In this document: in pieces, positions 1 through 64,000 of the stretch
How positions within the stretch are numbered: position 1 is the stretch's first letter
How the letters are laid out: each line of letters begins with the position of its first letter
Source: a bacterium
Lineage (GTDB): Bacteria; Patescibacteriota; Minisyncoccia; Sungbacterales; SURF-37
Length of the DNA stretch: 64,000 bases
Direction: 5' to 3'
Assembly: GCA_030648055.1 (NCBI GenBank)
Contig: JAUSHI010000002.1
Location: 178 to 64,177 of the forward strand
The notes under the pieces: model-generated
Databases searched by the model: none
Told to the model about the DNA's origin: nothing
What the model saw: the letters and a program-made list of their open reading frames with translations, nothing else
Program-made: the position numbers and the translations under genes

Positions 1-311
1 ACTACGATATGGGATCGACCTTACTACAAATGGCCAAGGAAGCGAGAAAGATTTATGTAAACCGAAGCAGTATTGAAATGGTCGACGACAAAAAACTGCT
101 TATGTCCCTTTTATTTTCGAACTCGACGATAAATGGCAAGAAAGTTGAGATTTCATACCACAAAGCCTTCAAAATGGTCTCCGACCGAGTAATGCAGATG
201 TTGGGAGAAAAGATAGACGAAAAAAACACTTTCGAACCGCCAAAAGAGCCCGTCAATAAAGGAAAAACACCAGCTTTCGCTGATGTTAATCCTATCTGGC
301 TCCCCGGGTAG
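1..311 (+). CDS. partial CDS (3' end only); tail resembles the C-terminus of large serine recombinases
   Basis: Frame is open from base 3 (..YDMGSTLLQ), so the gene enters from the left edge (track ORF 9..311). KKLLMSLLFSNSTINGKKVEISYHKAF matches my recalled pattern for serine-recombinase tails. No catalytic domain is in the window. The stop lies 15 nt inside the convergent tRNA-Asn. Confidence 0.35.
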   Translation, partial: YDMGSTLLQMAKEARKIYVNRSSIEMVDDKKLLMSLLFSNSTINGKKVEISYHKAFKMVSDRVMQMLGEKIDEKNTFEPPKEPVNKGKTPAFADVNPIWLPG

Positions 312-371
312 GGATCGAACCTACGACCGTCGCCTTAACAGGGCGCCGCTCTACCGCTGAGCTACCGGGGA
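297..371 (-). tRNA. tRNA-Asn (anticodon GUU), CCA encoded
   Basis: The reverse complement folds as a cloverleaf: acceptor TCCCCGG/CCGGGGA, D arm GCTC-AGCGGTA-GAGC, anticodon loop CTGTTAA, T arm GTAGG-TTCGATC-CCTAC, then G-CCA. Length 75 nt. Confidence 0.9.
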
Positions 372-496
372 ATAGTATTCACTTTTCGGTAGCGAAGCGA
401 TGGTGGGCCACCGTGGAAATACTTAATATATAGTGTAGCAATTTTTATTAAAACGCAAACTGTATTATACAATCCGCAATCCACCTACGCCAAAGT

Positions 497-534
497 TTCT
501 TACTCTGATGTTCTTGAGAACATCAGAGTAAGAA
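497..534. repeat. long palindrome, family variant (ttcttactctgatgttctTGagaacatcagagtaagaa)
   Basis: 18-nt perfectly complementary arms around a TTCTTGAGAA-type centre. It lies between tRNA-Asn and the 602 ORF. Confidence 0.8.
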
Positions 535-601
535 TATAAAAGATCCTGCCCGTACTTATCCACACTTCCATAAGGCGTTCTATTTATATATACTGGGGCT
601 A

Positions 602-997
602 ATGACAGAAGAAAAACGCCCCGAATTTAAAATTGATGTCGAGCAGGATGGTATTATTCATCTTTTGCTTTCGGGCCATATTAGTTCCGAGAACCTTCAG
701 GGATTGCGCACATGGGCTGAGGATGTTAAGAAAGTTGTTCGCGAAACACACGAAAAAACTGGCCGCAAGGCTCTTGTGGTAACCGATATTAGTAAATTAG
801 AAAATTATCATCCGGAAGCACTGAGTATCCTCGCTCAAATGTTGAAAGATAACGAACCGCATGTTGATAAATCGGCAACTTTTGGCGGAGGGTATTTTAT
901 TACGGTAGCGCAAGATATTGTCACCGCGCTTTCCGGCCGGGAAAATTTTAAAGGATTCAAAACGGAAGAAGAGGCGCTTAATTGGTTAAGGGAATAA
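602..997 (+). CDS. hypothetical protein, possibly STAS/SpoIIAA-like fold
   Basis: 131-aa ORF from the track. The assignment rests only on loose resemblance to STAS-type small alpha/beta proteins. Confidence 0.55.
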   Translation: MTEEKRPEFKIDVEQDGIIHLLLSGHISSENLQGLRTWAEDVKKVVRETHEKTGRKALVVTDISKLENYHPEALSILAQMLKDNEPHVDKSATFGGGYFITVAQDIVTALSGRENFKGFKTEEEALNWLRE

Positions 998-1025
998 AGC
1001 GCACCCCAGATTATTTTAAAAGAGC

Positions 1026-1619
1026 ATGATTACACGACTCATTGGTTTTGGTTTATTCGGGGGTTCTTTAAAAAATCAGCCTGAAAAAAATGAAATACCG
1101 ACGGAGGACGTAAAAACTACCCGCGCCCGTCAGGAAGTTATTGAATCAATTGAGGCGCGTCTCGGTGCTCGTCGCACTTTCGGGGAGCGTTTTGCCGATG
1201 TCCTTGTTAAGCTGTCCGGTAATTTTAGTTTTGCGATTTTGCACATCCTGGCGTTTGCGGCCTGGATTATTATTAACCTCGGCTTTGTTCCAGATGTTCC
1301 TGCGTTTGACCCTTATCCTTTCAATCTTCTTACCATGACTGTTTCGCTTGAGGCGATATTTCTTTCCATATTCGTGCTTATCAGTCAGAATCGGGAAACA
1401 AAAACAAGCGATCTTCGCCAGGAAGTTGATTTACAGGTGAACATGATTGCCGAGCGCGAAATCACAAAGCTTATTCATCTTGTCGCTTATCTTATGAAGC
1501 ATCTTAATGTGCCCTATGAAAAGGACCCTGAACTGAAGCACATGATGAAACCGCTGGATACCGAAGAAATCCGTTCTGAACTTGAGCGTCAACTCGGTCT
1601 TCCACATCAGCAGAAATAA
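1026..1619 (+). CDS. DUF1003-family membrane protein
   Basis: FGERFADVLVKLSGNFSFAILHILAFAAWIIINL...FDPYPFNLLTMTVSLEAIFLSIFVLISQNR is the typical DUF1003 core with two TM helices. Confidence 0.75.
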   Translation: MITRLIGFGLFGGSLKNQPEKNEIPTEDVKTTRARQEVIESIEARLGARRTFGERFADVLVKLSGNFSFAILHILAFAAWIIINLGFVPDVPAFDPYPFNLLTMTVSLEAIFLSIFVLISQNRETKTSDLRQEVDLQVNMIAEREITKLIHLVAYLMKHLNVPYEKDPELKHMMKPLDTEEIRSELERQLGLPHQQK

Positions 1620-1663
1620 AATGAGAAAAATCAGCTGTATCATCTATCGGATTTTTATTACTG

Positions 1664-1697
1664 TTCATTCCAACGTTCTTAAGAACGTTGGAATGAA
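1664..1697. repeat. palindrome family copy (ttcattccaacGttcttaagaaCgttggaatgaa)
   Basis: Perfect 34-nt palindrome 45 nt after the stop of the 1026..1619 ORF. It is followed by the conserved tail ATTTGGGTTTTTTGCGTTTAAACGCGG (1701-1727), which is also found at 6612-6639. Confidence 0.85.
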
Positions 1698-1806
1698 CTA
1701 ATTTGGGTTTTTTGCGTTTAAACGCGGCTCAATTTTATATTTAATGCAAAAATTTTAGCTGACATTTTGTGGGGCGCAGAGCAAATTGAATCAATTGTTC
1801 CTTATA

Positions 1807-1832
1807 AAAGCCGACATACGTCGGCCTTTTTT
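1807..1832 (+). terminator. intrinsic terminator with no ORF upstream
   Basis: GCCGAC-ATAC-GTCGGC hairpin followed by C-TTTTTT, with an A-tract upstream. Confidence 0.7.
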
Positions 1833-1861
1833 AATTACAGAGTTAAAAGATTGTACCCCAT

Positions 1862-1897
1862 CTTCATTCCAACATTCTTAAGAATGTTGGAATGAAG
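1862..1897. repeat. palindrome family copy (cttcattccaacattcttaagaatgttggaatgaag)
   Basis: Perfect 36-nt palindrome. Confidence 0.85.
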
Positions 1898-1967
1898 ACC
1901 TTATGTGTTAAAATCTTTGCATCGCCTTTTGTTGACATAAAATATTGTTTTTTGTTACGAATGAGAT

Positions 1968-2237
1968 ATGCAAAAACCACGCCATCTTGAACGAATTGTA
2001 AAGGGATTTTCAAACCATCGTCGCATTGAGATATTGCAACTTCTAAACAAACAGCCAGAGCTTTCGCTTTTTGATATTGCCGACACGCTAGGCATTAACA
2101 CTAAGACAGCACACGAACACATACGCCGTCTTGTGATTGCGGGTCTAGTCATGAAGCGTAGCGACGGCAAGGCGGTACGTCACGCGCTTTCAGAGGTTGG
2201 TAAAACCGTCTTTAAATTTTTGACAACCCTTGATTAA
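1968..2237 (+). CDS. ArsR-family winged-helix transcriptional regulator
   Basis: 89 aa. HRRIEILQLLNKQPELSLFDIADTLGINTKTAHEHIRRLVIAGLVMKR is a typical ArsR/SmtB HTH. Confidence 0.8.
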   Translation: MQKPRHLERIVKGFSNHRRIEILQLLNKQPELSLFDIADTLGINTKTAHEHIRRLVIAGLVMKRSDGKAVRHALSEVGKTVFKFLTTLD

Positions 2238-2246
2238 GGATCAAAA

Positions 2247-2278
2247 ACATTCCAACATTCTTAAGAATGTTGGAATGT
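2247..2278. repeat. palindrome family copy (acattccaacattcttaagaatgttggaatgt)
   Basis: Perfect 32-nt palindrome 10 nt after the ArsR stop. Confidence 0.85.
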
Positions 2279-2317
2279 AATAATTATATAAATAATTTAA
2301 ATTAATTAAAAAGTTTT

Positions 2318-2956
2318 ATGGAACAAAACGCAGAAATAAATTCGGAAGCATCAAAAAGTTCGCGAATAAAAAAGATTTTATTGTGGACAGTGGCGGTTGT
2401 CGTCGGCGCATTTATTGCGTTGGTTATTTACCGTATTCCGCACGCGATTGAACAGCAAAAGACCGCCGAGGTAGTGGCAAAAATTCATGCCACCAAACTT
2501 ACGTTAGACGATGTGATGGGGAAAAATCTGCCGCCCGAACCTGATCCGGCCGTGAAGGATGCCACTCTTGAAGGAGTTGACGCAAACGGCAATGGTATCC
2601 GCGATGATGTGGAACTCGCCATTTTCAAATTGCATCCTGATTCGGCTCGTATTCGCGCGGCAGAGTTGCAGTATGTGAAAGCATTGCAAATAGAATTGAC
2701 GACGGACGTTTTCAATTCGGAAACATTGGTGGCGACGGTTTGGGAAGAAAGTCGGGGATACTTTTGTATCGATAGAGCAATGCCTAATGTTATCGATTCA
2801 GTATTTTATTCAACGGTAGAAAAAGTCAAGGCCTTCGTCCTTAATACGGAATCACGAAAAAACAAAAAAGAAGAGATTCTAAAAAAATATATGAGTTCAC
2901 ATGCAAATCCTTCAGATAAATTTTGTGACATAGCTCTTAATACACTCCCTAATTAA
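2318..2956 (+). CDS. membrane-anchored hypothetical protein
   Basis: 212 aa with an N-terminal TM helix (ILLWTVAVVVGAFIALVIY). It has a DANGNGIRDDVE Ca-binding-like loop. The stop abuts the ATG of the next gene. Confidence 0.7.
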   Translation: MEQNAEINSEASKSSRIKKILLWTVAVVVGAFIALVIYRIPHAIEQQKTAEVVAKIHATKLTLDDVMGKNLPPEPDPAVKDATLEGVDANGNGIRDDVELAIFKLHPDSARIRAAELQYVKALQIELTTDVFNSETLVATVWEESRGYFCIDRAMPNVIDSVFYSTVEKVKAFVLNTESRKNKKEEILKKYMSSHANPSDKFCDIALNTLPN

Positions 2957-5900
2957 ATGAAGTTTTTTATTATAGTTTTAGCTGCAATTTTCTTGTTTTT
3001 ACCTTTTGGGGTATTTGCCTTATGTAGCTCCGACGGTTATACAATTGTATATATTAACGGCATTCGTACAAAGAGTATAGACGATGCAAACACCGACCTC
3101 AATGAGTTGCAAAGAAAATTTATAAAATATTCGTATTTAAATGGAGTCGTATTTCATACTGGTTACAATCCTTCGCACCTTGCCGGCGCGGGTGATCTAA
3201 TTGAGTCGGCATCTCAATTATTTGATTCTTCCGTAAGCGATTATGACTTCAAAAATATTCTTCTTCAGATATATCCGGAAGTGACGACACGGAAAATTCT
3301 TCTCGTGGGGCATTCGCAAGGAACTTTCTATGCTAATAAAATCCACGATTACCTTCTCGCGAACGGCGAAGAGAAAGGGGCGGTTGGTATATATAATGTT
3401 GCGACGCCAGATAGTTCTGTTGCGGGTTATGAAAATGTTCCAAGTCAAGGGGCATATCTTACTTCTCAAAACGATAAAGTTATCAATGCCGTGCGCGCAG
3501 TAGCTTTAAAAGTCGGAGCTAAGCAGCCACTTCCGGCGAACATTGATATCGCGCTTACTCCGCAGGAGGCTGCCGACCCTAATGGTGGCCATTCTTTTAG
3601 CGGTGTATATCTCTCTAACGCTCCGGTTCGCATGGTTTCTGAGATGGAAGACGCGCTTAACAAACTTAACGTATCGGAAGCTCAAGACATACAAGATGGC
3701 GTCGGTTGTTTTATTCCACCGCCGAAAAATTTTTCTTATCGTGTGCAACAAGGACTTTTTGCCGTTGCCGATCCTATGGCGAGCGGCGCAGTTTCTGCTT
3801 ATAATGCAGAGCAGGCCATGGGAACTGCTTTGGGTAACGCGCTTGCGGGCGCCGCGAAAGAAATAAAAAATACAGCAATGGTCCTTTTGGCGTTTAGACA
3901 AAACGCGCCGCAAGCCCCACAAACCGTTTTGCCAACAAGTTTGTCTCAAGTTATTTCAACGCCAGCTCCAAAGACTTCGCAAAAGGCAAACACCAACGAA
4001 ACCCAAATATTAGCGTCAGCGGAATCAATTACGGATAATGTCGGCGGTGCGTCAGATACGGTTTTTGAAAATAATGTTCCGGCGTTAACCCCTGATCCCG
4101 AAATCGCGAATAATCCATCACCGTCGGGTGGTGGTTCTTCCGGCGGTTTTCTTGGCAGTATTTCCGCTCCGGGAGCTGGGGCCGCGCCAGATCCGGTTAA
4201 TAGTTCTGTTTCAATTCAAGAAACATCCACTTCAACTCCGCCATCTCCACCGCCCCCTCCGCCTGCGGATACGGCCGCTCCGGATATTGCTTTTTCAATC
4301 AGTGAATGCGATTCGTCGCTTTCCAGCGATATATGTTTTTTAACTAATCCGGCACTGCATTTGTCGTGGTCGTCAAGCGCAAGTGATACAGATCACTTTG
4401 AAATTGTTTGTGAAGTAAACAGCTCGCCATGCGCGGGTCTTTCTTTTGCTCCGACCAGTGCTACATCAACAGAATATAGCGTGCCAACCGAAAAACAGAC
4501 ATACATTTTCAAAGCAAAAGCGGTTGATGTTACGGGTAATGCGAGTGTGGAAGTTATTCAGACAGTATCTTTCGCCGCAACGCCTGTTGTTATCAACGAA
4601 GTTGCTTGGATGGGAACCGGTTCTAGCGCGACCACAAACAAAGATGAATGGATTGAATTGTATAATTCCACTGATTACTCCGTAAATCTTTCCGGATTTT
4701 CAATTTTATTTTTAGCACCAGGAACAACAACTCCAGCGCAAACTATTTTGCTTACCAATACAATTCCCTCAAAAGGATTTTATTTGATTGAGCGCACAAA
4801 CGATACGGCGGTGTCGGATGTTGCCGCCGATCTTGTTTTTTCATTTGGCGCGAGTGGGCTTTTAAATAGCGGCATGATTTTGCGTCTTGAAAGAGGCGGG
4901 GCGATTATTGACCGTACGCCTGATCTCTGTAGTTCAGCATGGTGCGCCGGTTCATCATCAACATATCAGACAATGGAGCGGATTGGCCCCTTGGCGTCAG
5001 GTGATGGCGCGTCAAACTGGGGAACAGCTCTTAGTGAGTTTATTTTGAATGGCAAGAATGCCGACGGGCAAAATATTAAAGGTACGCCCAAAAAACGAAA
5101 CAGTAAAAATTATTTAATTAGTCAGACCGGCACGATTGTTCAAAATAAAACGCTTACAAAAGCCGATTCGCCGTATATTATTTTACAATCTGGCTTGACC
5201 GTACAATCGGGTGTTACGCTCACGATTGATCCTGGCGTGGTTATGAAATTTGTTGTGCCGAATGAGCCGGCATTAACAGTTAACGGCGCTATTAAATCAA
5301 ATGGAACCGCCGCGGAGCCGGTGGTGTTTACTACTTTTGCCGACGATATATACGGCGGCGATATGAATGCGGACGGTGTGTGTGATTTGGGGAACGCGTC
5401 TTCAACTGCTTCTTGTCCGGCAGTGGGAAGCTGGAAACAGATATTTATCAGCGCATTGAGCGTTGGTTCGGAGTTTCATAATACTATTGTTCGCTATGGC
5501 GGGAAGTGGTTTTCCAATATGACATTTCGCGGCATGGTGGATGTTGATTCAACGCCGGTGGTATTTGACGCGGCAACTTTTGAATACGCGGAACAATACG
5601 GGTTGCAGTTGAGCGCTTCCGACTCTCAGATACAGAACAGCGTTTTTCGTAACAATAATAAGTACAGTGATTCTATTGGGCTTTATGCTGTTGGCGGTTC
5701 GCCGGTTATTTCTCAAAATACTTTCCAGCAGAATAGAACCGGCCTTCAGCTTGTGGGCTCTTTGGCGACAGTAGGCGGCAATACTTTTACTGATAATAGT
5801 TCTTATGCTGTTTATTCATCGGGATTGGCCGGCATGTTTACACAAAACTCCGGTTCGGGTAACGGAAAAAATGGTATTTTGCTTTTTGGCCAGATTGTTG

Positions 5901-6538
5901 CTGTGGGGGCCACAACAACACTGGAAGCCAATTCCATTCCATATATAATTAGCAGTTCCGATGTAACTTTGCCTGGTGGCGCCGGATTAGTAGTGAATCC
6001 AGGAACTGAATTTAGGGGTGATTATGACGCGGCTTTAAACGTGAACGGAACGATGACTCTTGGCGGTGTTAATAAAAGCGATATAATTTTCACATCTCTT
6101 AGCGATTCTGCCTCGATATGGGGAGGGTGGAAAGGAATTTTAGTGAATGCCGGAGGATTTGTTTCCGGAGGAGGGTTTACTCTTCGTTATGGCGGCGGCT
6201 CTCCATCGGTTTGTCTTTCTTCTTGCGCCGGTTTCAGGATTAATGGCGGCAGAGTTGAGCTTACAAACGCATTGATTGAAAAAAATTATACGGCGGGAAT
6301 GAGGATTATTAACAGCGCTTCAACAACCCTTTCCAATTTTGAATTTAACCAGCACCGGACTCCGAGCGGCCAGTCTACCGGTTTAATCCTTTCAGGGTCC
6401 AGCATGGCTTTGGATAGCGCTTCATTTTCTGATAACGATTTCGGCATTTCTTCTAGCGCGTCTTCTATATCTTTGATGAATGCGCCGATTTTTATTAATA
6501 ATGGGGTTAACACATCTCCGGCGAATTTGTTTCCATAG
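2957..6538 (+). CDS. giant secreted multidomain protein: lipase-like alpha/beta hydrolase, Pro-rich linker, lamin-tail (LTD) domain, right-handed beta-helix repeats
   Basis: 1193 aa with a signal peptide. It has a nucleophile elbow LLVGHSQG and a PPSPPPPPP linker. The LTD signature is VVINEVAWMGT..DEWIELYN. Many NS/GG-rich parallel beta-helix-type repeats fill the C-terminal half. Confidence 0.85.
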   Translation: MKFFIIVLAAIFLFLPFGVFALCSSDGYTIVYINGIRTKSIDDANTDLNELQRKFIKYSYLNGVVFHTGYNPSHLAGAGDLIESASQLFDSSVSDYDFKNILLQIYPEVTTRKILLVGHSQGTFYANKIHDYLLANGEEKGAVGIYNVATPDSSVAGYENVPSQGAYLTSQNDKVINAVRAVALKVGAKQPLPANIDIALTPQEAADPNGGHSFSGVYLSNAPVRMVSEMEDALNKLNVSEAQDIQDGVGCFIPPPKNFSYRVQQGLFAVADPMASGAVSAYNAEQAMGTALGNALAGAAKEIKNTAMVLLAFRQNAPQAPQTVLPTSLSQVISTPAPKTSQKANTNETQILASAESITDNVGGASDTVFENNVPALTPDPEIANNPSPSGGGSSGGFLGSISAPGAGAAPDPVNSSVSIQETSTSTPPSPPPPPPADTAAPDIAFSISECDSSLSSDICFLTNPALHLSWSSSASDTDHFEIVCEVNSSPCAGLSFAPTSATSTEYSVPTEKQTYIFKAKAVDVTGNASVEVIQTVSFAATPVVINEVAWMGTGSSATTNKDEWIELYNSTDYSVNLSGFSILFLAPGTTTPAQTILLTNTIPSKGFYLIERTNDTAVSDVAADLVFSFGASGLLNSGMILRLERGGAIIDRTPDLCSSAWCAGSSSTYQTMERIGPLASGDGASNWGTALSEFILNGKNADGQNIKGTPKKRNSKNYLISQTGTIVQNKTLTKADSPYIILQSGLTVQSGVTLTIDPGVVMKFVVPNEPALTVNGAIKSNGTAAEPVVFTTFADDIYGGDMNADGVCDLGNASSTASCPAVGSWKQIFISALSVGSEFHNTIVRYGGKWFSNMTFRGMVDVDSTPVVFDAATFEYAEQYGLQLSASDSQIQNSVFRNNNKYSDSIGLYAVGGSPVISQNTFQQNRTGLQLVGSLATVGGNTFTDNSSYAVYSSGLAGMFTQNSGSGNGKNGILLFGQIVAVGATTTLEANSIPYIISSSDVTLPGGAGLVVNPGTEFRGDYDAALNVNGTMTLGGVNKSDIIFTSLSDSASIWGGWKGILVNAGGFVSGGGFTLRYGGGSPSVCLSSCAGFRINGGRVELTNALIEKNYTAGMRIINSASTTLSNFEFNQHRTPSGQSTGLILSGSSMALDSASFSDNDFGISSSASSISLMNAPIFINNGVNTSPANLFP

Positions 6539-6576
6539 TTTTTAGGCTGCGTTAAAATCTCAAAACGCTTACAAAC

Positions 6577-6606
6577 CATTCTCAAATTCTTAAGAATTTG
6601 AGAATG
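6577..6606. repeat. palindrome family copy with different arms (cattctcaaattcttaagaatttgagaatg)
   Basis: Perfect 30-nt palindrome 39 nt after the stop of the giant ORF, followed by the same conserved tail at 6612-6639. Confidence 0.85.
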
Positions 6607-6657
6607 AATTTATTTGGGGTTTCTTGCGTTTAAGCGCGGTGTGATATAACAAAGGTA

Positions 6658-7746
6658 ATGCGGATTATTTTTCATATTGATATGGACGCGTTTTTTGCCT
6701 CCGTTGAGGAGCGGGATAAGCCATGGCTGAAGGGCAAGCCGGTTGTGGTGGGTGCGGATCCGAAGCACGGCAAAGGACGGGGCGTGGTTTCAACCGCGAA
6801 CTACAAAGCGCGGGAATATGGGATTCATTCGGCGCAACCAATATCGGTCGCGTGGAGGTTGTCGGAAAATGCGGTAAGAGAAGGAAAACCGCGGGTGTAT
6901 TTTTTGGGTGGCGATTTTCAGTCATACGGAAAAGCATCCGGCGAGATAATGGCGATATTGCGGAAGCACGGCGATAAAATAGAGCCGGCTTCAATTGATG
7001 AGGCGTATTTGGATGTAACAAGCGCGGAAAGTTTTGAGAAGGCAGAAAAGCTCGCGCAAAAAATTAAAAATGAAATAAAAAAGAAAGAGCGTCTTACCGC
7101 TTCAATCGGCATCGGCCCGAATAAGCTCATTGCCAAGATGGCCTCCGGAATGAATAAGCCCGACGGGCTTACGGTTATTCAGCCCGAAGACGTTCAAAAA
7201 TTTCTTGACTCGCAACCGGTTGAAGCAATTCCTGGTATTGGCCCTAAGAGCGGAAGAATTTTAAAATTTAAGGGCATTAAAACTATTGCCGACCTTCGTA
7301 AGATGGCGCGCGCCGAACTTATCAAAGCATTCGGTAAATGTGGCGAGGGGATGGCGGAGAGCGCGAGAGGGGTTGATGACAGCGCGGTGACCGAAGAGCG
7401 CGAAACGAAATCAATCGGCGAGCAGGAAACATTTGAAAAAGATACGCTCGATCCCGGCATACTAATAAAAGCACTTCAAGGTTTGGCTGAAAGCGTTTTT
7501 AATTCGGTGCAAAAGGGAAAATTAATTTTTAAAACCGTTTCTATTGCGGTGCGCTTTGAAGATTTTGAGACCAAAAGCCGCGCGCATACTCTCAAAAAGG
7601 CGATTAGCGATAACAAAACTTTTGAAGCCGAGGCGCTAAAATTATTTTTACCGTTTTTAGACAGGCGAGAAAACCCAAAAAAGAAATTAATCCGCCTTAT
7701 TGGCGTCAGAGCCGAACACCTTCAGCGCCAAGGCGAACTTTTTTGA
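6658..7746 (+). CDS. dinB: DNA polymerase IV (Y-family)
   Basis: MRIIFHIDMDAFFASVEERD...VSTANYKAREYGIHSAQP and the full-length 362-aa layout are typical of DinB. Confidence 0.9.
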   Translation: MRIIFHIDMDAFFASVEERDKPWLKGKPVVVGADPKHGKGRGVVSTANYKAREYGIHSAQPISVAWRLSENAVREGKPRVYFLGGDFQSYGKASGEIMAILRKHGDKIEPASIDEAYLDVTSAESFEKAEKLAQKIKNEIKKKERLTASIGIGPNKLIAKMASGMNKPDGLTVIQPEDVQKFLDSQPVEAIPGIGPKSGRILKFKGIKTIADLRKMARAELIKAFGKCGEGMAESARGVDDSAVTEERETKSIGEQETFEKDTLDPGILIKALQGLAESVFNSVQKGKLIFKTVSIAVRFEDFETKSRAHTLKKAISDNKTFEAEALKLFLPFLDRRENPKKKLIRLIGVRAEHLQRQGELF

Positions 7747-7753
7747 AAAGTTC

Positions 7754-7781
7754 ATTCCAACATTCTTAAGAATGTTGGAAT
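7754..7781. repeat. palindrome family copy (attccaacattcttaagaatgttggaat)
   Basis: Perfect 28-nt palindrome 8 nt after the dinB stop. Confidence 0.85.
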
Positions 7782-7857
7782 TATGAAGGATTTCTTGAAA
7801 AACAAAAGCCCGCAAGAGGGCGGGCAGGATATAAAAAAGAAAGAATAAGGAAGAAAG

Positions 7858-8043
7858 TTACATGCTTGGCCTGCTTTGCATCGAGGCGTGAAGTTTGATT
7901 GCATCCGCAATCTCTTTCATGGCGGCCGCTTGCGCAAGAGTTGCGTAGGCGAGTGCTAAACGCGTGTCTGCTCCGTTGTATTGTTTATAATTCGTTAATG
8001 CTTCGATGGCTTTGTCGCGAAGCTCTCGGAAACAAGACTTCAT
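7858..8043 (-). CDS. small hypothetical protein (61 aa)
   Basis: An internal ATG (MKSCFRELRD..) is preceded by AAGGAGGAAT. The longer track ORF 7858..8106 lacks an RBS. Confidence 0.5.
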   Translation of the reverse strand: MKSCFRELRDKAIEALTNYKQYNGADTRLALAYATLAQAAAMKEIADAIKLHASMQSRPSM

Positions 8044-8250
8044 GTTTTTATTCCTCCTTGGTTTATTTTTAAATAACAATTTTATTAGTTGCATTTTTTC
8101 GCGCACAAGTCAAGGGGTTGTACGGTTAACCTTATAAGGCGACAATCTTGCGTGATTGAGGCGAGCTTTTTTGAAAATTGACCGCGGAATCCGTTTTCTG
8201 CTACATTTGGGTCAAGCACCTTGAATGTAAATATTACGGAGGCAACTCGG

Positions 8251-8409
8251 ATGACTACATGCCCCATCTGCGCGAATTACCGAACGGAAGAAGTAAATTT
8301 CGTGACACGGCGATGCCCACGGTGCGATTTTTCGTGGAATCCATGGGCGTACCACTGGGCGATTGAAAAGGCGGTGCAGGCGTATTTCAGAAGGAGGGCT
8401 AACGGATGA
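8251..8409 (+). CDS. small zinc-ribbon protein (52 aa)
   Basis: CPIC...CPRC pair. The ATG at 8251 is preceded by GGAGG with 8-nt spacing. Confidence 0.5.
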   Translation: MTTCPICANYRTEEVNFVTRRCPRCDFSWNPWAYHWAIEKAVQAYFRRRANG

Positions 8410-8430
8410 TAGCGAAAAAACGGATAAATA

Positions 8431-8460
8431 AAAAATCCCTGCGAGTGCAGGGTTTTTTTC
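8431..8460. terminator. bidirectional intrinsic terminator
   Basis: AAAAAATCCCTGC-GAGT-GCAGGGTTTTTTT lies between the convergent 8251..8409 and acyl-CoA dehydrogenase genes. Confidence 0.7.
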
Positions 8461-8465
8461 TTTTT

Positions 8466-9650
8466 TTATAGTTTGACGCCGTACGGGCGCAGAAATTCGC
8501 GGGCGATGATAAGCTCCTGGATGTCGGATGTTCCTTCGTAGGTTGTGAGAACACGCGAGTCGGCAAGAATCCACGAAATTGGAGTTTCAGCCATGAAGCC
8601 CATGCCACCGTGGAGCTTTGCCGCAACTGTGGCGATTTCTTCCGCGGCCTCCGAGGCAAAGAGCTTTGCTTTTGAGGCCTTTGCCATCACGGTGTCGGGC
8701 GAGAACTCCTCGGCGTTGTCAATAACCCATGCGGCCTGGTATGTAAGAAGTTCCGCGGCTTCAATCAAGAGCGCCATCCGCGCGAGCTTTGATTGAGTCA
8801 TCTGGAAGTCGGCGATGCGCTTTCCGAACTGTTTCCGCTCAAGGGTGTATTTCATCGCTTCTTCAAAGGCGGCTTTCGCGACACCGACGCTTTGTGCCGC
8901 AATCATGGGACGTGAGGCGGTGAGCGTTGCCATCGCGATAAAAAATCCTTGTCCGATATTCCCAATGATGTTTGATCCCGGCACCCGGCAGTTTTCAAAA
9001 TAGAGGGAAGAAGTCGGCGAGCAATGGAGGCCCGTTTTGTTGAAGTCCTTTGTGATTGTGAGCGTTCCTTCGGCTCTCGCTTTATCCGCACCAACCAGTA
9101 CCATCGTGAGGTCGTTGCGGGGATGAGAGTCGTCGGTCCGAAGAAGAACGAGAATGAGGTTCGCGATTGAGCCGTTCGTGATGAACTGCTTTTCACCGGT
9201 GATGACCACATCGCCGTTTTCAGTACAAGTTCCGCGCGTGCGGATCGCGCCGACATCGGAGCCAGCTCCCGGCTCGGTTTGGGCGTATGCGGCGATGACT
9301 TCGCCTGAGGCGATTTGCGGGAGCCATCTGTTCTTCTGCTCGTTGTTTCCGAAAAGCACCAGTGGCTTTGCGACGAGTGACTGCGAAGCACCAATAGAAA
9401 GCCCGATGCCGGCATCCGCCCGGCAAAGTTCCATGGTGAGCATGGCGTAGGAAATATTGTCTAGTCCCGCGCCGCCGTATTCTTGCGGAATAATGGCGCC
9501 TGCAAATCCCGCTTCAACCATCTTCGCAAAGATATCGCGCGGGAATTCCTTTTTCCGGAGCTGTTCGCGGTGAGGCATGATTTCGCGCGTTGCGAAATCC
9601 CGCGCTTCCTGCTGGAGCATCCTCTGTTCGTCGGTTAAGCGGAAATCCAT
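8466..9650 (-). CDS. acyl-CoA dehydrogenase family protein
   Basis: MDFRLTDEQRMLQQEARDFA...AYAQTEPGAGSD...YEGTSDIQELIIAREF are typical ACAD motifs. The start at 9650 is preceded by AAGGAGGG. Visibly G+C richer than its neighbours. Confidence 0.9.
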   Translation of the reverse strand: MDFRLTDEQRMLQQEARDFATREIMPHREQLRKKEFPRDIFAKMVEAGFAGAIIPQEYGGAGLDNISYAMLTMELCRADAGIGLSIGASQSLVAKPLVLFGNNEQKNRWLPQIASGEVIAAYAQTEPGAGSDVGAIRTRGTCTENGDVVITGEKQFITNGSIANLILVLLRTDDSHPRNDLTMVLVGADKARAEGTLTITKDFNKTGLHCSPTSSLYFENCRVPGSNIIGNIGQGFFIAMATLTASRPMIAAQSVGVAKAAFEEAMKYTLERKQFGKRIADFQMTQSKLARMALLIEAAELLTYQAAWVIDNAEEFSPDTVMAKASKAKLFASEAAEEIATVAAKLHGGMGFMAETPISWILADSRVLTTYEGTSDIQELIIAREFLRPYGVKL

Positions 9651-9995
9651 CGCACCCTCCTTATATATGTAAATGTTCTGCCTTCGGTATAGCAAGGAAA
9701 TTCGTTTTCGGCAATGCGGGAAAAAATAAAAATCATCCGTTTTTATTCGGCGTTTTATAGAGATAAAACTTATCCACAGCTAGCGTTGCGCCTCGTGCCG
9801 CTTGGGATATAATAGATATGAAGCACCTTCGAGAGGAGTTTTCGCAAAGCAGGCCTCGCAGAGCAAGGCAATTCCAGAAAGCCAAGCACTCCGATTGCTT
9901 AGCAAAGACTCTTTTCACTTCACCAGCTCATTTACACCCACAACAACCAACAACCATAGGGCAGCAAACGCTGTCCTCCTTTTTTATATTTTTTG

Positions 9996-10436
9996 TTAAG
10001 GGTTTACGCTCGGGCACATGTTTGACGAAGGAAGCACTTTTGAAATTATTTTATCGGCCGTGTTTTTCAAAAATCCTTCATCGGCGTTATGGCTTTTCAG
10101 CTCTTCTAAAAGATCGGTTGTCTCTGCCGTAAGTTCAAGCGGGGTTTTTGTTCCGGCCTTATTTTGTTCTGGTGTTTTATTTTTTTGCCGGCCGTCTTCC
10201 AGTTCGTTTTGAAGAGCACCGAGGGATTCTTCTATTTTTTCAATAAGTTCAAGGCGTGTTTCCGCTGTATTTTTTCCGCCGAATAACGTTTTTGTGACCG
10301 CACCGGTAATACGGTCTTTAATTGAGCCGTCCGCTACGGCTAAGTTTTGCATATTTTTTGCCAAATCTCCCGGCAGGTTGGTAAACGCGAATGCCAGGAA
10401 AATAAGCACGATAATTGCGGCAAAAAAAGCTTTCAT
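9996..10436 (-). CDS. secreted hypothetical protein
   Basis: 146 aa with a signal peptide MKAFFAAIIVLIFLAFAF, then a charged helical region. Confidence 0.6.
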   Translation of the reverse strand: MKAFFAAIIVLIFLAFAFTNLPGDLAKNMQNLAVADGSIKDRITGAVTKTLFGGKNTAETRLELIEKIEESLGALQNELEDGRQKNKTPEQNKAGTKTPLELTAETTDLLEELKSHNADEGFLKNTADKIISKVLPSSNMCPSVNP

Positions 10437-10566
10437 ATTTTTATTATACTATATTTCAGCCGCGCGACCGCATGGAATAAGGCGGCAAGCTGGTTGAGCG
10501 GTTTGCGGTGTTAATTGTCCGGCTATTTAAAATAAGTCCTTAAATAAGGTATGCTAAAATAGAAAT

Positions 10567-11052
10567 ATGAACGATATCGGTATAAATCAGCTTTTAAAAT
10601 TTTTTGCGGTGATTACGATTATCGCGGTTTTACTTGTGGCCGGAGTGTATTTCTTTTTGAGGTGGTCGGTTAATATAGAGCCCGCACCCGATAATTCCGG
10701 TAAGGCCCCTGCTCCGGCTACTGGTGGTATGGAGGTTAAGATCAAAAGTCCGGCGGAATCCGAATTGACGCCTCAAATATTTTATGACGGGACCGGTTTC
10801 CAGCCGGCGCGTGTTACGCGCGACGGCAGCGGAAGTATCGGGTGTCTGGCGGTACTGATAAATCGTTCATTGCGTTCGCTCTCGCTGGGTGTCGGGCAGA
10901 ATGAGGCGAAGCAGGGTTATGGTACGGTAGCCGCGGGAGAAAAATTTATTTTTGACCCCCGTTTCGTCGGCATAACGGAGCTTAGGATGTATAACTTAGA
11001 TAATCCAAAACAGGAATTTTTTATTGAGCTCGGCCCTAATTGCAGAATATAA
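10567..11052 (+). CDS. membrane-anchored hypothetical protein
   Basis: 161 aa with an N-terminal TM helix. Confidence 0.6.
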   Translation: MNDIGINQLLKFFAVITIIAVLLVAGVYFFLRWSVNIEPAPDNSGKAPAPATGGMEVKIKSPAESELTPQIFYDGTGFQPARVTRDGSGSIGCLAVLINRSLRSLSLGVGQNEAKQGYGTVAAGEKFIFDPRFVGITELRMYNLDNPKQEFFIELGPNCRI

Positions 11053-11063
11053 ATTAATGTATG

Positions 11064-11369
11064 CCACCCCTCCCCAGTTTTATAAAATATGTCACAGCGA
11101 GCCGCTTCGCCCGTGGTGGGAGGTGCTATTTCACAGGGTTTACTGCTGCGGGAGCGAGCTACGCTCGCTTCCTCGCAAAACCCGTGAAAAGCTATTTAAA
11201 CGCTTTTCACCACACGCGGCCCGCAGAATATAAACTTACACATTTCTCCTCCAAGTTTTGCCTGCTATGATGGTAAAACTGGAGAGGGATGCTCACGCTT
11301 GTAGTGAAATTTATTTCGCTACACGCTTATAAATTTCAACAAGCATGGCAAAGCGCAAAGAAAAAATAG
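11064..11369 (+). promoter_or_regulatory. structured repeat element A with mini-ORF (26 codons) upstream of and overlapping the ftsK start
   Basis: Arms CCCCTCCCCAGTTTTA (11067-11082) and TAAAACTGGAGAGGGA (11274-11289) are complementary at 14/16 and enclose several hairpins. The 3' box is GGAGAGGGATGCTCAC. The mini-ORF 11289-11369 (MLTLVVKFISL..) overlaps the ftsK ATG out of frame. Confidence 0.6.
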
Positions 11370-13513
11370 TGCGGACGGTGGTTGAAAAGGGCAGGCCGAA
11401 AAAACGATGGCATGATGATATTGACCCGCATACTAAAAAAAGCATTTTCGCAGTGTTGTTTTTCGTGCTGACCGGAATCACGCTTCTTGCTTATTGGGGG
11501 AGAGCTGGAGTTTTGGGTGTATATCTGTTTGACATCCTTGATTATCTTATAGGCCGGGCTTATTTTTTGGCCCCCATAACTTTTCTTTTGATAGCGTTTT
11601 CGCTTATTTTTTCTTTTCAGAGAAAATTTTTTGCGGCAACTTTTATTGGTGGGGCCATTTTTTTAGTTTCGTCTCTTGCGCTGATTGATCTTCTGTTGAA
11701 GAACCATACTGCTGGAGCCGTGGGTTATTTTACGAATTTGCCTCTTTTTAAAATTTTTGATTTCTGGGCAAGCATGGTTATTGAAGCCGGTCTTTTGGTT
11801 GTCGGATTTTTAATTACTTTAAACATCCCGCTTTTCAAGAAAAGTGCGAGCGAGGAAGCTAAGGATATTGAAACAAGGGGGGTTGTAAAAGAGGCGGCAG
11901 AGGGATTGAAAGATTTTGCCAGTCAGATGAAAAATGTTGCAACGGAAATGAAAGAAGGCCTTGCCGGCGGAAAAGGAGAGGGCGGCAATGTTGCGGCCAC
12001 AAGTGCTGTTACGGTGGATGCCGGACGCAAGGCGCCAAAATCGGAAGAGCAGGAGACGGAGTTTAAACAGAAAAAAATTAAATCCAATTATAAAAAGCCG
12101 CCGCTTGATCTTTTGAGTGACGACCGCGGAACGCCTTCTTCCGGCGACATTCGCGCCAACGCTAACATCATCAGGCGCACTCTTCAAAATTTCGGCATTG
12201 ATGTTGAGATGGGCGAAGTATCGGTCGGGCCGACAGTTACTCAATATACACTGAAGCCAGCCGAGGGCGTGAAGCTCTCTAGGATTGAGGCCTTACATAA
12301 AGATTTGTCTTTAGCGCTCGCCGCGCATCCCATAAGAATTGAAGCGCCGATTCCGGGTAAGTCGCTTGTTGGGATTGAAATACCGAATCGGTCTATTGCT
12401 CTTGTCGGGCTTAGGAGCTTATTTGAAAATTCTATTTATCAAGAATCTGAGGCCGCCCTTCTTTTTGCTTTGGGACGCGATGTCGCGGGGGCTCCGGTTT
12501 ACGCGAATCTTGCCAAGATGCCGCATCTTCTTGTGGCCGGCTCAACCGGTTCCGGAAAATCGGTTTCAATTCACTCTATCATGATTTCTTTTCTCTATCG
12601 GAATTCTCCGGAGATGCTTAAATTTTTGGTCATAGATCCCAAGCGGGTTGAACTCGCGTCCTATTCTGGAATTCCCCATCTTTTAACCGCGCCCATCACC
12701 GATTATAAAAAAGCTATTGCCGCGCTTCGTTGGGCGGTAAGAGAAATGGAACACCGCTATGAAATTTTAGCCGGCGTTGGCGCAAGAGACCTTGTCGGCT
12801 ACAACAATATTATTTCCGGTAAAAAATCCGGAGAAGAAGAGCTGATGCCTTATATTGTTATCGTCATTGATGAGCTGGCTGATTTAATGGTTTCTTTCCC
12901 GAGAGAGGTGGAGGGCTCAATTATACGTCTTGCGCAAATGGCCAGAGCCGTCGGCATTCATCTTATTGTGTCAACGCAAAGACCGTCGGTTGAGGTTATT
13001 ACCGGACTCATTAAGGCAAACATTACTTCGCGCATTGCTTTTCAGGTTGCCTCACAAGTTGATTCGCGCACTATTCTTGATATGGGGGGCGCGGAAAAAC
13101 TTCTTGGGAATGGCGACATGCTTTTTTTGGCGGGGGATACGGCCAAGCCGCGGAGAATCCAGGGGGCTTTTGTTTCGGAAGGAGAGGTGAAAAAAGCAGT
13201 GGAATTTTTGAAAGAGCAAATGGAGGAAGAAGCGTCTTCGGGGGAAGAGATTTTTGCAAATGAACGCGCGAGCGAGTTTGATTCTGACGGAATTGGCGGA
13301 GACGGCGATGACCCTCTTTATGAGGAGGCGCGTGAACTTATAATTGAAGCTGGCAAGGCATCGGCCTCATATCTTCAGCGGAGATTGAAAGTAGGATACG
13401 CTAGGGCCGCGCGGCTTCTGGATATGCTTGAAGAGCAGGGCGTTATCGGGCCGGGTGAGGGTGCAAAACCCAGAGAGATTTTAATAGGAAAAGAGAATCA
13501 AGATTCTATTTAA
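11345..13513 (+). CDS. ftsK: DNA translocase FtsK/SpoIIIE
   Basis: N-terminal TM helices. Walker A LVAGSTGSGKSV, IVIVIDELADLM, and a C-terminal gamma winged helix ASASYLQRRLKVGYARAARLLDMLEEQGVIG. Confidence 0.9.
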   Translation: MAKRKEKIVRTVVEKGRPKKRWHDDIDPHTKKSIFAVLFFVLTGITLLAYWGRAGVLGVYLFDILDYLIGRAYFLAPITFLLIAFSLIFSFQRKFFAATFIGGAIFLVSSLALIDLLLKNHTAGAVGYFTNLPLFKIFDFWASMVIEAGLLVVGFLITLNIPLFKKSASEEAKDIETRGVVKEAAEGLKDFASQMKNVATEMKEGLAGGKGEGGNVAATSAVTVDAGRKAPKSEEQETEFKQKKIKSNYKKPPLDLLSDDRGTPSSGDIRANANIIRRTLQNFGIDVEMGEVSVGPTVTQYTLKPAEGVKLSRIEALHKDLSLALAAHPIRIEAPIPGKSLVGIEIPNRSIALVGLRSLFENSIYQESEAALLFALGRDVAGAPVYANLAKMPHLLVAGSTGSGKSVSIHSIMISFLYRNSPEMLKFLVIDPKRVELASYSGIPHLLTAPITDYKKAIAALRWAVREMEHRYEILAGVGARDLVGYNNIISGKKSGEEELMPYIVIVIDELADLMVSFPREVEGSIIRLAQMARAVGIHLIVSTQRPSVEVITGLIKANITSRIAFQVASQVDSRTILDMGGAEKLLGNGDMLFLAGDTAKPRRIQGAFVSEGEVKKAVEFLKEQMEEEASSGEEIFANERASEFDSDGIGGDGDDPLYEEARELIIEAGKASASYLQRRLKVGYARAARLLDMLEEQGVIGPGEGAKPREILIGKENQDSI

Positions 13514-13553
13514 ATCAAAAGCGGAGCTTGGTCCCGCTTTTGATTTACTTTGT

Positions 13554-14030
13554 TTATTTGCTTGGTAAATCTGGCCGTACTTGAATTGATTGTGCGCTGA
13601 TGCTTCCGTCTTGATTTGCCGTGCCGGTTACGGAAACCTGTTTTCCGATAGCGAGGTCTTGTGATGTTCCTGAAACATTTTTAGTTACAGGCGTTGTTCC
13701 CGTTAAGAAAATAATTTTTGAGCCCCCGTCGTTTAATTTTACCGTAATACTCTTGTCGTCTTTAGAAATTATTTCTCCGGCAGTGAACCCTCCGCCACCG
13801 CGCGTTGTTCCCCGCGGGCTTCCTCCTGCAAGGCCCGCGCTTCCAAATTGTTGCATGCGCGCTTGCCGCTCTTCTGGCGTAAGATTCGCTAATCCTCTGG
13901 CACCTTGAGTCGCTGCTGTATTTTGGCCGTATTTCATGCCGCCATAAAATGCCCCGCTTCCGACCACTACTGCGACCGCAATAACTATTGTAATTAGTTT
14001 GCTTGTATTGAAGGATGTTGAAGTATTCAT
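13554..14030 (-). CDS. secreted protein, DUF5666-like
   Basis: Signal/TM segment, Gly-rich region, then a beta-rich ITVKLNDGGSKIIFLTGTTPV..VSVTGTANQDGSISAQSIQV. Confidence 0.6.
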   Translation of the reverse strand: MNTSTSFNTSKLITIVIAVAVVVGSGAFYGGMKYGQNTAATQGARGLANLTPEERQARMQQFGSAGLAGGSPRGTTRGGGGFTAGEIISKDDKSITVKLNDGGSKIIFLTGTTPVTKNVSGTSQDLAIGKQVSVTGTANQDGSISAQSIQVRPDLPSK

Positions 14031-14086
14031 AAGATTTTTTAATTGATCAATTTTATTGAATCGCTCGACTAAGCAATTTATTTTTT

Positions 14087-15304
14087 TTATTCATATCTTA
14101 GTGCCTCAATCGGATTTAGTGATGCTGCACGGCGGGCCGGATAGTAGCCGAAGACAATTCCAATTGCGGCCGAGACGCCGAAAGCAAGAAGAATTGAAGA
14201 GATTGAAATGTTGGTTGCAATGCCGGCAAAACTGGAAACTGCGAAGGAAATTGTCCATCCGAGTATAACGCCGATAACACCCCCAAGAAAGGTGAGCATC
14301 ACTGCCTCCGAAAGAAACTGCAAAGAAATATCTTTTTTCTTGGCACCAATGGCCTTACGAAGACCAATCTCGCGCGTGCGCTCGGTGACAGTGGTGAGCA
14401 TCATATTCATAATTCCGATGCCGCCTACTATAAGTGAGATGCTGGCGACAGCAGCAAGAAAAATGGTGAAAGTATTTGTGACCTGCGTGAGCGTTCCGAT
14501 AATATCCGCTTGCGAGAGAATGGAAAAATCTGGGTTTTGCGGATCAACGCGATGTTTGGCGGCAAGTGCTGCGGTTGCGTCATTCTGCACTTGTGGCATA
14601 AGGTTTTTGTCTTCTACGTTTATGGCAATTGTTGAAAGAAAATCCGCGCCGGCAAGAATTTTTTGCATTGTAGTGAGCGGCACAAAAACCGTATCGTCAG
14701 GATTGAAAAATCCGGCGCTTCCTTTAGACGCAAGCACGCCAATAACTTTGAAATTTATTTTGTTAATGCGAATGGTTTTGCCTATTGAGTCTGAATCTGA
14801 GAAAAGATCGGTGGCGACTGTGGGCCCCAATACCGCCACTCGGCCCATACTGCGCAATTGGTTTTCCGCGATAAACGACCCCTGATCAACAGAAACATTT
14901 CTTACTAAAGGATACTCCGCGGTCACTCCGATAATGGTTGAGTTAGTGTTATTGCCGCCCGTAGAAGTTATCTGAAAACGCCGTTGAAGTTCCGGCGAAA
15001 TATAAGCCACGCCGGTAATCTGTTTTAAGACATCTAGATCTTCATTTTTAAGAGTTTGCGCCGCGCCACGACCGGAAGAAACAATGCCACGACCGGGTTG
15101 GATGACGCCGGGCAGTACAGTGAGAAGGTTTGAGCCAAGCCCTTCAATGCTTGATTGAATTTGCCCACTGGCGCCCTGGCCTATGGAAACCATAGCAATA
15201 ACCGATCCGATACCGATAACAATACCAAGCATCGTAAGGCCAGACCTGACCTTATTTGTCGAAAGTGCAGTATATGTTTCTTGAAATAAGTCTGAAATTA
15301 TCAT
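14087..15304 (-). CDS. ABC transporter permease, MacB/FtsX type
   Basis: 405 aa with the MacB periplasmic-domain layout and a C-terminal FtsX motif RTREIGLRKAIGAKKKDI. Confidence 0.85.
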   Translation of the reverse strand: MIISDLFQETYTALSTNKVRSGLTMLGIVIGIGSVIAMVSIGQGASGQIQSSIEGLGSNLLTVLPGVIQPGRGIVSSGRGAAQTLKNEDLDVLKQITGVAYISPELQRRFQITSTGGNNTNSTIIGVTAEYPLVRNVSVDQGSFIAENQLRSMGRVAVLGPTVATDLFSDSDSIGKTIRINKINFKVIGVLASKGSAGFFNPDDTVFVPLTTMQKILAGADFLSTIAINVEDKNLMPQVQNDATAALAAKHRVDPQNPDFSILSQADIIGTLTQVTNTFTIFLAAVASISLIVGGIGIMNMMLTTVTERTREIGLRKAIGAKKKDISLQFLSEAVMLTFLGGVIGVILGWTISFAVSSFAGIATNISISSILLAFGVSAAIGIVFGYYPARRAASLNPIEALRYE

Positions 15305-15325
15305 GTCGTTTTGTGGTTATTAACA

Positions 15326-16057
15326 TTATTCAGTATTAAGCCTGAACTTATCGAATGGCTTAATAACGCGACGATGGTGATTTGTATTATCGGTTACAAT
15401 TTCGCCATCTTTTATATGAATAATGCGCTCCGCATGTTCTGCGACATACTGCTCATGGGTAATGAGAATGATAGTTCGTCCTTGATTAGAGTGAAGTTCT
15501 TGGAAAGTGCCGAGCACCATTTCGCCAGTTTTGGTATCAAGATTACCAGTTGGTTCATCGGCCAAAATTAATGTGGGATTGTTGACAAGCGCGCGGGCAA
15601 TGGCAACCCTTTGCATCATTCCTCCGGAAAGCTGATTGGAATAATGATTCCAAAATTGCTCCGGGAATGCGGAGGCGATAAGCGCTTCTGTTGTTCGCTT
15701 TTCGCGCTCTCCTTTTTTTACTCCAGCATACACGAGCGGCAAACCTACATTGCGAAGCACTGTTGCCCGCGGCAGAAGATTATATGATTGGAATACAAAA
15801 CCTATTTTTTTCATGCGGATACTAGCCAGTTCATCATCGGAAAATGTTGAAACATCGTGTTCGTCAAGAAGATATTGACCGGAAGTTGGCGTATCAAGAC
15901 AACCCAAAATGTGCATAAGCGTTGATTTGCCGGAACCGGAAGGACCCATAATAGCCACGAATTCTCCGTTATTGATTTTAAATGAAATGTTTCTAAGTGC
16001 TTTTGTTTCAATACCGGCATTCTGATATATTTTGGCTATGTTTTTACATTCAATCAT
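15326..16057 (-). CDS. ABC transporter ATP-binding protein (MacB-type ATPase)
   Basis: Walker [10 protein letters not shown], signature [15 protein letters not shown], Walker [12 protein letters not shown]. The start is uncertain: ATG at 16057 or GTG at 16081. Confidence 0.9.
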
Positions 16058-16113
16058 GGTTCGATAGTTTGATAAGCTCACTAAACAACAAGCACACTCA
16101 CTATAAATAATAG

Positions 16114-17814
16114 TTAACGGCCGCCTCCTCCACCAAGGCCGGGTATTCTCAAACCGCTTGTTGGTTGTGTAGTGGGCGCTTTAACAGAATTCGAAATTGT
16201 TCTGACCGCAATAATATCGCCCTCCTTGAGACCATTTATTATTTCCGTAGATTCATCATTGGAAAGTCCGACTTCAACCGTTTGTTTGCGAGGAGTATTT
16301 TTTAGAACAATACCGTTTCCATTTGCAGTAGAAGCTGTAACAGCATCTTCACCTTCTATGATCTCTGCATAATGAGTGTTGCTTTGTGATTTTACCGCCG
16401 AAATTGGAATAAGCAACACATTTTGTTTTATATTGGTGATGATTGCCGCCGAAATGCTCATTGCCGTTTTAACTCTTTCGTCCTGCGTGTCAAAAGCTAT
16501 TTTAATTTTATAAGTTACCACCCCCTGCGAAACGGTTCCGATGGCATCAATTTCCGCGACTTGCCCGCTGATTGTAAGTTCGGGAATTGCGTCAAAAGTT
16601 AGTGTCGCCTTTTGGTCAATCTCTATTTTGGCAACATCCACTTCGTTTAAAGAAATTTCGGCGAGCTTTTGTTTTGTTATAAATGTTCCTATGATAGTTG
16701 CGGGTGATATCGAATCACCTTTTTCTAATTGAAGCTGGGCAACTATCCCGTTAAATGGCGCGCGGATGTAATAGTCGGCGAGCGCTTCCTCGGCGTCCCG
16801 TAAAGAATTTTCGCGTTGCTTGATGGTAAGTTTTTGGGATGTTATGTCCAAATCCGCGTTTAAGATAGCGTCCTTATCATTTTTTACGGTATTTCTTATG
16901 TTTGATAAGTTAAGAAGATGAGTGTTTGTTTTTCCGGTAAAGCCGTTCAAGCTTGATAAAAATGTAGTGGCAAGAGTATCTGGTTTCAAATTTTTTTCGG
17001 CGAACTTATCAACATAGAATTGTATTAGATTGTTTGCGCTTTTAACCGACTCTGCCACAGCTCTTGTCGTGTTGTACGATTCATTGATTAATGCCTCAAT
17101 GGTATTTTCATCGGAAGATCTGTTCGCGGCTTTGTAGTCGCCGAAGGCCTGGTCATAATTTTTTCGCGCTTCTTGATATTTGATGTAGGCATCATCTCTG
17201 AATTGCATTATTTTTTCATCATAATTTTTTGCCGCGTAAGAGAAGTAGTCTCCGTTCCATTGGCCCTTGCTGAAGTTTTCACCGTATAGCGTGTCGTGGG
17301 TGCCGCTGATAATACTCGGGAGGTCAAGAAAAGCGTTCGCGACGGTATTAAAGCCGTCCTCATAGGCCGCCTTGAGATCATCTTCCGCTTGTTTTTTATT
17401 TTTTGGTATGGCAAGGCCTTCCGGGCCGCTCAATTTTTCTAGTTGTAATTGCGCGCTTTCCAGATTTACCTTAGCGTCGCGCACTGTTTTTTTAGCGTTT
17501 CTGTCATCAAGTTGGGCGATTAGTGCACCTGCACCGATCTCTTGGCCGTTAATCACGCCGATATAAACAACATCACCAGAGACTTTCGGCTTTAGATCAA
17601 CTTGGTTGGAAGCGGATACTTGTCCGCTTCCAGTGATAGAGACAACGATTGTGTTTTTTCCGGTAGTGGCGACAATATAGCGGTTTTCAGTCGCCGTATT
17701 CCCGAATTTTTTATAGCCCCAGTATCCGCCACCGATAATTATAATAATACCAATAACTCCAAGCATTTTATGTGCTGAAGCGAATGTTTTTATTTTTTGA
17801 AAAATTTTGCGCAT
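16114..17814 (-). CDS. periplasmic adaptor (HlyD/MacA membrane-fusion family)
   Basis: N-terminal TM helix, long coiled-coil, and barrel-sandwich motifs. It is in an operon with the MacB-type genes. Confidence 0.75.
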   Translation of the reverse strand: MRKIFQKIKTFASAHKMLGVIGIIIIIGGGYWGYKKFGNTATENRYIVATTGKNTIVVSITGSGQVSASNQVDLKPKVSGDVVYIGVINGQEIGAGALIAQLDDRNAKKTVRDAKVNLESAQLQLEKLSGPEGLAIPKNKKQAEDDLKAAYEDGFNTVANAFLDLPSIISGTHDTLYGENFSKGQWNGDYFSYAAKNYDEKIMQFRDDAYIKYQEARKNYDQAFGDYKAANRSSDENTIEALINESYNTTRAVAESVKSANNLIQFYVDKFAEKNLKPDTLATTFLSSLNGFTGKTNTHLLNLSNIRNTVKNDKDAILNADLDITSQKLTIKQRENSLRDAEEALADYYIRAPFNGIVAQLQLEKGDSISPATIIGTFITKQKLAEISLNEVDVAKIEIDQKATLTFDAIPELTISGQVAEIDAIGTVSQGVVTYKIKIAFDTQDERVKTAMSISAAIITNIKQNVLLIPISAVKSQSNTHYAEIIEGEDAVTASTANGNGIVLKNTPRKQTVEVGLSNDESTEIINGLKEGDIIAVRTISNSVKAPTTQPTSGLRIPGLGGGGGR

Positions 17815-17829
17815 GTATTTTTAATAAAT

Positions 17830-18318
17830 TTATTTGGTATGTTGGTTTTTGTCCATTATCGGCTGGGGCGGATAGGGTAGGAGTCTTATGAGTTTGGCTT
17901 CAATTTGGGCGTTTTCATTCGGAGTTCCTATTATAACCGCGAATTCATCTGCTTTCATGTCTTCGGGTTTGATTGCGTCTTTTAACCGCCTAATGATTGT
18001 ATCGTCTTTAATTACAATAACTTTTTCAATATTGTCCGATCCGGCCAATATAAGTGTCGGCAGTTCTATTTTTATAATTTTTCCCATAGCTCCGTGCGCG
18101 CTGGAAAAATCCTTGTCGCGCGGCAAGTTTTCCATAAAATCTCCGTGGCGTTCGCCGAAGTTGCGATAATAGTTGTCCCCCCAGCGATAGGAAAACGCCG
18201 CTTTTCTATAGCCCACAAATATACCTGCTTGAAAAATCATAAGAATGACAATGACGCCCGCCAAACAATAAAGGGCGGTTTTAAACATTTTTGATTGCAG
18301 GAAATCTTTTATGGTCAT
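17830..18318 (-). CDS. membrane-anchored hypothetical protein
   Basis: 162 aa with one TM helix, located inside the sigma-efflux operon. Confidence 0.6.
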   Translation of the reverse strand: MTIKDFLQSKMFKTALYCLAGVIVILMIFQAGIFVGYRKAAFSYRWGDNYYRNFGERHGDFMENLPRDKDFSSAHGAMGKIIKIELPTLILAGSDNIEKVIVIKDDTIIRRLKDAIKPEDMKADEFAVIIGTPNENAQIEAKLIRLLPYPPQPIMDKNQHTK

Positions 18319-18342
18319 AAATATTATTTGATTTATTGATTA

Positions 18343-18759
18343 TTAGCTTGGTTGGGCGGGCTGGAATACATTTATCATGTTTTGCGCTGCCATTTTAATT
18401 GAGCCGAGGAGCATCAAGATTGTTGAAAGAAATATAGTAATGCTCAAAACCGGCAGTGACTCAACAAGCGACAAGAAAAATTCTTGCCAATAAACGAGTA
18501 CTGCTTCCGGGTCGGAGAATATGAGCGACACAAAGCCGGGAAGCCCTGAAGCGGTAGATTCTGTTTTTAGCATTTGATAACTTGGTATGAATGCTATGGC
18601 TGAGATTACTAAAAGTGATAAAAAGAAAAAAGTCTGTTTTTTTGCGGTTAAGCACTTTTCGGTTTCAATTTTATTTAAAATTCTTTTTAGAAGGTCCGGC
18701 GAGGGTTCGGGAGGCATAAGTCGTGGAGCCGGATTTTTGAAGTTTTTTTGTAAGGCCAT
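18343..18759 (-). CDS. membrane protein, positional candidate anti-sigma factor
   Basis: Immediately downstream of the ECF sigma gene, with TM segments. No zinc-binding anti-sigma motif was seen, so the call rests on position only. Confidence 0.35.
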   Translation of the reverse strand: MALQKNFKNPAPRLMPPEPSPDLLKRILNKIETEKCLTAKKQTFFFLSLLVISAIAFIPSYQMLKTESTASGLPGFVSLIFSDPEAVLVYWQEFFLSLVESLPVLSITIFLSTILMLLGSIKMAAQNMINVFQPAQPS

Positions 18760-18857
18760 TGTTTATTAATACGAAAAAAGGACGCATTTTGGTGCATCCT
18801 TTTTGCGGCTAGCCGGACGTAAGGTCGGAAAGTCCGGTAAGCACTCCTATTTTAGTT

Positions 18858-19436
18858 TTACGGCGCACGTTTGTCTTTTGGTGCGTTTAGCAATTTTTTT
18901 AATGCGATTAAGGCTCTCCTGTGGTGGCTTTTAACCGTATTTAGCGGTTTGCCGAGTGTTTTTCCGATTTCGTCAAAAGTAAAGTGACTATTATAGTGCA
19001 GGCGCAGCACTTTGCGGTAAGCGGGCGGCAATTGGTTTATGGTGTTTTCCAAAAATGCCCTGTCTCCGGATTGTATAGACAGCTCGTCTGGCAACGGCAC
19101 GCTGTCGGTAAGACTTTCCAGAAGCGGATTCGCGCCTTCTTCATTTTCAAAGTCCGAGAACACCAAGCTTTGTTTTTTCCGCACGCGGTCAATTGCCGTG
19201 TTTTTGGCAATGCTGAAAAGCCATGTTCTGAAGCTTGTTTCGGGTTTATACCGTTTCAGATTTTTCCATATTTTTATGAATACTTCCTGAGTGACGTCTT
19301 CCGCATCGGTTTTAGACCGGACGTATTTATAACTAAAATTATAAATAATACGAAGATACCGCGCGATCAGTTCGCGCAAGGCCGCTTCTTCGCCGCCGAG
19401 ATACGCTTTTATCAGTTCTTCATCGTTCTTGTTCAT
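18858..19436 (-). CDS. ECF-type sigma-70 family RNA polymerase sigma factor
   Basis: Region 2 DAEDVTQEVFIKIWKNLKRY and region 4 YRKVLRLHYNSHFTFDEIGKTLGKPLNTVKSHHRRAL. Confidence 0.85.
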   Translation of the reverse strand: MNKNDEELIKAYLGGEEAALRELIARYLRIIYNFSYKYVRSKTDAEDVTQEVFIKIWKNLKRYKPETSFRTWLFSIAKNTAIDRVRKKQSLVFSDFENEEGANPLLESLTDSVPLPDELSIQSGDRAFLENTINQLPPAYRKVLRLHYNSHFTFDEIGKTLGKPLNTVKSHHRRALIALKKLLNAPKDKRAP

Positions 19437-19682
19437 GATATGCCGTAATGATAGCGTATTTTTGTTAAAATTTCAATTCAGGATAAAAAAGCATGTCCAT
19501 TTTCATTTTTTGCCGGATAGTGTAGTATCAGATTTGCGTCTATGAATCCCGTAGTGAAAGTTTGAATGGGTCGCCGCTGGCGACTAAAAATGAATCATTA
19601 TGGGGGTTAAATGGACTAAGTTTTATTGAATAAGAATTATTAACAGACGCAACTGTTCTATAATTCAAACTTCCACTACGGG

Positions 19683-20318
19683 ATGACCATCGGACAAATT
19701 CTTCGCAGCGCGAGGGAAGAAATGGGTTTTTCGGAAAAAGAAGCGGCGGACGACCTGCAGATACCGCTTAAATTTATTATTTCTCTTGAGCGTGGCGAAT
19801 GGTCAAAATTGCCGGCAAGAGTATACGCAAGAGGTTTTTTAAAAAAATACGCCGATTATCTTGAACTTAAATCGGAGGAAATTGTCAAAGAGTTTGATAA
19901 AGAACTGGCGGATGTCGCGTCTTCAGAGGTTCTGGTCGGGATTCCGGAGCAGGAGAGTGGAGGGAGATGGCTTTTGTTTTTAAATCAGCAAAAAGTTGTT
20001 CTTATTATTTTTTGCGCGGCTATTATCTTTGCCGGCGCGTATTTTTTTTATGAGTTCCGTTTTGTTATCAGGCCTCCGGAACTCACAATTACTTCGCCTG
20101 CGAAAGACGAGGTCACGGCGGGGGATTCCTTCCCGATTTCCGGCGTTATTGAAAAAGAATCCACCCTGACTCTTAACGGCAGGACGGTCTATACGAATGC
20201 GGCGGGAGAATTTAGCGATTCGGCATTGCTTTCCAAGGGTTTGAATTCGCTTGAATTTGAAGTAAAAAATCGTTTCGGCAAGACAAATAAAGTGTTAAGG
20301 TATATATTGGTTAAGTAA
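19683..20318 (+). CDS. RodZ-like HTH (XRE-type) membrane protein
   Basis: N-terminal HTH IGQILRSAREEMGFSEKEAADDLQIPLKFIISLERGEW, ARGFLKKYADYL, a central TM helix and a C-terminal beta domain. Confidence 0.7.
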   Translation: MTIGQILRSAREEMGFSEKEAADDLQIPLKFIISLERGEWSKLPARVYARGFLKKYADYLELKSEEIVKEFDKELADVASSEVLVGIPEQESGGRWLLFLNQQKVVLIIFCAAIIFAGAYFFYEFRFVIRPPELTITSPAKDEVTAGDSFPISGVIEKESTLTLNGRTVYTNAAGEFSDSALLSKGLNSLEFEVKNRFGKTNKVLRYILVK

Positions 20319-20331
20319 AGGTAAGGTATTT

Positions 20332-20521
20332 CATCCCCCGCCAATTTTGCGGGGCAGTACTGGGCGAAGCGCTTCGCCCATAAAGGGCCGCGCTATTTGC
20401 GCACGCGCTTCGCGAGAGTTATACATGGGCGCTCTCTCTAAACAATCAGCCAAATTTATTAAGGCAAAATTGGAGGGGGATGCTCATGATTGTAACTAAA
20501 TTTTATTCATTAATATTCTAA
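20332..20521 (+). promoter_or_regulatory. structured repeat element B with mini-ORF (13 codons) upstream of recA
   Basis: Arms CATCCCCCGCCAATTTTGC (20332-20350) and GCAAAATTGGAGGGGGATG (20464-20482) are complementary at 18/19. The inner perfect hairpin is GGGCGAAGCGCTTCGCCC. The mini-ORF 20480-20521 (MLMIVTKFYSLIF) ends 13 nt before the recA ATG. Confidence 0.6.
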
Positions 20522-20534
20522 AATTTAGACAATC

Positions 20535-21566
20535 ATGGCAAAAGAAGAAAAACAATCAAAAAGCAAAATACTTGAAGATACCGTTAAAGCGATTCAGGAA
20601 AGGTTTGGCGAGGGCGCGATAATGAAGCTTGGGGACGTGCGAAAGGTTGATGTGGACGTTATACCTACCGGCTCGCTTGCGCTGGATTTAGCGCTTGGTG
20701 TCGGCGGTATTCCCAGGGGGCGGGTAATTGAGATTTTTGGCCCCGAGGCCTCCGGGAAAACCACGCTTGCTTTGAACATTATCGCCCAAGCGCAGAAAAA
20801 GGGGGGGCTTGCCGCGTTCATTGACGCGGAGCACGCCCTTGACCCCGACTATGCCAAGCGCATCGGAGTAAAAGTGAACGACCTTTTGATTTCCCAGCCG
20901 GATACCGGCGAGCAGGCCCTTGAAATCGTTGATTCGCTTGTCCGTTCCGCCTCGGTTGATGTCGTGGTTATTGATTCCGTTGCGGCACTTACCCCCAAGG
21001 CTGAGATAGAGGGTGATATGGGTCAGGTGCATATAGGTCTTCAGGCGCGCTTGATGTCTCACGCCTTGCGCAAGCTCACCGCGAGTGTTGCTAAAACAAA
21101 AACTACTGTTATTTTTATTAATCAGATACGCATGCAAATTGGCATAATGTTTGGGAATCCGGAAACTACTCCAGGAGGCAAGGCGCTTAAATTTTATTCT
21201 TCGGTGAGAATTGAAGTGAGAAGAGCCGCGCAGATAAAGAAAGGCGAGGAAGTTATAGGCAACCGGGTTAACGCAAAAGTAGTCAAAAACAAAGTTGCGG
21301 CACCTTTCAGGAGGGCTGAATTTGATATTTTCTTTAATGAAGGTATCTCTCCCGAAGCGGAGCTTCTGACTCTTGGCGAAAAATATGCCATTGTAAAAAA
21401 ATCCGGCGCCTCGTTTACGTATGGCAACGTGCGGCTTGGCATGGGTTTTGACAATGCGAGAGTATTTCTTAAAGAAAATCCTAAAGTAGCGGAAGAGATC
21501 ACGAAAAAGATAAAGAGCGCGGCCTCGGGCGGAGAAGTAAAAGAAGTTAAAGAAAAGGAGGCATAG
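20535..21566 (+). CDS. recA: recombinase RecA
   Basis: [19 protein letters not shown] (Walker A), [10 protein letters not shown] and VVIDSVAAL, over the full 343 aa. Confidence 0.97.
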
Positions 21567-21603
21567 TTGTTTTCTTGTCTACGGTTTTAATTGGTTTAAA
21601 TTT

Positions 21604-23016
21604 ATGAAATTTGAAGGAGCACCACAACAGCCAACGCCAGAGGACGAACTGAAAGTTGCAAAAAAAGAAACCCCGAGCTTTATTCGTGACTTTTCCCGAG
21701 AAAATAGCGCAGATGAACGGAGAGAAATGGAAGAGAAAATTCGTGGGGAGCGGAAAAAGTATTTTGAAGGCAACAAGCAACTTGAGGAGTTAGGTCATCG
21801 AGCTGAAGAACTAAATAAGACCCTTGATACATATAATGACGCCTCGTTTTTAAGAAGGGTTAAAGACTATTTCAAACTGCGTTCTCTTAAGGCAGAACTT
21901 GGCGTAGTTACCAAGCAGGAAGAAACATTAGGAGAATCTCTCAAGAAGGATGAAGTAGATCGGTCGGCAAAAGTTGATATCCAAGGTTTTTACGAACAAG
22001 AGAGAAAGAAGTGGGAAGACGCTCCTTATTCAAAAGAAGATATTCAAAATAATTTTTCTGAAAAGAATCTAGCCTCTCTTTCAATGGAAGATTATGTCTC
22101 TCTTTTGCGCCGTTTCCCATCAGAGATGGTGACCCATGTAACTCGGCAGGGCATTCGTGATCATGCAAACCTCGTGTATCACCAGGCCGGAGTCAATTTG
22201 TTACATAATGGGTTTGCTCGAATGCTTGAGGACGGGAATCTAAAGTCGCCACTCGGAGTACATTTAGCCGAAGAGAATAAACTCCAAGCTGTGGGGAAAT
22301 TTCTTGAAGGAATACACACATTTTCCGGATATCGAAAGTTCGAGACGAAACAGGAAGCGGAAACTTATCTTGACCGATTGACTTCCCATCAGACTGTCGG
22401 CACTTATGCAGATATGTCGGCAATTCATTTTGCGGCTGAAGAAGTCGCGGATGGCTACTACGGCTCTGAGCGAGGCAATGAAGTATTTGTTGCTTTTCCG
22501 GCCGCATTTGTTGCTTCACAGTATTATTTCGGGGGTTCAGGGGAATTAGCAGAGAGACCGGACGATGCACAGCATAATGATAAATGGGTTTGGACATCGG
22601 AAGAGCGCGGTATCGATCTTGATGCGGGTATTGTGTTTATTCCGAAAAATGCTCGGGTTGATTCAAAAACCGGCTCTCGTTATCAAATTGACAGCCGGGG
22701 CAACCCGATAGTCAATGCAGAAAAAAATGGCTATAAAATATCAGAGACAACAATCAGTTCACAAGAATACTGGGAAGAATATTTAAAGCAACATCCCGAT
22801 CAGAGGCCTTCAAAGATTGTATACTATGAGGGAGATAATCCAACAAAAGCACTTAATCGCTGGAGGAAGGAGCAAGGCTTAACAAAGAAATCAAAAGAAG
22901 AGAATCTTGGTTTTAGCGAGCGGCATATCTCTCCAGATTCTGAAATTGCAACAAGCGGAATGGATCGGTTCAAGAGTTTAGCACTTGAAGCAATTGACAG
23001 AAATTTTCTCGGATAG
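21604..23016 (+). CDS. hypothetical protein (470 aa), charged coiled N-terminus plus unknown globular domain
   Basis: Long ORF with no recognisable motifs. It is co-oriented with recA and starts 38 nt after it. Confidence 0.7.
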   Translation: MKFEGAPQQPTPEDELKVAKKETPSFIRDFSRENSADERREMEEKIRGERKKYFEGNKQLEELGHRAEELNKTLDTYNDASFLRRVKDYFKLRSLKAELGVVTKQEETLGESLKKDEVDRSAKVDIQGFYEQERKKWEDAPYSKEDIQNNFSEKNLASLSMEDYVSLLRRFPSEMVTHVTRQGIRDHANLVYHQAGVNLLHNGFARMLEDGNLKSPLGVHLAEENKLQAVGKFLEGIHTFSGYRKFETKQEAETYLDRLTSHQTVGTYADMSAIHFAAEEVADGYYGSERGNEVFVAFPAAFVASQYYFGGSGELAERPDDAQHNDKWVWTSEERGIDLDAGIVFIPKNARVDSKTGSRYQIDSRGNPIVNAEKNGYKISETTISSQEYWEEYLKQHPDQRPSKIVYYEGDNPTKALNRWRKEQGLTKKSKEENLGFSERHISPDSEIATSGMDRFKSLALEAIDRNFLG

Positions 23017-23033
23017 ATATTTTTAGTTTAAAT

Positions 23034-23094
23034 ATAAAAAAATCTCCCCGAAAAGGGATTTTTTGTTATCTGAGTGCGTAGGGCACGAGGCCTA
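23034..23094. repeat. direct repeat copy 1: degenerate terminator hairpin plus the last 29 nt of rpsR
   Basis: ..TTGTTATCTGAGTGCGTAGGGCACGAGGCCTA is identical to 23241-23272. Confidence 0.85.
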
Positions 23095-23145
23095 TATTAG
23101 TTTAATAAATCCTAAGTTCTACTATTTGGTACGCAAAGAGTTTAG

Positions 23146-23181
23146 CGTCGCAACATTGACCGATCGGTCAATGTTGCGACG
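23146..23181. repeat. 36-bp perfect palindrome
   Basis: CGTCGCAACATTGACCGA|TCGGTCAATGTTGCGACG lies between the two repeat copies. Confidence 0.85.
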
Positions 23182-23209
23182 GATGAAGAACGTAACGAGA
23201 AAATATAGT

Positions 23210-23272
23210 ACAAAAAATCTCCCCAGTAAGGGGAGATTTTTTGTTATCTGAGTGCGTAGGGCACGAGGCCTA
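23210..23272. repeat. direct repeat copy 2 (functional rpsR 3' end plus bidirectional terminator)
   Basis: AAAAAATCTCCCC-AGTA-AGGGGAGATTTTTT hairpin, then the true rpsR stop region. Confidence 0.85.
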
Positions 23273-23480
23273 AGTAACGGGCGCGCTTTATCGCGGTTGA
23301 GACCTTGCGCTGGTGTTTGGCGCAGACGCCGGAGCGGAAACTTCGTGCGATTTTCATCTGGCCCGACAAAAACGGCCGGAGCGATTCTGGGTTTTTGTAG
23401 TCAACGTATTTTTGGTTTTTAGTGCAGAAAACACACTGCTTTTTATCGTTCATAAGAGTCATGGTCGTATGTGGTGTCAC
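23244..23480 (-). CDS. rpsR: 30S ribosomal protein S18
   Basis: CVFCTKNQKYVDYKN...RSGVCAKHQRKVSTAIKRARYLGLVPY. Confidence 0.88.
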   Translation of the reverse strand: MTPHTTMTLMNDKKQCVFCTKNQKYVDYKNPESLRPFLSGQMKIARSFRSGVCAKHQRKVSTAIKRARYLGLVPYALR

Positions 23481-23930
23481 TTAAAAAGGTATTTCATCGG
23501 GTTTTAATTCTTCTTCGGCATCATTCGGAGGGTATTGAACGGTGGCGACTTCTTCCGGTTCCGGGGTCTGGGAACGCGCTTCTTCTCCTTCAGCACCTCC
23601 TCCTCGCTTCGGCCCCATTTGCATGGTTTCGGCGACAATTTCTGTCCAGAATTTTTTCTGTCCTTGCTGGTCTTGCCATGACCTTGTTTGGATTCTTCCC
23701 TCTATAAATACCAGCCCGCCTTTTTTGAGGTATTGGCCGCAAATCTCGCCAAGCCGCCCCCAGGCGACGATATTATGAAATTCAACTTGGGATTTTTGTT
23801 CTCCGGAAGGGCTTTTCCATACCCTATTGGTAGCAACACCAAAAGAGGCAACTGATTGTCCCGATGGAGTATGCCGGAGTTCAGGATCGCGCGTTACGTT
23901 GCCGAGAACAAAAGCTTTGTTGAAATTCAT
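23481..23930 (-). CDS. ssb: single-stranded DNA-binding protein
   Basis: MNFNKAFVLGNVTRDPELRHTPSG...FHNIVAWGRLGE and the acidic tail ..DEIPF. Confidence 0.92.
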   Translation of the reverse strand: MNFNKAFVLGNVTRDPELRHTPSGQSVASFGVATNRVWKSPSGEQKSQVEFHNIVAWGRLGEICGQYLKKGGLVFIEGRIQTRSWQDQQGQKKFWTEIVAETMQMGPKRGGGAEGEEARSQTPEPEEVATVQYPPNDAEEELKPDEIPF

Positions 23931-23973
23931 AATTTATTTTTGAGCGTTAGCCGTTAAATTTATTAGCCCCCCT

Positions 23974-24411
23974 TTATTTTCCTAAAATTTCTTCCAGCCG
24001 TTTATTGAGTTCTTCCATGTTCACTTTTTCTTCGCCCGCGGTCGGGGTCTCATCTGGTTTTGCGAGAGCCACAGGGGCTTGCGGCCGTAAAATTCTTGTT
24101 CTGACCGGCTCCTCTTCCGCCTCAACTATAAGATAGCGCATGATTGCTTTTTCAAGTTTCAATTTTTTTTCAAAATCAGCCAGGGCTTCTGGTTTTACCG
24201 TAAAACGAGTCCAACCGAAATAAGCATCGCGGGATTTGTTGATGGGGTAGGCAAGCCGTATTTGTTTAGGCTCGGCAATGTGGTCAATAAGCCCATTAGC
24301 CGTGTCTTGGATAAAACCGGTTATTTTGCCGGCCTCGCCGAAAACTTCCTCCTCCTTTGTTTTTGGGGAAATGAGATAGGCAATTTCGTATTGTTTTCCT
24401 TCAATATCCAT
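23974..24411 (-). CDS. rpsF: 30S ribosomal protein S6 (extended C-terminus)
   Basis: YEIAYLISP...IRLAYPINKSRDAYF..MRYLIV, in the rpsF-ssb-rpsR gene order. Confidence 0.85.
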   Translation of the reverse strand: MDIEGKQYEIAYLISPKTKEEEVFGEAGKITGFIQDTANGLIDHIAEPKQIRLAYPINKSRDAYFGWTRFTVKPEALADFEKKLKLEKAIMRYLIVEAEEEPVRTRILRPQAPVALAKPDETPTAGEEKVNMEELNKRLEEILGK

Positions 24412-24512
24412 ACTTCGGCAATGCTAACATATTTTATTTTCGGGCACAAGACAGATATACTCGCGCCCAAAAAGCAATTGCTGGTTATTATAGAAGCCAA
24501 GCGTAGGTCTTT

Positions 24513-25613
24513 TTAAATTCTGAATTCAACAACGTCTCCGTCCTCTACTATATACTCTTTGCCTTCAGTTTTTATCCATCCAAGTTCGCGGGCTTTCGCC
24601 ATTGAGCCCGCTTCAATAAGTTTTTGGTATGGAATTATTTCCGCACGGATGAATTTTTCTTCAAAATCCGAGTGGATGGCGCGCCCAGCTTTCGGCGCGG
24701 GCGAGCCTTTTTGTACAGTCCACGCTCTTGTCTCGTCTTCTCCGGTGGTTAGAAATGTCATTAAGTTGAGTGTTTTGTAACTCAAGCGTATAAGTTGATT
24801 GAGCCCCGATTCTTTAAGGCCGAGATCCAGCAAATATTCTTTTCTTTCTTCCGGTTCAAGCGAATTGAGCTCGTCTTCGGTTTTAGCCGAAATAAGAAGC
24901 TGTGGTTCTACGCCTATTTTTTGAAGTAGTTCGTCGTCGGGTTGCCAGTGTTCTTTGGCCTGTTTTTCGGAGCCGTTCAATATAAAAATGCGTGGTTTAG
25001 CGGTTAAAAGCGATAATTCATTTAGGAATATTTTTGATTCTTTTGTGGCAAGGTCAACACCGGTTTTTTTAAGAATTTCGGAGGCGCGCATTCCGTTTTC
25101 TAATCCCGTTTTTAATTCACCGAGAAGTTCTTTTTGCGTTATCGCGAATTTATTTCCAGCCCTCGCTTCTTTCTCAATTGAGGTAAGCCGCGAAGTCACT
25201 GTTTCAACGTCTTTGAAAATCAGTTCAAGCTCTATAATTTCAATATCGCGTACGGGGTTTATGGCGTTTTCCACATGTATTATTTCGCTGTCTTCAAACA
25301 CGCGGACGACTTCCGCGATCGCGTCTACTTCTTTAATATGCGAAAGGAATTTATTGCCGAGCCCTTCGCCTTCAGCCGCCCCCTTAACGAGTCCCGCAAT
25401 GTCAACAAATTCAACAACCGCGCTAATTTTTTTCTTTGAGCGGGAAAGTTCCGCGAGCTTATCCACCCGTTCGTCGGGAACCTCAACAATGCCGATATTC
25501 GGCTCGATGGTAACGAAAGGATAGTTATCAATATTTATTTGTTTTTTGGTGAGCGCCCTGAAGAGCGTGGATTTGCCCACATTCGGCAGGCCGACAATTC
25601 CAATTTTGAGCAT
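24513..25613 (-). CDS. ychF: ribosome-binding ATPase YchF
   Basis: [22 protein letters not shown]...[11 protein letters not shown] and the C-terminal TGS region [29 protein letters not shown]. Confidence 0.92.
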   Translation of the reverse strand: [366 protein letters not shown]

Positions 25614-25676
25614 ATGTAAATTCTAATAAAAAAGTCAGTGGCATTCCACTGACGGAGTTAGCAGGTGGGGAAGATT

Positions 25677-25961
25677 TTACCATGAACATCTGGCACCAAG
25701 GGACAATTGCTCTGTGATTTCAGTAACCAGCATTTTTACTCCATATCTAAATTCAAAACGGAAACCACAGCTTGAGCAAAAAAGTCCGGCGCGGTAAATT
25801 CCGCCATAGACCTTGTTACTGATGCGAAAATTCATCTTCGTGGGGTCCATATAACGTCCATACTCGGCTGGGTACTCCATGCAATGATGTATAGCCATCG
25901 GAATATTATCGCTTGGGAAGGCCACCTCAACCGTTCCGCTTCTGAAGTTAAATTTTTCCAT
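25677..25961 (-). CDS. small hypothetical protein (94 aa)
   Basis: The ATG at 25961 (MEKFNFRSG..) is preceded by GGAGGGGG. Four Cys residues. Confidence 0.5.
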   Translation of the reverse strand: MEKFNFRSGTVEVAFPSDNIPMAIHHCMEYPAEYGRYMDPTKMNFRISNKVYGGIYRAGLFCSSCGFRFEFRYGVKMLVTEITEQLSLGARCSW

Positions 25962-26239
25962 TTTGTTCCCCCTCCATTTGTAAAGTGAAAGTGCCACATT
26001 TAGCTTATCATTATATTTGGTGTTGTCAAACCCATGTATGCATCCAGCCCTCTCAATTTATTATTTTTATCATTTCATTCAGTCAAAATTAACCGATAGG
26101 AATTTTTTGACTGAATAGGGCGCAAAGGGTGCAAGAAGAAAACGCGGTCAACATGAATGAGAAAAAGTGGCCAACATGAGAGAGGCGGCTGTCAAAGTCA
26201 GTATATATGTTGTCGGGCAAAGTGCGGTATAATATAAAT

Positions 26240-27604
26240 ATGTCAATCAATCCCGATATTTTTAAAGCATACGATATTCGCGGTGTCGTGCCGAAACAGC
26301 TTGACACGGAAGGCGCAAAAAAAATTGGCAATGCTATTGTGGTGTTTTTAGCCCGCAAATACAAAAAACAGGCGCTTACTATTGTGGTCGGCGCGGATGT
26401 TAGGGCTTCTTCACCCATGATTAAAAAAGCTCTTATTGAGGGCATTACTCTTCATGGCAGTTCGGTTATTGATATCGGCACCGTGACGACTCCGCTTTTT
26501 TATTTTCTGCTCCAGGAGCATGCCTCTGACGGTGGAGTTATGGTGACCGCCTCACACAATCCCCCCGAATATAACGGATTTAAAATACGTGGACGAAACA
26601 CTGTTGCTATTGCGGAAAATTCCGGGCTTAAGACGATTCAGAAATTAACTGGCAAAAAAGAACTTATCCGCGGAAAGAAATTAGGGAGCATTAGTGAGAA
26701 AAAAAACGGCGCGGATAAATATATCGCCTATCTTTTAAAAAAGGTGAAGCTTGGAAAAGCGCGGGTGGTGGTGGACGCATCGGGGGGTGCCGCAACTCTT
26801 ATTCTTCCAAAACTGCTTTCCCATTTTCCGGGAGTTTTATATAAGCCTCTTTTTTTTAAACCTGACGGAAGTTTTTCGCATCACGACCCGAATCCGGTGA
26901 AACCCGAGTCGCAGGAGTTTATAAAGGAAGAGCTCGCGTCGGGCAGTTTTGATTTTGGCGTAGTATTTGACGGTGATGGCGACCGCATAGTGTTTTTTGA
27001 CGAATTCGGGCGGGAAGTCCGCGGAGATTTTATTGTGGCACTTCTTGCCGGAGAGCTTTTAAAAGAACACCCTAAAAGTTTTGTGGTTATGAACGCGACC
27101 GCGTCAAAAGCAGTGGAAGAATATATAACTTCTCTTGGAGGGAAGTTTGTGCGGACAAAACAGGGGTATGTTTATATTTCATCTGTAATGCGGGAAAAGC
27201 GGGCTATTCTCGGCGGAGAAACTTCGCATCATTTTTATTTTCGCGATTTCGGGTGCAACGAATCAAGCATGTACGCGCTTCTTAAGATGCTTGAGATCAT
27301 GGCGCGAACACCCAAAAAGCTCTCGCATCTTGTCGGGCCGTTACAAAAATATGTTACAGCGCCTGAAACAAATTTTGAGGTTGGAGATAAAGCGAGGGTT
27401 ATTCGTGCGGTGCTTAAGTATTTTAAAAAAGATGGAAAGGTGTCCCGCCTTGACGGCATTACTATTAATTTTCCCGATTGGTGGTTTATTATCCGGCCGT
27501 CAAACACCGAGCCCTTAATTCGCCTGACTGTTGAGGCTAAAACCCAGGAACTTTTTGACGAGAAGCTAAAAGAACTTTCGGAATTTATAAAAAGAGCTTC
27601 GTAA
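26240..27604 (+). CDS. phosphomannomutase/phosphoglucomutase (alpha-D-phosphohexomutase)
   Basis: FKAYDIRG, active-site loop TASHNPPEYNGFK, metal loop FDGDGDR. TATAAT lies 6 nt upstream of the ATG. Confidence 0.9.
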   Translation: MSINPDIFKAYDIRGVVPKQLDTEGAKKIGNAIVVFLARKYKKQALTIVVGADVRASSPMIKKALIEGITLHGSSVIDIGTVTTPLFYFLLQEHASDGGVMVTASHNPPEYNGFKIRGRNTVAIAENSGLKTIQKLTGKKELIRGKKLGSISEKKNGADKYIAYLLKKVKLGKARVVVDASGGAATLILPKLLSHFPGVLYKPLFFKPDGSFSHHDPNPVKPESQEFIKEELASGSFDFGVVFDGDGDRIVFFDEFGREVRGDFIVALLAGELLKEHPKSFVVMNATASKAVEEYITSLGGKFVRTKQGYVYISSVMREKRAILGGETSHHFYFRDFGCNESSMYALLKMLEIMARTPKKLSHLVGPLQKYVTAPETNFEVGDKARVIRAVLKYFKKDGKVSRLDGITINFPDWWFIIRPSNTEPLIRLTVEAKTQELFDEKLKELSEFIKRAS

Positions 27605-27670
27605 ATTTTCTGGTGTTGTTTAATTTTTTACGCGGAGTTATTGTTTTAAATTTCAATTCGGGGCAATTAC

Positions 27671-30397
27671 ATGATTGAACAGAATTTGTCGGCGCAAAAT
27701 CATATTCAGAAGGACGGACATATAAACTGGCATAGTTTATATCTTGAAGAGGTATATGAAATACTGCGGACAAAGCCGGGCGGGCTGAGCCAAGAAGATG
27801 GCAGCGGCCGGCTTTTTAAATATGGACCGAATGAATTTGAGGAATTTAAAAGAAGAGGATTATTTTCTATTTTTTTTGATCAACTCAAAGGAATTTTTAT
27901 AGTTATTCTTATTATTGCCGCGGTTATTTCATTTTTTTTAGGCGATACGCCGGACGCGGTAATTATTCTGGCTATAGTCTTGCTGAATTCCACGGTAGGT
28001 TTTGTCCAGGAATATAAAGCCGACAAAACTTTTCGCCTGCTTCAGGAATCTCTTGAAAAAAAAGCGGTTGTGATAAGAAATGGCGAAGAAATGGAAATTT
28101 TAAGGCGCTTAGTTGTTCCCGGGGACATCGCGGTTATTGAGCGCGGAAGAGTGGTGCCGGCCGACTGCCGGATAATAGAATCTAAAAATCTGCTTGTGAA
28201 CGAGTCTGTACTTACCGGGGAGTGGATGGCGGTTAAAAAGACGGCCGACGTTTTTGCAGAAGAGATGGCGCTTGCTGACAGGACAAATATGCTTTTTATG
28301 GGGACCGTTGTTGAAGATGGTTTAGCTAGAGCCGTTGTGGTTTCAACCGGACGCGATACTGAATTTGGAAAAATAGGGGAAAAAGCCCAGGCCGCTTACG
28401 ACACTAACACCCCGCTTGAAAAAGCACTGCAGAAGTTTTCGTTGTTTTTGGGTTTGTTTATTTCAGCCGTTGTGGCGCTACTTTTTGTTTTGGGTTTGAT
28501 AAAAAATGTGCCACCCCTGCAGATGTTTTTGAGTTCCGTAGCTTTGGCCGTCGCCGCAGTACCGGAAGGGCTTGCTGTCGCACTTACCATAATTCTCGCC
28601 ATAGGTATGAAGAGGATTCTTCAGCACCGGGGTTTGGTGCGGAAGCTTCTGGCCGCCGAAACTCTGGGCTCGGTATCGCTTATCGCGACGGATAAAACCG
28701 GAACCATTACAGAGGCGCGCATGCAGGTTTCGCATGTTATTACTGGTACGAAGGAGCTTTTTCGAGATGGCGATGGACGCATGCCCGCGCTTGGGTCGGC
28801 CTCAAGCGATGAATCGCACATGCTTGCCTTGAAATTTGTTGCTATAACAAGCGAGGCGGTTATTGAAAATCCTGAAGCTGAGCTTGAGGAATACAGAATT
28901 CGCGGCCGACCGACTGATCGGGCGCTTACCGAGGCCGCGCTGGAAGCTGGCTTGCGAAAAGATGATTTTGCGGCTAAAGGCGGAATCCTTGATACTTTAT
29001 CATTTGATGAAACAAGAAAGTTTAGTGCCGCGATTATCCGCGGGGAAAAAGAAAATACTCTTGCCGTGGTTGGTGCGCCCGAAAAAATTCTTGAAAATTC
29101 GCGGGAGCTTCATGTGGACGGCCACACTGCCTCACTGAAGTCGGAATATTTTCAAAAAATTAGTGAACGCTACGCATATTTGGTCCGGTCCGGATTGCGG
29201 GTTGTTGCGGTCGCGCACAAAGACACAAACGAGATAAAAATAAATCTAAAAAGCGAAACACTTATCTCTGGATTATCCTTCGTAGGTTTTATTGCTATGC
29301 GCGATCCGGTTAGAAAGGAAGTGGCCGAAGCCATAGTCGCATCCAGGGAAGCTGGCATTAAAACGGTCATTATAACGGGAGATCACGCTTCAACCGCGCG
29401 GGCCGTTGCCGCTGAAGTCGGTCTTAAAATTTCTGAAAAAGAAACAATGGAAGGAAGCGAGCTTGAAACTTTAAGCCAGGAAGCATTGCGGGAGCGAGCC
29501 GGGAGCATTATTCTTTTCGCGCGAGTCTCTCCTGAACATAAAGTTCGTATTGTTGAGGCTTTTCAAAAAAATGGCGAATCGGTGGCTATGGTCGGCGACG
29601 GAATTAATGATGCCCCGGCTTTAAAGCAGGCAGAAATCGGCGTGGTTTTGGAGAGCGGGACGGATGTCGCTAAGAGCTCCGCGGACCTGCTGCTTTTAAA
29701 TAATAGTTTCGCGACCATTATTGCCGCAATCCGCGAAGGCAGAACTATCGTTGAGAATTTGCGCAAGACGCTTGTTTTTCTTCTTTCCGACGGTTTTACC
29801 GAGGTTGTCATCGTTGCTTTGAGCATTTTGTTTCATTTTCCTCTGCCGCTTTTGCCCGCGCAGATTTTATGGATAAATCTGATTGAAGATAGCTTGCCGT
29901 CCTTGGCTTTAGCTTTTGAAAAGGGCAGTCCTGAATTAATGCGTATGGGGCCTGAAAAAAAATTAAAACTTTTAGATGGGAAATTAAGCATGCTTATAGT
30001 TTTTTTCGGGGTGATAGTCAGCGTTTCTGCTTTCGGCTTATTTTGGTGGCTATACAAGACCGGCGGCTCTATAGAATACGCGCGAACCATGGTTTTAGCG
30101 CTTGTCGGCGTAAATTCTTTATTCTATGTGTTCAGTGTTAAAAATTTGCGAGGCACAATTTTCAGCGGGCGATTATTTGATAATCTTTTTCTTATTGCTT
30201 CTCTTTTTGTCGGTTTTCTTCTTATGGCTACGGCGGTTTATGCTCCGGTTTTACAAAAACTTCTGGAAACAGTTCCGCTTCACGCTTTGGATTGGGCCGT
30301 GATTGTGGTATTTGGCGTATTTAACATTGTTTTGATTGAGATTCTGAAATTTGTTTTTCTTCGTTTCGCCCCGCGAAACGGGTTTTTTAAGATATGA
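27671..30397 (+). CDS. cation-transporting P-type ATPase (type II, Ca2+-ATPase-like)
   Basis: DKTGTITE phosphorylation site, TGDHASTA, GDGINDAPALKQAEIG, and about 10 TM helices over 908 aa. Confidence 0.9.
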   Translation: MIEQNLSAQNHIQKDGHINWHSLYLEEVYEILRTKPGGLSQEDGSGRLFKYGPNEFEEFKRRGLFSIFFDQLKGIFIVILIIAAVISFFLGDTPDAVIILAIVLLNSTVGFVQEYKADKTFRLLQESLEKKAVVIRNGEEMEILRRLVVPGDIAVIERGRVVPADCRIIESKNLLVNESVLTGEWMAVKKTADVFAEEMALADRTNMLFMGTVVEDGLARAVVVSTGRDTEFGKIGEKAQAAYDTNTPLEKALQKFSLFLGLFISAVVALLFVLGLIKNVPPLQMFLSSVALAVAAVPEGLAVALTIILAIGMKRILQHRGLVRKLLAAETLGSVSLIATDKTGTITEARMQVSHVITGTKELFRDGDGRMPALGSASSDESHMLALKFVAITSEAVIENPEAELEEYRIRGRPTDRALTEAALEAGLRKDDFAAKGGILDTLSFDETRKFSAAIIRGEKENTLAVVGAPEKILENSRELHVDGHTASLKSEYFQKISERYAYLVRSGLRVVAVAHKDTNEIKINLKSETLISGLSFVGFIAMRDPVRKEVAEAIVASREAGIKTVIITGDHASTARAVAAEVGLKISEKETMEGSELETLSQEALRERAGSIILFARVSPEHKVRIVEAFQKNGESVAMVGDGINDAPALKQAEIGVVLESGTDVAKSSADLLLLNNSFATIIAAIREGRTIVENLRKTLVFLLSDGFTEVVIVALSILFHFPLPLLPAQILWINLIEDSLPSLALAFEKGSPELMRMGPEKKLKLLDGKLSMLIVFFGVIVSVSAFGLFWWLYKTGGSIEYARTMVLALVGVNSLFYVFSVKNLRGTIFSGRLFDNLFLIASLFVGFLLMATAVYAPVLQKLLETVPLHALDWAVIVVFGVFNIVLIEILKFVFLRFAPRNGFFKI

Positions 30398-31353
30398 CGA
30401 CCACTTGGATTTTTATACTTTTTGTGTTTGGCATCGCGCTTTTGGTGCGTACCAGCGGCTGGATGGTGTCGCTTTTAACGTGGATAGCGCGCTATTTGAA
30501 GATGAGCGAATACACGGCCGCCTTTATTTTGATGGCCGCGGCCACTTCTATTCCCGAGCTTTTTGTGGGCATCAATTCGGCACTCACCGGCTTTCCCGTG
30601 CTTTCTTTTGGTAACATTCTTGGCGCAAATATTTTGAATGTAACGCTCGTGCTCGGAGTGGCCGCAATTTTTCGGGCGATTACATTGGAAGACGAACGTA
30701 TTATTCACGGCGCAAGCTTCATATTCACACTTACCTTTACTCCGCTAATCATGCTTCTTGACGGAGTTCTTTCCCGGATTGACGGAGCTCTGCTTATTCT
30801 GGTTTTCTTTGCTTATCTCAGGTATTTGTTTGTTATTTCGCACAATTTGGGACAAGCCATAAATAACATTGAGCAGACCGTGTCAACGTTCGGCGAGTTC
30901 GTTAAAAAAATTTTTCTTTTTATCGGCGGAGTGGTTATATTGCTTATCGCGAGCCGCATTGTGGTATTTGCCGCCGAGGCCTTAGCGGTCCGCTTTGGCA
31001 TTTCTGCGTTTCTTGTCGGGCTGGTTGTAATTTCTTTGGGTACCACCCTGCCCGAACTCACCTTTAGTATCCGTTCTACGCTTAGTCGCAAGGGCGCTAT
31101 GAGTTTTGGCAATGCCATCGGCAGCGTAGTATTCAATCTTTTATTCATTCTCGGGGTGGTAGCGGTAATTCAGCCTATCGTGCTTCAAGGTACAAAAACT
31201 CCGGTGTTTATGAGTTTGTTGACCGTTACCGGAATTTCTTTGCTACTTTACATAACCTCTCGTATTTTCGGGCGGATTTCACGTCTCATGGGAATTTTTC
31301 TCGTTGCGGTATACATTACGGTTGCGTTGTTTATTTTTCAACTTTCTTTTTAA
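30394..31353 (+). CDS. Ca2+/cation antiporter (CaCA/YrbG family)
   Basis: Two alpha-repeats, GNILGANILNVTLVLG and GNAIGSVVFNLLFILG. The start overlaps the ATPase stop by 4 nt. Confidence 0.8.
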   Translation: MTTTWIFILFVFGIALLVRTSGWMVSLLTWIARYLKMSEYTAAFILMAAATSIPELFVGINSALTGFPVLSFGNILGANILNVTLVLGVAAIFRAITLEDERIIHGASFIFTLTFTPLIMLLDGVLSRIDGALLILVFFAYLRYLFVISHNLGQAINNIEQTVSTFGEFVKKIFLFIGGVVILLIASRIVVFAAEALAVRFGISAFLVGLVVISLGTTLPELTFSIRSTLSRKGAMSFGNAIGSVVFNLLFILGVVAVIQPIVLQGTKTPVFMSLLTVTGISLLLYITSRIFGRISRLMGIFLVAVYITVALFIFQLSF

Positions 31354-31377
31354 CAGTAAGAATGTTAGTTTATCGGT

Positions 31378-32472
31378 ATGGAAGCGGTTTTTCTTATTAT
31401 GGTGCTTGTTATTGTTGTTGTCGGTTTTGCCGGAATTTTTTGGCTATTGTCAATGAAAAAAAATGCCCCCGGGGAATCAGAAAAATTAGGAGCGTTTATG
31501 GAACGGCTTTCACAACTTGTCGAACAAAATCGTGAATTGCGCCAGACACTTGATGCGAAACTTAGCGAAACTCATCGGGTAAATCAGCAACAATTCACTC
31601 AAGCCACTCAACTGATGCAGGGAATTTCCGGCCAATCGGCCAAACTTATTGCCGAAGTGACGGAAAAATTGACCAAGCTTGATGAGACCAATAAACAAGT
31701 TATTAATTTTTCCGGACAACTCCAAAATCTCCAGGATATTTTAAAAAATCCGAAACAGCGCGGAATTCTGGGAGAATATTATCTGGAAACGGTACTTAAA
31801 AATGTTTTACCGCCGGGGTCATATCAAATGCAATATCCGTTTTCCGATAAGGTTATCGTGGACGCGGTTGTTTTTCTTGATAAGCGCATTATTCCCATTG
31901 ATTCAAAATTCAGCCTTGAAAATTATAATCGTATTTTAGAAGCCCGCGATCCAACTGAAAAAAAGCGTTATGAGGCGGCTTTGGTCGCGGACCTTAAAAC
32001 CCGAATTGATGAAACGGCAAAATATGTTAAACCGGAAGAAAATACGACAGATTTTGCGTTTATGTTTATTCCGTCTGAAGCGGTGTATTATGACTTGCTG
32101 ATTAATAAGGTCGGCGCTGTGGAGGACAACACAAGAAATCTGATCCACTACGCGGGGCAAAAGAAGGTTATCATCGTTTCTCCAACGTCATTTTTAGCTT
32201 ATTTGCAGACCGTGCTTCAGGGTCTAAAAAATCAAAAAATTTCAGAGCAAGCTAAGGTGATTATAAAACAAGTTGAAAATTTGGGTAAACATTTAATATC
32301 TTTTGAAGACTATCTTCAGCGTATAGGGAAAAATTTAGGAACGACGGTAAGTATGTATAACAATGCGTATAAAGAATTCGGTAAAATTGATAAAGATGTG
32401 TTTAGAATTACGGGTGAGGCGCCGGGTATAGAGCCGGTTGTTATAAAAAAACCGGAAGACGTGGAGGAGTAG
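31378..32472 (+). CDS. rmuC: DNA recombination protein RmuC
   Basis: N-terminal TM helix, coiled coil and the nuclease-like core GEYYLETVL...VDAVVFLDKRIIPIDSKF. Confidence 0.85.
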   Translation: MEAVFLIMVLVIVVVGFAGIFWLLSMKKNAPGESEKLGAFMERLSQLVEQNRELRQTLDAKLSETHRVNQQQFTQATQLMQGISGQSAKLIAEVTEKLTKLDETNKQVINFSGQLQNLQDILKNPKQRGILGEYYLETVLKNVLPPGSYQMQYPFSDKVIVDAVVFLDKRIIPIDSKFSLENYNRILEARDPTEKKRYEAALVADLKTRIDETAKYVKPEENTTDFAFMFIPSEAVYYDLLINKVGAVEDNTRNLIHYAGQKKVIIVSPTSFLAYLQTVLQGLKNQKISEQAKVIIKQVENLGKHLISFEDYLQRIGKNLGTTVSMYNNAYKEFGKIDKDVFRITGEAPGIEPVVIKKPEDVEE

Positions 32473-32514
32473 GGAACTTGCAAAGATGGCGAGTTTTTGT
32501 TAAATTCGTTAGGT

Positions 32515-32829
32515 ATGTCTTTTGCAGTAATTAAAACCGGCGGGAAGCAGTACAGGGTAGAGCCGGGCCAAAAATTAAGAATAGAGAAGTGTGAGGCTGA
32601 AAAGGGCGGCGAAATTAGTTTTGATGAAGTTTTGCTTATTGTAGACGGCGATAAAGTTGAAATTGGAATGCCGCGCATAAGAAACGCTAAAGTTGAGGCC
32701 GAGGTTTTGGAGCAAGGCCGGGAAAAGAAAAAAATTGTTTTTAAATATCACGCCAAATCCCGATACCGCAAACTTAAAGGACATCGACAGCCGTTTACGG
32801 AAGTTATGATAAAAAAGATAGTCTGCTGA
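32515..32829 (+). CDS. rplU: 50S ribosomal protein L21
   Basis: MSFAVIKTGGKQYRVEPGQKL...KYHAKSRYRKLKGHRQPFTEV. Confidence 0.92.
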   Translation: MSFAVIKTGGKQYRVEPGQKLRIEKCEAEKGGEISFDEVLLIVDGDKVEIGMPRIRNAKVEAEVLEQGREKKKIVFKYHAKSRYRKLKGHRQPFTEVMIKKIVC

Positions 32830-32851
32830 TTTTTTTCAAAAGGCAAAAGTT

Positions 32852-32874
32852 AAAAGGCGCGCTTGCGCCTTTTG
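32852..32874. terminator. bidirectional intrinsic terminator
   Basis: AAAAGGCGC-GCTT-GCGCCTTTT. Confidence 0.7.
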
Positions 32875-32896
32875 TGATTTTTCAAAAAGTTAGATT

Positions 32897-33421
32897 TTAT
32901 ATTTGTTCGCGGAAGCGTAGCATCCATTCGTCGGCGATTGATGATTCACATAGCCACAGCATAATATCCTCCGCTGTGAAGTTTTTCGGTTCTTCTCGCA
33001 GATGAATGGTTTTTCCTCCGCGTTTCTCTATGATGTGGTTTTGTGGCCGTAGCGCTTCTTGCGCGCTCTTCCTTTCGGCTATAGCGACAAGCCGTTCTCC
33101 AATTTTTTCCCAGAGCGTTCCTGTTTTGGGATACCCCTGCCCCCAGATTGCTAATAGTGAGGCAAGTTGTGTTTCTTCTTTGGGATGTAAAGCGGTCCAC
33201 CGCGCGAGATGTTCTTGGAATTTATAACACAAGGAACTTATTGTATTTTCATCCGCATGTTCTGATTTATTTGGCACAAGGTCATCTCGGCTTTCCAGAT
33301 CAAAAAGGACGCCCTCAACGTAAGTTCTTTCAAAGCCGGTGCGGGTGATAATGTCGTTTTTTTTCAGGCCATCACGCCACAACGCCACAACACATTCTTT
33401 ATTGGTCGGTCTCGGCCGCAT
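32897..33421 (-). CDS. hypothetical protein with putative N-terminal HTH
   Basis: The start at 33421 (MRPRPTNKEC..) is preceded by AAAAGGAGG. It overlaps the upstream gene end by 23 nt. Confidence 0.5.
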   Translation of the reverse strand: MRPRPTNKECVVALWRDGLKKNDIITRTGFERTYVEGVLFDLESRDDLVPNKSEHADENTISSLCYKFQEHLARWTALHPKEETQLASLLAIWGQGYPKTGTLWEKIGERLVAIAERKSAQEALRPQNHIIEKRGGKTIHLREEPKNFTAEDIMLWLCESSIADEWMLRFREQI

Positions 33422-33914
33422 CGGTTGCCTCCTTTTGCTGGTAAAGTGATTTGAAGCGATTGGCGTTCGTGCCCATTTTGTCGCCATGAAGATCTAACTT
33501 CAATCCATGGGCTTTCATTTGCACGCCGTTATACGTCCGACCAAGGGCTAGGGCAATTTGTAGGATTGTCAGTTCTTTTCCGCGCGTTTCCAAGAACTCA
33601 ATCTCCCGCATGGTCCATTCCTGTCCTCGCTGCCGCGCCGAGGGCAGGGTTATTTCTTGGTGTTTTGTGTTCATTAGGCGTTGCATCTTTCTGTGCTCTT
33701 CGGGGTGGTCTTTTTTGTAGCTTTTTCTATATTTGTTTACGCGAGATCTGTTTTTGTTTATCCAGCGCTTGGACGCGGCGGCACTTGAGCCGGGGTGTCT
33801 GATATCACTTAAAACATTAGAGATGTAGCCGCGCGAAAAGCCGGTAATGGCGTGTATTTCTCCAATTGTTTCTCCTCTTCTGTGTAAGTCTTCAATCCGC
33901 GTTTTTTTGGTCAA
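33399..33914 (-). CDS. DNA-binding protein: N-terminal HTH plus GcrA/Myb-like domain
   Basis: GETIGEIHAITGFSRGYISNVL (HTH). EWTMREIEFLETRGKELTILQIALALGRTYNGVQMKAHGLKL matches the GcrA N-domain pattern W-T-x-E..L..IA..LG...N-x-V..K..RL. Confidence 0.55.
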   Translation of the reverse strand: MTKKTRIEDLHRRGETIGEIHAITGFSRGYISNVLSDIRHPGSSAAASKRWINKNRSRVNKYRKSYKKDHPEEHRKMQRLMNTKHQEITLPSARQRGQEWTMREIEFLETRGKELTILQIALALGRTYNGVQMKAHGLKLDLHGDKMGTNANRFKSLYQQKEATDAAETDQ

Positions 33915-34166
33915 CAGCGCCTCCTTTTAAGTTGGAAAAGAACACAAGTAATTTGTAGCACAATATCTGTCGCTGTCAAGGCCTTTTTAGTATGTTTAGA
34001 ATGTTCCAAATAATAAGCGGTCGCTCGCTATTTGGAACATTTATTTGCATCTTATTTTTATCGGCGGGCGATAACAGATGCCAATATTTTTAGCTTTGAC
34101 GGTGAAGGTTTATTCATGTTATGCCTTAAGCAAGGTTTATGTTCTTTTACAAAAGGAGAAAAAGAG

Positions 34167-34463
34167 ATGTTTATCCTTCTTCTTGTTTTTGCCGGATTGG
34201 TTATCGTTGTTGTTTGTGCTTTGCGTATTTTTGAAATTCGCCGTAATAGGGCAATGGATCGGCTTTCCGGAATGGTGGATTTCGGAGAAATCGAAAAGAT
34301 GCTTGTTGTATGGAAAGCCCAAAATCCAGATAAGAATTATTCGCATCCCGAAGCCCAGCGCCTGATCAGGGCATGCATCAGCGAGATAGCCCGCCACAGA
34401 AGCGACAACCCGCATGGCGACGCGGAACAACACATCTCCAAGCTCATAATGATGCTTAATTAA
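34167..34463 (+). CDS. small membrane-anchored hypothetical protein (98 aa)
   Basis: The ATG at 34167 is preceded by AAAAGGAGAAAAAGAG, and there is an N-terminal TM helix. A terminator follows at about 34470-34495. Confidence 0.5.
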   Translation: MFILLLVFAGLVIVVVCALRIFEIRRNRAMDRLSGMVDFGEIEKMLVVWKAQNPDKNYSHPEAQRLIRACISEIARHRSDNPHGDAEQHISKLIMMLN

Positions 34464-34562
34464 AAAAACCGCCACGTAGTTGTGGCTTTTTTCTTTTTTA
34501 AAAGATATTCATTGTATTTGGCACTTACTTGCTATAGCAGATAAGTGCTATAAAGAGGATTT

Positions 34563-35183
34563 TTATTTTCTGTTTGCCAGCGCGTTTACAATTGTCATTT
34601 CATCCGAGTATTCAAGTTCGGTTCCGGTGGTGAGGCCCCGGCCGAGGCGGGATATTTTAATTTCTAAAGGCCGCAGTACTCTTTCAAGATAGAGAGCGGT
34701 TGAGTCACCATCCGTAGTGGCGTTCGTCGCGAGAATTATTTCAACGTCATTTCCCGAATTTTTAAGGGTTTTCGTTCGCTCAAATAATTCTTTAATATGC
34801 AGTCGTGCTGGCGCGGATGAATCCAGTGGGTCAATGGTACCGTTTAATACGTGATACACGCCGTTGAATTTTCCAGTGCGTTCAATGTTGGCCAGATCCG
34901 CTTCTTTTTCCACCACCATAAGAACGGTTTTTGCGCGACTGCCGCCGCGGCAATGTTCGCAGAGATTGTTCGCCGGTTTTTCTGTTAACTCAATTGACTT
35001 ATAGCAGGAAGCGCAAAATCCGACTTTGCCGTGAAGATTTTTTATGGTGTCAGCCAAGCGCGTTACGGTTTCTCTGTTCTCACCCAAAAGATGGAAGGCA
35101 AAACGCGCCGCTTGGCGCGGCCCGATTCCCGGAAAACGGGTAAAGGCGTCAATTAGTTTTTGGATTGATTGGGGATAGGCCAT
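34563..35183 (-). CDS. recR: recombination protein RecR
   Basis: IQKLIDAFTRFPGIGPRQAARFAF (HhH), a C4 zinc finger CASC..CEHC, and the Toprim region. Confidence 0.9.
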   Translation of the reverse strand: MAYPQSIQKLIDAFTRFPGIGPRQAARFAFHLLGENRETVTRLADTIKNLHGKVGFCASCYKSIELTEKPANNLCEHCRGGSRAKTVLMVVEKEADLANIERTGKFNGVYHVLNGTIDPLDSSAPARLHIKELFERTKTLKNSGNDVEIILATNATTDGDSTALYLERVLRPLEIKISRLGRGLTTGTELEYSDEMTIVNALANRK

Positions 35184-35311
35184 AAAGAAATTATTCTTTT
35201 GGGACTTGACAGAAGTAAGCCATTGCGTTAGTATTATTCTATAAAGGGCTGGCCTTCGTGCCATTTACGCCCAATAGACAATGGTCGCCTTCGGGCGGCC
35301 ACTTTTTTTTA

Positions 35312-36670
35312 TTAAAACGCGCTTTCTTCAGAATTCTTCGCAAGGTCGTAAAAACTCACCGTGTTTTCATCAAATCCAAGCTCAATACTACCGGTCGGGC
35401 CGTTTCTATGTTTGGCGATAATAATTTCAGCAATGCCTTTCTTTTCCATGTTCTTTTTGGCAAGGTCGGGGCGATAAATAAACATAACCACATCGGCATC
35501 CTGTTCAATTGAGCCCGACTCTCTCAAGTCGGAAAGTTTTGGAACCGCGTCCTGGCGCATTTCTACCGCGCGCGAAAGCTGGGATATGGCAAGCACCGGC
35601 AGATTAAGCTCTTTGGCGAGGGCCTTCAGCGACCGCGATATTTCGGACACTTCCTGCACCCTGTTTTCGGAGCGGTCAGAGCCCTGTATCAGTTGAAGAT
35701 AGTCAACAATGACGAGGCCGAGCTTTTTTTCCTGCGCCTGCAGGCGGCGGGCCATTGCGCGAATTTGCATTACGGTCGGCGAGGCAACATCGTCCAAAAA
35801 GATCGGCGCTTTGGAAAGAGTGTTCATCGCTTTTTGAATTTCGCCCAAATCGTCATCGGAAAGATTTCCAGCTCTTAATTTCCACAAATCAACTCCGGCC
35901 TCGGAGGCGAGCAATCTGTCAATGAGCTGGTCTTTGGACATTTCAAGCGAAAACACGCCGACGGGGATATTATTTTTCGCGGCCCTTCGCGCGATATCAA
36001 GCGCGAGAGTTGTTTTGCCCAAGCTCGGCCGCGCGGCGAGCACCACAAGGTCGGACTTTTGAAGGCCGGACAATTTTTTATCAAGGTCAATGAAGCCCGT
36101 CTCAACTCCACGGTACTTATGTTTTCCCGATTGCATATCCTCAATTCTTAGCCAGGCGGCCTCCAGCACTTCTTTTACATGGAGAAAGGCTTGTTGCAGA
36201 GAATTTTGCGAGATGCCGAATATTTTTTGTTCAGCCTCGTCTAGTAGTTTTTCAATGTCTCCTTTTTCGTCGTAAGCGATTTCCGAAATGTGTGATGCCG
36301 CGGAAATAAGGTCGCGGTGGATGCGTTTTCTTTGCACGACTTTCGCCCAGTGGTTGACGCTGGATGACGTGGGCACGGTGTTTACAAGGGATGTGAGGTA
36401 AGTCATGCCTCCGACCGTTTCAAGTTCTTTTGTTTCTTTAAGGCGGCTCTTTACACTGACCACATCTATCGGTTCACTTTTTTCAGCGAGGTCAAGCATC
36501 GCCTTGTATATTAATTGATGGGTCGGCTTATAGAAATCAACCGGTTGGAGTAATCCAAGAATGCGGAAAATAGCTTCTTTATCAAGCATAAGCGCGCCGA
36601 GGACGGACATTTCGGCGTCTATATTTTGGGGCGGAATCCGCACCCCTATTTTTTCTAAATCTCGAGCCAT
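35312..36670 (-). CDS. dnaB: replicative DNA helicase DnaB
   Basis: PPQNIDAEMSVLGA, Walker A LAARPSLGKTTLAL, IVDYLQLI and SQLSRAVE. The start MARDLEK is at 36670. Confidence 0.92.
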   Translation of the reverse strand: MARDLEKIGVRIPPQNIDAEMSVLGALMLDKEAIFRILGLLQPVDFYKPTHQLIYKAMLDLAEKSEPIDVVSVKSRLKETKELETVGGMTYLTSLVNTVPTSSSVNHWAKVVQRKRIHRDLISAASHISEIAYDEKGDIEKLLDEAEQKIFGISQNSLQQAFLHVKEVLEAAWLRIEDMQSGKHKYRGVETGFIDLDKKLSGLQKSDLVVLAARPSLGKTTLALDIARRAAKNNIPVGVFSLEMSKDQLIDRLLASEAGVDLWKLRAGNLSDDDLGEIQKAMNTLSKAPIFLDDVASPTVMQIRAMARRLQAQEKKLGLVIVDYLQLIQGSDRSENRVQEVSEISRSLKALAKELNLPVLAISQLSRAVEMRQDAVPKLSDLRESGSIEQDADVVMFIYRPDLAKKNMEKKGIAEIIIAKHRNGPTGSIELGFDENTVSFYDLAKNSEESAF

Positions 36671-36885
36671 GAATATATTATACTCTACGTTAAGAGCGCG
36701 AATCAGCGCAAGGTTTATTGTCTGGGTATAAAGTGTGGGTGGCTTAATGTTCATATAACATCCAGTGGCTTGACTTATCATTGGCATATGCTATCCTAAT
36801 GCAAGTTCTTAAGGTACCGCACGGCTCGTCAATAAGGCGGGTTATGGATCGGTGCCACAATTAAATAAAAAGAAAGGAGTTGTTG

Positions 36886-37662
36886 ATGAATGGTTTCATG
36901 CAGTGGTTCAGGGAAAAGAAAAAGGAAACGCTCACCGCGCTTGCGTTGACGGTTTTCTTAGGCGTAACGGTGGGGCCGTTTCTTGCCGCACGTTTGTATG
37001 GTTTCGCAACCGATCTTCTCGGCACCGTAGTCGCGTTACTCGTGCTCGCCGGAATCATTGTTCTCACGCCAACCATACTTTATCGGATTTCTCTTTTGGC
37101 GTATCGCGACAAGCAGAGAGCTATTGAAAAAGATCCAACAGCGGCTCTCATGATTGATCTTAAGGGGTTTCGTGAAGATGTTGCTGAGGGCGAAAAGACA
37201 CTTAGCGCGTTTGACGGCGATATCGCCGCAATCGATGAAGTACTGCGGGTCAGGGCCAAACATTTGAGGCCTGAAGACGTTGCCTTTTTCAAAGAGCAAC
37301 AGAGGGTGTTGGTTGAGGACCGCGGAACTTTCGAGCGCGGGCTTACAGAGAATTGTCACGAGCTCGGGGAATTTGAAGCCGAAGTCGTGCGAGCCGGTGT
37401 CATGCAGGATATCGGCAATCGGATGCAGAAGGCGGCTGACCGTTTGGCGCCAACTCATAAGCGAGGTATGGAGAGCGATGAGACTCTTACTGCTCTTCGG
37501 GCTTTGGCCAGCAGGGTGGCATCCGCCCGTTCTCAGCTCAGAATAAGTCTTGAGCGGAGTACGCTTGCAGTGCTTCAGCTTCCGGCCGGAGGGAATGTTT
37601 CGGTTTTTGAACTTCCCAGTCAGAAGCCTCGGGTTCTGGTTCAGCGTAATCCAACACCGTAG
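36886..37662 (+). CDS. hypothetical 2-TM protein with helical C-terminal domain (G+C-rich island gene 1)
   Basis: The ATG is preceded by AAAGGAG. Two N-terminal TM helices, then a charged helical region of about 170 aa. Confidence 0.6.
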   Translation: MNGFMQWFREKKKETLTALALTVFLGVTVGPFLAARLYGFATDLLGTVVALLVLAGIIVLTPTILYRISLLAYRDKQRAIEKDPTAALMIDLKGFREDVAEGEKTLSAFDGDIAAIDEVLRVRAKHLRPEDVAFFKEQQRVLVEDRGTFERGLTENCHELGEFEAEVVRAGVMQDIGNRMQKAADRLAPTHKRGMESDETLTALRALASRVASARSQLRISLERSTLAVLQLPAGGNVSVFELPSQKPRVLVQRNPTP

Positions 37663-37677
37663 GAAGGAGGTGACACC

Positions 37678-37830
37678 ATGCGGCGAATCGTAGCCATTGG
37701 TATTCTCGTCTTTGTTGTTCTGGCCGGAATCGCGTTTCTTGTTCTTCGTGACGACGGTAGTTCGTCCAGTTCGCGTTCGGCGCCTTCGGCTCCTGCCGGT
37801 GGCGGGCTCAAGGACTTCCGCGTTCCGTAG
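37678..37830 (+). CDS. small single-TM protein (50 aa), not in the ORF track
   Basis: The ATG is preceded by GGAAGGAGG (7-nt spacing). MRRIVAIGILVFVVLAGIAFLVL.. The third-position G+C bias is consistent with its neighbours. Confidence 0.45.
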   Translation: MRRIVAIGILVFVVLAGIAFLVLRDDGSSSSSRSAPSAPAGGGLKDFRVP

Positions 37831-37892
37831 TTCCAAACGCGGCGCTCGGAAACGGTCTTGCAGTTAACCTCTAACAAGAAAGGGAGGAACTC

Positions 37893-38864
37893 ATGAAGCT
37901 GACGAAGATCATGTTTGTGGCGGTTCTCGCCGTGGCGATCATCTCCATCGGTTTCGCCGACGCTCAAGTTCTGACGAAGCTTCGCATGGCTTCGGGCGGA
38001 GAGGGCGGGACCTATTACGTGATGGCCAATAACATGGCCACCTACTGCGGTGAAGGTCTCGCTCTTGATGTGCAGGCAACGGGAGGTTCGGACGACAACG
38101 TCGAGCGTCTGATCAACAACAAGGCCGATGTGGCGATCGTGCAGAAGGACATTCTCTTCAAGCGGGCCAAGTTCAACAACGACGCGGCCGTGAAGAACTT
38201 TCTCGCGGTCATGCCGCTTCACTACGAGGCGATGCACGTCGTGGTGCTCGAGAAATCGGGCATCGTGAAGTTCAGCGACCTCGGCGCGATGAAAGGCCGT
38301 TTTTACGGCGGTAGTCCCGGCAAGAAAGTCGGCGCTTACGGTGGTTCCATCGAATCGGCCGAGATAGTCAAGGCGATGAGTGATGTCGCCTATGAAATCG
38401 TGGTCGTTGAAAACCAGAAAGCGGCAGTGGCTGCTCTAAATAGTGGGCAGATTGACGCAATTTTGGCGATGGGTGGCACTCCACTAAAGTGGGTCGGTGA
38501 AGAGCTGAAGCGCGGTCAGCACCGGCTTGTCCAGTTCGACGTGCCGATTGACAAGGTCGCGGGCGCCTACAGGAAGGCGAACGTCACGTACACCAGGCTC
38601 GGCGCTAACGCCGTGCCAACGATTTCGACGGACGCCGTGCTCATCACCCGCAACTTCACCACTGCGGAGAAGGTCCGGGCGGTATCGCTTCTTCGCAAGT
38701 GCGTCTGGAGCGAGCTCACCCGGATGCAGGAAGCTGACGATACCCATGGCCAGTGGCAGAATGTCCAGAAGGACACGCAGGTTGAGGGGTGGTCGTGGTT
38801 TGCAGGAATGCAGGTTCAGTGGCCGTCCGGTGGCGGAAGCGCGCCGGTTCCGAAGAGGAAGTAA
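37893..38864 (+). CDS. TAXI-family TRAP-type solute-binding protein (orphan, no permease nearby)
   Basis: Signal peptide. ASGGEGGTYYVMANNMA...ATGGSDDNVERLINNKADVAIVQKD..MPLHYEAMHVVV fits the TAXI (TIGR02122-like) signature. A strong SD AAAGGGAGG precedes the ATG. Confidence 0.75.
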   Translation: MKLTKIMFVAVLAVAIISIGFADAQVLTKLRMASGGEGGTYYVMANNMATYCGEGLALDVQATGGSDDNVERLINNKADVAIVQKDILFKRAKFNNDAAVKNFLAVMPLHYEAMHVVVLEKSGIVKFSDLGAMKGRFYGGSPGKKVGAYGGSIESAEIVKAMSDVAYEIVVVENQKAAVAALNSGQIDAILAMGGTPLKWVGEELKRGQHRLVQFDVPIDKVAGAYRKANVTYTRLGANAVPTISTDAVLITRNFTTAEKVRAVSLLRKCVWSELTRMQEADDTHGQWQNVQKDTQVEGWSWFAGMQVQWPSGGGSAPVPKRK

Positions 38865-38884
38865 TAATTCGCCGTAAACACGGC

Positions 38885-38920
38885 AAAAGCGCGTGGGGAA
38901 ACCATCCCACGCGCGTTTTT
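38885..38920 (+). terminator. intrinsic terminator closing the island
   Basis: AAAAGCGCGTGGG-GAAACCAT-CCCACGCGCGTTTTT. Confidence 0.7.
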
Positions 38921-38955
38921 ATTTCTCTATTTTTTTAGAAATTTACGGAATATAT

Positions 38956-40359
38956 TTAATTTTTATTTATTTTTGGTCCTTGCGGCGCATCTTCAATTAA
39001 AAACCCCATTTTTTTTATTTTTTCACGGATTTTGTCGGCCTCTTTCCATTTTTTTTCTTTGCGTAGCTCTTCGCGTTCGCTAACGAGATTTTGAACAGCT
39101 TCAGGAATAGTAGCTCTTGGAGATGGCCTGTTGAATTTTAGGCCGAGCACTTTATCAAAATCAAAAACAGTCTGCCGGATAAGGAGCGCTCCGCGACCGG
39201 TTAAAAGATTTTTATCAAACAAAGCATTGCCGTAGCGCAAAAGTTCGTTTAATACGGCAAGCGCTTTGGGTGTGTTAAGGTCGTCGGATACGGCCGATGA
39301 GAAATCTCTTTGAGAGGTAATGATTACCTTAAGCGTTTCGTTCTCGTCCTTGAGTGATCCTTTATAAGGGCCGCGGTCTATTCGTTCAAGCGAATTTAAA
39401 ATGCCAAGGCGGGCATGCTTTGAAGCCTCAAGCGAGGTCCATGTAAAATTAAGTTGTGTTCGGTAATGCGCGCCGAGGATTAAGTAGCGGAAATCAATCG
39501 GGTCGTAATTTTTGGCCTCAAGGGCGCGAAGCGTAAATACGTTGCCTAGCGACTTGGACATTTTTCTGCCATCTACTAGCAAGTGCTCACCTTCAATAAA
39601 ATATTTAGCAAATGGTTTTCCGGTAGCGCCTTCAGATTGGGCGATTTCGTTTTCGTGGTGGGGGAATAGCAAATCAACTCCGCCGGCGTGTATGTCAAAA
39701 GTGTTTCCAAGGTATTTCATTGACATGGACGAGCATTCAATATGCCAGCCCGGACGCCCGGCCCCGTATGGCGCTGACCATGACGGTTCTCCCGCCTTTT
39801 TTATTTTCCACAAAGCAAAATCTCGCGCCTCGTTTTTGGTATATTCATCAGCGGCAACCCTTGTTCCGGTTTTAAGCCCGCTTTTTTTAAGCCGCGAAAG
39901 TTTTCCGTAAGGCCGGAACTTAGAAATATCAAAATAAACCCCACCCTCGGTTTTATAGGCCAGCTTCTTTTTGAGGAGTAAATTAATCAGTTTTATCATG
40001 TCGGGAATATGAGCGGTGGCTTTGGGATATTTAGTTGCTGGAATCAGATTGAGCCTTTTTGTGTCTTTTAAAAATTCGCGGGCATAGAAACTTGTGAACT
40101 CTTTCAGTGTTTTTCCGGCCTTAATTGAGCCGCGGATGGTTTTATCGTCAACATCCGTCAGGTTCATGATGTGCGTAACTTTATAGCCGGAGCGTTCAAG
40201 GACTCTCCGCAATATGTCTTCAAAAATAAAAGTGCGCAGATTACCTATGTGGGCGTAGTTGTAGACCGTCGGACCGCAGGTATAAAGACCAACTCGCGCC
40301 TTGCGGATGGGCTGAAAAATTTCTTTTTTGCGGGTAAGGTAATTGTAGAGTTTTAGCAT
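38956..40359 (-). CDS. cysS: cysteine--tRNA ligase
   Basis: YTCGPTVYNYAHIGN (HIGH), KMSKSLGN (KMSKS), WHIECS. Confidence 0.96.
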   Translation of the reverse strand: MLKLYNYLTRKKEIFQPIRKARVGLYTCGPTVYNYAHIGNLRTFIFEDILRRVLERSGYKVTHIMNLTDVDDKTIRGSIKAGKTLKEFTSFYAREFLKDTKRLNLIPATKYPKATAHIPDMIKLINLLLKKKLAYKTEGGVYFDISKFRPYGKLSRLKKSGLKTGTRVAADEYTKNEARDFALWKIKKAGEPSWSAPYGAGRPGWHIECSSMSMKYLGNTFDIHAGGVDLLFPHHENEIAQSEGATGKPFAKYFIEGEHLLVDGRKMSKSLGNVFTLRALEAKNYDPIDFRYLILGAHYRTQLNFTWTSLEASKHARLGILNSLERIDRGPYKGSLKDENETLKVIITSQRDFSSAVSDDLNTPKALAVLNELLRYGNALFDKNLLTGRGALLIRQTVFDFDKVLGLKFNRPSPRATIPEAVQNLVSEREELRKEKKWKEADKIREKIKKMGFLIEDAPQGPKINKN

Positions 40360-40467
40360 GGATCACTGAACATGAAGCATAAAGCAATGAAGCATCAACA
40401 GGTGTCTTTATTTCCTCCTCCATGTCAAGCTCCATGTTTTATGTTACATGTTTCAGGCTTTAAGATG

Positions 40468-41379
40468 TTATATCCATTTTTTCTTTTTGAAAATGCCGAG
40501 AATTGTAAGCGCGGTTGTCGCGAGGATGCCGAGTATAATCCAGAAATCAGCAGGATGACCGGCAAGGGGATTTGAGACGGTGTTTGAGACAAGCAGTGTT
40601 GCTAAGACCGCCAGCGGGAATGTCATGAAAGCCATGACGGTAAGGGTTTTCATGACGTCGCTTTGTTTGATGTTCAAAAGCGTGGTGTTGGTCTCATAGA
40701 GAGCGTCAAGCGTTTCTTTGTGGTTTTCAAGAAGCCCCCAGAGTTTTTGGTATACGCCAGCCAAGTCTTCCAAAAAAGGAAGCACGTCGCTTGAGAAGAG
40801 TGATTGGGCCTGCGCGGCAAGCGATGTTAGAGTTATTTCCTGCGGTTTTAGAGAGCGGCGAAAATCAATAATGTCCCTGCCGACAACGGAAATCTCCTTG
40901 ACCACTTCACGCTCTTTTCCTGAAAATATTTCTTCTTCAATTATGGAAATTCGTTCTTGAATGTGGTCAAGCTCTCTCATGGAAAATTCGTAGAAGTTGC
41001 TGATCAGATAGTACAAAAGATGCATGGTGTTTTTTGAGGCGTAAAGTTCTTTGCACGATTTGTCTATAGCGCATTTTTTGAAAAAATCTTCCAGCGGCGG
41101 AATTGGTTCAAAAGAGACGGTTATCAGTTCCTTTTTTGTAAGTATAAAATCAATCTCGCGTGGGTAAGTTTTACGTTCCGTTTCGTCAAAAATCGGGAAG
41201 TGGAGTACGAGATAAAGATATCCGTCGTATTTTTGGACTTTCGGGCGGATGGTCGGCTTCATTAGCTCGGCAAGGACAAGTTCGTGGAAATTAAAATGCT
41301 CTCTCAACCAGTTGATGTTTTCTTTGGTGGGGCGGTAGATGTTGTGCCACACCACGGCTTTGCTTTTTATGGTTTCCAT
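40468..41379 (-). CDS. corA: CorA-family divalent cation transporter
   Basis: 303 aa with the CorA cytoplasmic domain layout and two C-terminal TM helices. The loop motif is MAFMTFP in place of the canonical YGMNF. Confidence 0.75.
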   Translation of the reverse strand: METIKSKAVVWHNIYRPTKENINWLREHFNFHELVLAELMKPTIRPKVQKYDGYLYLVLHFPIFDETERKTYPREIDFILTKKELITVSFEPIPPLEDFFKKCAIDKSCKELYASKNTMHLLYYLISNFYEFSMRELDHIQERISIIEEEIFSGKEREVVKEISVVGRDIIDFRRSLKPQEITLTSLAAQAQSLFSSDVLPFLEDLAGVYQKLWGLLENHKETLDALYETNTTLLNIKQSDVMKTLTVMAFMTFPLAVLATLLVSNTVSNPLAGHPADFWIILGILATTALTILGIFKKKKWI

Positions 41380-41530
41380 AATTCTTTAAATTTTGAGTTT
41401 AATGGACGGAAAAATAATTAAGAGGTCCATATTCAAATTTTACTATAAGGGCTATTATTCCGCAAAGAAAGTAGCGAGGCGGGCTTAAACGAAACTCCAT
41501 ATGCTGGTTTGAAGGTATCTTTAAGAGCTG

Positions 41531-41557
41531 TTAGCACTCTATTGACATGACTGCTAA
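41531..41557 (+). promoter_or_regulatory. CIRCE operator (HrcA binding site) overlapping the hrcA promoter
   Basis: TTAGCACTC-N9-GACTGCTAA versus the consensus TTAGCACTC-N9-GAGTGCTAA (1 mismatch). TTGACA (41542-47), N16, TACAAT (41564-69). Confidence 0.85.
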
Positions 41558-41590
41558 CCGGAGTACAATGGGGGAGGTATAAATTATTAC

Positions 41591-42298
41591 ATGGTTACTG
41601 AACGCCAAAAAGCCATATTAAACGCTATTGTTCGGGAGTATGTTTCCACAGCCGAGCCGGTTTCTTCAGGTGAGCTTGTAAAGAAGTATAGAATGCCTTA
41701 TAGCTCGGCAACGGTAAGAAACGAGCTTCTGTCTTTGGACAAAGAAGGCCTCACTCTTCAGCCGCATACTTCCGCAGGCCGTATTCCAACTGACAAGGGC
41801 TACAGGTTTTTTATCAGTGAAAACATTCCCGATAAAAAAGCGGATAAGAAAATTGAAAAATCGTTTCGCAATTTGCGTGAAATTGAGGACGATTTTGATT
41901 TTTTGCGCCAAGCCAGCCGTATGCTTGCGCATTTTTCAGGAGAGTTCAGTATGGCCGGTTTTTCCGGAAAGGGCATGCTTTATAAGTCAGGGATAGCTGA
42001 AGCGTTTAACGATCCTGAATTTGCCGATGGGGCCAGAATGCACGAATTCGGCGAGCTGGTGGATTTTCTTGACGAAGGATTTAAGAATTTTTTTGAACCG
42101 GAAGATATTAAGGAGCCGAGAGTATTCATAGGCGAAGAAAATCCAATTCGCGAGGCGAGGAATTATACGATGATCGTTTCAAGCGCGCCCACACCTTTCG
42201 GTGAAGACGGAATTTTCGGGATTCTCGGTCCGCGAAGAATGGATTACAATAAAAATCTTGCCCTTTTAAGAGCAATGCAAAAACTTTTTAACGATTAA
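41591..42298 (+). CDS. hrcA: heat-inducible repressor HrcA (short form, 235 aa)
   Basis: ERQKAILNAIVREYVSTAEPVSSGELVKKY..SSATVRNELLSLDKEGL..PHTSAGRIPTDKGYRFF. Confidence 0.85.
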   Translation: MVTERQKAILNAIVREYVSTAEPVSSGELVKKYRMPYSSATVRNELLSLDKEGLTLQPHTSAGRIPTDKGYRFFISENIPDKKADKKIEKSFRNLREIEDDFDFLRQASRMLAHFSGEFSMAGFSGKGMLYKSGIAEAFNDPEFADGARMHEFGELVDFLDEGFKNFFEPEDIKEPRVFIGEENPIREARNYTMIVSSAPTPFGEDGIFGILGPRRMDYNKNLALLRAMQKLFND

Positions 42299-42313
42299 TT
42301 TTTAATATATATA

Positions 42314-42847
42314 ATGAGTAAAGATAACGAAGAAAAAACAGAAATAGTTCCTGACGAGGAATTTGAAGCGGCAGACGCAATGGGTAAGGTAAAAAAACTG
42401 AAAGACGAATTGAAGAAGTGCGACGCCGAAAAGAAAGATTATCTTGACGGCTGGCAGAGGGCGAAAGCTGACCATATCAACTACCGGAAAGACGAGGGGA
42501 AGCGTTTTGAAGATATGGCGCGATTCGTAACCGCGGGATTTGCTGATGATATTCTGCCAGTGCTTGATAGTTTTGACTTAGCGCTTTCGCATGGGTTTTC
42601 ATCAGAGGCGCAAAAAGGTGTGTTAATGATACGGGCTCAATTTGGGGATGTGCTAAAGAGGCGAGGCGTCACCGAGATAAAGGTTGAAGCGGGAGAGGAA
42701 TTTAATCCCGCGCGCCATGAGAGTATCGGCGAGGTTGAATCGGAATATCCCGAGGGGCGAGTGGCCGAGGCAGTGCAGAAGGGATATTTTATCGGGGAAA
42801 GGGTTTTGCGTCCGGTAAGAGTGAGGATTGCGAAACATGGGGCATAG
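42314..42847 (+). CDS. grpE: nucleotide exchange factor GrpE
   Basis: YLDGWQRAKADHINYRKD...FNPARHESIG..GYFIGERVLRPVRV. Confidence 0.9.
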   Translation: MSKDNEEKTEIVPDEEFEAADAMGKVKKLKDELKKCDAEKKDYLDGWQRAKADHINYRKDEGKRFEDMARFVTAGFADDILPVLDSFDLALSHGFSSEAQKGVLMIRAQFGDVLKRRGVTEIKVEAGEEFNPARHESIGEVESEYPEGRVAEAVQKGYFIGERVLRPVRVRIAKHGA

Positions 42848-42899
42848 AGCATAAAACATGAATCATAAAGTATAAAAGATAATTTAAATAAAATATATT

Positions 42900-44840
42900 A
42901 TGTCTAAGATATTAGGAATAGATTTGGGGACAACAAATTCGGCGATGGCGATTATTGAAAGCGGGGAGCCGAAAATAATTGAAAATAATGAAGGCAATAG
43001 AACCACGCCTTCTATTGTCGCGACAACCAAAGTGGGAGAGCGTTTGGCGGGGCTTCTTGCCAAGCGTCAGGCGGTGACAAATCCCAAGGACACGCTTTTT
43101 TCCATAAAGCGGTTGATTGGCCGCAAATTTAATGATGCTGAAGTGAAGCGCGACAAGGCCTGGCTTCCCTATGAAATTCATGAATCCGCCAATGGCGGGG
43201 TTGAAATAAAAACAGGAGATAAGTGGTTTAGACCAGAAGAAATTTCCGCGATGGTTTTGCAAAAGTTAAAGCAGGACGCGGAAGAAAAAACCGGAGAAAA
43301 AATAACCGAGGCGGTAATCACTGTTCCGGCTTATTTTGACGACTCACAAAGGAAAGCGACGCAAGCCGCCGGAGAAATAGCAGGGCTGAAAGTCCGTAGA
43401 ATTTTGAACGAGCCCACAGCGGCCGCGCTTGCCTACGGTTTCAATAAGAAAAAAGATGAGCAGATCGTGGTATACGATTTCGGAGGCGGGACTTTTGATC
43501 TTTCTGTTCTTGAGGTTACCGCGGACACGATTGAAGTTAAGGCGGTGGGAGGCGATACGCATTTGGGTGGGGATGATTTTGACCAGCGGATTATCAAATA
43601 CATCGCCGATGAATTTAAAAAAGACCAGGGTATTGATCTCGCTAAAGATGTTTTAGCGCTTCAACGCCTTAAAGAAGCGGCCGAGAGGGCAAAGCACGAG
43701 CTTTCGTCAACGGTTGAGACGGAAATCAATATCCCTTTTATTACTTCGGATGCTTCGGGCCCAAGACATTTAGTAATGAAATTTACGCGGGCTAAATTGG
43801 AAGAACTTGTGGGCGACATGATAGAAAAATCGGTAAATATAACCAGACAAGTGGTGAAGGACTCGGGTTTTGCTCTAGCTGATATTGAAGAAGTAATTCT
43901 TGTCGGAGGGCAAACTAGAATGCCCGCAATTCAGGAAGCGGTTAAAAAACTTTTCGGCAAAGAGCCGAATAGAACCATTAACCCGGATGAAGTGGTTGCG
44001 ATGGGGGCCGCGGTGCAGGCCGGAATTTTGCAGGGTGACGTTAAAGATGTGTTGCTTCTTGACGTTACTCCTTTAAGTTTGGGCATAGAGACATTGGGGG
44101 GCGTTATGACGAGAGTTATTGAACACAATACGACAGTTCCTACAGCGAAATCGCAGATTTTTTCAACCGCGTCCGATAGCCAGCCACAGGTTGAAATTCA
44201 CGTATTGCAGGGAGAGCGCGAAATGGCAACAGATAACAAAACACTCGCCCGATTTATTTTGGATGGACTTCCTCCCTCTCCGCGAGGCGTGCCACAGATT
44301 GAGGTGACTTTTGATATTGATGTCAACGGAGTTCTTTCGGTGAAAGCCAAAGACAAAGCGACTAATCGCGAACAGTCGGTGCGTATTGAGGCCTCAGCCA
44401 GTCTTTCTAAAGAAGATATTGAGAAAATGAAAAAAGATGCCGAGTTGCATGCCGAAGAAGACAGAAAAAAGAAAGAAACGGTTGAGACCAAAAACATAGC
44501 TGACGCCATGGTTTATTCGGTTGAAAAAGCTCTTCGCGACGCGGGTGATAAAGTTCCGGCGGAAACCAAAAAAGATATTGAGGAAAAAATTGAAGCGCTT
44601 AAGAAAGTAAAAGACGGCGGCGATAATGAGGCCATAAAAAAGGCCGCCCAAGAGCTTTCGGTTGCTTCGCAAAAGATCGGTGAGCTATTATATAAGAAGT
44701 CCACCGAAGGCGGCACTAACTCTGGCGGAGAAGACACTAAAGATAAGAAAGACGAGAATGTGAAAGAGGCGGAATTTTCCGAAGAAGATGGATCCGCCTC
44801 TGGCGGAGAAGAAAAGAAAGACGACTCGGAATCCCAATAA
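42900..44840 (+). CDS. dnaK: chaperone DnaK (Hsp70)
   Basis: [28 protein letters not shown], over the full 646 aa. Confidence 0.98.
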
Positions 44841-45090
44841 AAATTTAATTCGGATTTGGACAAAATCGCCGCGCATGCTTCGCAAAATGTCGCTTAAAAA
44901 TTTAAACTCAACCGCGCCTATGGCGCGGGATTCAAACAATAAATTTTTCAGATTTTGCTCGCATGCTCTGGCTCATTGTTCACCAAATCCTCGAAATGAA
45001 TTTTTATTGGCATGCCTCGTTGGCGGGGAGATTGACGATTGGAAAAAAATAAAATAGCAGTTTTGTGTCATGCTATAGGACAGCAAGGAA

Positions 45091-45306
45091 TTAGATATCC
45101 TTGCGCTTCAACCAGATGAGCTCGGAATCCCACCCAATAGAAGCTGTGACCATGAGTTCCTCGAAAGGAACCTCAGGAAACTCTTTATTGGCGGCCATGA
45201 CTATCTCGGCGAGGGCTGGAAAGCCTCGACCATACTTGTTACTTTCCCAACGAAGTTTCTTTGGTGCCGGCAACGGGCGTGGATCCGGAGTCACTTCATA
45301 GGCCAT
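45091..45306 (-). CDS. small hypothetical protein (71 aa)
   Basis: The ATG is preceded by AAAAGGAGGATTAACC. It lies between dnaK and dnaJ on the opposite strand. Confidence 0.5.
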   Translation of the reverse strand: MAYEVTPDPRPLPAPKKLRWESNKYGRGFPALAEIVMAANKEFPEVPFEELMVTASIGWDSELIWLKRKDI

Positions 45307-45346
45307 GGTTAATCCTCCTTTTCTCGAGTTTGTGCTAAAAACAGTA

Positions 45347-46288
45347 ATGAGTCAAGCCACTTTCTATAAAGAAATAATCATCGCGGTTTTAGCGGTAGCA
45401 ACAGGAATTGCTAACGCCTATTTTTGGAAAGTTTTGATTTTTTCCGGAAGTTACTCAAGCCCCACTATTTTTTCAATTCCCGCCGCCCTGCTTTTTCTTT
45501 TCGCGATTTTCTTTTCGTTTTTAGCGCTTTTTGGCGTGAGCCGTACTTTGGGACTTATGGCAATTGCTATTGTATCCGTCGGGTCTTTTCTTTTTATAAC
45601 GGCCGGAACCGTAGCTTTTGTAGGAATCGTTTTGTCGTTTTTTGGTTTTCAGTGGGCGTATTCAAGAATCCGGAATGAAGCGAAGCTTTCGGTTTCGTTT
45701 AGTCTTTCTAAAATTCTGAGACAGGGTTTGCCACTGTTTTTTACCGCTATCGCCGTTATGGTTTCCGTGTTTTATTTTTCATCCATAAGCCAAGAAAAGA
45801 ATCAGACATTTTTGCCCAAAGCCGTATTTGAACTTTCTTTACCGCTCTTGCAGAATTCATTACAGGGCATAATTCCGGGGTTTAGGCCGGATGCCACGAT
45901 TGATCAGCTACTTATTGGGGCGGCCCAGAAACAGACCGGAAACGCGGTGGATATTTCAAAAGTCCCGAAAGACCAGCTTGAAAAATTTCTTCAGGAAGAG
46001 CGCGCGGCACTCAGTAAAGGATTGGGTGTGGCGGTTACCGGCAAAGAAAAAGCGGGCGATCTTCTTTATAATCTGGCAAATCAGAAACTGGAGGATTTTG
46101 TCGGCCCGTATAAACAATATCTTCCGTATTTAACGGCGTTTGGCTTTTTTCTGGCGGTAAAAGCGCTTACTCTGCCCTTATATTTTGTTACACTTATTCT
46201 TGTCTGGTTAGCGGTTCGGCTTCTGCTTGCCGTTAAGTTGTTAAAAAAAGAGATTGGCATGGTACAAACGGAAAAGGTGACATTGTAA
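45347..46288 (+). CDS. polytopic membrane protein, unknown function
   Basis: At least 6 predicted TM helices. I prefer the ATG at 45347 (MSQATFY..) over 45305, which would abut the divergent gene start. Confidence 0.6.
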   Translation: MSQATFYKEIIIAVLAVATGIANAYFWKVLIFSGSYSSPTIFSIPAALLFLFAIFFSFLALFGVSRTLGLMAIAIVSVGSFLFITAGTVAFVGIVLSFFGFQWAYSRIRNEAKLSVSFSLSKILRQGLPLFFTAIAVMVSVFYFSSISQEKNQTFLPKAVFELSLPLLQNSLQGIIPGFRPDATIDQLLIGAAQKQTGNAVDISKVPKDQLEKFLQEERAALSKGLGVAVTGKEKAGDLLYNLANQKLEDFVGPYKQYLPYLTAFGFFLAVKALTLPLYFVTLILVWLAVRLLLAVKLLKKEIGMVQTEKVTL

Positions 46289-46432
46289 GTTGAGGTACGG
46301 CACTTCTTTTTAGTTTTACACCCGGTAGAACGGCGGCGCGATAGTATTTGAGGGTCTGGCTATTCGCCACCGCGCGCCGCACCATGGATTACTTAATTAA
46401 TGGCGATTCATTAGTTGTACAAAAGTAGTATA

Positions 46433-46516
46433 GTAAAATTGGGGGGGATGCTCATTTTTGTAGCTACTCGCCCCATTTATAAACAAAAATGGCAAAAGAT
46501 TATTACAAAATTTTAG
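46433..46516 (+). promoter_or_regulatory. repeat element C (right half only) with mini-ORF (22 codons) overlapping the dnaJ start
   Basis: GTAAAATTGGGGGGGATGCTCAT. The mini-ORF 46448-46516 (MLIFVATRPIY..) overlaps the dnaJ ATG out of frame. I found no matching left arm. Confidence 0.5.
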
Positions 46517-47571
46517 GTGTCCCGAGGAACGCTTCTAAGGAAGATGTAAAACATGCTTATAGAAAGCTGGCGCATTTACATCACCCCGATAAAGCAGGTG
46601 GCAACGAGGCGAAGTTTAAAGAAATTAACGAGGCCTATCAGGTGCTGGGAGATGAAAAGAAGCGTTCACAGTACGACCAATTCGGGCGGGTGTTTGAGGG
46701 GGGCGGCGGAAGTCCTTTTGGCCAAGGCGGGTTTAGTTTTGGAGAAGAGTTTCGGGGTTTCGGCGATTTTGACTTTTCAGATATTTTTGAAGATGTTTTG
46801 GGCGGGATGGGTTTTGCCGGGGGGAAACGCGAGCCGCATTCAAAAAAAGGAAGAGATATACAAATTGATTTGGAAATTCCTTTTGAAGAAATGATTTTTG
46901 GTGGCAAGCACGAAGTATCGTTGCAGAAACTTGGGAAGTGCGAACGTTGCGGAGGGACAGGGGCAGAGGCCGGCTCAAAGATGGTTACGTGCAATACCTG
47001 CCATGGCTCCGGAAAGGTTGAGAAAATCCAACGGACTATTTTGGGTGTGTTTTCGCAAGTGAGCATTTGTTCAACCTGCAATGGTAAGGGCGAGGTGCCT
47101 GAAGTAACATGCAAAAATTGCGGAGGCAGGGGAGTTCTTCGCGCGGAGGATCGTATTGAAATTTTTGTGCCGGCCGGAGTTAATGGTAATGAGCTTCTGA
47201 AAGTTTCTGGAAAAGGCGAGGCGTCAGTTACTGGAGGCGTGCCGGGCGATCTTTTTGTGAAAATTCACGTGATGTCTTCAAAAATTTATAAAAGGCAGAG
47301 TAACGATGTAATTATGATGCTTTCGGTGAAATTTACCGACGCGGCTTTGGGGGCGAAGGTTGATTTGGGAACTCCTGACGGTAAAATCGTGATGAAAATT
47401 CCTGAAGGCACGGAGTCCGGAGATATTTTAAAAGTTCGCGGCAAGGGCGTTCCGCACCTTTCGGGGTACGGCAGGGGAGATCTTTTGATTGAGATTAAAG
47501 TTGAAACGCCCAAGAAACTTTCGCGCAAAGCAAAAGAGATGATTGAAAAATTAAAAGAAGAAGGAGTTTAA
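46489..47571 (+). CDS. dnaJ: chaperone DnaJ
   Basis: J domain with HPD (LAHLHHPDK), a G/F region, and four CxxCxGxG zinc motifs. Confidence 0.96.
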   Translation: MAKDYYKILGVPRNASKEDVKHAYRKLAHLHHPDKAGGNEAKFKEINEAYQVLGDEKKRSQYDQFGRVFEGGGGSPFGQGGFSFGEEFRGFGDFDFSDIFEDVLGGMGFAGGKREPHSKKGRDIQIDLEIPFEEMIFGGKHEVSLQKLGKCERCGGTGAEAGSKMVTCNTCHGSGKVEKIQRTILGVFSQVSICSTCNGKGEVPEVTCKNCGGRGVLRAEDRIEIFVPAGVNGNELLKVSGKGEASVTGGVPGDLFVKIHVMSSKIYKRQSNDVIMMLSVKFTDAALGAKVDLGTPDGKIVMKIPEGTESGDILKVRGKGVPHLSGYGRGDLLIEIKVETPKKLSRKAKEMIEKLKEEGV

Positions 47572-47650
47572 ACGTGGCTGTAAAATTCGCAAAACTCCGG
47601 CGTGTTTTGATAATTGCGCTTGCTATGGTTTTTTATTTCTTTGTAGTTTG

Positions 47651-47717
47651 TTCATTCCAACATTCTCTCTCTTTCGCGCGAGGCTTCGGACGGGCAAGGT
47701 AAGAATGTTGGAATGAA
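47651..47717. repeat. palindrome family copy with a 35-nt insertion at its centre
   Basis: The arms TTCATTCCAACATTCT (47651-66) and AGAATGTTGGAATGAA (47702-17) are separated by CTCTCTTTCGCGCGAGGCTTCGGACGGGCAAGGTA. Confidence 0.8.
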
Positions 47718-48093
47718 AAATGGGCGGGGCAGATGGTTGAGGGCGCTGTGCCGGATAACAAGAACACTCCGCAGTATTGCGGAGTGTTTTGAAATTCAGC
47801 ACCTTTCTGTCATTTCTTGTCTTATCGGATTTATTATTTTCGGCGCTTTGCTTTCCCTTTTTTTGCTTTTTTTGCCATTTTGATTTTTAGATTTAAATGA
47901 GCTAATTAATAAATTTATTCGGGAGCTATTTCCCTCGGCCTTTGGCATAAGTATACCATACTTTTATTGCAATTTTATTTTTTGCAACGCAATGTGTGGA
48001 TAACTTAAGGACGTTTGATTTTTTTCAAAAGCAAGTTATAATTGTTTTGCCCTCAGTTTTTGAAATAAAGATAAATTTTTTACGATTTTTTAC

Positions 48094-48214
48094 GCGCCCA
48101 TAGCTCAGTTGGGTGAGAATCCGTTTAAATAGGATTCTCACGGGCATTGCGAGCAGTCCCGACGTTTTGTCGGGACAGCACAGCACCATGCCCCGGAAGA
48201 GCAGCTCCCTTTTT
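48094..48214 (+). pseudogene. tRNA-Lys 5' fragment (positions 1 to 36) carrying an 86-nt hairpin-rich insertion in the D loop
   Basis: 48094-48112 equals 48536-48554, and 48199-48213 equals 48557-48571 of the intact tRNA-Lys. The insertion 48113-48198 contains GTGAGAATCC..GGATTCTCAC and GTCCCGAC-GTTTT-GTCGGGAC hairpins. Similarity stops after anticodon TTT. Confidence 0.7.
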
Positions 48215-48270
48215 CAGCCAGAGGCTGATCCGCCTTTGGCGGAAAGGAGAAGACCGATTTCAAAAAGCGT

Positions 48271-48513
48271 ATGCCCTATGTCTATGTTCTAAAAAGTTTG
48301 AAAAACGGAAAGCGTTATGTTGGTAGTAGTAATTTGGATCCTCAAGAACGGTTAAAGAAACATAATTCGGGATCAAATAAATTTACAAAAGGAAACAAAC
48401 CATTTATATTGATTTATCAAGAAGGATGCGCATCAGTTAGGAAAGCAAGGCAAAGAGAGAACTTTTTGAAATCCGGCGTTGGTAGGAATTTTCTTGATGA
48501 TATGTTTAAATAA
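48271..48513 (+). CDS. GIY-YIG nuclease domain protein (COG2827/YhbQ-like, 80 aa)
   Basis: PYVYVLKSLKNGKRYVGSSNLDPQERLKKHNSG....RENFLK is the GIY-(x)-YVG..R..H/N..E pattern. Confidence 0.8.
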   Translation: MPYVYVLKSLKNGKRYVGSSNLDPQERLKKHNSGSNKFTKGNKPFILIYQEGCASVRKARQRENFLKSGVGRNFLDDMFK

Positions 48514-48535
48514 TTTTACATTAAACTTTTATTAC

Positions 48536-48608
48536 GCGCCCATAGCTCAGTTGGTAGAGCAGCTCCCTTTTAAGGAGATGGTCGCAGGTTCGAATCCTGC
48601 TGGGCGCA
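48536..48608 (+). tRNA. tRNA-Lys (anticodon UUU), no encoded CCA
   Basis: GCGCCCA-TA-GCTC-AGTTGGTA-GAGC-A-GCTCC-CTTTTAA-GGAGA-TGGTC-GCAGG-TTCGAAT-CCTGC-TGGGCGC-A. Confidence 0.93.
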
Positions 48609-48681
48609 AACAGAGGCTGATCCGCCTTTGGCGGAAAGGAGACGCAAGTTCTGCGCCAGAGGCGCACTCGCCTCAGGCGAG

Positions 48682-48698
48682 GAATCCTGCTGGGCGCA
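48682..48698 (+). repeat. duplicated tRNA-Lys 3' end (17 nt)
   Basis: GAATCCTGCTGGGCGCA is identical to 48592-48608. A 32-nt box CAGAGGCTGATCCGCCTTTGGCGGAAAGGAGA is also duplicated (48219-48250 and 48611-48642). Confidence 0.8.
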
Positions 48699-48801
48699 TT
48701 GAGCAAAGCGAGAAAAGGAATTTTTATAGTGATTTTTTTTATGATGTTAGAATACAAACGCTAAATTTATAAAAATATCAGACGCTTATATAAGTTTTAA
48801 C

Positions 48802-48835
48802 GGGCCTATAGCATAGTGGCAGTGCAGCCGGTTTG
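48802..48835 (+). pseudogene. tRNA-Ala 5' fragment (positions 1-35) of a disrupted older copy
   Basis: GGGCCTATAGCATAGTGGCAGTGCAGCCGGTTTG is 30/34 identical to 49143-49176. Confidence 0.75.
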
Positions 48836-48857
48836 TCCCGATTTATACAAATTTAAA

Positions 48858-49103
48858 ATGTTTTATCTTTATATCTTAAAGTTGGTAAAATATGGGACAT
48901 ATTATATTGGAATTTGTAAGGATATCGGGAGTCGCTTATATCTGCACAATAATGGTAAAGTAAAATCAACAAAATTTAAGAGATCACGGGTACTTATTTG
49001 CACAAAAGAATTTAATATTTTATCTGAAGCTAGAAAATTAGAAATTAAATTGAAATCCATGAAGAAGCGTTCGTATTTAGAGAAGCTGATAAAACATTTC
49101 TAA
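48858..49103 (+). CDS. GIY-YIG nuclease domain protein (81 aa)
   Basis: MFYLYILKLVKYGTYYIGICKDIGSRLYLHNNG...EARKLEIKLK. The ATG at 48858 is preferred over the track GTG at 48816, which lies inside the tRNA fragment. Confidence 0.75.
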   Translation: MFYLYILKLVKYGTYYIGICKDIGSRLYLHNNGKVKSTKFKRSRVLICTKEFNILSEARKLEIKLKSMKKRSYLEKLIKHF

Positions 49104-49142
49104 AATTTGTATATAAATCGAGGATCCTCGTTAAATCGCGGT

Positions 49143-49213
49143 GGGCCCGTAGCATAGTGGTAGTGCATCCGGTTTGCATCCGGAGGGCGGGAGTTCGATT
49201 CTCCCCGGGTCCA
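49143..49213 (+). tRNA. tRNA-Ala (anticodon UGC) with G3:U70
   Basis: GGGCCCG-TA-GCAT-AGTGGTA-GTGC-A-TCCGG-TTTGCAT-CCGGA-GGGC-GGGAG-TTCGATT-CTCCC-CGGGTCC-A. Confidence 0.93.
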
Positions 49214-49240
49214 TTATGGGCCCACCACGATTTATCGGGA

Positions 49241-49265
49241 CATCCGGCGGGCTGGAGTTCCTCCG
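49241..49265 (+). pseudogene. tRNA-Ala 3' fragment (from anticodon position 36 into the T arm) of the disrupted copy
   Basis: CATCCGGCGGGCTGGAGTTCCTCC aligns with CATCCGGAGGGCGGGAGTTCGATTCTCC of the intact gene, with a 4-nt T-loop deletion. Its CCGGC pairs with GCCGG in the 48802 fragment. The acceptor 3' strand is missing. Confidence 0.7.
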
Positions 49266-49366
49266 ATTTTGTCTTCGCTTTGCGGAGTTACAAAATCGAG
49301 AGTCCTCGATGCGATTACCAAATTGAAAATTTGGTTCGCATCGGGAGATTCTCTCATGGTTCATTT

Positions 49367-49404
49367 CACACACAAAAACACCCGCTATGGGTGTTTTTGT
49401 GTGT
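49367..49404 (+). terminator. intrinsic terminator after the tRNA cluster
   Basis: CACACACAAAAACACCC-GCTA-TGGGTGTTTTTGTGTG. Confidence 0.7.
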
Positions 49405-49454
49405 ATAACTAAGTTTTGTTATAGATACTATTATACAATATACTAAGAGAAGTC

Positions 49455-49736
49455 ATGCCTCCGGCCGACAATTTAAAAATAAAATTTATTGCGCTTGCAA
49501 TTTTGGTCATCCTGCTTGTCGCGGCTGGTTTTTGGTATTGGTATCAAAAAAGAGCCAAAGTTCTAAAGGAAACAAGCCGGAGTGCTCAATTTTTTGGGAA
49601 AGTGCAGAATCCGATGGAAAAACTTCCCGAGACCAATCCTTTCAAGGTTCAAAGCAATCCTTTTTCAGCCGACGCTAATCCTTTGAGTAGCTCCAACCCC
49701 TTTAATGAGATCTATAAAAATCCGTTCGGTCAATAA
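49455..49736 (+). CDS. small membrane-anchored protein with NPF repeats
   Basis: 93 aa with an N-terminal TM helix. The C-terminus carries TNPF..SNPF..ANPL..SNPF..KNPF. Confidence 0.55.
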   Translation: MPPADNLKIKFIALAILVILLVAAGFWYWYQKRAKVLKETSRSAQFFGKVQNPMEKLPETNPFKVQSNPFSADANPLSSSNPFNEIYKNPFGQ

Positions 49737-49740
49737 ATTC

Positions 49741-52167
49741 ATGCCAGCCAATATTCAAAAATTACTCTTCAGAGGAATAATATTGTTTGGACTTTTTGCG
49801 GCGGCATTAATAGTGCAGGCGCAAGCGGCCCGCGTCTCTTCCATTACGCTTGAAAAAGGCAGTTCTTTCGGTCTTTTCATATTGACCGTTGCTGACCCCG
49901 ACGGCGTAAGGGAATTCTCACTGCAGCCGCCGGATAAATTCCCCTACGGCGGCGGGGTTAATTGTCCAAAGACATTTAAAAATAATAATGTAATTTTTTC
50001 TCTGGAAGATTTTACTCCGGAGATGACCGCGCATGTGCTTGATTGCAAGGACAATCGCGTTGAGTTCACCATTCTTCCTCCGAAAGACGGCGTTACTCGC
50101 GGTAGTGTAGTAGCCGCCCCTTCTTTGAAGCCAGTTTCAGTGCCAGCCAAACCGGCAGAGGAAGTTAAGAAGCCAGTTGGCGAAGATGAATTTGTTTTTC
50201 CAGTCGCGGAATTGGGAAATTGCAAGAGCGAAGACGATTGCAGAATTTATTGCGAAAGCCCGAGCCATTTCCGAGCCTGTTTAGCGTTTGCCGAAAAGTA
50301 TGACGCGATGAGTAAAGAAGAATTGACCGAGGCAAAGAAATTCGCCAAGGTAGTTGAAGACGGCGGTCCTGGCGGTTGCCGAACCGAGCTGGAATGCCAA
50401 GCGTATTGTGAAAATTCAGACCACTTTGAAGAGTGTGTTGCTTTTGCCGAAAAGTATGATTTGTTAAGTCCGGACGAATTGGCTAACGCCAAAAAGTTTC
50501 TTCCGCTTATTAAATCCGGCGAGATGCCGGGGGGCTGTAAAACCGAAAACGAATGCGAGGCGTATTGCTCGCAAAGCGCGAATTTGGAAGGATGCATTGC
50601 CTTTGCCGAGCGGCACGGCGTTATTTCTGCGAAAGAGCTGGCAGAAGCCAAGAAGTTTCTCCCACTCATTAAATCCGGCCAAACGCCGGGCGGCTGTGAT
50701 AGCAAATTAACATGTGAGACCTACTGCGCCCAGGATAAAAATATGGATGAATGTCTTGCGTTTGCCGAAGAAAATGACATATTGTCGCCCGAAGAACTCC
50801 AAATGGCAAAAAAAATGCTGCCTTTAATGAAGAGCGGCGAAACGCCTGGCGCTTGTAAGAGCCGCGCCTCGTGCGAAGAATATTGCGCAATAGGCATCAA
50901 TATTGATGAGTGTCTTTCTTTCGCGGAAAAACAGGGCCTTATGACCCCCGAAGAACTGGAAGAAGTTAAAAAAATTCTTCCGTTTATGAAATCCGGCGAA
51001 CTACCCGGAGGGTGCACATCAAAAGAGGGCTGTGAGGCGTATTGCGAAGAAGACGACAATCTTGATGAGTGCTTGGCTTTCGCTGAAAAAGCAGGGCTTA
51101 TCTCGCCGGAAGAATTGGAAATAGCCAAAAAAACAGGGGGCAAGGGCCCGGGTGATTGTCGCGGGAGAGCGTGCGCAACATTTTGCGAAGACCCCGATAA
51201 TTTTATTATTTGCCGTGAATGGGCAGAAAAAAATGGTTTTACTGACGAGCTTTCCGGTACTTTAAGCAAAGGCGGGTTTACGGGTGGTCCGGGAGGATGC
51301 AAAACTGTTGAAGAATGCCAGGCATTTTGTCAGGAGAACCCGGATAAATGCCCTGGCCCGGGAAAACAAGGCCAGCATTGTTGCATTTCCCCAATTCCGG
51401 AATTAGAGGATAATTTACCGGGTTGTATTAAGTATTGCCAGGGGAATCCGGAAAATTGTCGAAAAGCAGAAGAAGCGTGGTGCCTGGATAATCCGGAATA
51501 TTGTCCTGATGGAAAGTTTGTTCCGCAGTGTGGTAATGGCGGCTCGGGTGGCGACTCCGGAGGAGGCCCAGGCGGATGCAAATCCCCAGAGGAATGCCAA
51601 GCTTATTGTCAGGAACATCCGGCAGAATGCGGCATCGGTGGAGGCGGGGGTGCCGGTGGTGGTCCTTCAAGAGGTGGGGGTGGACCGCCGCCAAACTGCT
51701 CCTTTGAGGAATTAAATCCTGTCTGCGCAGCAGTGAGTCCAGGTAAACATCACACTTTTAATAACGAATGCTTTGCGAAAGCTTTTGGAGCCACAAACCT
51801 GCGGCCGGGAGTCTGCCCCGGAGATGTACCCTGTTCGACGGTTCGTGATCCGGTCTGTGCTGTTAAAAGCGGAGCCACTAGGAGCTATTTCAATGGGTGT
51901 GCCGCCGAAGGAGACGACGCGGGAATTCTCTATGCGGGTGAGTGTAAAACCGATGGACCGCTACCATCCGTGGTGCCTCAGTTCCCAACATCAGGAGGAC
52001 AACCACCCACCATTCCTACCCCCGCACAAATCCAGCAACAAATAGAACAGCAAATTCAACAACAAGTTGATTGTTCTCTTTTCGCTTCCGTGCCGGAATG
52101 TTCTTTTGCGGGTCCAGAAGGTTCGCAAAACTACAACCACTGCAAACAGTGTTATCCGGATAAATAA
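49741..52167 (+). CDS. secreted Cys-rich repeat protein with two C-terminal Kazal-like modules
   Basis: Signal peptide. 7 full and 2 truncated repeats of about 48 aa (PGGC-x5-C-x2-YC-x7-C-x2-FAEK..S.EEL..AKK). The Kazal-like modules are C-x7-PVC-x13-C-x14-C, twice. Gly-rich and Gln-rich tails follow. Confidence 0.8.
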   Translation: MPANIQKLLFRGIILFGLFAAALIVQAQAARVSSITLEKGSSFGLFILTVADPDGVREFSLQPPDKFPYGGGVNCPKTFKNNNVIFSLEDFTPEMTAHVLDCKDNRVEFTILPPKDGVTRGSVVAAPSLKPVSVPAKPAEEVKKPVGEDEFVFPVAELGNCKSEDDCRIYCESPSHFRACLAFAEKYDAMSKEELTEAKKFAKVVEDGGPGGCRTELECQAYCENSDHFEECVAFAEKYDLLSPDELANAKKFLPLIKSGEMPGGCKTENECEAYCSQSANLEGCIAFAERHGVISAKELAEAKKFLPLIKSGQTPGGCDSKLTCETYCAQDKNMDECLAFAEENDILSPEELQMAKKMLPLMKSGETPGACKSRASCEEYCAIGINIDECLSFAEKQGLMTPEELEEVKKILPFMKSGELPGGCTSKEGCEAYCEEDDNLDECLAFAEKAGLISPEELEIAKKTGGKGPGDCRGRACATFCEDPDNFIICREWAEKNGFTDELSGTLSKGGFTGGPGGCKTVEECQAFCQENPDKCPGPGKQGQHCCISPIPELEDNLPGCIKYCQGNPENCRKAEEAWCLDNPEYCPDGKFVPQCGNGGSGGDSGGGPGGCKSPEECQAYCQEHPAECGIGGGGGAGGGPSRGGGGPPPNCSFEELNPVCAAVSPGKHHTFNNECFAKAFGATNLRPGVCPGDVPCSTVRDPVCAVKSGATRSYFNGCAAEGDDAGILYAGECKTDGPLPSVVPQFPTSGGQPPTIPTPAQIQQQIEQQIQQQVDCSLFASVPECSFAGPEGSQNYNHCKQCYPDK

Positions 52168-52246
52168 ACGCGGCTAAAGATTGTAAAGAAAACGGCTTAC
52201 TGCCGTTTTTTGCTTTAACGGGGATTTTTTGGTTTTATAAATAGTA

Positions 52247-53395
52247 ATGACTCTGTTGCAAAGAATTATAATTCCGGCGATAAGCGTTTTTATTTTGGAG
52301 ACTTTGGCCGTTCTTTCTTTGGTCAGGACTTATCCGCAAAAAGGGCAAAGAGAATTGGAAACTCCGTCGGTTGTAACTGGAATAGCGACAACAGCAGAAA
52401 CCGCGACAACAACGCCTGCGGTTAAAACAGAAGTTGGACTCTTAGCCACGACAACAAAAACAGTTACCGAAAAACCGCGAATTGCGGAAAAAAGGGTTGC
52501 GCCACCCAAAATACTCACGCCATCCCCAGCGCTTCCTCCGCGGGCATTCCCGGAAGAAATTGCGATGACAACCCGGCCGGAGGCCGCGACAACAATACCC
52601 GCCGTTCCAGAGATCAAAGTTCCGCCGATTGATGAGGAAGAATTAATGCGGGCGGCGGTAAGAATTAGATGCGGGCGCGTATATGGTTCCGGCTTTGTTG
52701 TAACTCCGGACGGCCTTGTTCTAACCGCCGCGCATGTTCTTATGGGTGCGATTGAGTCCAATACCGCGACCTGCGACGTAATTTTTCCAAGAAAGCATCC
52801 GGAATTCGGATATTACCACGAAACGTACTATAGAACAGGAACAATACTTGACCCACAGCAGATTAAAAAGTTTTATACCGAGCAGGGTTTTGATGTCGCG
52901 GTATTAAAAGCCTCACTTCTTGAAAATGATCCGGTTTTTCAAAATGAACTTCCTTATGTAAAATATCCTTTTTGCGGTGCGGATACGTTAGACGACAAAA
53001 TTTTACTTTTCGGATACGCGGCCAATATCGGCACTTCCCCTGGTTTTCTGGGTTCAATTTTGTCGCGTTTTGGAGGCGCGGTTTTGCAATACGGCGATGT
53101 AACGGGAGTTAGAAAAGAGATATCACAGATTTATTCCGGCGGATATGACTATTTTCCTGATTTCGCATATACTTTGGACGCAACTCTTTCGCATTCAACT
53201 GTAATAATTTATAGTAATAATAATTTCGCGGGCGCATCCGGCGGACTGGTGTTTGATACTTCAAAAAATTGCATCATCGGCGCAAACAGCGCGATAGGAA
53301 CGATTGTCGGAGATCCGCGGGTATTTGGCTTTATATCCAATTTTGAGATTGGCGCGGTATCAGCATGGCGCAAAACGCTCGAGAGCGCGCAATAA
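52247..53395 (+). CDS. trypsin-like serine peptidase (S1 family), membrane-anchored
   Basis: N-terminal TM helix and a T/P-rich linker. Catalytic-triad contexts are LTAAHV (His), DVAVLK (Asp) and GASGG (Ser). Confidence 0.75.
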   Translation: MTLLQRIIIPAISVFILETLAVLSLVRTYPQKGQRELETPSVVTGIATTAETATTTPAVKTEVGLLATTTKTVTEKPRIAEKRVAPPKILTPSPALPPRAFPEEIAMTTRPEAATTIPAVPEIKVPPIDEEELMRAAVRIRCGRVYGSGFVVTPDGLVLTAAHVLMGAIESNTATCDVIFPRKHPEFGYYHETYYRTGTILDPQQIKKFYTEQGFDVAVLKASLLENDPVFQNELPYVKYPFCGADTLDDKILLFGYAANIGTSPGFLGSILSRFGGAVLQYGDVTGVRKEISQIYSGGYDYFPDFAYTLDATLSHSTVIIYSNNNFAGASGGLVFDTSKNCIIGANSAIGTIVGDPRVFGFISNFEIGAVSAWRKTLESAQ

Positions 53396-53441
53396 GGTTT
53401 AACAATAGTTTAAACGGATAATATTAAACCTCACCACGCTA

Positions 53442-53479
53442 AATACGCTTTAATATGCTATAGCATATTAAAGCGTATT
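53442..53479. repeat. 38-bp perfect palindrome upstream of ddl
   Basis: AATACGCTTTAATATGCTA|TAGCATATTAAAGCGTATT, ending 20 nt before the ddl ATG. Confidence 0.85.
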
Positions 53480-53499
53480 GTTTGCAACAATCTTCAAAT

Positions 53500-54483
53500 A
53501 TGAAGAAAAAATCTAATAAAAAAATTCGCCTCGCGGTTATTATGGGTAGTGCGTCCAGTGAGCACGAAGTATCGCTTGCGACTGGGCGCGAGGTCTTAAA
53601 GAATCTTGACCGGAAAAAATATATTCCGCGTTCAATTGTGATTTCAAAAAAGAACCGATGGTTTATCGGGAAAGCGTGGTTTAGCCCCTCCAAAGCTTTG
53701 CGCGGGGTTGATGTTGTTTTTAACGCGATGCACGGCGAATACGGTGAGGACGGCAGGGCGCAGAAACTTTTTGAATTTTACGGAGTGCCGTATACCGGCT
53801 CGGGAGTTGAGGCGTCAGTTCTCGGGATGAATAAATTCGCGAGCCGGAAGATTTTCGCGGCGCGGGGATTAATTACGCCCAAAACACTTTGCTTCACAAA
53901 AAAAGAATATCTCGCCGGTAAAAAAGTGGTAAAGGCCAAGATTTTGAAGACCTACAAAAATGGCTTGTGCGTAATTAAGCCGGTAAGTTGCGGTTCAAGT
54001 GTCGGCGTTTCCGTGGTGAATAATCCGCAAAAAATTGAAGCGGGGTTGCGCCTTGCTTTTGCGCTGGATAGCGGTGTTCTTGTTGAAGAATATCTTAACG
54101 GGCGGGAGCTTACCGTGCCTGTTTTAGAAAAGAAACGGGGTAAACCGAAGGCCTTACCTGTTATTGAAATCAGGCCGCGAAAAGGAAACTTTTTTGATTA
54201 TAAAGAAAAATATAGCGCCGGCGGAGCGGAGGAAATAGTTCCCGCGCGGCTTTCCAAGGGGGAGCGCGAAAAAGTCGTGATGGCCGCGCTTGTTGCCCAT
54301 AAAGCGCTTGAATGCCGCGGGTATTCAAGGGCGGATTTTATTCTCGTAAAAGGCGTTCCCTATATTCTTGAAATTAACACTCTACCGGGCTTAACAAGCA
54401 ATTCTCTTTTTCCAAAATCGGCGAAAAAAGCAGGCATTGCCTTTTCAAAGCTATTGGATATACTTGTTGCGAGCGCACTTTAA
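53500..54483 (+). CDS. ddl: D-alanine--D-alanine ligase
   Basis: FNAMHGEYGEDGRAQKLFEFYGVPYTGSG, the ATP-grasp core, and C-terminal ILEINTLPGLT. Confidence 0.92.
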   Translation: MKKKSNKKIRLAVIMGSASSEHEVSLATGREVLKNLDRKKYIPRSIVISKKNRWFIGKAWFSPSKALRGVDVVFNAMHGEYGEDGRAQKLFEFYGVPYTGSGVEASVLGMNKFASRKIFAARGLITPKTLCFTKKEYLAGKKVVKAKILKTYKNGLCVIKPVSCGSSVGVSVVNNPQKIEAGLRLAFALDSGVLVEEYLNGRELTVPVLEKKRGKPKALPVIEIRPRKGNFFDYKEKYSAGGAEEIVPARLSKGEREKVVMAALVAHKALECRGYSRADFILVKGVPYILEINTLPGLTSNSLFPKSAKKAGIAFSKLLDILVASAL

Positions 54484-54511
54484 AAACAAAGGCAGAAGAA
54501 GGAGGGCATAA

Positions 54512-55363
54512 ATGAAGATTCTGAAATTCCCATGGGAAGCGGGGGGCGGGGCGAAAAGCATCGGTTCAAGTTACGGGCCTGATGCGATTGAGACCCAGTT
54601 CAATAAGTACCCGTGGCGGTGTTCTGAAAGCGGAGTTCCGGCGCGTGATGTTCAGTTTTTGGATGTAAAGGCCGTGCAGAGCAGTTCAATGCATCGAGCG
54701 TTCGGGGTTGGGGTACAAGCTATTCTTAACCATGAATCTTCGCTCGCCGTGCTTTCCGGAGATAATTCGTGCAGTTTTTACACGGTAATGAACGTTGCCA
54801 AGCGCTTTCCAGACCCGCAACTTGTGGTGCTGGACGCGCATCTTGATGCTTGCGATACCAAACACGACGCGCACGCGAGCTGGGTGCGGCGGCTTTGGGA
54901 GAACGACATCGTGCGTCCGGAGAAAACCATTTTTTTTGGAATTCGCGACGCTGAAGCCGAGGAGCTCTCTTACGCGAAAGAGAAGGGGGCAATTATTTAT
55001 CTATGCCGAAATCTCTTCATCAATGCTGATATGGCGCGCATTGTTTTGGGGCTTGAGACCACCATGCGCGTTGATACGTCTTCAGCTCTTATACTGGTTG
55101 TTGATATAGATGTGGTTGACCCCTCGCAGGCGCCAGCTACTGGAGTGCTACGCGCCCCCGGCCTTGATCTTAGACAGGTCCTTTCTATTATCCGTGCCTT
55201 TGGTGAGCTTCATTTTCCAGTGAAAGTTGGCGAGATTTGCGAAGTGATTCCCGAAGAGGGGAATATGATGCGGCCGCCGTGCGACAAGCGCCCGGACCCC
55301 ACGGGACTCACTGTGCTTGCCACGGAGGCCATTCTTCGGGAAATGATTTGTTCTTTTGCTTAA
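54512..55363 (+). CDS. arginase/agmatinase/formiminoglutamase-family (ureohydrolase) protein
   Basis: DAHLDACD and VVDIDVVDP metal motifs are present. The usual GGDHS is SGDNS here. Confidence 0.7.
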   Translation: MKILKFPWEAGGGAKSIGSSYGPDAIETQFNKYPWRCSESGVPARDVQFLDVKAVQSSSMHRAFGVGVQAILNHESSLAVLSGDNSCSFYTVMNVAKRFPDPQLVVLDAHLDACDTKHDAHASWVRRLWENDIVRPEKTIFFGIRDAEAEELSYAKEKGAIIYLCRNLFINADMARIVLGLETTMRVDTSSALILVVDIDVVDPSQAPATGVLRAPGLDLRQVLSIIRAFGELHFPVKVGEICEVIPEEGNMMRPPCDKRPDPTGLTVLATEAILREMICSFA

Positions 55364-55422
55364 GTTTAGTAAGTTAGCAAGCCCTTTATATAGGGCTTTT
55401 TTAATAGAATATGCATAAATAC

Positions 55423-55450
55423 TTGACAAATTTTGTCAGTTTGCTATAAT
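55423..55450 (+). promoter_or_regulatory. near-consensus sigma-70 promoter with palindromic -35 region
   Basis: TTGACA-N16-TATAAT. TGACAAATTTTGTCA forms an imperfect palindrome over the -35 region. Confidence 0.65.
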
Positions 55451-55482
55451 GTGGTTAAAATTCGTAGCATTAGGAAGGGAGA

Positions 55483-55686
55483 GTGGAAACCGTGGAGTTG
55501 ACAATGGATGGTCATGTTGTCGGCGAGTGCGATGAGGACATTTTCGAGATCGTGGTGGCCTACTTGGCCGATGGGCGTTCGCAGGCAGATGTCGCCAAGG
55601 AGCTTCTGGCCTCCGGCGTTCCGCATGCGCTTGATGTTGTTGTGAACGCAAAGCGTGTGCTCAAGGAGCGCGGTATCCTGGTGTAA
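55483..55686 (+). CDS. small acidic hypothetical protein (67 aa), G+C-rich cassette gene 1
   Basis: GTG start preceded by AGGAAGGGAGA. High third-position G+C. Confidence 0.5.
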   Translation: METVELTMDGHVVGECDEDIFEIVVAYLADGRSQADVAKELLASGVPHALDVVVNAKRVLKERGILV

Positions 55687-55719
55687 CAACATCCACGCGA
55701 GAGAAAGGTGGTGAATGCC

Positions 55720-55929
55720 ATGCAGATTCGCAGACAGCTTCGTGCAAGTTCGGATGCGTTCGCCAAGGACCGCCGGCTCGCGGTGTGCCCCGAGGAGAAC
55801 ACGCACCGCGGACTCGGCAAGGTGTGCGGACTCGGGTACACTCATTCCAAGTATGTCCGCACGCGTTTCAAGTCCCGCGCGCGGCACCACGGGACGGCGC
55901 CACGCCACACCAAGAAGGGCGGCCAGTAG
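55720..55929 (+). CDS. small basic hypothetical protein (69 aa), G+C-rich cassette gene 2
   Basis: The ATG is preceded by AAAGGTGG. Of the three overlapping plus-strand frames, this one has the strong third-position G/C bias. Confidence 0.45.
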   Translation: MQIRRQLRASSDAFAKDRRLAVCPEENTHRGLGKVCGLGYTHSKYVRTRFKSRARHHGTAPRHTKKGGQ

Positions 55930-56304
55930 TCTGTCGCAAAAGGGGATCATGCACCCCCGGCGCTCAAAGACCAAACGGTCAATGAGCGTCATTTTTATTT
56001 ATTCGTCTAAATTTTTATAGAGTATCAAATATTCTTGTTGGTCTAATTCGCGCGAATAGTGGAATAAGACCGGATGTAAATAAAATTTAGCAACAAATAA
56101 ATAGCCCAGCCCTCTATGCTCTCAGAAATACCGCTAGTTTCTAAAAGCGCGTAAATATTTTTGCTATGTAATATTATATTGCAAACTGCTTAGAGGGCTG
56201 GGTGAACAACCGCGTATACCGCAAGCTTGTGTGATATCGCATCGCTTGCGGTGCAGTTGTTCATTGTTTCAAAAGATGTTATTTTTGTTAGGTACTCGCA
56301 ATTT

Positions 56305-57738
56305 ATGGAACGCGTTTTAATAAAAGAAACATTGGCAAAGATCGGGGAAAAAGTCCGCTTGGCGGGCTGGGTTTCGGTCAGGCGCAATCACGGAAAAATT
56401 ATTTTTATTGACCTCCGCGATCGCTCGGGGGTTTTTCAGGTTGTTTTTACGCCTAAAAATGCGGAAGTGTACGCAATTGCCGAGACGCTTCGTCCGGAAT
56501 GGGTGATTGCCGTTGAAGGAATAGTTCAAAAGAGGCCGAGCGGCATGGAAAACGCCGAACTTGAAACCGGTCAGATTGAACTTCCTGCCGAAAGTATTGA
56601 AATATTGAACAAGGCCGAAACAGTGCCTTTTGATATTCACGGCGACGGAAAAGAAATTGAAGAGGAGGTCCGCCTTAAATATCGCTATATTGACCTTCGG
56701 AGGCCGCGGTTGCAAAAGAATATGCGGAATCGCGCCAAGGCTATTAAGTTTATACGCGATTATCTTTCGCCGTTGGATTTTGTTGAAATTGAAACGCCGG
56801 TTTTATCCAAGTCCACTCCTGAAGGCGCGCGCGATTACCTTGTGCCTTCACGGGTTCACTTGGGAAAATTTTACGCTCTTCCGCAATCTCCCCAACAATA
56901 TAAACAGCTTCTAATGGTGTCTTGTTTTGAGCGGTATTTTCAGATCGCGCGTTGTTTCCGGGACGAAGATACGCGTGGAGACAGACAGCCGGAGTTTACA
57001 CAACTTGATCTGGAAATGAGTTTTGTTAAGAGGGAAGACGTGATGGACTTGATTGAAGACATGTTCATTAAGCTTGTCGGTTCACTTTATCCGGAAAAGC
57101 GCATTCAAAAAATTCCTTTCCCCCGCATTTCACACAAAGAAGCAATGGAAAAATACGGTACAGATCGGCCAGACTTGAGGGAGGATAAAAATGACCCAAA
57201 TCTTCTTGCCTTCGGGTGGGTGATTGATTTTCCGTTTTTTGAAAAAGTTGAAGATGAGCGAAGTCTAAAGCTATCTGACGATGGCTCGGCTAAATGGACA
57301 TTTACCCACAATCCTTTCTCGGCTCCCAAGCCGGAGCATATGGAGTGGCTTATAGAGAAAAAGAATATCGGTGAAATTCTTACTACGCAATATGATATCG
57401 TGCTTAACGGCTATGAAGTAGGCGGGGGAAGCATTCGTAATCATCAGCCGGAGGCGCTTAAAAAAGTTTTTGAGATTATGGGTTTTTCCGAAGAGCGGAT
57501 TATGGCCAATTTCGGGCATATGATCCAGGCGCTTGCTTTCGGGGCTCCGCCCCACGGCGGAATTGCTCCGGGAATTGATCGGCTTATTATGATATTGGAA
57601 AACGAGCCGAATATCCGCGAGGTAATCGCGTTTCCGAAAACCGGAGACGCCAGGGATCCGATGATGGACGGGCCATCGGAAGTTTCTAAGGAACAGCTGA
57701 AGGAACTCGGCATTAAGTTTGAAAAGGAGAAAAAGTAA
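56305..57738 (+). CDS. aspS: aspartate--tRNA ligase (bacterial-type core, lacks the GAD insertion)
   Basis: GWVSVRRNHGKIIFIDLRDRSG, QSPQQYKQLLM, FRDEDTRGDRQPEFTQLD, GGIAPGIDRL. RPDLR is followed almost directly by WVIDFPFFE. Confidence 0.93.
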   Translation: MERVLIKETLAKIGEKVRLAGWVSVRRNHGKIIFIDLRDRSGVFQVVFTPKNAEVYAIAETLRPEWVIAVEGIVQKRPSGMENAELETGQIELPAESIEILNKAETVPFDIHGDGKEIEEEVRLKYRYIDLRRPRLQKNMRNRAKAIKFIRDYLSPLDFVEIETPVLSKSTPEGARDYLVPSRVHLGKFYALPQSPQQYKQLLMVSCFERYFQIARCFRDEDTRGDRQPEFTQLDLEMSFVKREDVMDLIEDMFIKLVGSLYPEKRIQKIPFPRISHKEAMEKYGTDRPDLREDKNDPNLLAFGWVIDFPFFEKVEDERSLKLSDDGSAKWTFTHNPFSAPKPEHMEWLIEKKNIGEILTTQYDIVLNGYEVGGGSIRNHQPEALKKVFEIMGFSEERIMANFGHMIQALAFGAPPHGGIAPGIDRLIMILENEPNIREVIAFPKTGDARDPMMDGPSEVSKEQLKELGIKFEKEKK

Positions 57739-57745
57739 AACTCGC

Positions 57746-57777
57746 ACATTCTCACATTCTTGAGAATGTGAGAATGT
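57746..57777. repeat. palindrome family copy (acattctcacattcttGagaatgtgagaatgt)
   Basis: 32-nt palindrome 8 nt after the aspS stop. Confidence 0.85.
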
Positions 57778-57844
57778 CAGTTCTGTGTTTTTTGTTTGTT
57801 TACTTTTGGTAGTGGCGCGAATTTTAAAATAAATAACTCCAAAA

Positions 57845-58555
57845 ATGACGCACATCGTTAAGCAGGAAAAATTTGAAGGGCCGCTTGAGCTTTTACTTGA
57901 GCTTATTCAGAAAGAAAAACTTTCTATAAACGAGGTTTCTCTAGCCAGGGTTACCGATCAATATGTTTCAGAGATAGAGAAGCTTGCCCGAGAGGGCCGC
58001 ATTGATCAGGAGGCGCTGGCGGAATTTTTAGTTATTGCTGGCGAGCTTCTTTTGATAAAATCCAGGAGCCTTCTTCCTGAATACGCGCAAACTTCGGAGG
58101 AGCAGGCATCAGTTGAAGAATTGGCAAGCCGGCTTGCCGCACTCAAGCGCATACGCGATGCTTCTCAGGAGCTCGGCAAATTAGGGCGGAGGCGGCAGTT
58201 TATTTTTTCGCGGGAGCCGTATTTGGGAATTGATCCGGTTTTTTATCCGCCGGAAAAGTTTTACGTGGACAATCTTCGGGTTGCTTTCTTAAAAGTGTAT
58301 GAGGCCCTGCCTAAGCTCGAAAAGCTCGTGGAGGAAAAAATACAGCGTATTGTGTCCATGGAAGAAAAGATTAAAGAATTGCAGGAATTGTTTACGGCTA
58401 AAGTAGAGCGACTTTTTTCCGAAGTTATTAAGGGCGGGAAGGAAAAAGCCGAAATCATCGTGAGTTTTTTGGCAATTTTGGAATTAGCCAAGCAGAAGTT
58501 GTTTGAACTTGATCAGGATAAAATTTTCGGCGATATTCGTATTCGTAAAATCTGA
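57845..58555 (+). CDS. scpA: segregation and condensation protein A
   Basis: FEGPLELLLELIQKEKLSINEVSLARVTDQY. Confidence 0.85.
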   Translation: MTHIVKQEKFEGPLELLLELIQKEKLSINEVSLARVTDQYVSEIEKLAREGRIDQEALAEFLVIAGELLLIKSRSLLPEYAQTSEEQASVEELASRLAALKRIRDASQELGKLGRRRQFIFSREPYLGIDPVFYPPEKFYVDNLRVAFLKVYEALPKLEKLVEEKIQRIVSMEEKIKELQELFTAKVERLFSEVIKGGKEKAEIIVSFLAILELAKQKLFELDQDKIFGDIRIRKI

Positions 58556-58561
58556 TTTTTT

Positions 58562-59131
58562 ATGGACACAAAACAATCGCTTGAAAGCATTTTATTTTTA
58601 CAGGGTGAGCCGATTTCTGTTGAGCGGCTTTCAAAATTGACGGGCAAAAAGAAAGAGCAAATTTTAAAGTCCTTGGAAGAGCTTTGCGAGGAATACAAAG
58701 AGCGGGGGATAGTCGTTATGGAAAAAAACGGCGAGTGGCAGTTTGGAACGAACCCGGCGTGCCGTGAACTGGCGGAAAAGTTCGTAAAAAGCGAGTTTAC
58801 GGGAGAGCTGACCAAAGCCGCGCTTGAGACCATAGCCATAGTCGCTTATAAGGGGCCTTTGACGAGGGCCGAGATTGAATATATCCGAGGTGTTAATTCA
58901 TCGTTCATTGTCAGGAATCTTTTGATGCGCGGACTTGTTTCGCGCAAAGAAAACCCGAAGGACGCCAGGTCGTTTATATACGAAGTAAGTTTTGATTTTT
59001 TGAAGTATTTTGGATTGACGCGGATGGAAGATTTGCCGCAATACGCGGAACTTTCCAAAAAAGAAATAGCCATACCTGAAGCGGAAGACATAGAAGTGCC
59101 GCAAAAAAATTCTTCAAGTCAACAAGTATAA
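58562..59131 (+). CDS. scpB: segregation and condensation protein B
   Basis: LESILFLQGEPISVERL...TKAALETIAIVAYKGPLTRAEIEYIRGV. Confidence 0.85.
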   Translation: MDTKQSLESILFLQGEPISVERLSKLTGKKKEQILKSLEELCEEYKERGIVVMEKNGEWQFGTNPACRELAEKFVKSEFTGELTKAALETIAIVAYKGPLTRAEIEYIRGVNSSFIVRNLLMRGLVSRKENPKDARSFIYEVSFDFLKYFGLTRMEDLPQYAELSKKEIAIPEAEDIEVPQKNSSSQQV

Positions 59132-60102
59132 TGACATTCGCTTCGGAACACAAAAAGAGTATTTTAATCCTTCTCGTTTTGGCGGGCGTTTTTATTTTTG
59201 TCTCCGCTTTATTTGAATTCGCGCCAGCGGAGTATAAATCCAAGGCAGTTGGGGTAAGAGAGCCCAAAAAAACGCTCGCCACACTTCTGCGCATAAATTC
59301 CAATCCGCCGCCGTTCGTTTTGGCCGAATCGGTATTTGTGGAACGGCTTTTATCGCACGAAGTGATATTCGCCAAAAACGAAGATAAGACCTTCGCGCCC
59401 GCAAGCTTGGCTAAGCTTATGACCGCACTTCTATATGTTGAAGGAATGTCTTCGCTTGATTTGGTATCAATTTCGGAAGATGCAAAATCTGTCTTGCAAA
59501 GCGATGAAAAGAGATCGCGCGTAGACGCGGGGCAGGCCATTAAAAGCGAGGACCTTCTTAAGCTGATGGTCGCCGAATCCGACAATGATGCCGCTTACGC
59601 GGCCGCTGATGTCTTGGTGCAGAGAAGGGAGACGGCTTTGAAAGATGCGGATTTTGAGGCGCGCATTCATCGTTTTGTTTTTCTTATGAATCAGAGGGGT
59701 GAGGTGCTTGGCCTAAAAAATACTAATTTTACCAATCCGGCCGGCAAGGATGAGGCGGAAAATTATTCAAGCGCTCGGGATTTAGCGCGGATAGCGGAGG
59801 AAATTTTTATAAGGTCACCCCAAATTTGGGACACCTCCAGAATAATTGAAGGGGAAATTTATTCAGAAGACGGCGGGAAGTATCACTTTGAAAATACGGA
59901 TGTTTTGCTTAAAGAATTTCCCGCGCTTTTTGGCTCAAAAACCGGCTTTACGGATGAAGCCGCCGGGGCGCTGATACTGCTCTATGAACTCGCACCCCGT
60001 GATCCGATTGTCGTGGTTATTTTGAAAAGCAACGAGCGCTTTAACGATGGCCGCGCTATTTTGAGATGGCTTGATGATTCTTTTAGGATACAATCTAAGT
60101 AA
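59131..60102 (+). CDS. D-alanyl-D-alanine carboxypeptidase (S11, PBP5-like)
   Basis: SxxK (ASLAKLMT), SxN (ESDND) and KTG (GSKTGFT). Confidence 0.8.
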   Translation: MTFASEHKKSILILLVLAGVFIFVSALFEFAPAEYKSKAVGVREPKKTLATLLRINSNPPPFVLAESVFVERLLSHEVIFAKNEDKTFAPASLAKLMTALLYVEGMSSLDLVSISEDAKSVLQSDEKRSRVDAGQAIKSEDLLKLMVAESDNDAAYAAADVLVQRRETALKDADFEARIHRFVFLMNQRGEVLGLKNTNFTNPAGKDEAENYSSARDLARIAEEIFIRSPQIWDTSRIIEGEIYSEDGGKYHFENTDVLLKEFPALFGSKTGFTDEAAGALILLYELAPRDPIVVVILKSNERFNDGRAILRWLDDSFRIQSK

Positions 60103-60110
60103 AGAATAAT

Positions 60111-61181
60111 ATGAACGAGACGGAAATAATTTTAAACGTTGTTAAAGTTTTCGGCCTTGCGGCGGTGAGTTTTTTTATCGCTCTTCTTTGGACGCCGCTT
60201 TTGACGCACATTCTTTATAAATATCGCCTTTGGAGAAAAGAAGCGCGAACTACCGCACCTGACGGCTCGGCCACTCCGCTTTTTCACGAGCTTCATAAGG
60301 AGCGGGAAGTAAGGGCTCCGCGCATGGGCGGGCTTTTAATTTGGGTGACGACGATTTTTGTCGCTTTCGCGGTGTTAATTCTCGCGGATATGACCGGAAG
60401 CTCATTTCTTTCAAAGCTTAATTTTGTAAGCCGAAATCAGACATGGCTTCCGCTTTTTACGCTTTTTGCCGCCGCTATGCTCGGTCTGGTTGATGACTTT
60501 CTTCAGGTGTTCCATAGGGGCGGGTATGTCGCTGGAGGGCTGGCGTTTTGGAAACGGCTTTTTGTTGTTTTTATAATCGCCTGCGTGGGTGCTTACTGGT
60601 TTTATTTCCGGCTTGGCCAGCATTCAGTTTTTATTCCATGGTTCGGGGACATTGAAATAGGGATTTTATTTATCCCGTTTTTTATCACGACCATGTTCGC
60701 GACGTTTTCAACGGGAGTTATTGACGGGCTGGACGGCCTTGCCGGAGGCGTTTTTGCCTCCATTTTTGCCGCATACGGCGGCATTGCTTTCTTTCAAAAT
60801 CAAATTGACCTTGCGGCTTTTTCTGCCGTACTTTTGGGCTCACTTTTAGCGTTTTTATGGTTTAATATTCCGCCGGCGAGATTTTATATGGGAGAAACGG
60901 GGATATTGGGTTTGACCACAACACTTACCGTTATTGCATTTTTGACTAATTCGGTTATTGTTTTGCCGATTATCGCTATTGTTCCGGTAGTTGAGGCCAT
61001 GTCGGTAATAATTCAGCTTGGCTCAAAACGGTTTTTTGGGAGGAAAATATTTTTAATTGCACCCCTGCATCATCATTTTGAAGCCATCGGCTGGCCACAT
61101 TATAAAATCACTATGCGGTTTTGGGTCATCAGTTTCGTATTCGCAATGATGGGAATGGTTATAGCGCTCATCGGGCGCTAA
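60111..61181 (+). CDS. mraY: phospho-N-acetylmuramoyl-pentapeptide transferase
   Basis: 10-TM layout, DDFLQV, DGLDGLA, and APLHHHFE near the C-terminus. Confidence 0.93.
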   Translation: MNETEIILNVVKVFGLAAVSFFIALLWTPLLTHILYKYRLWRKEARTTAPDGSATPLFHELHKEREVRAPRMGGLLIWVTTIFVAFAVLILADMTGSSFLSKLNFVSRNQTWLPLFTLFAAAMLGLVDDFLQVFHRGGYVAGGLAFWKRLFVVFIIACVGAYWFYFRLGQHSVFIPWFGDIEIGILFIPFFITTMFATFSTGVIDGLDGLAGGVFASIFAAYGGIAFFQNQIDLAAFSAVLLGSLLAFLWFNIPPARFYMGETGILGLTTTLTVIAFLTNSVIVLPIIAIVPVVEAMSVIIQLGSKRFFGRKIFLIAPLHHHFEAIGWPHYKITMRFWVISFVFAMMGMVIALIGR

Positions 61182-61200
61182 GACACGCGGCGCGTGAAAG

Positions 61201-61228
61201 AAATATAAAAAGTGTCACAGAAAATAAG
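61201..61228 (+). repeat. direct repeat, left copy, flanking the CPBP gene
   Basis: AAATATAAAAAGTGTCACAGAAAATAAG versus 61591-61618 AAATATAAAAAGTGTCATAGGTAATAAG (25/28). Confidence 0.8.
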
Positions 61229-61229
61229 T

Positions 61230-61571
61230 ATGAAAATCATTGAAAAATGGCAAGGAGTTACTGTTAAAATAGAACCTTGGTGGACGTTGATAGGTGCGCC
61301 AGTTATACAAGAATTTATATTTAGGTTTTTGCCATTTCAGCTTTACCTTGTCTATGGAAGGTTCTACGAAATAGGTATTCTAAGCTCGCTACTATTTGTT
61401 ACAATCCACTGGTATTTCAACAAATGGTTCGTATTGTACTCATTTCTGTGGGGATTAATTCTATGGGTGGTAATGGCGAATTATGGATTCATGGCGGTTG
61501 TAGTTCTTCACGGATTATTGAATGTTATACATTTATGGTTAGGAATACTACCAAACAGAAGAAAAAGCTAA
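61230..61571 (+). CDS. CPBP-family (CAAX/Abi-like) intramembrane protease homologue, short
   Basis: QEFIFRFLPF (EExxxR-like) and HGLLNVIH motifs with 4 TM helices. Confidence 0.55.
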   Translation: MKIIEKWQGVTVKIEPWWTLIGAPVIQEFIFRFLPFQLYLVYGRFYEIGILSSLLFVTIHWYFNKWFVLYSFLWGLILWVVMANYGFMAVVVLHGLLNVIHLWLGILPNRRKS

Positions 61572-61590
61572 TCCATGTGGCGGCGGTAAT

Positions 61591-61618
61591 AAATATAAAA
61601 AGTGTCATAGGTAATAAG
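61591..61618 (+). repeat. direct repeat, right copy
   Basis: See 61201-61228. The two copies are 390 nt apart. Confidence 0.8.
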
Positions 61619-61752
61619 GATAGAAAAAACGCATAAAACCGCCGTAGCCGCGTGTTCCCCTTATGGGTTTTTTTGTTAGTATATAAAAATATATGGCTTA
61701 CGATATTGTAATTAAAAAAGACAAAAAGCTTCTGTAATTTCCAGCACCGAAT

Positions 61753-61780
61753 CAACTTGAACAACTTGAAATCAACTTGA
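61753..61780 (+). promoter_or_regulatory. three phased direct repeats CAACTTGA upstream of the AAA+ gene
   Basis: CAACTTGA at 61753, 61762 and 61773. An extended -10 TGCTACAAT (61804-12) lies 6 nt before the ATG at 61819. Confidence 0.55.
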
Positions 61781-61818
61781 TGTTTGCTTTTTATCAATAT
61801 TCATGCTACAATTAAAGC

Positions 61819-63495
61819 ATGATGTCCCCAGAAAAAATGCCACATACTCCAGAAGTAAAAACCACGCCAGAGCGTGTTCTTGAAGAGGCGGGTCAGGAAG
61901 CAGAGGCATCTAAAGAAAGGCTCTCGCCGGAGGAAATAGAGGTACGGGTAACAGAATTGGCTGATCTTTCAGCTGCCCGTCCCGAGGTCTCCAAGCATGT
62001 ACGAGAGACCTGGGGAGGACTCACCAAAAAAGAACGAGAAGAATTGAAAGCCAAAGGAGAAGAGGCTGTTATCGCACACCTCGAATCTCTCAAGATCGAC
62101 CCGGAACTCCGCGAATTTGAAGAATCGACTCTCGCCGAGACAGACGGGCGCATAAAAGAACTCGCCTCGCACCCGGACGTACTTGCTGCCTATAAAGACC
62201 GCTTCGAAACTCTAAAGGGAACTCTCGCCAAAGTTCTTGCTTTTGACCATCTGCAAAAAGAACTGCACGCCGCAGAAAACACCGAGCAAAAACTGCGGCT
62301 TTTTTATGAACAATACGGTCGCAGCCCTGGCCCGATTGAGCGCAAAAAATTGGAAGGGCTTGCCAATCGAGTAACTGAACTCAAAGGAGAACTACAAGGG
62401 TTTGAACTTGATGAAGCTACGTATAGATATGCTGGCCGGAGAGAAATCAGAGGCATGCAGCGAGACCTTGCGCGTTACAGCTTCGCTGAAACAGAATCAC
62501 GCACCGAACTCATTCGCGAAGTTCTGCCAGACCTTATGCAGGGCGCGCCAGTTCTTTTTCAGGGAGAAACCGGTTCGGGCAAGACACAGCTTGCAAAATA
62601 TATTTCTCAAAAATACCTCGGCAAAGAGCCGGCTGTCATTTCGGTAAGCGAGCAGATTAAAGAATCCCAAATTCTGGGAACGCGAGGACTTGAGGCCGGC
62701 GAGACAATTTTCAAATATTCCGAATTCGTAAAAGCGCAAAAGGAAGGCCGGCCGGTAATTCTCGATGAAGTGAACTTAATGCCCCACGAATTTGCGGGGA
62801 TTCTTCATGACTTCTTGCAAAAACGCGTGGGCGATGTCTGGATTCATCCAGTCACCGGAGAGCAAATCACTATCACCGCGCCGATTATGGCGACGGCTAA
62901 CCTCAAATCAGAACGATATAAACAACGTTACGAGCTCGATGTCGCCACCCTTCGCCGTTTCATCGGTGGAGCGGGTGCTCGAGAAATTCATTACCTTGAT
63001 ATCAATAAGAAAGATAATGGCGGCGGCTATATTGCTCCAGAGACATTGAAAATTTTGGGATCGGTGCTTGCCGATCGTCACGGAAATATTGAGTGGGGTG
63101 AGGCGGAGGCGCCCAAAAAAATGGAGGAGTTAAAAAGATTTGTGTCCGCCTGCCGAAAGATTCAGGAAGATTTCACGCTTTCCATCCGCGAAGGAGGCGA
63201 AGAATCGCTTGCGAAAACCGACCGACTCGCGTTTCGGGAGTTAGTCATCACTCTCAAAGACCAAATAGAGATCATGAAGGCCTGGAAAGCCGGGGGGTTC
63301 AAGGAGCCACTGCAACAGATTATTCTCCGCGAGTTTTTCCACAAAGCGGAGATCAGCGGCCGTGCCGCAAAAGACCGAGAAAACATGGCACGGGTGTTTA
63401 TCGCCAACAAATTCTTCAAGGACACTAAGCCGGAAGATTTCAAAATACAAGGCCTTGCCGCTCAATCTCTTCGTCAGTGGCAGGGCAAAGAATAA
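61819..63495 (+). CDS. AAA+ ATPase (AAA_5/MoxR/dynein-related type) with long coiled N-terminal region
   Basis: Walker A GETGSGKTQLA, Walker B PVILDEVNL, sensor IMATANL, and an Arg in ATLRRF. The N-terminal 230 aa are E/K-rich and helical. Confidence 0.8.
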   Translation: MMSPEKMPHTPEVKTTPERVLEEAGQEAEASKERLSPEEIEVRVTELADLSAARPEVSKHVRETWGGLTKKEREELKAKGEEAVIAHLESLKIDPELREFEESTLAETDGRIKELASHPDVLAAYKDRFETLKGTLAKVLAFDHLQKELHAAENTEQKLRLFYEQYGRSPGPIERKKLEGLANRVTELKGELQGFELDEATYRYAGRREIRGMQRDLARYSFAETESRTELIREVLPDLMQGAPVLFQGETGSGKTQLAKYISQKYLGKEPAVISVSEQIKESQILGTRGLEAGETIFKYSEFVKAQKEGRPVILDEVNLMPHEFAGILHDFLQKRVGDVWIHPVTGEQITITAPIMATANLKSERYKQRYELDVATLRRFIGGAGAREIHYLDINKKDNGGGYIAPETLKILGSVLADRHGNIEWGEAEAPKKMEELKRFVSACRKIQEDFTLSIREGGEESLAKTDRLAFRELVITLKDQIEIMKAWKAGGFKEPLQQIILREFFHKAEISGRAAKDRENMARVFIANKFFKDTKPEDFKIQGLAAQSLRQWQGKE

Positions 63496-63601
63496 TACCA
63501 TGCCATTCGAAGTTTACCCCGTGAAATAATTTTGTTTCACAAAATTAGCGCAAAGCGCTATTTCACGGGGCAGGCAAACTTTATCGAATAAATTAAACAA
63601 T

Positions 63602-64000
63602 ATGCCATTCCCAGCTTACGAACTATATCGTCCATACGAAGACCCAGACAAATACAAAACCTCCACCCAAAAGAAAGCGGAGGGTGTATTGAAAGAGGCC
63701 GATGAAATGAAGCGGGCTCAAGGCAAAGAAACGATCTCTGGCGTCGAGTTTCAAGAAGCCAGAGAGCTTTTAGGCGAAGACCTCATCGGACCGGAAGAGA
63801 TTGAAAAAACCTGGGGTGTGCGGCCGGAGGACGTCCCGGAGATTCCGTTTTCCCGTGAAGAACTCGAGCGAGCAAAAGAAATGGGACAAATGTTAGTTCT
63901 TCGAGTCGATAAAACAGAAGATGGCAAACCGATGTCGATGGAGGCGATGAACACTATTCTGGCAAAGCGCTGGGAGAAAGAGAAAAAAGGCGGGCTACTC
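63602..64000 (+). CDS. hypothetical protein, 5' part (runs off the right edge), not in the ORF track
   Basis: The ATG at 63602 opens a frame for 133 codons to the window end (MPFPAYELYRPYEDPDKYK...). It is co-oriented with the AAA+ gene. Confidence 0.55.
   Translation, partial: MPFPAYELYRPYEDPDKYKTSTQKKAEGVLKEADEMKRAQGKETISGVEFQEARELLGEDLIGPEEIEKTWGVRPEDVPEIPFSREELERAKEMGQMLVLRVDKTEDGKPMSMEAMNTILAKRWEKEKKGGLL

Follow-up and report, generated by a model that had tools for sequence, protein, structure and literature searches.

A self-contained two-gene unit among housekeeping genes encodes a member of an undescribed phage/CPR small-protein family

Within the stretch of bacterial DNA analyzed here (64,000 nucleotides, hereafter the window), a short G+C-rich region forms a self-contained bicistronic unit amid housekeeping genes. 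The conservation of its sequence marks the second gene, ORF2, as genuine and places it in an undescribed family of small phage/CPR proteins. The best overall explanation, which we regard as probable, is that the region is a resident unit whose conserved cargo is the phage-related ORF2, a predicted nucleic-acid binder.

Results

Organization of the cassette

The identities of the flanking genes confirm the placement given in the original prediction: upstream lies an arginase-family gene, which ends at 55363, and downstream the gene for a class II aspartyl-tRNA synthetase (aspS). The wider neighborhood encodes, besides the arginase-family protein and AspRS, Ddl, ScpA, ScpB, a D-Ala-D-Ala carboxypeptidase, and a glycosyltransferase family 4 protein, and we found no integrase, repeats, or phage genes beside the cassette. 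The features of the region are listed in Table 1. A near-perfect promoter with a palindrome at its -35 element had been predicted, and both are indeed present; the promoter scores 12/12 and has an extended -10 element (TGcTATAAT, overall pattern TTGACA-N16-TGnTATAAT), and the palindrome is perfect. A full-consensus TTGACA-N16-18-TATAAT occurs only once in the 64 kb window, compared to 0.03 sites expected by chance. The two small genes were likewise found as described, an acidic product followed by a basic one (predicted pI 4.5 and 11.4), each preceded by a Shine-Dalgarno sequence and separated from one another by 33 nt. To the features recognized earlier, we add an intrinsic terminator downstream of ORF2; the region from 55925 to 56010 folds with an energy of -26.2 kcal/mol (z = -3.1). 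Since a promoter, two ORFs, and an intrinsic terminator follow one another in this order, the cassette constitutes a single self-contained transcription unit.

Table 1. Features of the cassette and its borders (window coordinates)
Feature	Position	Strand	Description
Terminator hairpin of the upstream arginase-family gene	55379..55398	+	7-bp stem followed by a T-run (terminator scan); 5' edge of the cassette
Sigma-70-type promoter	55423..55450	+	-35 TTGACA at 55423-55428, 16-nt spacer, -10 TATAAT at 55445-55450
Perfect palindrome	55424..55438		TGACAAA-T-TTTGTCA (TGACAAATTTTGTCA); 7-bp arms, overlaps the -35; candidate operator
Antisense ORF	55444..55992	-	182 aa; shadow of the two G+C-rich coding frames, no gene
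ORF1	55483..55686	+	67 aa from GTG 55483; Shine-Dalgarno AGGAAGGGAG upstream
ORF2 Shine-Dalgarno	55704..55713	+	AAAGGTGGTG, read from the sequence; ends 6 nt before the ATG
ORF2	55720..55929	+	69-aa basic Cys/His protein from ATG; start confirmed by homologues
Intrinsic terminator of the cassette	55959..55997	+	Hairpin 55959-55990, GGCGCUCA..UGAGCGUC, then T-run AUUUUUAUUU

The palindrome has no second copy within the 64 kb window and is missing from the promoters of homologous cassettes. There are 38 palindromes of the same class in the 64 kb, and the chance that one would overlap a given promoter is ~0.02-0.03. Its position over the promoter is thus suggestive, although not compelling, of an operator.

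ORF2 belongs to a family of small, very basic proteins

Relatives of ORF2 share 47-68% identity with it, with phmmer and hmmsearch E-values ranging from 8.5e-18 (family member P0001, 62% identity) down to ~1e-24. Family proteins are 57 to 83 residues long and very basic, and follow the pattern MQIRxQLR…Cys/His…GYH…RxRFKxRxRHHG…GQSK. The N-terminal MQIRxQLR helix is invariant across the family. The Cys/His cluster, which ends in GYH, reads C-x5-H-x6-C-x5-H in ORF2 and CC-x4-C-x4-H in most phage members, while one member, P0038, has no cysteines at all. The tail (RxRFKxRxRHHG..GQSK) is conserved, basic, and predicted to be disordered. DNA similarity to the relatives is limited to positions 55719-55930. 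Identity to the relatives is 49% at third codon positions and 74-78% at first and second positions; dN/dS ranges from 0.19 to 0.39, with dS of at least 0.9. These comparisons, with dN/dS about 0.2-0.3, indicate purifying selection on ORF2.

No family had been recognized in the original prediction, and neither protein matched one in Pfam, PHROGs, NCBIfam, or PADLOC; ORF2 also had no match among PDB sequences. When 13 family members were compared with Pfam at E-values up to 1, nothing was matched, including the Ogr/Delta, Com, and zinc-binding ribosomal families, and a PDB profile search with the ORF2 family returned nothing. The family had no match in cultured phage genomes. Neither the family motif strings nor a small basic CPR/phage protein of this kind was found in the published literature. 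The structural model of ORF2 consists of a single N-terminal helix, with the remainder at low confidence (mean pLDDT 60, below use for a fold search), as would be expected of a basic protein that folds upon binding. Two further candidates proved not to be relatives: in the metagenome match L002, a membrane protein of 350 aa contains a CxxCxxCxxxCPEEN motif of ferredoxin type, and the delta-proteobacterial pattern match L021 is a chance occurrence.

Distribution on phage contigs and in bacterial genomes

The family is a rare one: a search of 1.84 billion proteins gave 11 representative clusters, and a search of 5.8 billion gave 36; ORF2 itself is missing from the protein collection that was searched. 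Close relatives of ORF2 lie on G+C-richer, phage-like contigs. Two of the family-bearing contigs (L008 and L009) carry terminase, PDDEXK, and AAA_24 genes, four (L010-L013) are IMG/VR viral contigs, and six (L014-L016 and L022-L024) carry a phage-type sigma factor and COOH-NH2 ligase clusters. On phage contigs, the family gene has other tiny genes as its neighbors.

The cellular loci form a sub-clade and come from bacteria with low-GC genomes, of which two carry the labels Saccharibacteria and Parcubacteria. L003 is the only other aspS-linked locus, its relative lying upstream of aspS as in the window. In a second lineage (L017, L018, and L020), the family copy adjoins a tRNA and AhpC in three genomes. 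Promoters scoring 12/12 are present in the window and at L003, L017, and L018, and L004 has TTGACA-N17-TATGGT; downstream of the homologue, L004, L017, L018, and L020 each have a strong terminator, and at L020 only the -10 element falls within the DNA examined. As read from these sequences, the bacterial copies are always much richer in G+C than their neighbors and appear always to come with a promoter and terminator of their own.

Composition and residence of the cassette

The very high third-position G+C that was first noticed in the cassette is real, and so is its foreign look. Its GC content is 0.59 compared to 0.45 for the whole window, and GC3 is 0.66 for ORF1 and 0.80 for ORF2 vs. 0.36-0.52 in the window's housekeeping genes. 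Cellular copies elsewhere have GC3 values of 0.68-0.91 vs. 0.40-0.54 in their neighbors. The cassette had also been proposed to share its origin with the island at 36.9-38.9 kb. High GC3 (0.67-0.75 in the island) is all that the two have in common, and a shared origin is not demonstrable. The island encodes an NMT1_3 solute-binding protein and an uncharacterized membrane protein, and contains no consensus promoter.

This composition could mean that the cassette is a foreign islet of recent arrival, with the island's donor as its source, still unameliorated and without any particular role. Besides the similar GC3, the G+C-richer contigs that carry close relatives point in this direction, as does the first gene, which differs between the window and L003 and suggests turnover. 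We consider a recent arrival unlikely, however. Between the window and L003, aspS shows 79% identity with a dS of 2.6 and ORF2 shows 68% with a dS of 1.0; in the L017/L018/L020 lineage, AhpC shows 89-94% identity with a dS of about 0.95 and the family gene 63-81% with a dS of at least 0.69 (about 0.7-1.4 across the three genomes). Because the relative upstream of aspS is syntenic and synonymous divergence is comparable to that of neighboring genes, we argue that ORF2 is a long-term resident that has diverged roughly in step with its neighbors and appears to be vertically inherited. The retention of a copy beside the tRNA and AhpC by a second lineage, the purifying selection on ORF2, the unrelated gene content and missing consensus promoter of the island, and the lack of an integrase, repeats, or phage genes beside the cassette also speak against recent arrival. 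Alternatively, the persistent high GC3 could result from repeated recombinational replacement by G+C-richer phage copies, a reading with which the non-homologous first genes of the window and L003 agree.

Is ORF2 a ribosome-associated protein?

A housekeeping role for ORF2 at the ribosome, as an unrecognized ribosomal or hibernation-type protein with copies in phages, would account for a full-consensus promoter of the sort expected for highly expressed genes. Several small ribosomal proteins share its strongly basic character, conserved disordered tail, and zinc-type Cys/His cluster, and one family-bearing phage contig encodes a weak Ribosomal_L12 match. Such a role seems quite unlikely given the sporadic distribution of the family: a degenerate DNA pattern scan of 185,579 species genomes yielded two true loci, in line with the small number of protein clusters. 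Moreover, none of the 13 members tested matched a Pfam ribosomal family, and the codon composition of ORF2 is unlike that of the ribosomal and other highly expressed genes of the window.

The acidic and basic genes do not form a conserved pair

The pairing of an acidic with a basic product had been taken to recall a toxin-antitoxin or regulator-effector pair. In a type II system of this kind, ORF1 would neutralize ORF2 and autoregulate the operon through the palindrome; the gene order, the short gap, and a palindrome over the -35 are the usual layout, and the last three helices of the ORF1 model weakly resemble the helix-turn-helix domains of small phage proteins. When the loci were compared, the pair did not recur at the other family loci. 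Homologues of ORF2 stand alone in L004, L017, L018, and L020 behind equally strong promoters (for L020, as far as the -10 within the DNA examined), and the partner at L003 is an unrelated basic zinc-ribbon protein with a pI of 9.6. No ORF1 homologue was present beside any family member at the loci examined, and searches of Pfam, NCBIfam, and PADLOC revealed no toxin or antitoxin domain in either protein. ORF1 is also unlikely to be a DNA-binding repressor, given its net charge of about -7. Because homologues of ORF2 are either solitary or accompanied by an unrelated partner, a toxin-antitoxin or dedicated-pair interpretation is unsupported, and we regard it as very unlikely.

ORF1 is an acidic orphan

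The only match to ORF1 is an identical contig from the same organism (L025). No homologues were found in a word-indexed protein search, in IMG/VR, among GenBank phages, or at any of the loci examined, and Pfam, PHROGs, and NCBIfam gave only sub-threshold noise. The gene is annotated in the MAG as Q7R91_00360, with the NCBI record starting at TTG 55498 (62 aa); judged by Shine-Dalgarno spacing, GTG 55492 (64 aa) is more likely to be the start than the upstream GTG. A single-sequence AlphaFold2 model (pLDDT 93) has strands at residues 3-8 and 11-17 and helices at 18-29, 34-43, and 49-63, from which we confidently predict a fold consisting of a β-hairpin and three helices. One genome, this predicted structure, and the codon-position composition (GC of 0.74/0.31/0.66) are what point to ORF1 being a real gene.

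We also considered whether ORF1 could be a BurrH/TALE-like protein. The 33-residue repeat of Burkholderia BurrH (PDB 4cj9) can be aligned with residues 33-64 of ORF1 (SQADVAKELLASGVPHALDVVVNAKRVLKERG), which are modelled as a short helix, loop, and long helix. Unlike BurrH, ORF1 has one repeat-like unit and no tandem array. The match to the whole of BurrH has an E-value of 4e-7, which is summed over 15 near-identical repeats and is inflated because these add up. Against a single-repeat profile, ORF1 scores 10.2 bits and ranks third of 20,001, with 2 of 20,000 shuffles scoring higher. The similarity is not significant per repeat and there is no Pfam TAL-effector match, and we rejected the assignment.

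The top two PDB matches of the ORF1 model are two proteins containing a RiPP-recognition element (RRE), CteB (5wgg) and TbiB1 (5v1v), with query TM-scores of 0.46-0.56. ORF1 could accordingly be viewed as a PqqD-like peptide-binding domain, with ORF2 as its ligand or precursor; the topology of β-strands followed by three helices is that of an RRE minus one strand, and the N-terminal segment of ORF2 is strongly conserved. The matches are not significant (Foldseek E about 2, probability 0.18-0.25, rmsd about 8 Å), no modification enzyme is encoded nearby, ORF2 homologues have no ORF1-like neighbor, and the best-conserved part of the family is its basic tail rather than a variable core peptide, all of which make this reading highly improbable.

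The coding signal follows the forward strand

We give almost no weight to the idea that the coding signal is illusory, although G+C-rich segments of low-GC genomes are often structured RNAs and the minus strand has an open frame of 182 aa, since the window has no Rfam 15 match at the gathering threshold other than tRNAs, positions 55300-56300 give only noise in Rfam at E-values up to 10, the folding energy of the transcript is ordinary (z = -0.87), substitutions and third-position variation track the plus-strand frame with dN/dS of about 0.2-0.3, and the promoter, Shine-Dalgarno sequences, and terminator all point to the plus strand. The minus-strand ORF, which the original prediction had singled out as a possible real gene in place of the pair, consists of the same triplets as ORF1 and ORF2, has no Pfam match, and is interrupted in four homologues (L017, L014, L008, and L005), as befits a shadow ORF.

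Discussion

Driven by a full-consensus extended -10 promoter, the cassette is probably strongly expressed. ORF2 would be a phage-derived protein of the zinc-knuckle type that binds nucleic acids, is abundant, and is expressed in the host at all times; we infer zinc and nucleic-acid binding solely from its charge, Cys/His pattern, and predicted disorder. Its most likely role may be to interfere with or regulate related phages; alternatively, it could act as a nucleoid or RNA-binding accessory. An anti-phage or regulatory role is speculation, and no PADLOC model matches. ORF1 may be an acidic passenger specific to its lineage, occupying a first slot whose gene can be swapped, and not an obligatory partner, although it may bind ORF2 or the promoter palindrome.

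A more far-reaching version of this scheme, which we put forward tentatively and think unlikely as a whole, is that candidate-phyla (Patescibacteria-type) bacteria have domesticated a phage early protein. ORF2 would be a zinc-knuckle binder held at constitutively high levels, where it would act against or regulate the phages that bear its homologues; its G+C-rich codons would be maintained, and the first slot of the cassette would exchange phage-derived passengers. If this is true, the extreme GC3 would be actively preserved as species diverge, whether through selection or through repeated recombination with phage copies.

Very few candidate-phyla bacteria have been cultured, and little is understood of how they interact with phages. 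The resident unit described here adds a small-protein family that is in no curated library and is partly missed by gene callers, and that links uncultured phages to Saccharibacteria- and Parcubacteria-type genomes. Because the family gene has its own promoter and terminator, with a perfect consensus promoter at four loci, the protein should be abundant and easily tested. The persistence of high GC3 in low-GC genomes, despite synonymous divergence on a par with that of neighboring genes, is a compositional anomaly with consequences for the interpretation of "foreign" islands. The lesson for annotation is that an acidic/basic pairing was, in this case, very probably no toxin-antitoxin system.

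The cassette does resemble type II toxin-antitoxin modules: a single operon, whose promoter carries a palindrome, encodes first a small acidic and then a small basic protein. Unlike in such modules, the two genes are not conserved as a pair, and elsewhere the basic protein is solitary.

The late activators Ogr of P2 and Delta of P4, as well as Com of Mu, are small zinc-binding phage regulators, and bL36, bL31, and bL32 are zinc-binding ribosomal proteins. ORF2 is like these proteins in its size class (40-80 residues), its basic character, its four-ligand Cys/His cluster, and its being phage-borne or, as predicted, highly expressed, an analogy that may suggest binding to nucleic acid or RNA polymerase. 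The spacing of the ligands in the ORF2 family, its N-terminal MQIRxQLR, and its RxRFKxRxRHHG tail are not known from these proteins, and no sequence relationship between them and the ORF2 family was found in Pfam or by PDB profile search.

Phage "morons" are autonomous promoter-gene-terminator units whose GC content deviates (Cumby, Davidson and Maxwell 2012, PMC3594210). In contrast to morons, the cassette sits amid chromosomal housekeeping genes (Ddl, arginase family, AspRS, and ScpAB) outside any prophage, appears to be vertically inherited along with its neighbors, and has two genes, of which the second alone is conserved. What it has in common with morons is its own promoter and terminator, a GC content that departs sharply from that of the surrounding genes, and, as cargo, a small gene with phage homologues.

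Organization of the cassette

The cassette encodes a small acidic protein (ORF1; predicted pI, 4.5) followed by a small basic one (ORF2; predicted pI, 11.4) and lies among the genes for Ddl, an arginase-family protein, AspRS, ScpA, and ScpB; neither phage genes nor an integrase are found in its vicinity. The original prediction for 55423-55990, a consensus promoter with a palindrome over the −35 element and two plus-strand ORFs, matches the sequence. Because the cassette is closed by its own terminator and the upstream arginase-family gene has a separate one, we conclude that it is a single self-contained transcription unit. The full consensus TTGACA-N16-18-TATAAT occurs at a single site in the 64 kb window (0.03 from dinucleotide shuffles), and the signals predict strong constitutive transcription from promoter to terminator. 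The palindrome has no second copy in the window. Since 38 perfect palindromes with 7-bp arms are present there, and any one promoter would be overlapped by chance with a probability of ~0.02-0.03, the overlap is suggestive only.

Features of the cassette and other stretches of the window discussed in the text
Feature	Position	Strand	Description
Acyl-CoA dehydrogenase gene	8466-9695	−	409 aa
G+C-rich island	36880-38914		
Terminator in the island	38889-38914		
Terminator of the arginase-family gene	55379-55398		
Promoter TTGACA, 16 nt, TATAAT	starts 55423	+	12/12 match; TG one base 5' of −10
Palindrome TGACAAA-T-TTTGTCA	55424-55438		15 nt; overlaps −35
ORF1	55483-55686	+	67 aa from GTG
ORF2	55720-55929	+	69 aa, start ATG
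Cassette terminator	hairpin 55959-55990, then AUUUUUAUUU	+	not listed in the original prediction
aspS leader	56000-56310	+	~300 nt between cassette terminator and likely aspS start (ATG 56305)

The GC content is 0.59 in the cassette vs. 0.45 in the window, and GC3 reaches 0.66 in ORF1 and 0.80 in ORF2, compared to 0.36-0.52 for RecA, DnaK, L21, S6, and other housekeeping genes of the window. When ORF2 was compared with its closest relatives, dN/dS was 0.19-0.39 (dS at least 0.9), and identity dropped from 74-78% in the first two codon positions to 49% in the third. No Rfam family matched the cassette region, whether the gathering threshold or a cutoff as loose as E = 10 was applied, and folding of the 542-nt transcript is no more stable than that of shuffled sequence (z = −0.87). 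Two small plus-strand genes with high GC3 are confirmed, and the 182-aa minus-strand ORF that had been raised against them is a shadow ORF, reading the same triplets as both genes. Antisense frames of this type are usually open where gene GC3 is high. The 182-aa ORF has no Pfam match, and the equivalent frame is broken in the homologues of four loci (L005, L008, L014, and L017).

The aspS leader, which follows the cassette terminator, is strongly structured (−97.4 kcal/mol vs. −68.9 ± 4.65 for shuffles, z = −6.1), with two long helices at ~56104-56203 and 56204-56262. Its motif GGGTGAACAACCGCG bears a loose likeness to a T-box, and no Rfam family was found at E up to 10. The leader may be an undescribed cis-regulatory element of aspS.

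ORF2 belongs to an undescribed protein family

The ORF2 start is fixed at ATG 55720 because all homologues likewise begin with MQIR. A word-indexed search found one relative (62% identity). Profile searching recovered 11 ORF2-family clusters when 1.84 billion representatives were scanned exhaustively and 36 when the database comprised 5.8 billion proteins. In the alignment, family members span 57-83 residues. Three parts can be told apart: the MQIRxQLR N-terminus, which hardly varies; a variable segment whose Cys/His cluster ends in G-Y-H; and a conserved basic tail, RxRFK(S/A)R(A/S)RHHG(N/T)xxGQSK. The Cys/His spacing is C-x5-H-x6-C-x5-H in ORF2 and its nearest relatives and CC-x4-C-PSGYH in most phage members; one member lacks the cysteines. 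An AlphaFold2 model of ORF2 built on a 38-sequence alignment resolved only an N-terminal helix, the rest being of low confidence (pLDDT 60), as would be expected for a basic protein that becomes ordered upon partner binding.

No member matched Pfam, PHROGs, NCBIfam, PADLOC, or PDB sequences, no copy was found in GenBank phage genomes, and a literature search found no description of the family. We conclude that the ORF2 family is undescribed. ORF2 itself is missing from the 5.8-billion-protein collection, although ORF1 of the same MAG record is present (MDO8560655.1), and was therefore probably left uncalled in the MAG's public annotation. The conserved cargo of the cassette is ORF2, a very basic Cys/His protein that is under purifying selection and shared with phages.

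ORF1 appears to be restricted to this lineage

For ORF1, the Shine-Dalgarno sequence AGGAAGGGAG better fits GTG 55492 (64 aa), and the MAG annotation starts at TTG 55498 (62 aa). Apart from the ORF1 record itself, the 5.8 billion proteins contained no homologue, and searches of IMG/VR, GenBank phages, and all retrieved loci were likewise negative; the second member of its cluster (P0040) is encoded on a contig that matches the window at 100% identity. We take ORF1 to be a real protein on the basis of its confident single-sequence AlphaFold2 model (pLDDT 93, pTM 0.78; a β-hairpin at residues 3-17, then three helices), its GC by codon position (0.74/0.31/0.66), and its place within the transcription unit. 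Foldseek searches with the model gave nothing significant, the best PDB matches being two RiPP-recognition-element proteins (E ~2); in BFVD, the matches were small phage proteins, either uncharacterized or of helix-turn-helix type, whose alignments covered the three helices. A phmmer match to the TALE-like BurrH (PDB 4cj9; E 4e-7) was inflated by the summing of 15 near-identical repeats. Against a single-repeat BurrH profile, ORF1 scored 10 bits, third of 20,001 sequences, with 2 of 20,000 shuffles higher. The aligned part is ORF1 residues 33-64 (window 55579-55674), SQADVAKELLASGVPHALDVVVNAKRVLKERG, against the 33-residue repeat, and we regard this possible likeness as a lead rather than a finding.

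ORF2 relatives occur in phages and in low-GC bacterial genomes

ORF2-family members are present on four IMG/VR viral contigs. One relative, P0010, lies on a 47-kb contig with genes for a large terminase, a PDDEXK nuclease, AAA_24, and RNase T. Three others (P0016, P0022, and P0037) sit within tiny-gene arrays on contigs carrying a phage-type sigma factor and COOH-NH2 ligase, GATase_6, and GGACT clusters. Among phage-like contigs with the ORF2 family, clusters of amidoligase and peptide-modification enzymes (COOH-NH2 ligase, GATase_6, GGACT, and R2K-type ATP-grasp) were located at L014 18512-20234, L022 4589-11510, and L024 10104-13092; a protein weakly matching Ribosomal_L12 is encoded in L014 and L016 as well.

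In low-GC bacterial genomes, the ORF2-family gene forms a G+C-rich unit equipped with signals of its own. In L017, L018 (a MAG labeled Candidatus Saccharibacteria), and L020 (labeled Parcubacteria group), it occupies one and the same locus, adjoining a tRNA and AhpC, where a short leader is conserved and the terminator is strong (15-16-bp stem). L017 and L018 have a 12/12 promoter, TTGACA-N17-TGnTATAAT; the L020 sequence ends inside the promoter, leaving the −10 alone visible. L004 has TTGACA-N17-TATGGT, a terminator, and a downstream tRNA. The order in L003 is a 12/12 promoter, a 73-aa zinc-ribbon gene, an ORF2 homologue (68% identity) in the same position relative to aspS as ORF2 of the window, an 85-aa ORF, and aspS. 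At most one other full-consensus site occurs in each of the L003, L017, and L018 loci besides the promoter of the unit. At the DNA level, all relatives resemble the window in the ORF2 coding region and nowhere else. Judged from these sequences, promoter-terminator packaging of the ORF2 family in candidate-phyla genomes is invariable and new.

The first L003 gene (1770-1991) encodes a G+C-rich, basic CxxC…CxxC protein unrelated to ORF1, with weak RNHCP and IS91 zinc-domain matches; the 85-aa ORF (2388-2645) is Cys-rich. A second full-consensus promoter in L018 (8441-8825) drives a 100-aa ORF that is not G+C-rich and lacks a Pfam match. With a tRNA-like sequence on one side and a tyrosine-recombinase gene on the other, it may be a small integrated element.

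Recent import or long-term residence

GC is 0.54-0.59 in the closest phage-like contigs vs. 0.41-0.50 in the bacterial genomes, and GC3 of the bacterial copies is 0.68-0.91 vs. 0.40-0.54 for their neighbors. Despite this foreign-looking composition, the bacterial copies diverge along with their neighbors. Across L017, L018, and L020, AhpC is 89-94% identical (dS ~0.95) and the ORF2-family gene 63-81% identical (dS 0.69 up to saturation); between the window and L003, aspS is 79% identical (dS 2.6) and ORF2 68% (dS 1.0). These comparisons therefore indicate that the gene has been held at a fixed locus in two lineages through substantial synonymous turnover, its GC3 staying high throughout. Its composition may be maintained, or the gene may be overwritten from time to time by phage copies. 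ORF1 of the window and the zinc ribbon of L003, which occupy the first-gene slot at the aspS locus, are non-homologous and both G+C-rich, which favors some recombinational turnover.

The proposed common source with the 36.9-38.9 kb island has GC3 as the sole point in its favor; gene content there is unrelated, and the island has neither a consensus promoter nor a sequence relation to the cassette. It encodes a 260-aa predicted membrane protein without a Pfam match and, ahead of its terminator, a 323-aa NMT1_3-family solute-binding protein (GC3 0.75). Composition also sets apart a third stretch, the acyl-CoA dehydrogenase gene (GC 0.55, GC3 0.63).

Proposed function and comparison with phage morons

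We infer that ORF2 would bind nucleic acid or a nucleic-acid machine via a small zinc knuckle and a disordered basic tail, acting in the bacterial host as an always-on, phage-derived accessory factor. It would most likely interfere with related phages or regulate them, or else have a nucleoid/RNA-associated function. ORF1 would be a passenger specific to its lineage, with possible binding to either ORF2 or the palindrome at the promoter. When 185,579 species genomes were scanned with a pattern, two true ORF2-family loci emerged, and because the distribution is so sporadic, a housekeeping ribosomal role for ORF2 is unlikely. The toxin-antitoxin pair first suggested fails its main test, as the ORF1-ORF2 pairing is not conserved and ORF2 homologues appear as lone expression units.

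The ORF2 family and its promoter-terminator packaging are testable, and it is the function of ORF2 that we infer. The cassette behaves like a phage moron (as defined in PMC3594210): promoter and terminator belong to the unit, the GC deviates, and the cargo is phage-related. It differs in lying outside any prophage and in being seemingly inherited vertically.

Follow-up and report, generated by a model that had tools for sequence, protein, structure and literature searches.

The AAA+ ATPase gene located at positions 61819 to 63495 (forward strand) probably encodes the motor of a Patescibacteria-specific operon, wherein the C-terminal ~40 residues of variable proteins (VPs) are rewritten by a neighboring diversity-generating retroelement (DGR). 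The window, by which we mean the whole 64,000-nucleotide stretch of DNA that was analyzed, carries this ATPase gene and the 5′ part of an adjoining VP gene. The right flank lies outside the contig, and the DGR and VWA parts of the system were judged from relatives (L001 to L152). Every sequence feature listed in the initial annotation of this DNA, including the open reading frame (ORF), the protein motifs, the upstream repeats, the -10 element, the stem, and the mini-ORF, was found where that annotation had placed it.

The 558-amino-acid ATPase is composed of a predicted helical, family-specific N-terminal domain (amino acids 1-240; 61819-62538), an AAA_5 core (amino acids 244-381; 62548-62961), and a helical lid or C-terminal domain (amino acids 400-558), all encoded on the forward strand. 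Its initial classification as an AAA_5-type protein is borne out by a Pfam match that passes the curated threshold (E = 7e-17; 62.1 bits versus a cut-off of 22). The core carries the Walker A motif GETGSGKT (62563-62586, forward strand) and the Walker B motif ILDEVN (62758-62775, forward strand). An alignment of relatives exhibits conservation across the whole protein, wherein Walker A, Walker B, N361, and R379/R380 are invariant, and the residues GETGSGK and DE are retained in all 23 of the 23 ATPase sequences. The N-terminal domain matches no family in Pfam or NCBIfam, and its residues 16-240 are all-helical in an AlphaFold prediction (pLDDT 82).

Sequence profiles relate the ATPase to Midasin (6e-23) and NorQ (5e-8), and a Foldseek search with the predicted model recovered NorQ (9qh4_A, E = 2.9e-10, TM 0.75 on target) and CbbQ2 (6l1q, TM 0.73), with Rea1 also among the matches. 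We concluded that this AAA+ ATPase falls in the NorQ/CbbQ/Midasin class and that its helical N-terminal domain is peculiar to the family. Orthology to housekeeping NorQ or CbbQ is ruled out by a sequence identity of only 12-17%, by the extra N-terminal domain, and by its location in a mobile, DGR-linked context. The initial annotation had counted a grouping with housekeeping families that have known partners as evidence against its view; the protein does group structurally with NorQ and CbbQ, whose VWA partners are known, and it has a VWA partner of its own. These same two facts are what a housekeeping maturation chaperone of the MoxR/NorQ/CbbQ type, acting on a metalloenzyme, would have in its favor. 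Such a role is nevertheless extremely improbable given the low identity, the additional 240-amino-acid domain, the linkage of the cassette to a DGR and a recombinase, and a genomic context that varies from locus to locus with no client enzyme gene conserved nearby.

The gene neighborhoods of relatives reveal what the window can only begin to display. There the typical order is ATPase, VP, VWA protein, VP, and sometimes a third VP, and this cassette is present in L001, L004-L008, L016-L019, L022, L024, and L029. The initial annotation had anticipated that the ATPase would have a conserved partner and that the system would continue beyond the window, and both expectations proved correct. A VP gene adjoins the ATPase gene in 17 of 18 non-redundant loci, and the pairing persists even where ATPase identity falls to 28% (L152). 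Of the 11 loci with enough flanking sequence, 10 carry the VWA gene, which is followed by further VP paralogs. DGR parts, either reverse transcriptase (RT) or Avd, are detected by tblastn in 12 of 19 non-redundant loci, and a serine recombinase is encoded in 8 loci of the non-redundant set. The cassette is confined to small-celled Patescibacteria.

The VWA protein of the relatives matches the Pfam VWA family (1e-8) and has a complete MIDAS motif (DxSGS...T...D), which takes the invariant form DLSGS...T...D in these sequences. Its N-terminal domain belongs to no family in Pfam or NCBIfam. An invariant HELMAH motif in this domain prompted us to consider a metalloprotease, but no supporting evidence for this assignment was found.

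These linkages bear directly on the view taken in the initial annotation, in which the ATPase and its partner form a self-contained defense or remodeling pair that has no tie to a retroelement. The adjacency of the two genes is compatible with this view, as are PADLOC matches to the ATPase, but the latter are weak P-loop matches confined to the Walker A region, and PADLOC returned no matches for the VP and VWA proteins. Likewise, no peptidase, TIR, cyclase, or adaptor domains were detected in the cassette proteins by Pfam, NCBIfam, or PADLOC, and the weak ATPase matches are all that PADLOC offers toward the defense role originally suggested. Moreover, a VWA gene and more partner paralogs follow the pair in nearly every locus where they could be seen, and the partner carries DGR variable regions. 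We consider a two-gene system very unlikely, as it is already contradicted by these variable regions and by the linkage of the cassette genes.

The partner had been described as unknown, but by homology it can be assigned to a DGR variable-protein family with template and variable repeats in relatives. The window holds 133 codons of its gene (63602 to 64000, forward strand), whose product begins MPFPAYELY, before the sequence is cut by the window end. This fragment is 88% identical to the VP of L013, 79% identical to that of L012, and 73% identical to that of L001. Members of the family are approximately 270-320 amino acids long, occur as two to three paralogs per locus, and match nothing in Pfam or NCBIfam. 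In relatives, the last ~40 codons constitute the variable region.

Template/variable repeat pairs with adenine-specific mismatches are present in seven relatives (L004, L005, L008, L013, L016, L018, and L022). Mismatches fall at template adenines in 11/11, 12/12, and 17/18 cases for the pairs of L005, in 14/15, 11/12, and 11/12 cases for those of L004, and in 15/21 cases for L013. In most pairs the adenine share ranges from 7/9 to 12/12, although these counts leave out two template/variable repeat pairs of L016. RVT_1 and bAvd matches are found together in L004, L005, and L008. In L013, the nearest relative whose right flank is available, the variable region spans amino acids 278-317 of the VP, and a template repeat and an Avd gene (bAvd, 1e-15) lie directly 3′ of it. 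The VPs are small, acidic proteins in which we found no transmembrane segments or signal peptides, and they are cytoplasmic. A predicted VP model (pLDDT 84) yields matches to its C-terminus that are weak but consistently of the FGE/CLec type (best Foldseek E = 0.18).

The source contig (64,437 bp) ends ~437 bp past the window and still inside the VP gene, as can be told from an identical database protein (P0096, 219 amino acids, annotated as ‘partial’). Exact look-ups of the window ATPase and of P0096, made to extend the right flank, returned no record. Furthermore, the 64-kb window contains no RT, Avd, template repeat, or VWA gene. Because the window and the source contig both stop inside the VP gene, we infer rather than see a DGR at this locus, and because the VP is cut before its expected variable region and no DGR parts occur in the window, the DGR link here rests on homology. 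We predict that a DGR lies just beyond the contig end, or else that it has been lost as in some relatives.

The latter course, in which the ATPase and VP genes would be a non-diversifying remnant or incipient pseudogenes, is in our judgment the less probable outcome. Some relatives lack a DGR or retain remnants only, and so the same may be true here. Specifically, no DGR lies within 10 kb upstream or 4 kb downstream in L001, where the two VP copies share 99.9% identity, whereas L006 and L024 retain RT fragments only. In L013 a stop codon interrupts the ATPase reading frame and 6 of the 21 mismatches fall off template adenines, and in the window the VP gene has a rearranged 5′ end with an inserted element. 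Against such decay, the ATPase ORF of the window is uninterrupted and retains all catalytic motifs, and L013 keeps its template repeat and Avd. Finally, a contig break inside the VP gene is the expected effect of repeated, hypervariable paralogs, which would also account for the frequent contig breaks that annotators encounter at this spot in these organisms.

A different reading emphasizes mobility. The cassette might be cargo carried by an integrative mobile element or a prophage, in which the VPs would act as receptor- or host-binding proteins and the AAA+ and VWA proteins as an assembly chaperone. The large serine recombinase beside the cassette in 8 loci is consistent with this proposal, as are the varied neighborhoods, which include ribosomal genes, CorA/CysS, MurG, and, in the window, a nearby gene for MraY. 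In L005, methyltransferases, an ImmA/HTH pair, and a dUTPase are encoded nearby, one copy of the cassette resides in IMG/VR (L031), and the PHROG match is to phage CobS-like AAA proteins. However, there are no phage structural genes in the 10-kb flanks, the VPs have neither a signal peptide nor a membrane anchor, and a viral fold library gave no match. In addition, the cassette turns up on a single contig among 2.9 million viral ones, and this contig duplicates the MAG locus L022. We therefore consider mobile cargo of this kind unlikely, although it would be compatible with a DGR-diversified operon driven by an AAA+ motor.

The region upstream of the ATPase gene exhibits a conserved arrangement. 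Three CAACTTGA repeats, with a core near-palindrome TCAA-C-TTGA, occupy positions 61753 to 61780 on the forward strand (starts at 61753, 61762, and 61773). The window as a whole contains six copies versus 1.68 expected, a number reached by 0 of 100 shuffles, and three of these lie within 28 nucleotides. Two copies reside at the same place in L010, and L013 and L014 have one copy each (TCAAGTTGA), which overlaps a -35 element (TTGATA). In the clade formed by L005, L016, L017, L022, and L024, CTTGR arrays with a spacing of 8-11 nucleotides precede the ATPase gene (34 observed versus 8.4 expected). Arrays of CTTGA-type repeats recur in two clades.

Downstream of the repeats lies a promoter whose sequence is conserved in relatives. 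It includes a -35-like element TTGCTT (61784-61789) separated by a 17-nucleotide spacer from an extended -10 element TGcTACAAT (61804-61812), both on the forward strand, and the latter ends 6 nucleotides before the ATG at 61819. A generic promoter scan missed it because the -35 element matches at only three of six positions. In 15 of 18 non-redundant ATPase loci, a -10 box matching at five or more of six positions ends 6-10 nucleotides ahead of the start codon, whereas 4 of 30 other genes in the window have a comparable placement. Eight of these 15 loci have a TG-extended -10 element and none has an SD. Transcription would then start at or next to the ATG, making the leaderless mRNA suggested in the initial annotation plausible.

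Two peculiar features separate the ATPase and VP genes. First, a mini-ORF encoding MPFEVYPVK (63500 to 63529, forward strand) shares ATGCCATTC with the VP start at 63602, as had been recognized previously. Rather than a leader peptide, it is a relic of an earlier 5′ end of the VP gene that was broken by a hairpin element. Positions 63500-63512 are identical to the first 13 nucleotides of the VP gene in L010, and another relic fragment, CAAACTTTATCGAATA (63575-63590, forward strand), also matches L010 VP codons, with 63575-63585 corresponding to codons 7-10. In relatives, the VP gene starts 5-29 nucleotides past the ATPase stop codon.

Second, a palindromic element at 63517 to 63570 forms a 12-bp closing stem from CCCCGTGAAATA and TATTTCACGGGG (63517-63528 and 63559-63570) around two small hairpins, ATTTTGTttcACAAAAT and GCGCaaaGCGC. 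The folded RNA is stable (-31.5 kcal/mol, z = -4.6), but its minimum-energy structure is a three-way junction instead of the alternative GTTTCAC pairing that had been proposed. Nor is it a locus-specific switch. The element has a single copy in the window and was not found in any of the orthologous loci (31 ATPase loci), but 123 copies with variable loops occur in at least 120 unrelated metagenome contigs, beside genes that are unrelated to one another. The hairpin is an inserted copy of a widespread dispersed palindromic element.

Other identities for this element were considered and set aside. Rfam gave no match at the gathering threshold for 63517-63570 (best E = 0.58, miRNA noise), and no run of T residues follows the hairpin, which is inconsistent with an intrinsic terminator. 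An IS200/IS605 or TnpB end is rejected on the basis of its neighbors, wherein ORFs of 400-420 amino acids prove to be pilin/3D-domain and AAA_14-DUF4143 proteins, and others are unrelated enzymes. Likewise, the arms do not behave as CRISPR repeat halves, given that loops are homologous between contigs, tandem units have near-identical loops, and flanks are often complementary and not identical. A recombination or insertion event probably left both the VP relic and the palindrome copy. We regard these intergenic oddities as secondary to the cassette.

Taken together, these observations suggest a mechanism in which RT, Avd, and the template repeat would rewrite the C-terminal ~40 residues of each VP via adenine-specific mutagenesis. 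By analogy with NorQ-NorD and CbbQ-CbbO, the ATPase may form a hexamer that docks on the VWA protein, and ATP hydrolysis would remodel the complex, with the hypervariable VPs serving as interchangeable ligand-binding modules. The result would be an ATP-driven machine whose specificity is reprogrammable by the DGR and which could serve, for instance, to sense or capture foreign or host molecules inside the cell. More speculatively, and with well under even confidence, we suggest that the cassette might be a recombinase-mobilized, self-contained module of Patescibacteria, in which a NorQ-like ring and a VWA adaptor use DGR-reprogrammable cytoplasmic proteins as specificity subunits. If true, this would be a recognition machine powered by ATP, with directed hypermutation driving the evolution of its targets, and it would extend the MoxR/vWA conflict-system idea to unicellular episymbionts that lack a classical effector.

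DGRs occur with unusual frequency in the candidate phyla radiation (CPR), where their targets have no recognizable domains or membrane anchors and where Roux et al. (2021, PMC8144416) describe the role of these targets as open. The proposed module would give a purpose to many of these domain-less, non-membrane targets. Here, an entire family of CPR DGR targets is consistently found alongside genes for a NorQ-class AAA+ motor and a VWA/MIDAS adaptor, which leads to a testable hypothesis, wherein these targets are clients or specificity subunits of an intracellular remodeling machine powered by ATP. The loci described here resemble known CPR DGRs in their Patescibacteria hosts, several targets per DGR, AAC-rich templates, and targets that lack recognizable domains or membrane anchors (PMC5758913; PMC8144416). 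A CPR DGR target class, UVR4, matches the Midasin AAA domain (Wu et al., 2018, PMC5758913), and CLec domains fused to an AAA ATPase have been noted with reference to Paul et al. 2017 (Dore et al., PMC10907252). In contrast, the Midasin-like ATPase here is a separate, non-diversified gene, and a VWA gene is a constant third component. The searchable literature on CPR DGRs contains no description of the operon; Paul et al. 2017 fell outside this scope, and so a prior description is possible.

The operon is a variant of the DGR-linked MoxR/vWA systems already described, which include the vWA-MoxR ‘ternary’ conflict systems known from cyanobacteria and gammaproteobacteria (Kaur et al., 2020, PMC7159879; Dore et al., 2024, PMC10907252). 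As in those systems, a MoxR-class AAA+ protein shares its locus with a vWA protein and with a C-terminal binding domain diversified by a DGR, target genes directly adjoin the ATPase gene, and transposons decay parts of the locus. Unlike those systems, the operon places its variable domain apart from the vWA protein, on two to three small paralogs that flank the vWA gene, and its ATPase, which is AAA_5/NorQ-like, has a helical N-terminal domain that is unique. Furthermore, it occurs in Patescibacteria, a group that those studies either omitted or described as unassociated with conflict domains. No VMAP-like component, adaptor, or effector domain (peptidase, TIR) was found in the cassette with general profiles, which a very divergent VMAP could escape. 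The cassette consists of the ATPase, VPs, and VWA protein only, and thus differs from a VMAP ternary conflict system. These findings link CPR elements to the DGR-coupled MoxR/vWA systems of multicellular bacteria in a stripped-down, effector-free form.

A third comparison is with NorQ-NorD and CbbQ-CbbO, in which a MoxR AAA+ protein acts with a VWA adaptor (PMC13036017; PMC9976466; PDB 9qh4, 9qh6, 6l1q). These pairs are the best structural match for the AAA+ module (TM 0.73-0.75 on target), and their partner likewise has a C-terminal VWA/MIDAS domain and a long linker. The 240-amino-acid N-terminal domain is absent from NorQ and CbbQ, to which identity is just 12-17%. Moreover, the clients of NorQ and CbbQ are defined enzymes (cNOR and Rubisco), whereas the likely clients or adaptors in the Patescibacteria operon are hypervariable proteins.

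The 558-aa ATPase encoded at 61819-63495 on the forward strand matches Pfam AAA_5 over residues 244-381 (E 7e-17) and carries a Walker A motif, GETGSGKT (62563-62586), and a Walker B motif, ILDEVN (62758-62775). Its 95 full-length database homologs (48-96% identity), all from Patescibacteria where the organism is named, are conserved over their entire length, including the N-terminal 230 residues, with both Walker motifs, N361 and R379/R380 invariant. In an AlphaFold model (pLDDT 82, pTM 0.71), residues 16-240 are predicted to form long helices, the AAA+ core has an alpha/beta fold and the C-terminal part is helical. Structural superposition of the AAA+ module ranks NorQ first (E 2.9e-10, TM 0.75 on the target), CbbQ2 second (TM 0.73) and Rea1/Midasin next, and the sequence profile matches Midasin (6e-23) and NorQ (5e-8). 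The protein falls in the AAA_5 branch of the MoxR class; ATPases of this kind act together with a VWA/MIDAS partner. Searching 1.8 billion representatives exhaustively with a profile yielded two tight clusters of full-length relatives within a shell of 500-900-aa proteins that are built from the same three parts; in this set, giant Midasin-like proteins align to the profile in their AAA modules only.

The source contig (64,437 bp) terminates within the partner gene, which starts at 63602 on the forward strand and runs past the window end; a database protein identical to the partner (P0096, 219 aa) is annotated as 'partial'. We therefore read the right flank from related database loci (L numbers). 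On long contigs, the ATPase gene is followed by a ~280-aa gene, a ~670-aa VWA protein and one or two further ~280-aa genes, the ~280-aa genes all being paralogs of one another and of the window's partner; we term them variable proteins (VPs). The initial annotation had named in advance, as its refuting test, whether the partner is conserved beside the ATPase; a VP gene adjoins the ATPase gene in 17 of 18 non-redundant loci and lies 284 nt away in the 18th. The pairing is kept even at 28% ATPase identity in locus L152, where profile comparison identifies the gene 3 nt after the ATPase as a VP (97.4%, E 9e-12), whose product ends in ...VGFRL. Of the 11 non-redundant loci that extend 3.5 kb or more downstream, 10 have the VWA gene, and 12 of 19 have the RT or Avd of a diversity-generating retroelement (DGR). 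The system continues past the window, as had been suspected, with the VWA gene and more VPs following in relatives. The 64-kb window itself lacks RT, Avd, a template repeat and a VWA gene; its locus is an ordinary family member cut by the contig end. Eight other contigs (L002, L003, L010, L011, L014, L015, L026 and L028) likewise end within ~100 nt after the ATPase or inside the next VP, consistent with assemblies breaking at VP paralogs, which are repeated and hypervariable.

The partner can no longer be called unknown, as it was at first, since it belongs to a family whose variable regions are DGR-mutated in relatives. Self-comparison of the relatives' loci revealed a template repeat of 111-128 bp beside Avd and RT, rich in AAC codons, with two or three matching variable regions, each closing a VP paralog at its 3' end. 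Mismatches fall at template adenines in 11/11, 12/12 and 17/18 cases for the pairs in L005 and in 14/15, 11/12 and 11/12 for those in L004, with similar figures in L008, L018, L022 and L016. The closest relative that has a right flank, L013 (Azambacteria; ATPase and VP each 88% identical to the window's), has its variable region at residues 278-317 of a 318-residue VP, and its template repeat begins ~380 nt downstream, followed by bAvd on the opposite strand. By homology, we infer that the window's partner is also a DGR target.

The DGR is absent or fragmentary in L001, L006 and L024, and only RT remnants occur in L006/L007/L020 and L024. The L013 cassette itself looks to be decaying: ATPase codon 63 is an in-frame TGA (10187-10189) where relatives have Arg (CGA), 6 of 21 variable-region mismatches lie off template adenines, and the sequence beside its Avd yielded no intact RT. 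This locus also has a second DGR-like pair (3228-3350 / 3743-3865), in which the 3743-3865 copy has adenine at 16 of 20 mismatches, as well as an RT fragment (4108-4512) ~6 kb upstream of the ATPase. In L001, where no DGR is visible, the VP copies flanking the VWA gene (11703-12657 and 14724-15678) are 99.9% identical over 955 bp, with one mismatch, pointing to a recent duplication, to gene conversion or possibly to assembly collapse.

At least 215 database proteins belong to the VP family, for which Pfam and NCBIfam give no match. In a model of P0127, which is identical to the L013 VP (pLDDT 84, pTM 0.80), a disordered N-terminus is predicted to precede a mixed alpha/beta body, with the variable region borne on three terminal strands. 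Foldseek gave no significant match with this model; its top 50 non-significant hits are nearly all FGE-type C-type-lectin folds (FGE, EgtB, SenA, PvdO, CarF) and include the DGR proteins Mtd and TvpA, which lends tentative support to a fold of this type for the VP. The VWA protein comprises an N-terminal domain, a Lys/Glu/Gly-rich linker and a C-terminal VWA domain whose MIDAS motif is complete. Its N-terminal ~220 residues are nearly invariant among orthologs that are 64-68% identical (L001 12688-14724, aa 50-260; L004 15256-17274), contain the motifs THELMAHYGE and NIFEDVLGNRRI, and find no matching profile in Pfam, NCBIfam or PDB; the region may be a new domain, possibly one that binds metal. 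All three proteins are acidic and none has a hydrophobic segment or signal peptide; a cytoplasmic location is predicted for the system.

Eight loci (L004, from 20750; L005, 15544-16884; L016, 5537-6844; L017, L018, L021, L022 and L028) have a large serine recombinase gene next to the cassette, and the genomic neighbourhoods differ among loci; together these observations suggest that DGR, AAA, VWA and VP genes travel as one entire island. Insertions of IS elements (Y1 transposase, rve integrase) also occur in and around cassettes (L004 2399-4592 and 7921-8963; L008 12907-13335 and 14943-15986), splitting VP genes in L008 and separating RT fragments. In the window, the neighbours to the left of the cassette are ordinary cell-envelope genes: directly upstream of the ATPase lies one for a small Rce1-like CAAX protease-family membrane protein (61212-61571; Pfam 1.3e-8), preceded by MraY and a D-Ala-D-Ala carboxypeptidase-like gene.

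The sequence features reported by the initial annotation were all in place on re-examination, and its interpretation is supported in part. Its proposal of a leaderless ATPase transcript is strengthened by the relatives. An extended -10 element, TGcTACAAT (61804-61812), ends 6 nt before the ATPase ATG, and a -10 box matching five or more of the six positions stops 6-10 nt short of the start codon in 15 of the 18 non-redundant ATPase loci, compared with 4 of 30 other window genes. TG lies upstream in eight of these 15 and a Shine-Dalgarno sequence in none, and the window's clade has a -35-like TTGCTT 17 nt upstream of the box. These counts support leaderless transcription as a conserved family trait. 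The source genome seems to make little use of Shine-Dalgarno sites in general, such sequences lying within 18 nt of the listed, uncurated start in only 4 of the window's 30 ORFs of at least 190 aa.

Three CAACTTGA repeats start at 61753, 61762 and 61773; six copies occur across the window where 1.68 would be expected, a count that no shuffle reached. Only the nearest relatives share them. L010 has two, so the window has gained one 9-nt unit, and L013 and L014 each have one TCAAGTTGA overlapping a -35 TTGATA. A second clade (L005, L016, L017, L022, L024) carries four or five CTTGG/CTTGA motifs at 8-10 nt spacing upstream of the ATPase; over all loci there are 34 against 8.4 expected, a ratio that overstates significance because loci within a clade are not independent. 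A regulator-binding array is a plausible reading of these repeats.

Between the ATPase and partner genes, 12-bp arms CCCCGTGAAATA and TATTTCACGGGG (63517-63528 and 63559-63570) form a hairpin whose region, as RNA, folds into a three-way junction (-31.5 kcal/mol, z = -4.6). The window contains a single copy, none of the 31 ATPase loci searched has one, and it has no match in Rfam. The exact 12-nt arms around a 20-40-nt loop recur in at least 123 copies on at least 120 metagenome contigs (L032-L151; for example L120 1361-1416, L084 1409-1464, L063 491-553 and L055 1061-1120). Among the matches listed, contig GC ranges from 0.30 to 0.64, the copies are intergenic beside unrelated genes, and the loops of different subfamilies are wholly different. 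GC-rich contigs there have mostly 35-nt, unstructured, mutually related loops, some in tandem units; on AT-rich contigs, ~8 of 28 distinct loops fold into a pair of small hairpins and reproduce the window's three-way junction from quite unlike sequences, in some copies with TA between the inner hairpins. Judged from sequence, the hairpin is a dispersed palindromic element inserted at this locus.

The overlapping mini-ORF (63500-63529, forward strand), which shares ATGCCATTC with the next gene, is a relic of the VP gene's earlier 5' end rather than a leader peptide. VP genes of relatives start 5-29 nt past the ATPase stop; the L010 VP gene begins with the same 13 nt as 63500-63512, its codons 7-10 match 63575-63585, and the hairpin separates these two window pieces from each other, with a new start at 63602 that gives a somewhat different N-terminal sequence.

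By analogy with NorQ-NorD and CbbQ-CbbO, the ATPase would remodel a complex containing the hypervariable VPs as ligand-binding modules. The system may serve in defence, in the interaction of episymbionts with their host or in mobile-element biology; a defence role has been proposed for DGR-linked MoxR/vWA systems (PMC7159879, PMC10907252). We found no earlier description of the ATPase/VP/VWA operon in the searchable literature. DGR-coupled MoxR/vWA systems are known from cyanobacteria and gammaproteobacteria, in which the vWA protein usually bears the variable CLec domain as a fusion and VMAP, adaptor and effector domains also occur (PMC7159879, PMC10907252). In contrast, the cassette described here has two or three free-standing VP paralogs around the VWA gene, family-specific N-terminal domains on the ATPase and VWA protein, and no detected VMAP or effector domain. 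Some CPR DGR targets match the Midasin AAA domain (PMC5758913), whereas here the ATPase is a separate gene that is not diversified. CPR DGR targets have also been reported as domain-less, non-membrane proteins (PMC8144416), and the ATPase/VP/VWA family offers a concrete handle on what such targets do.
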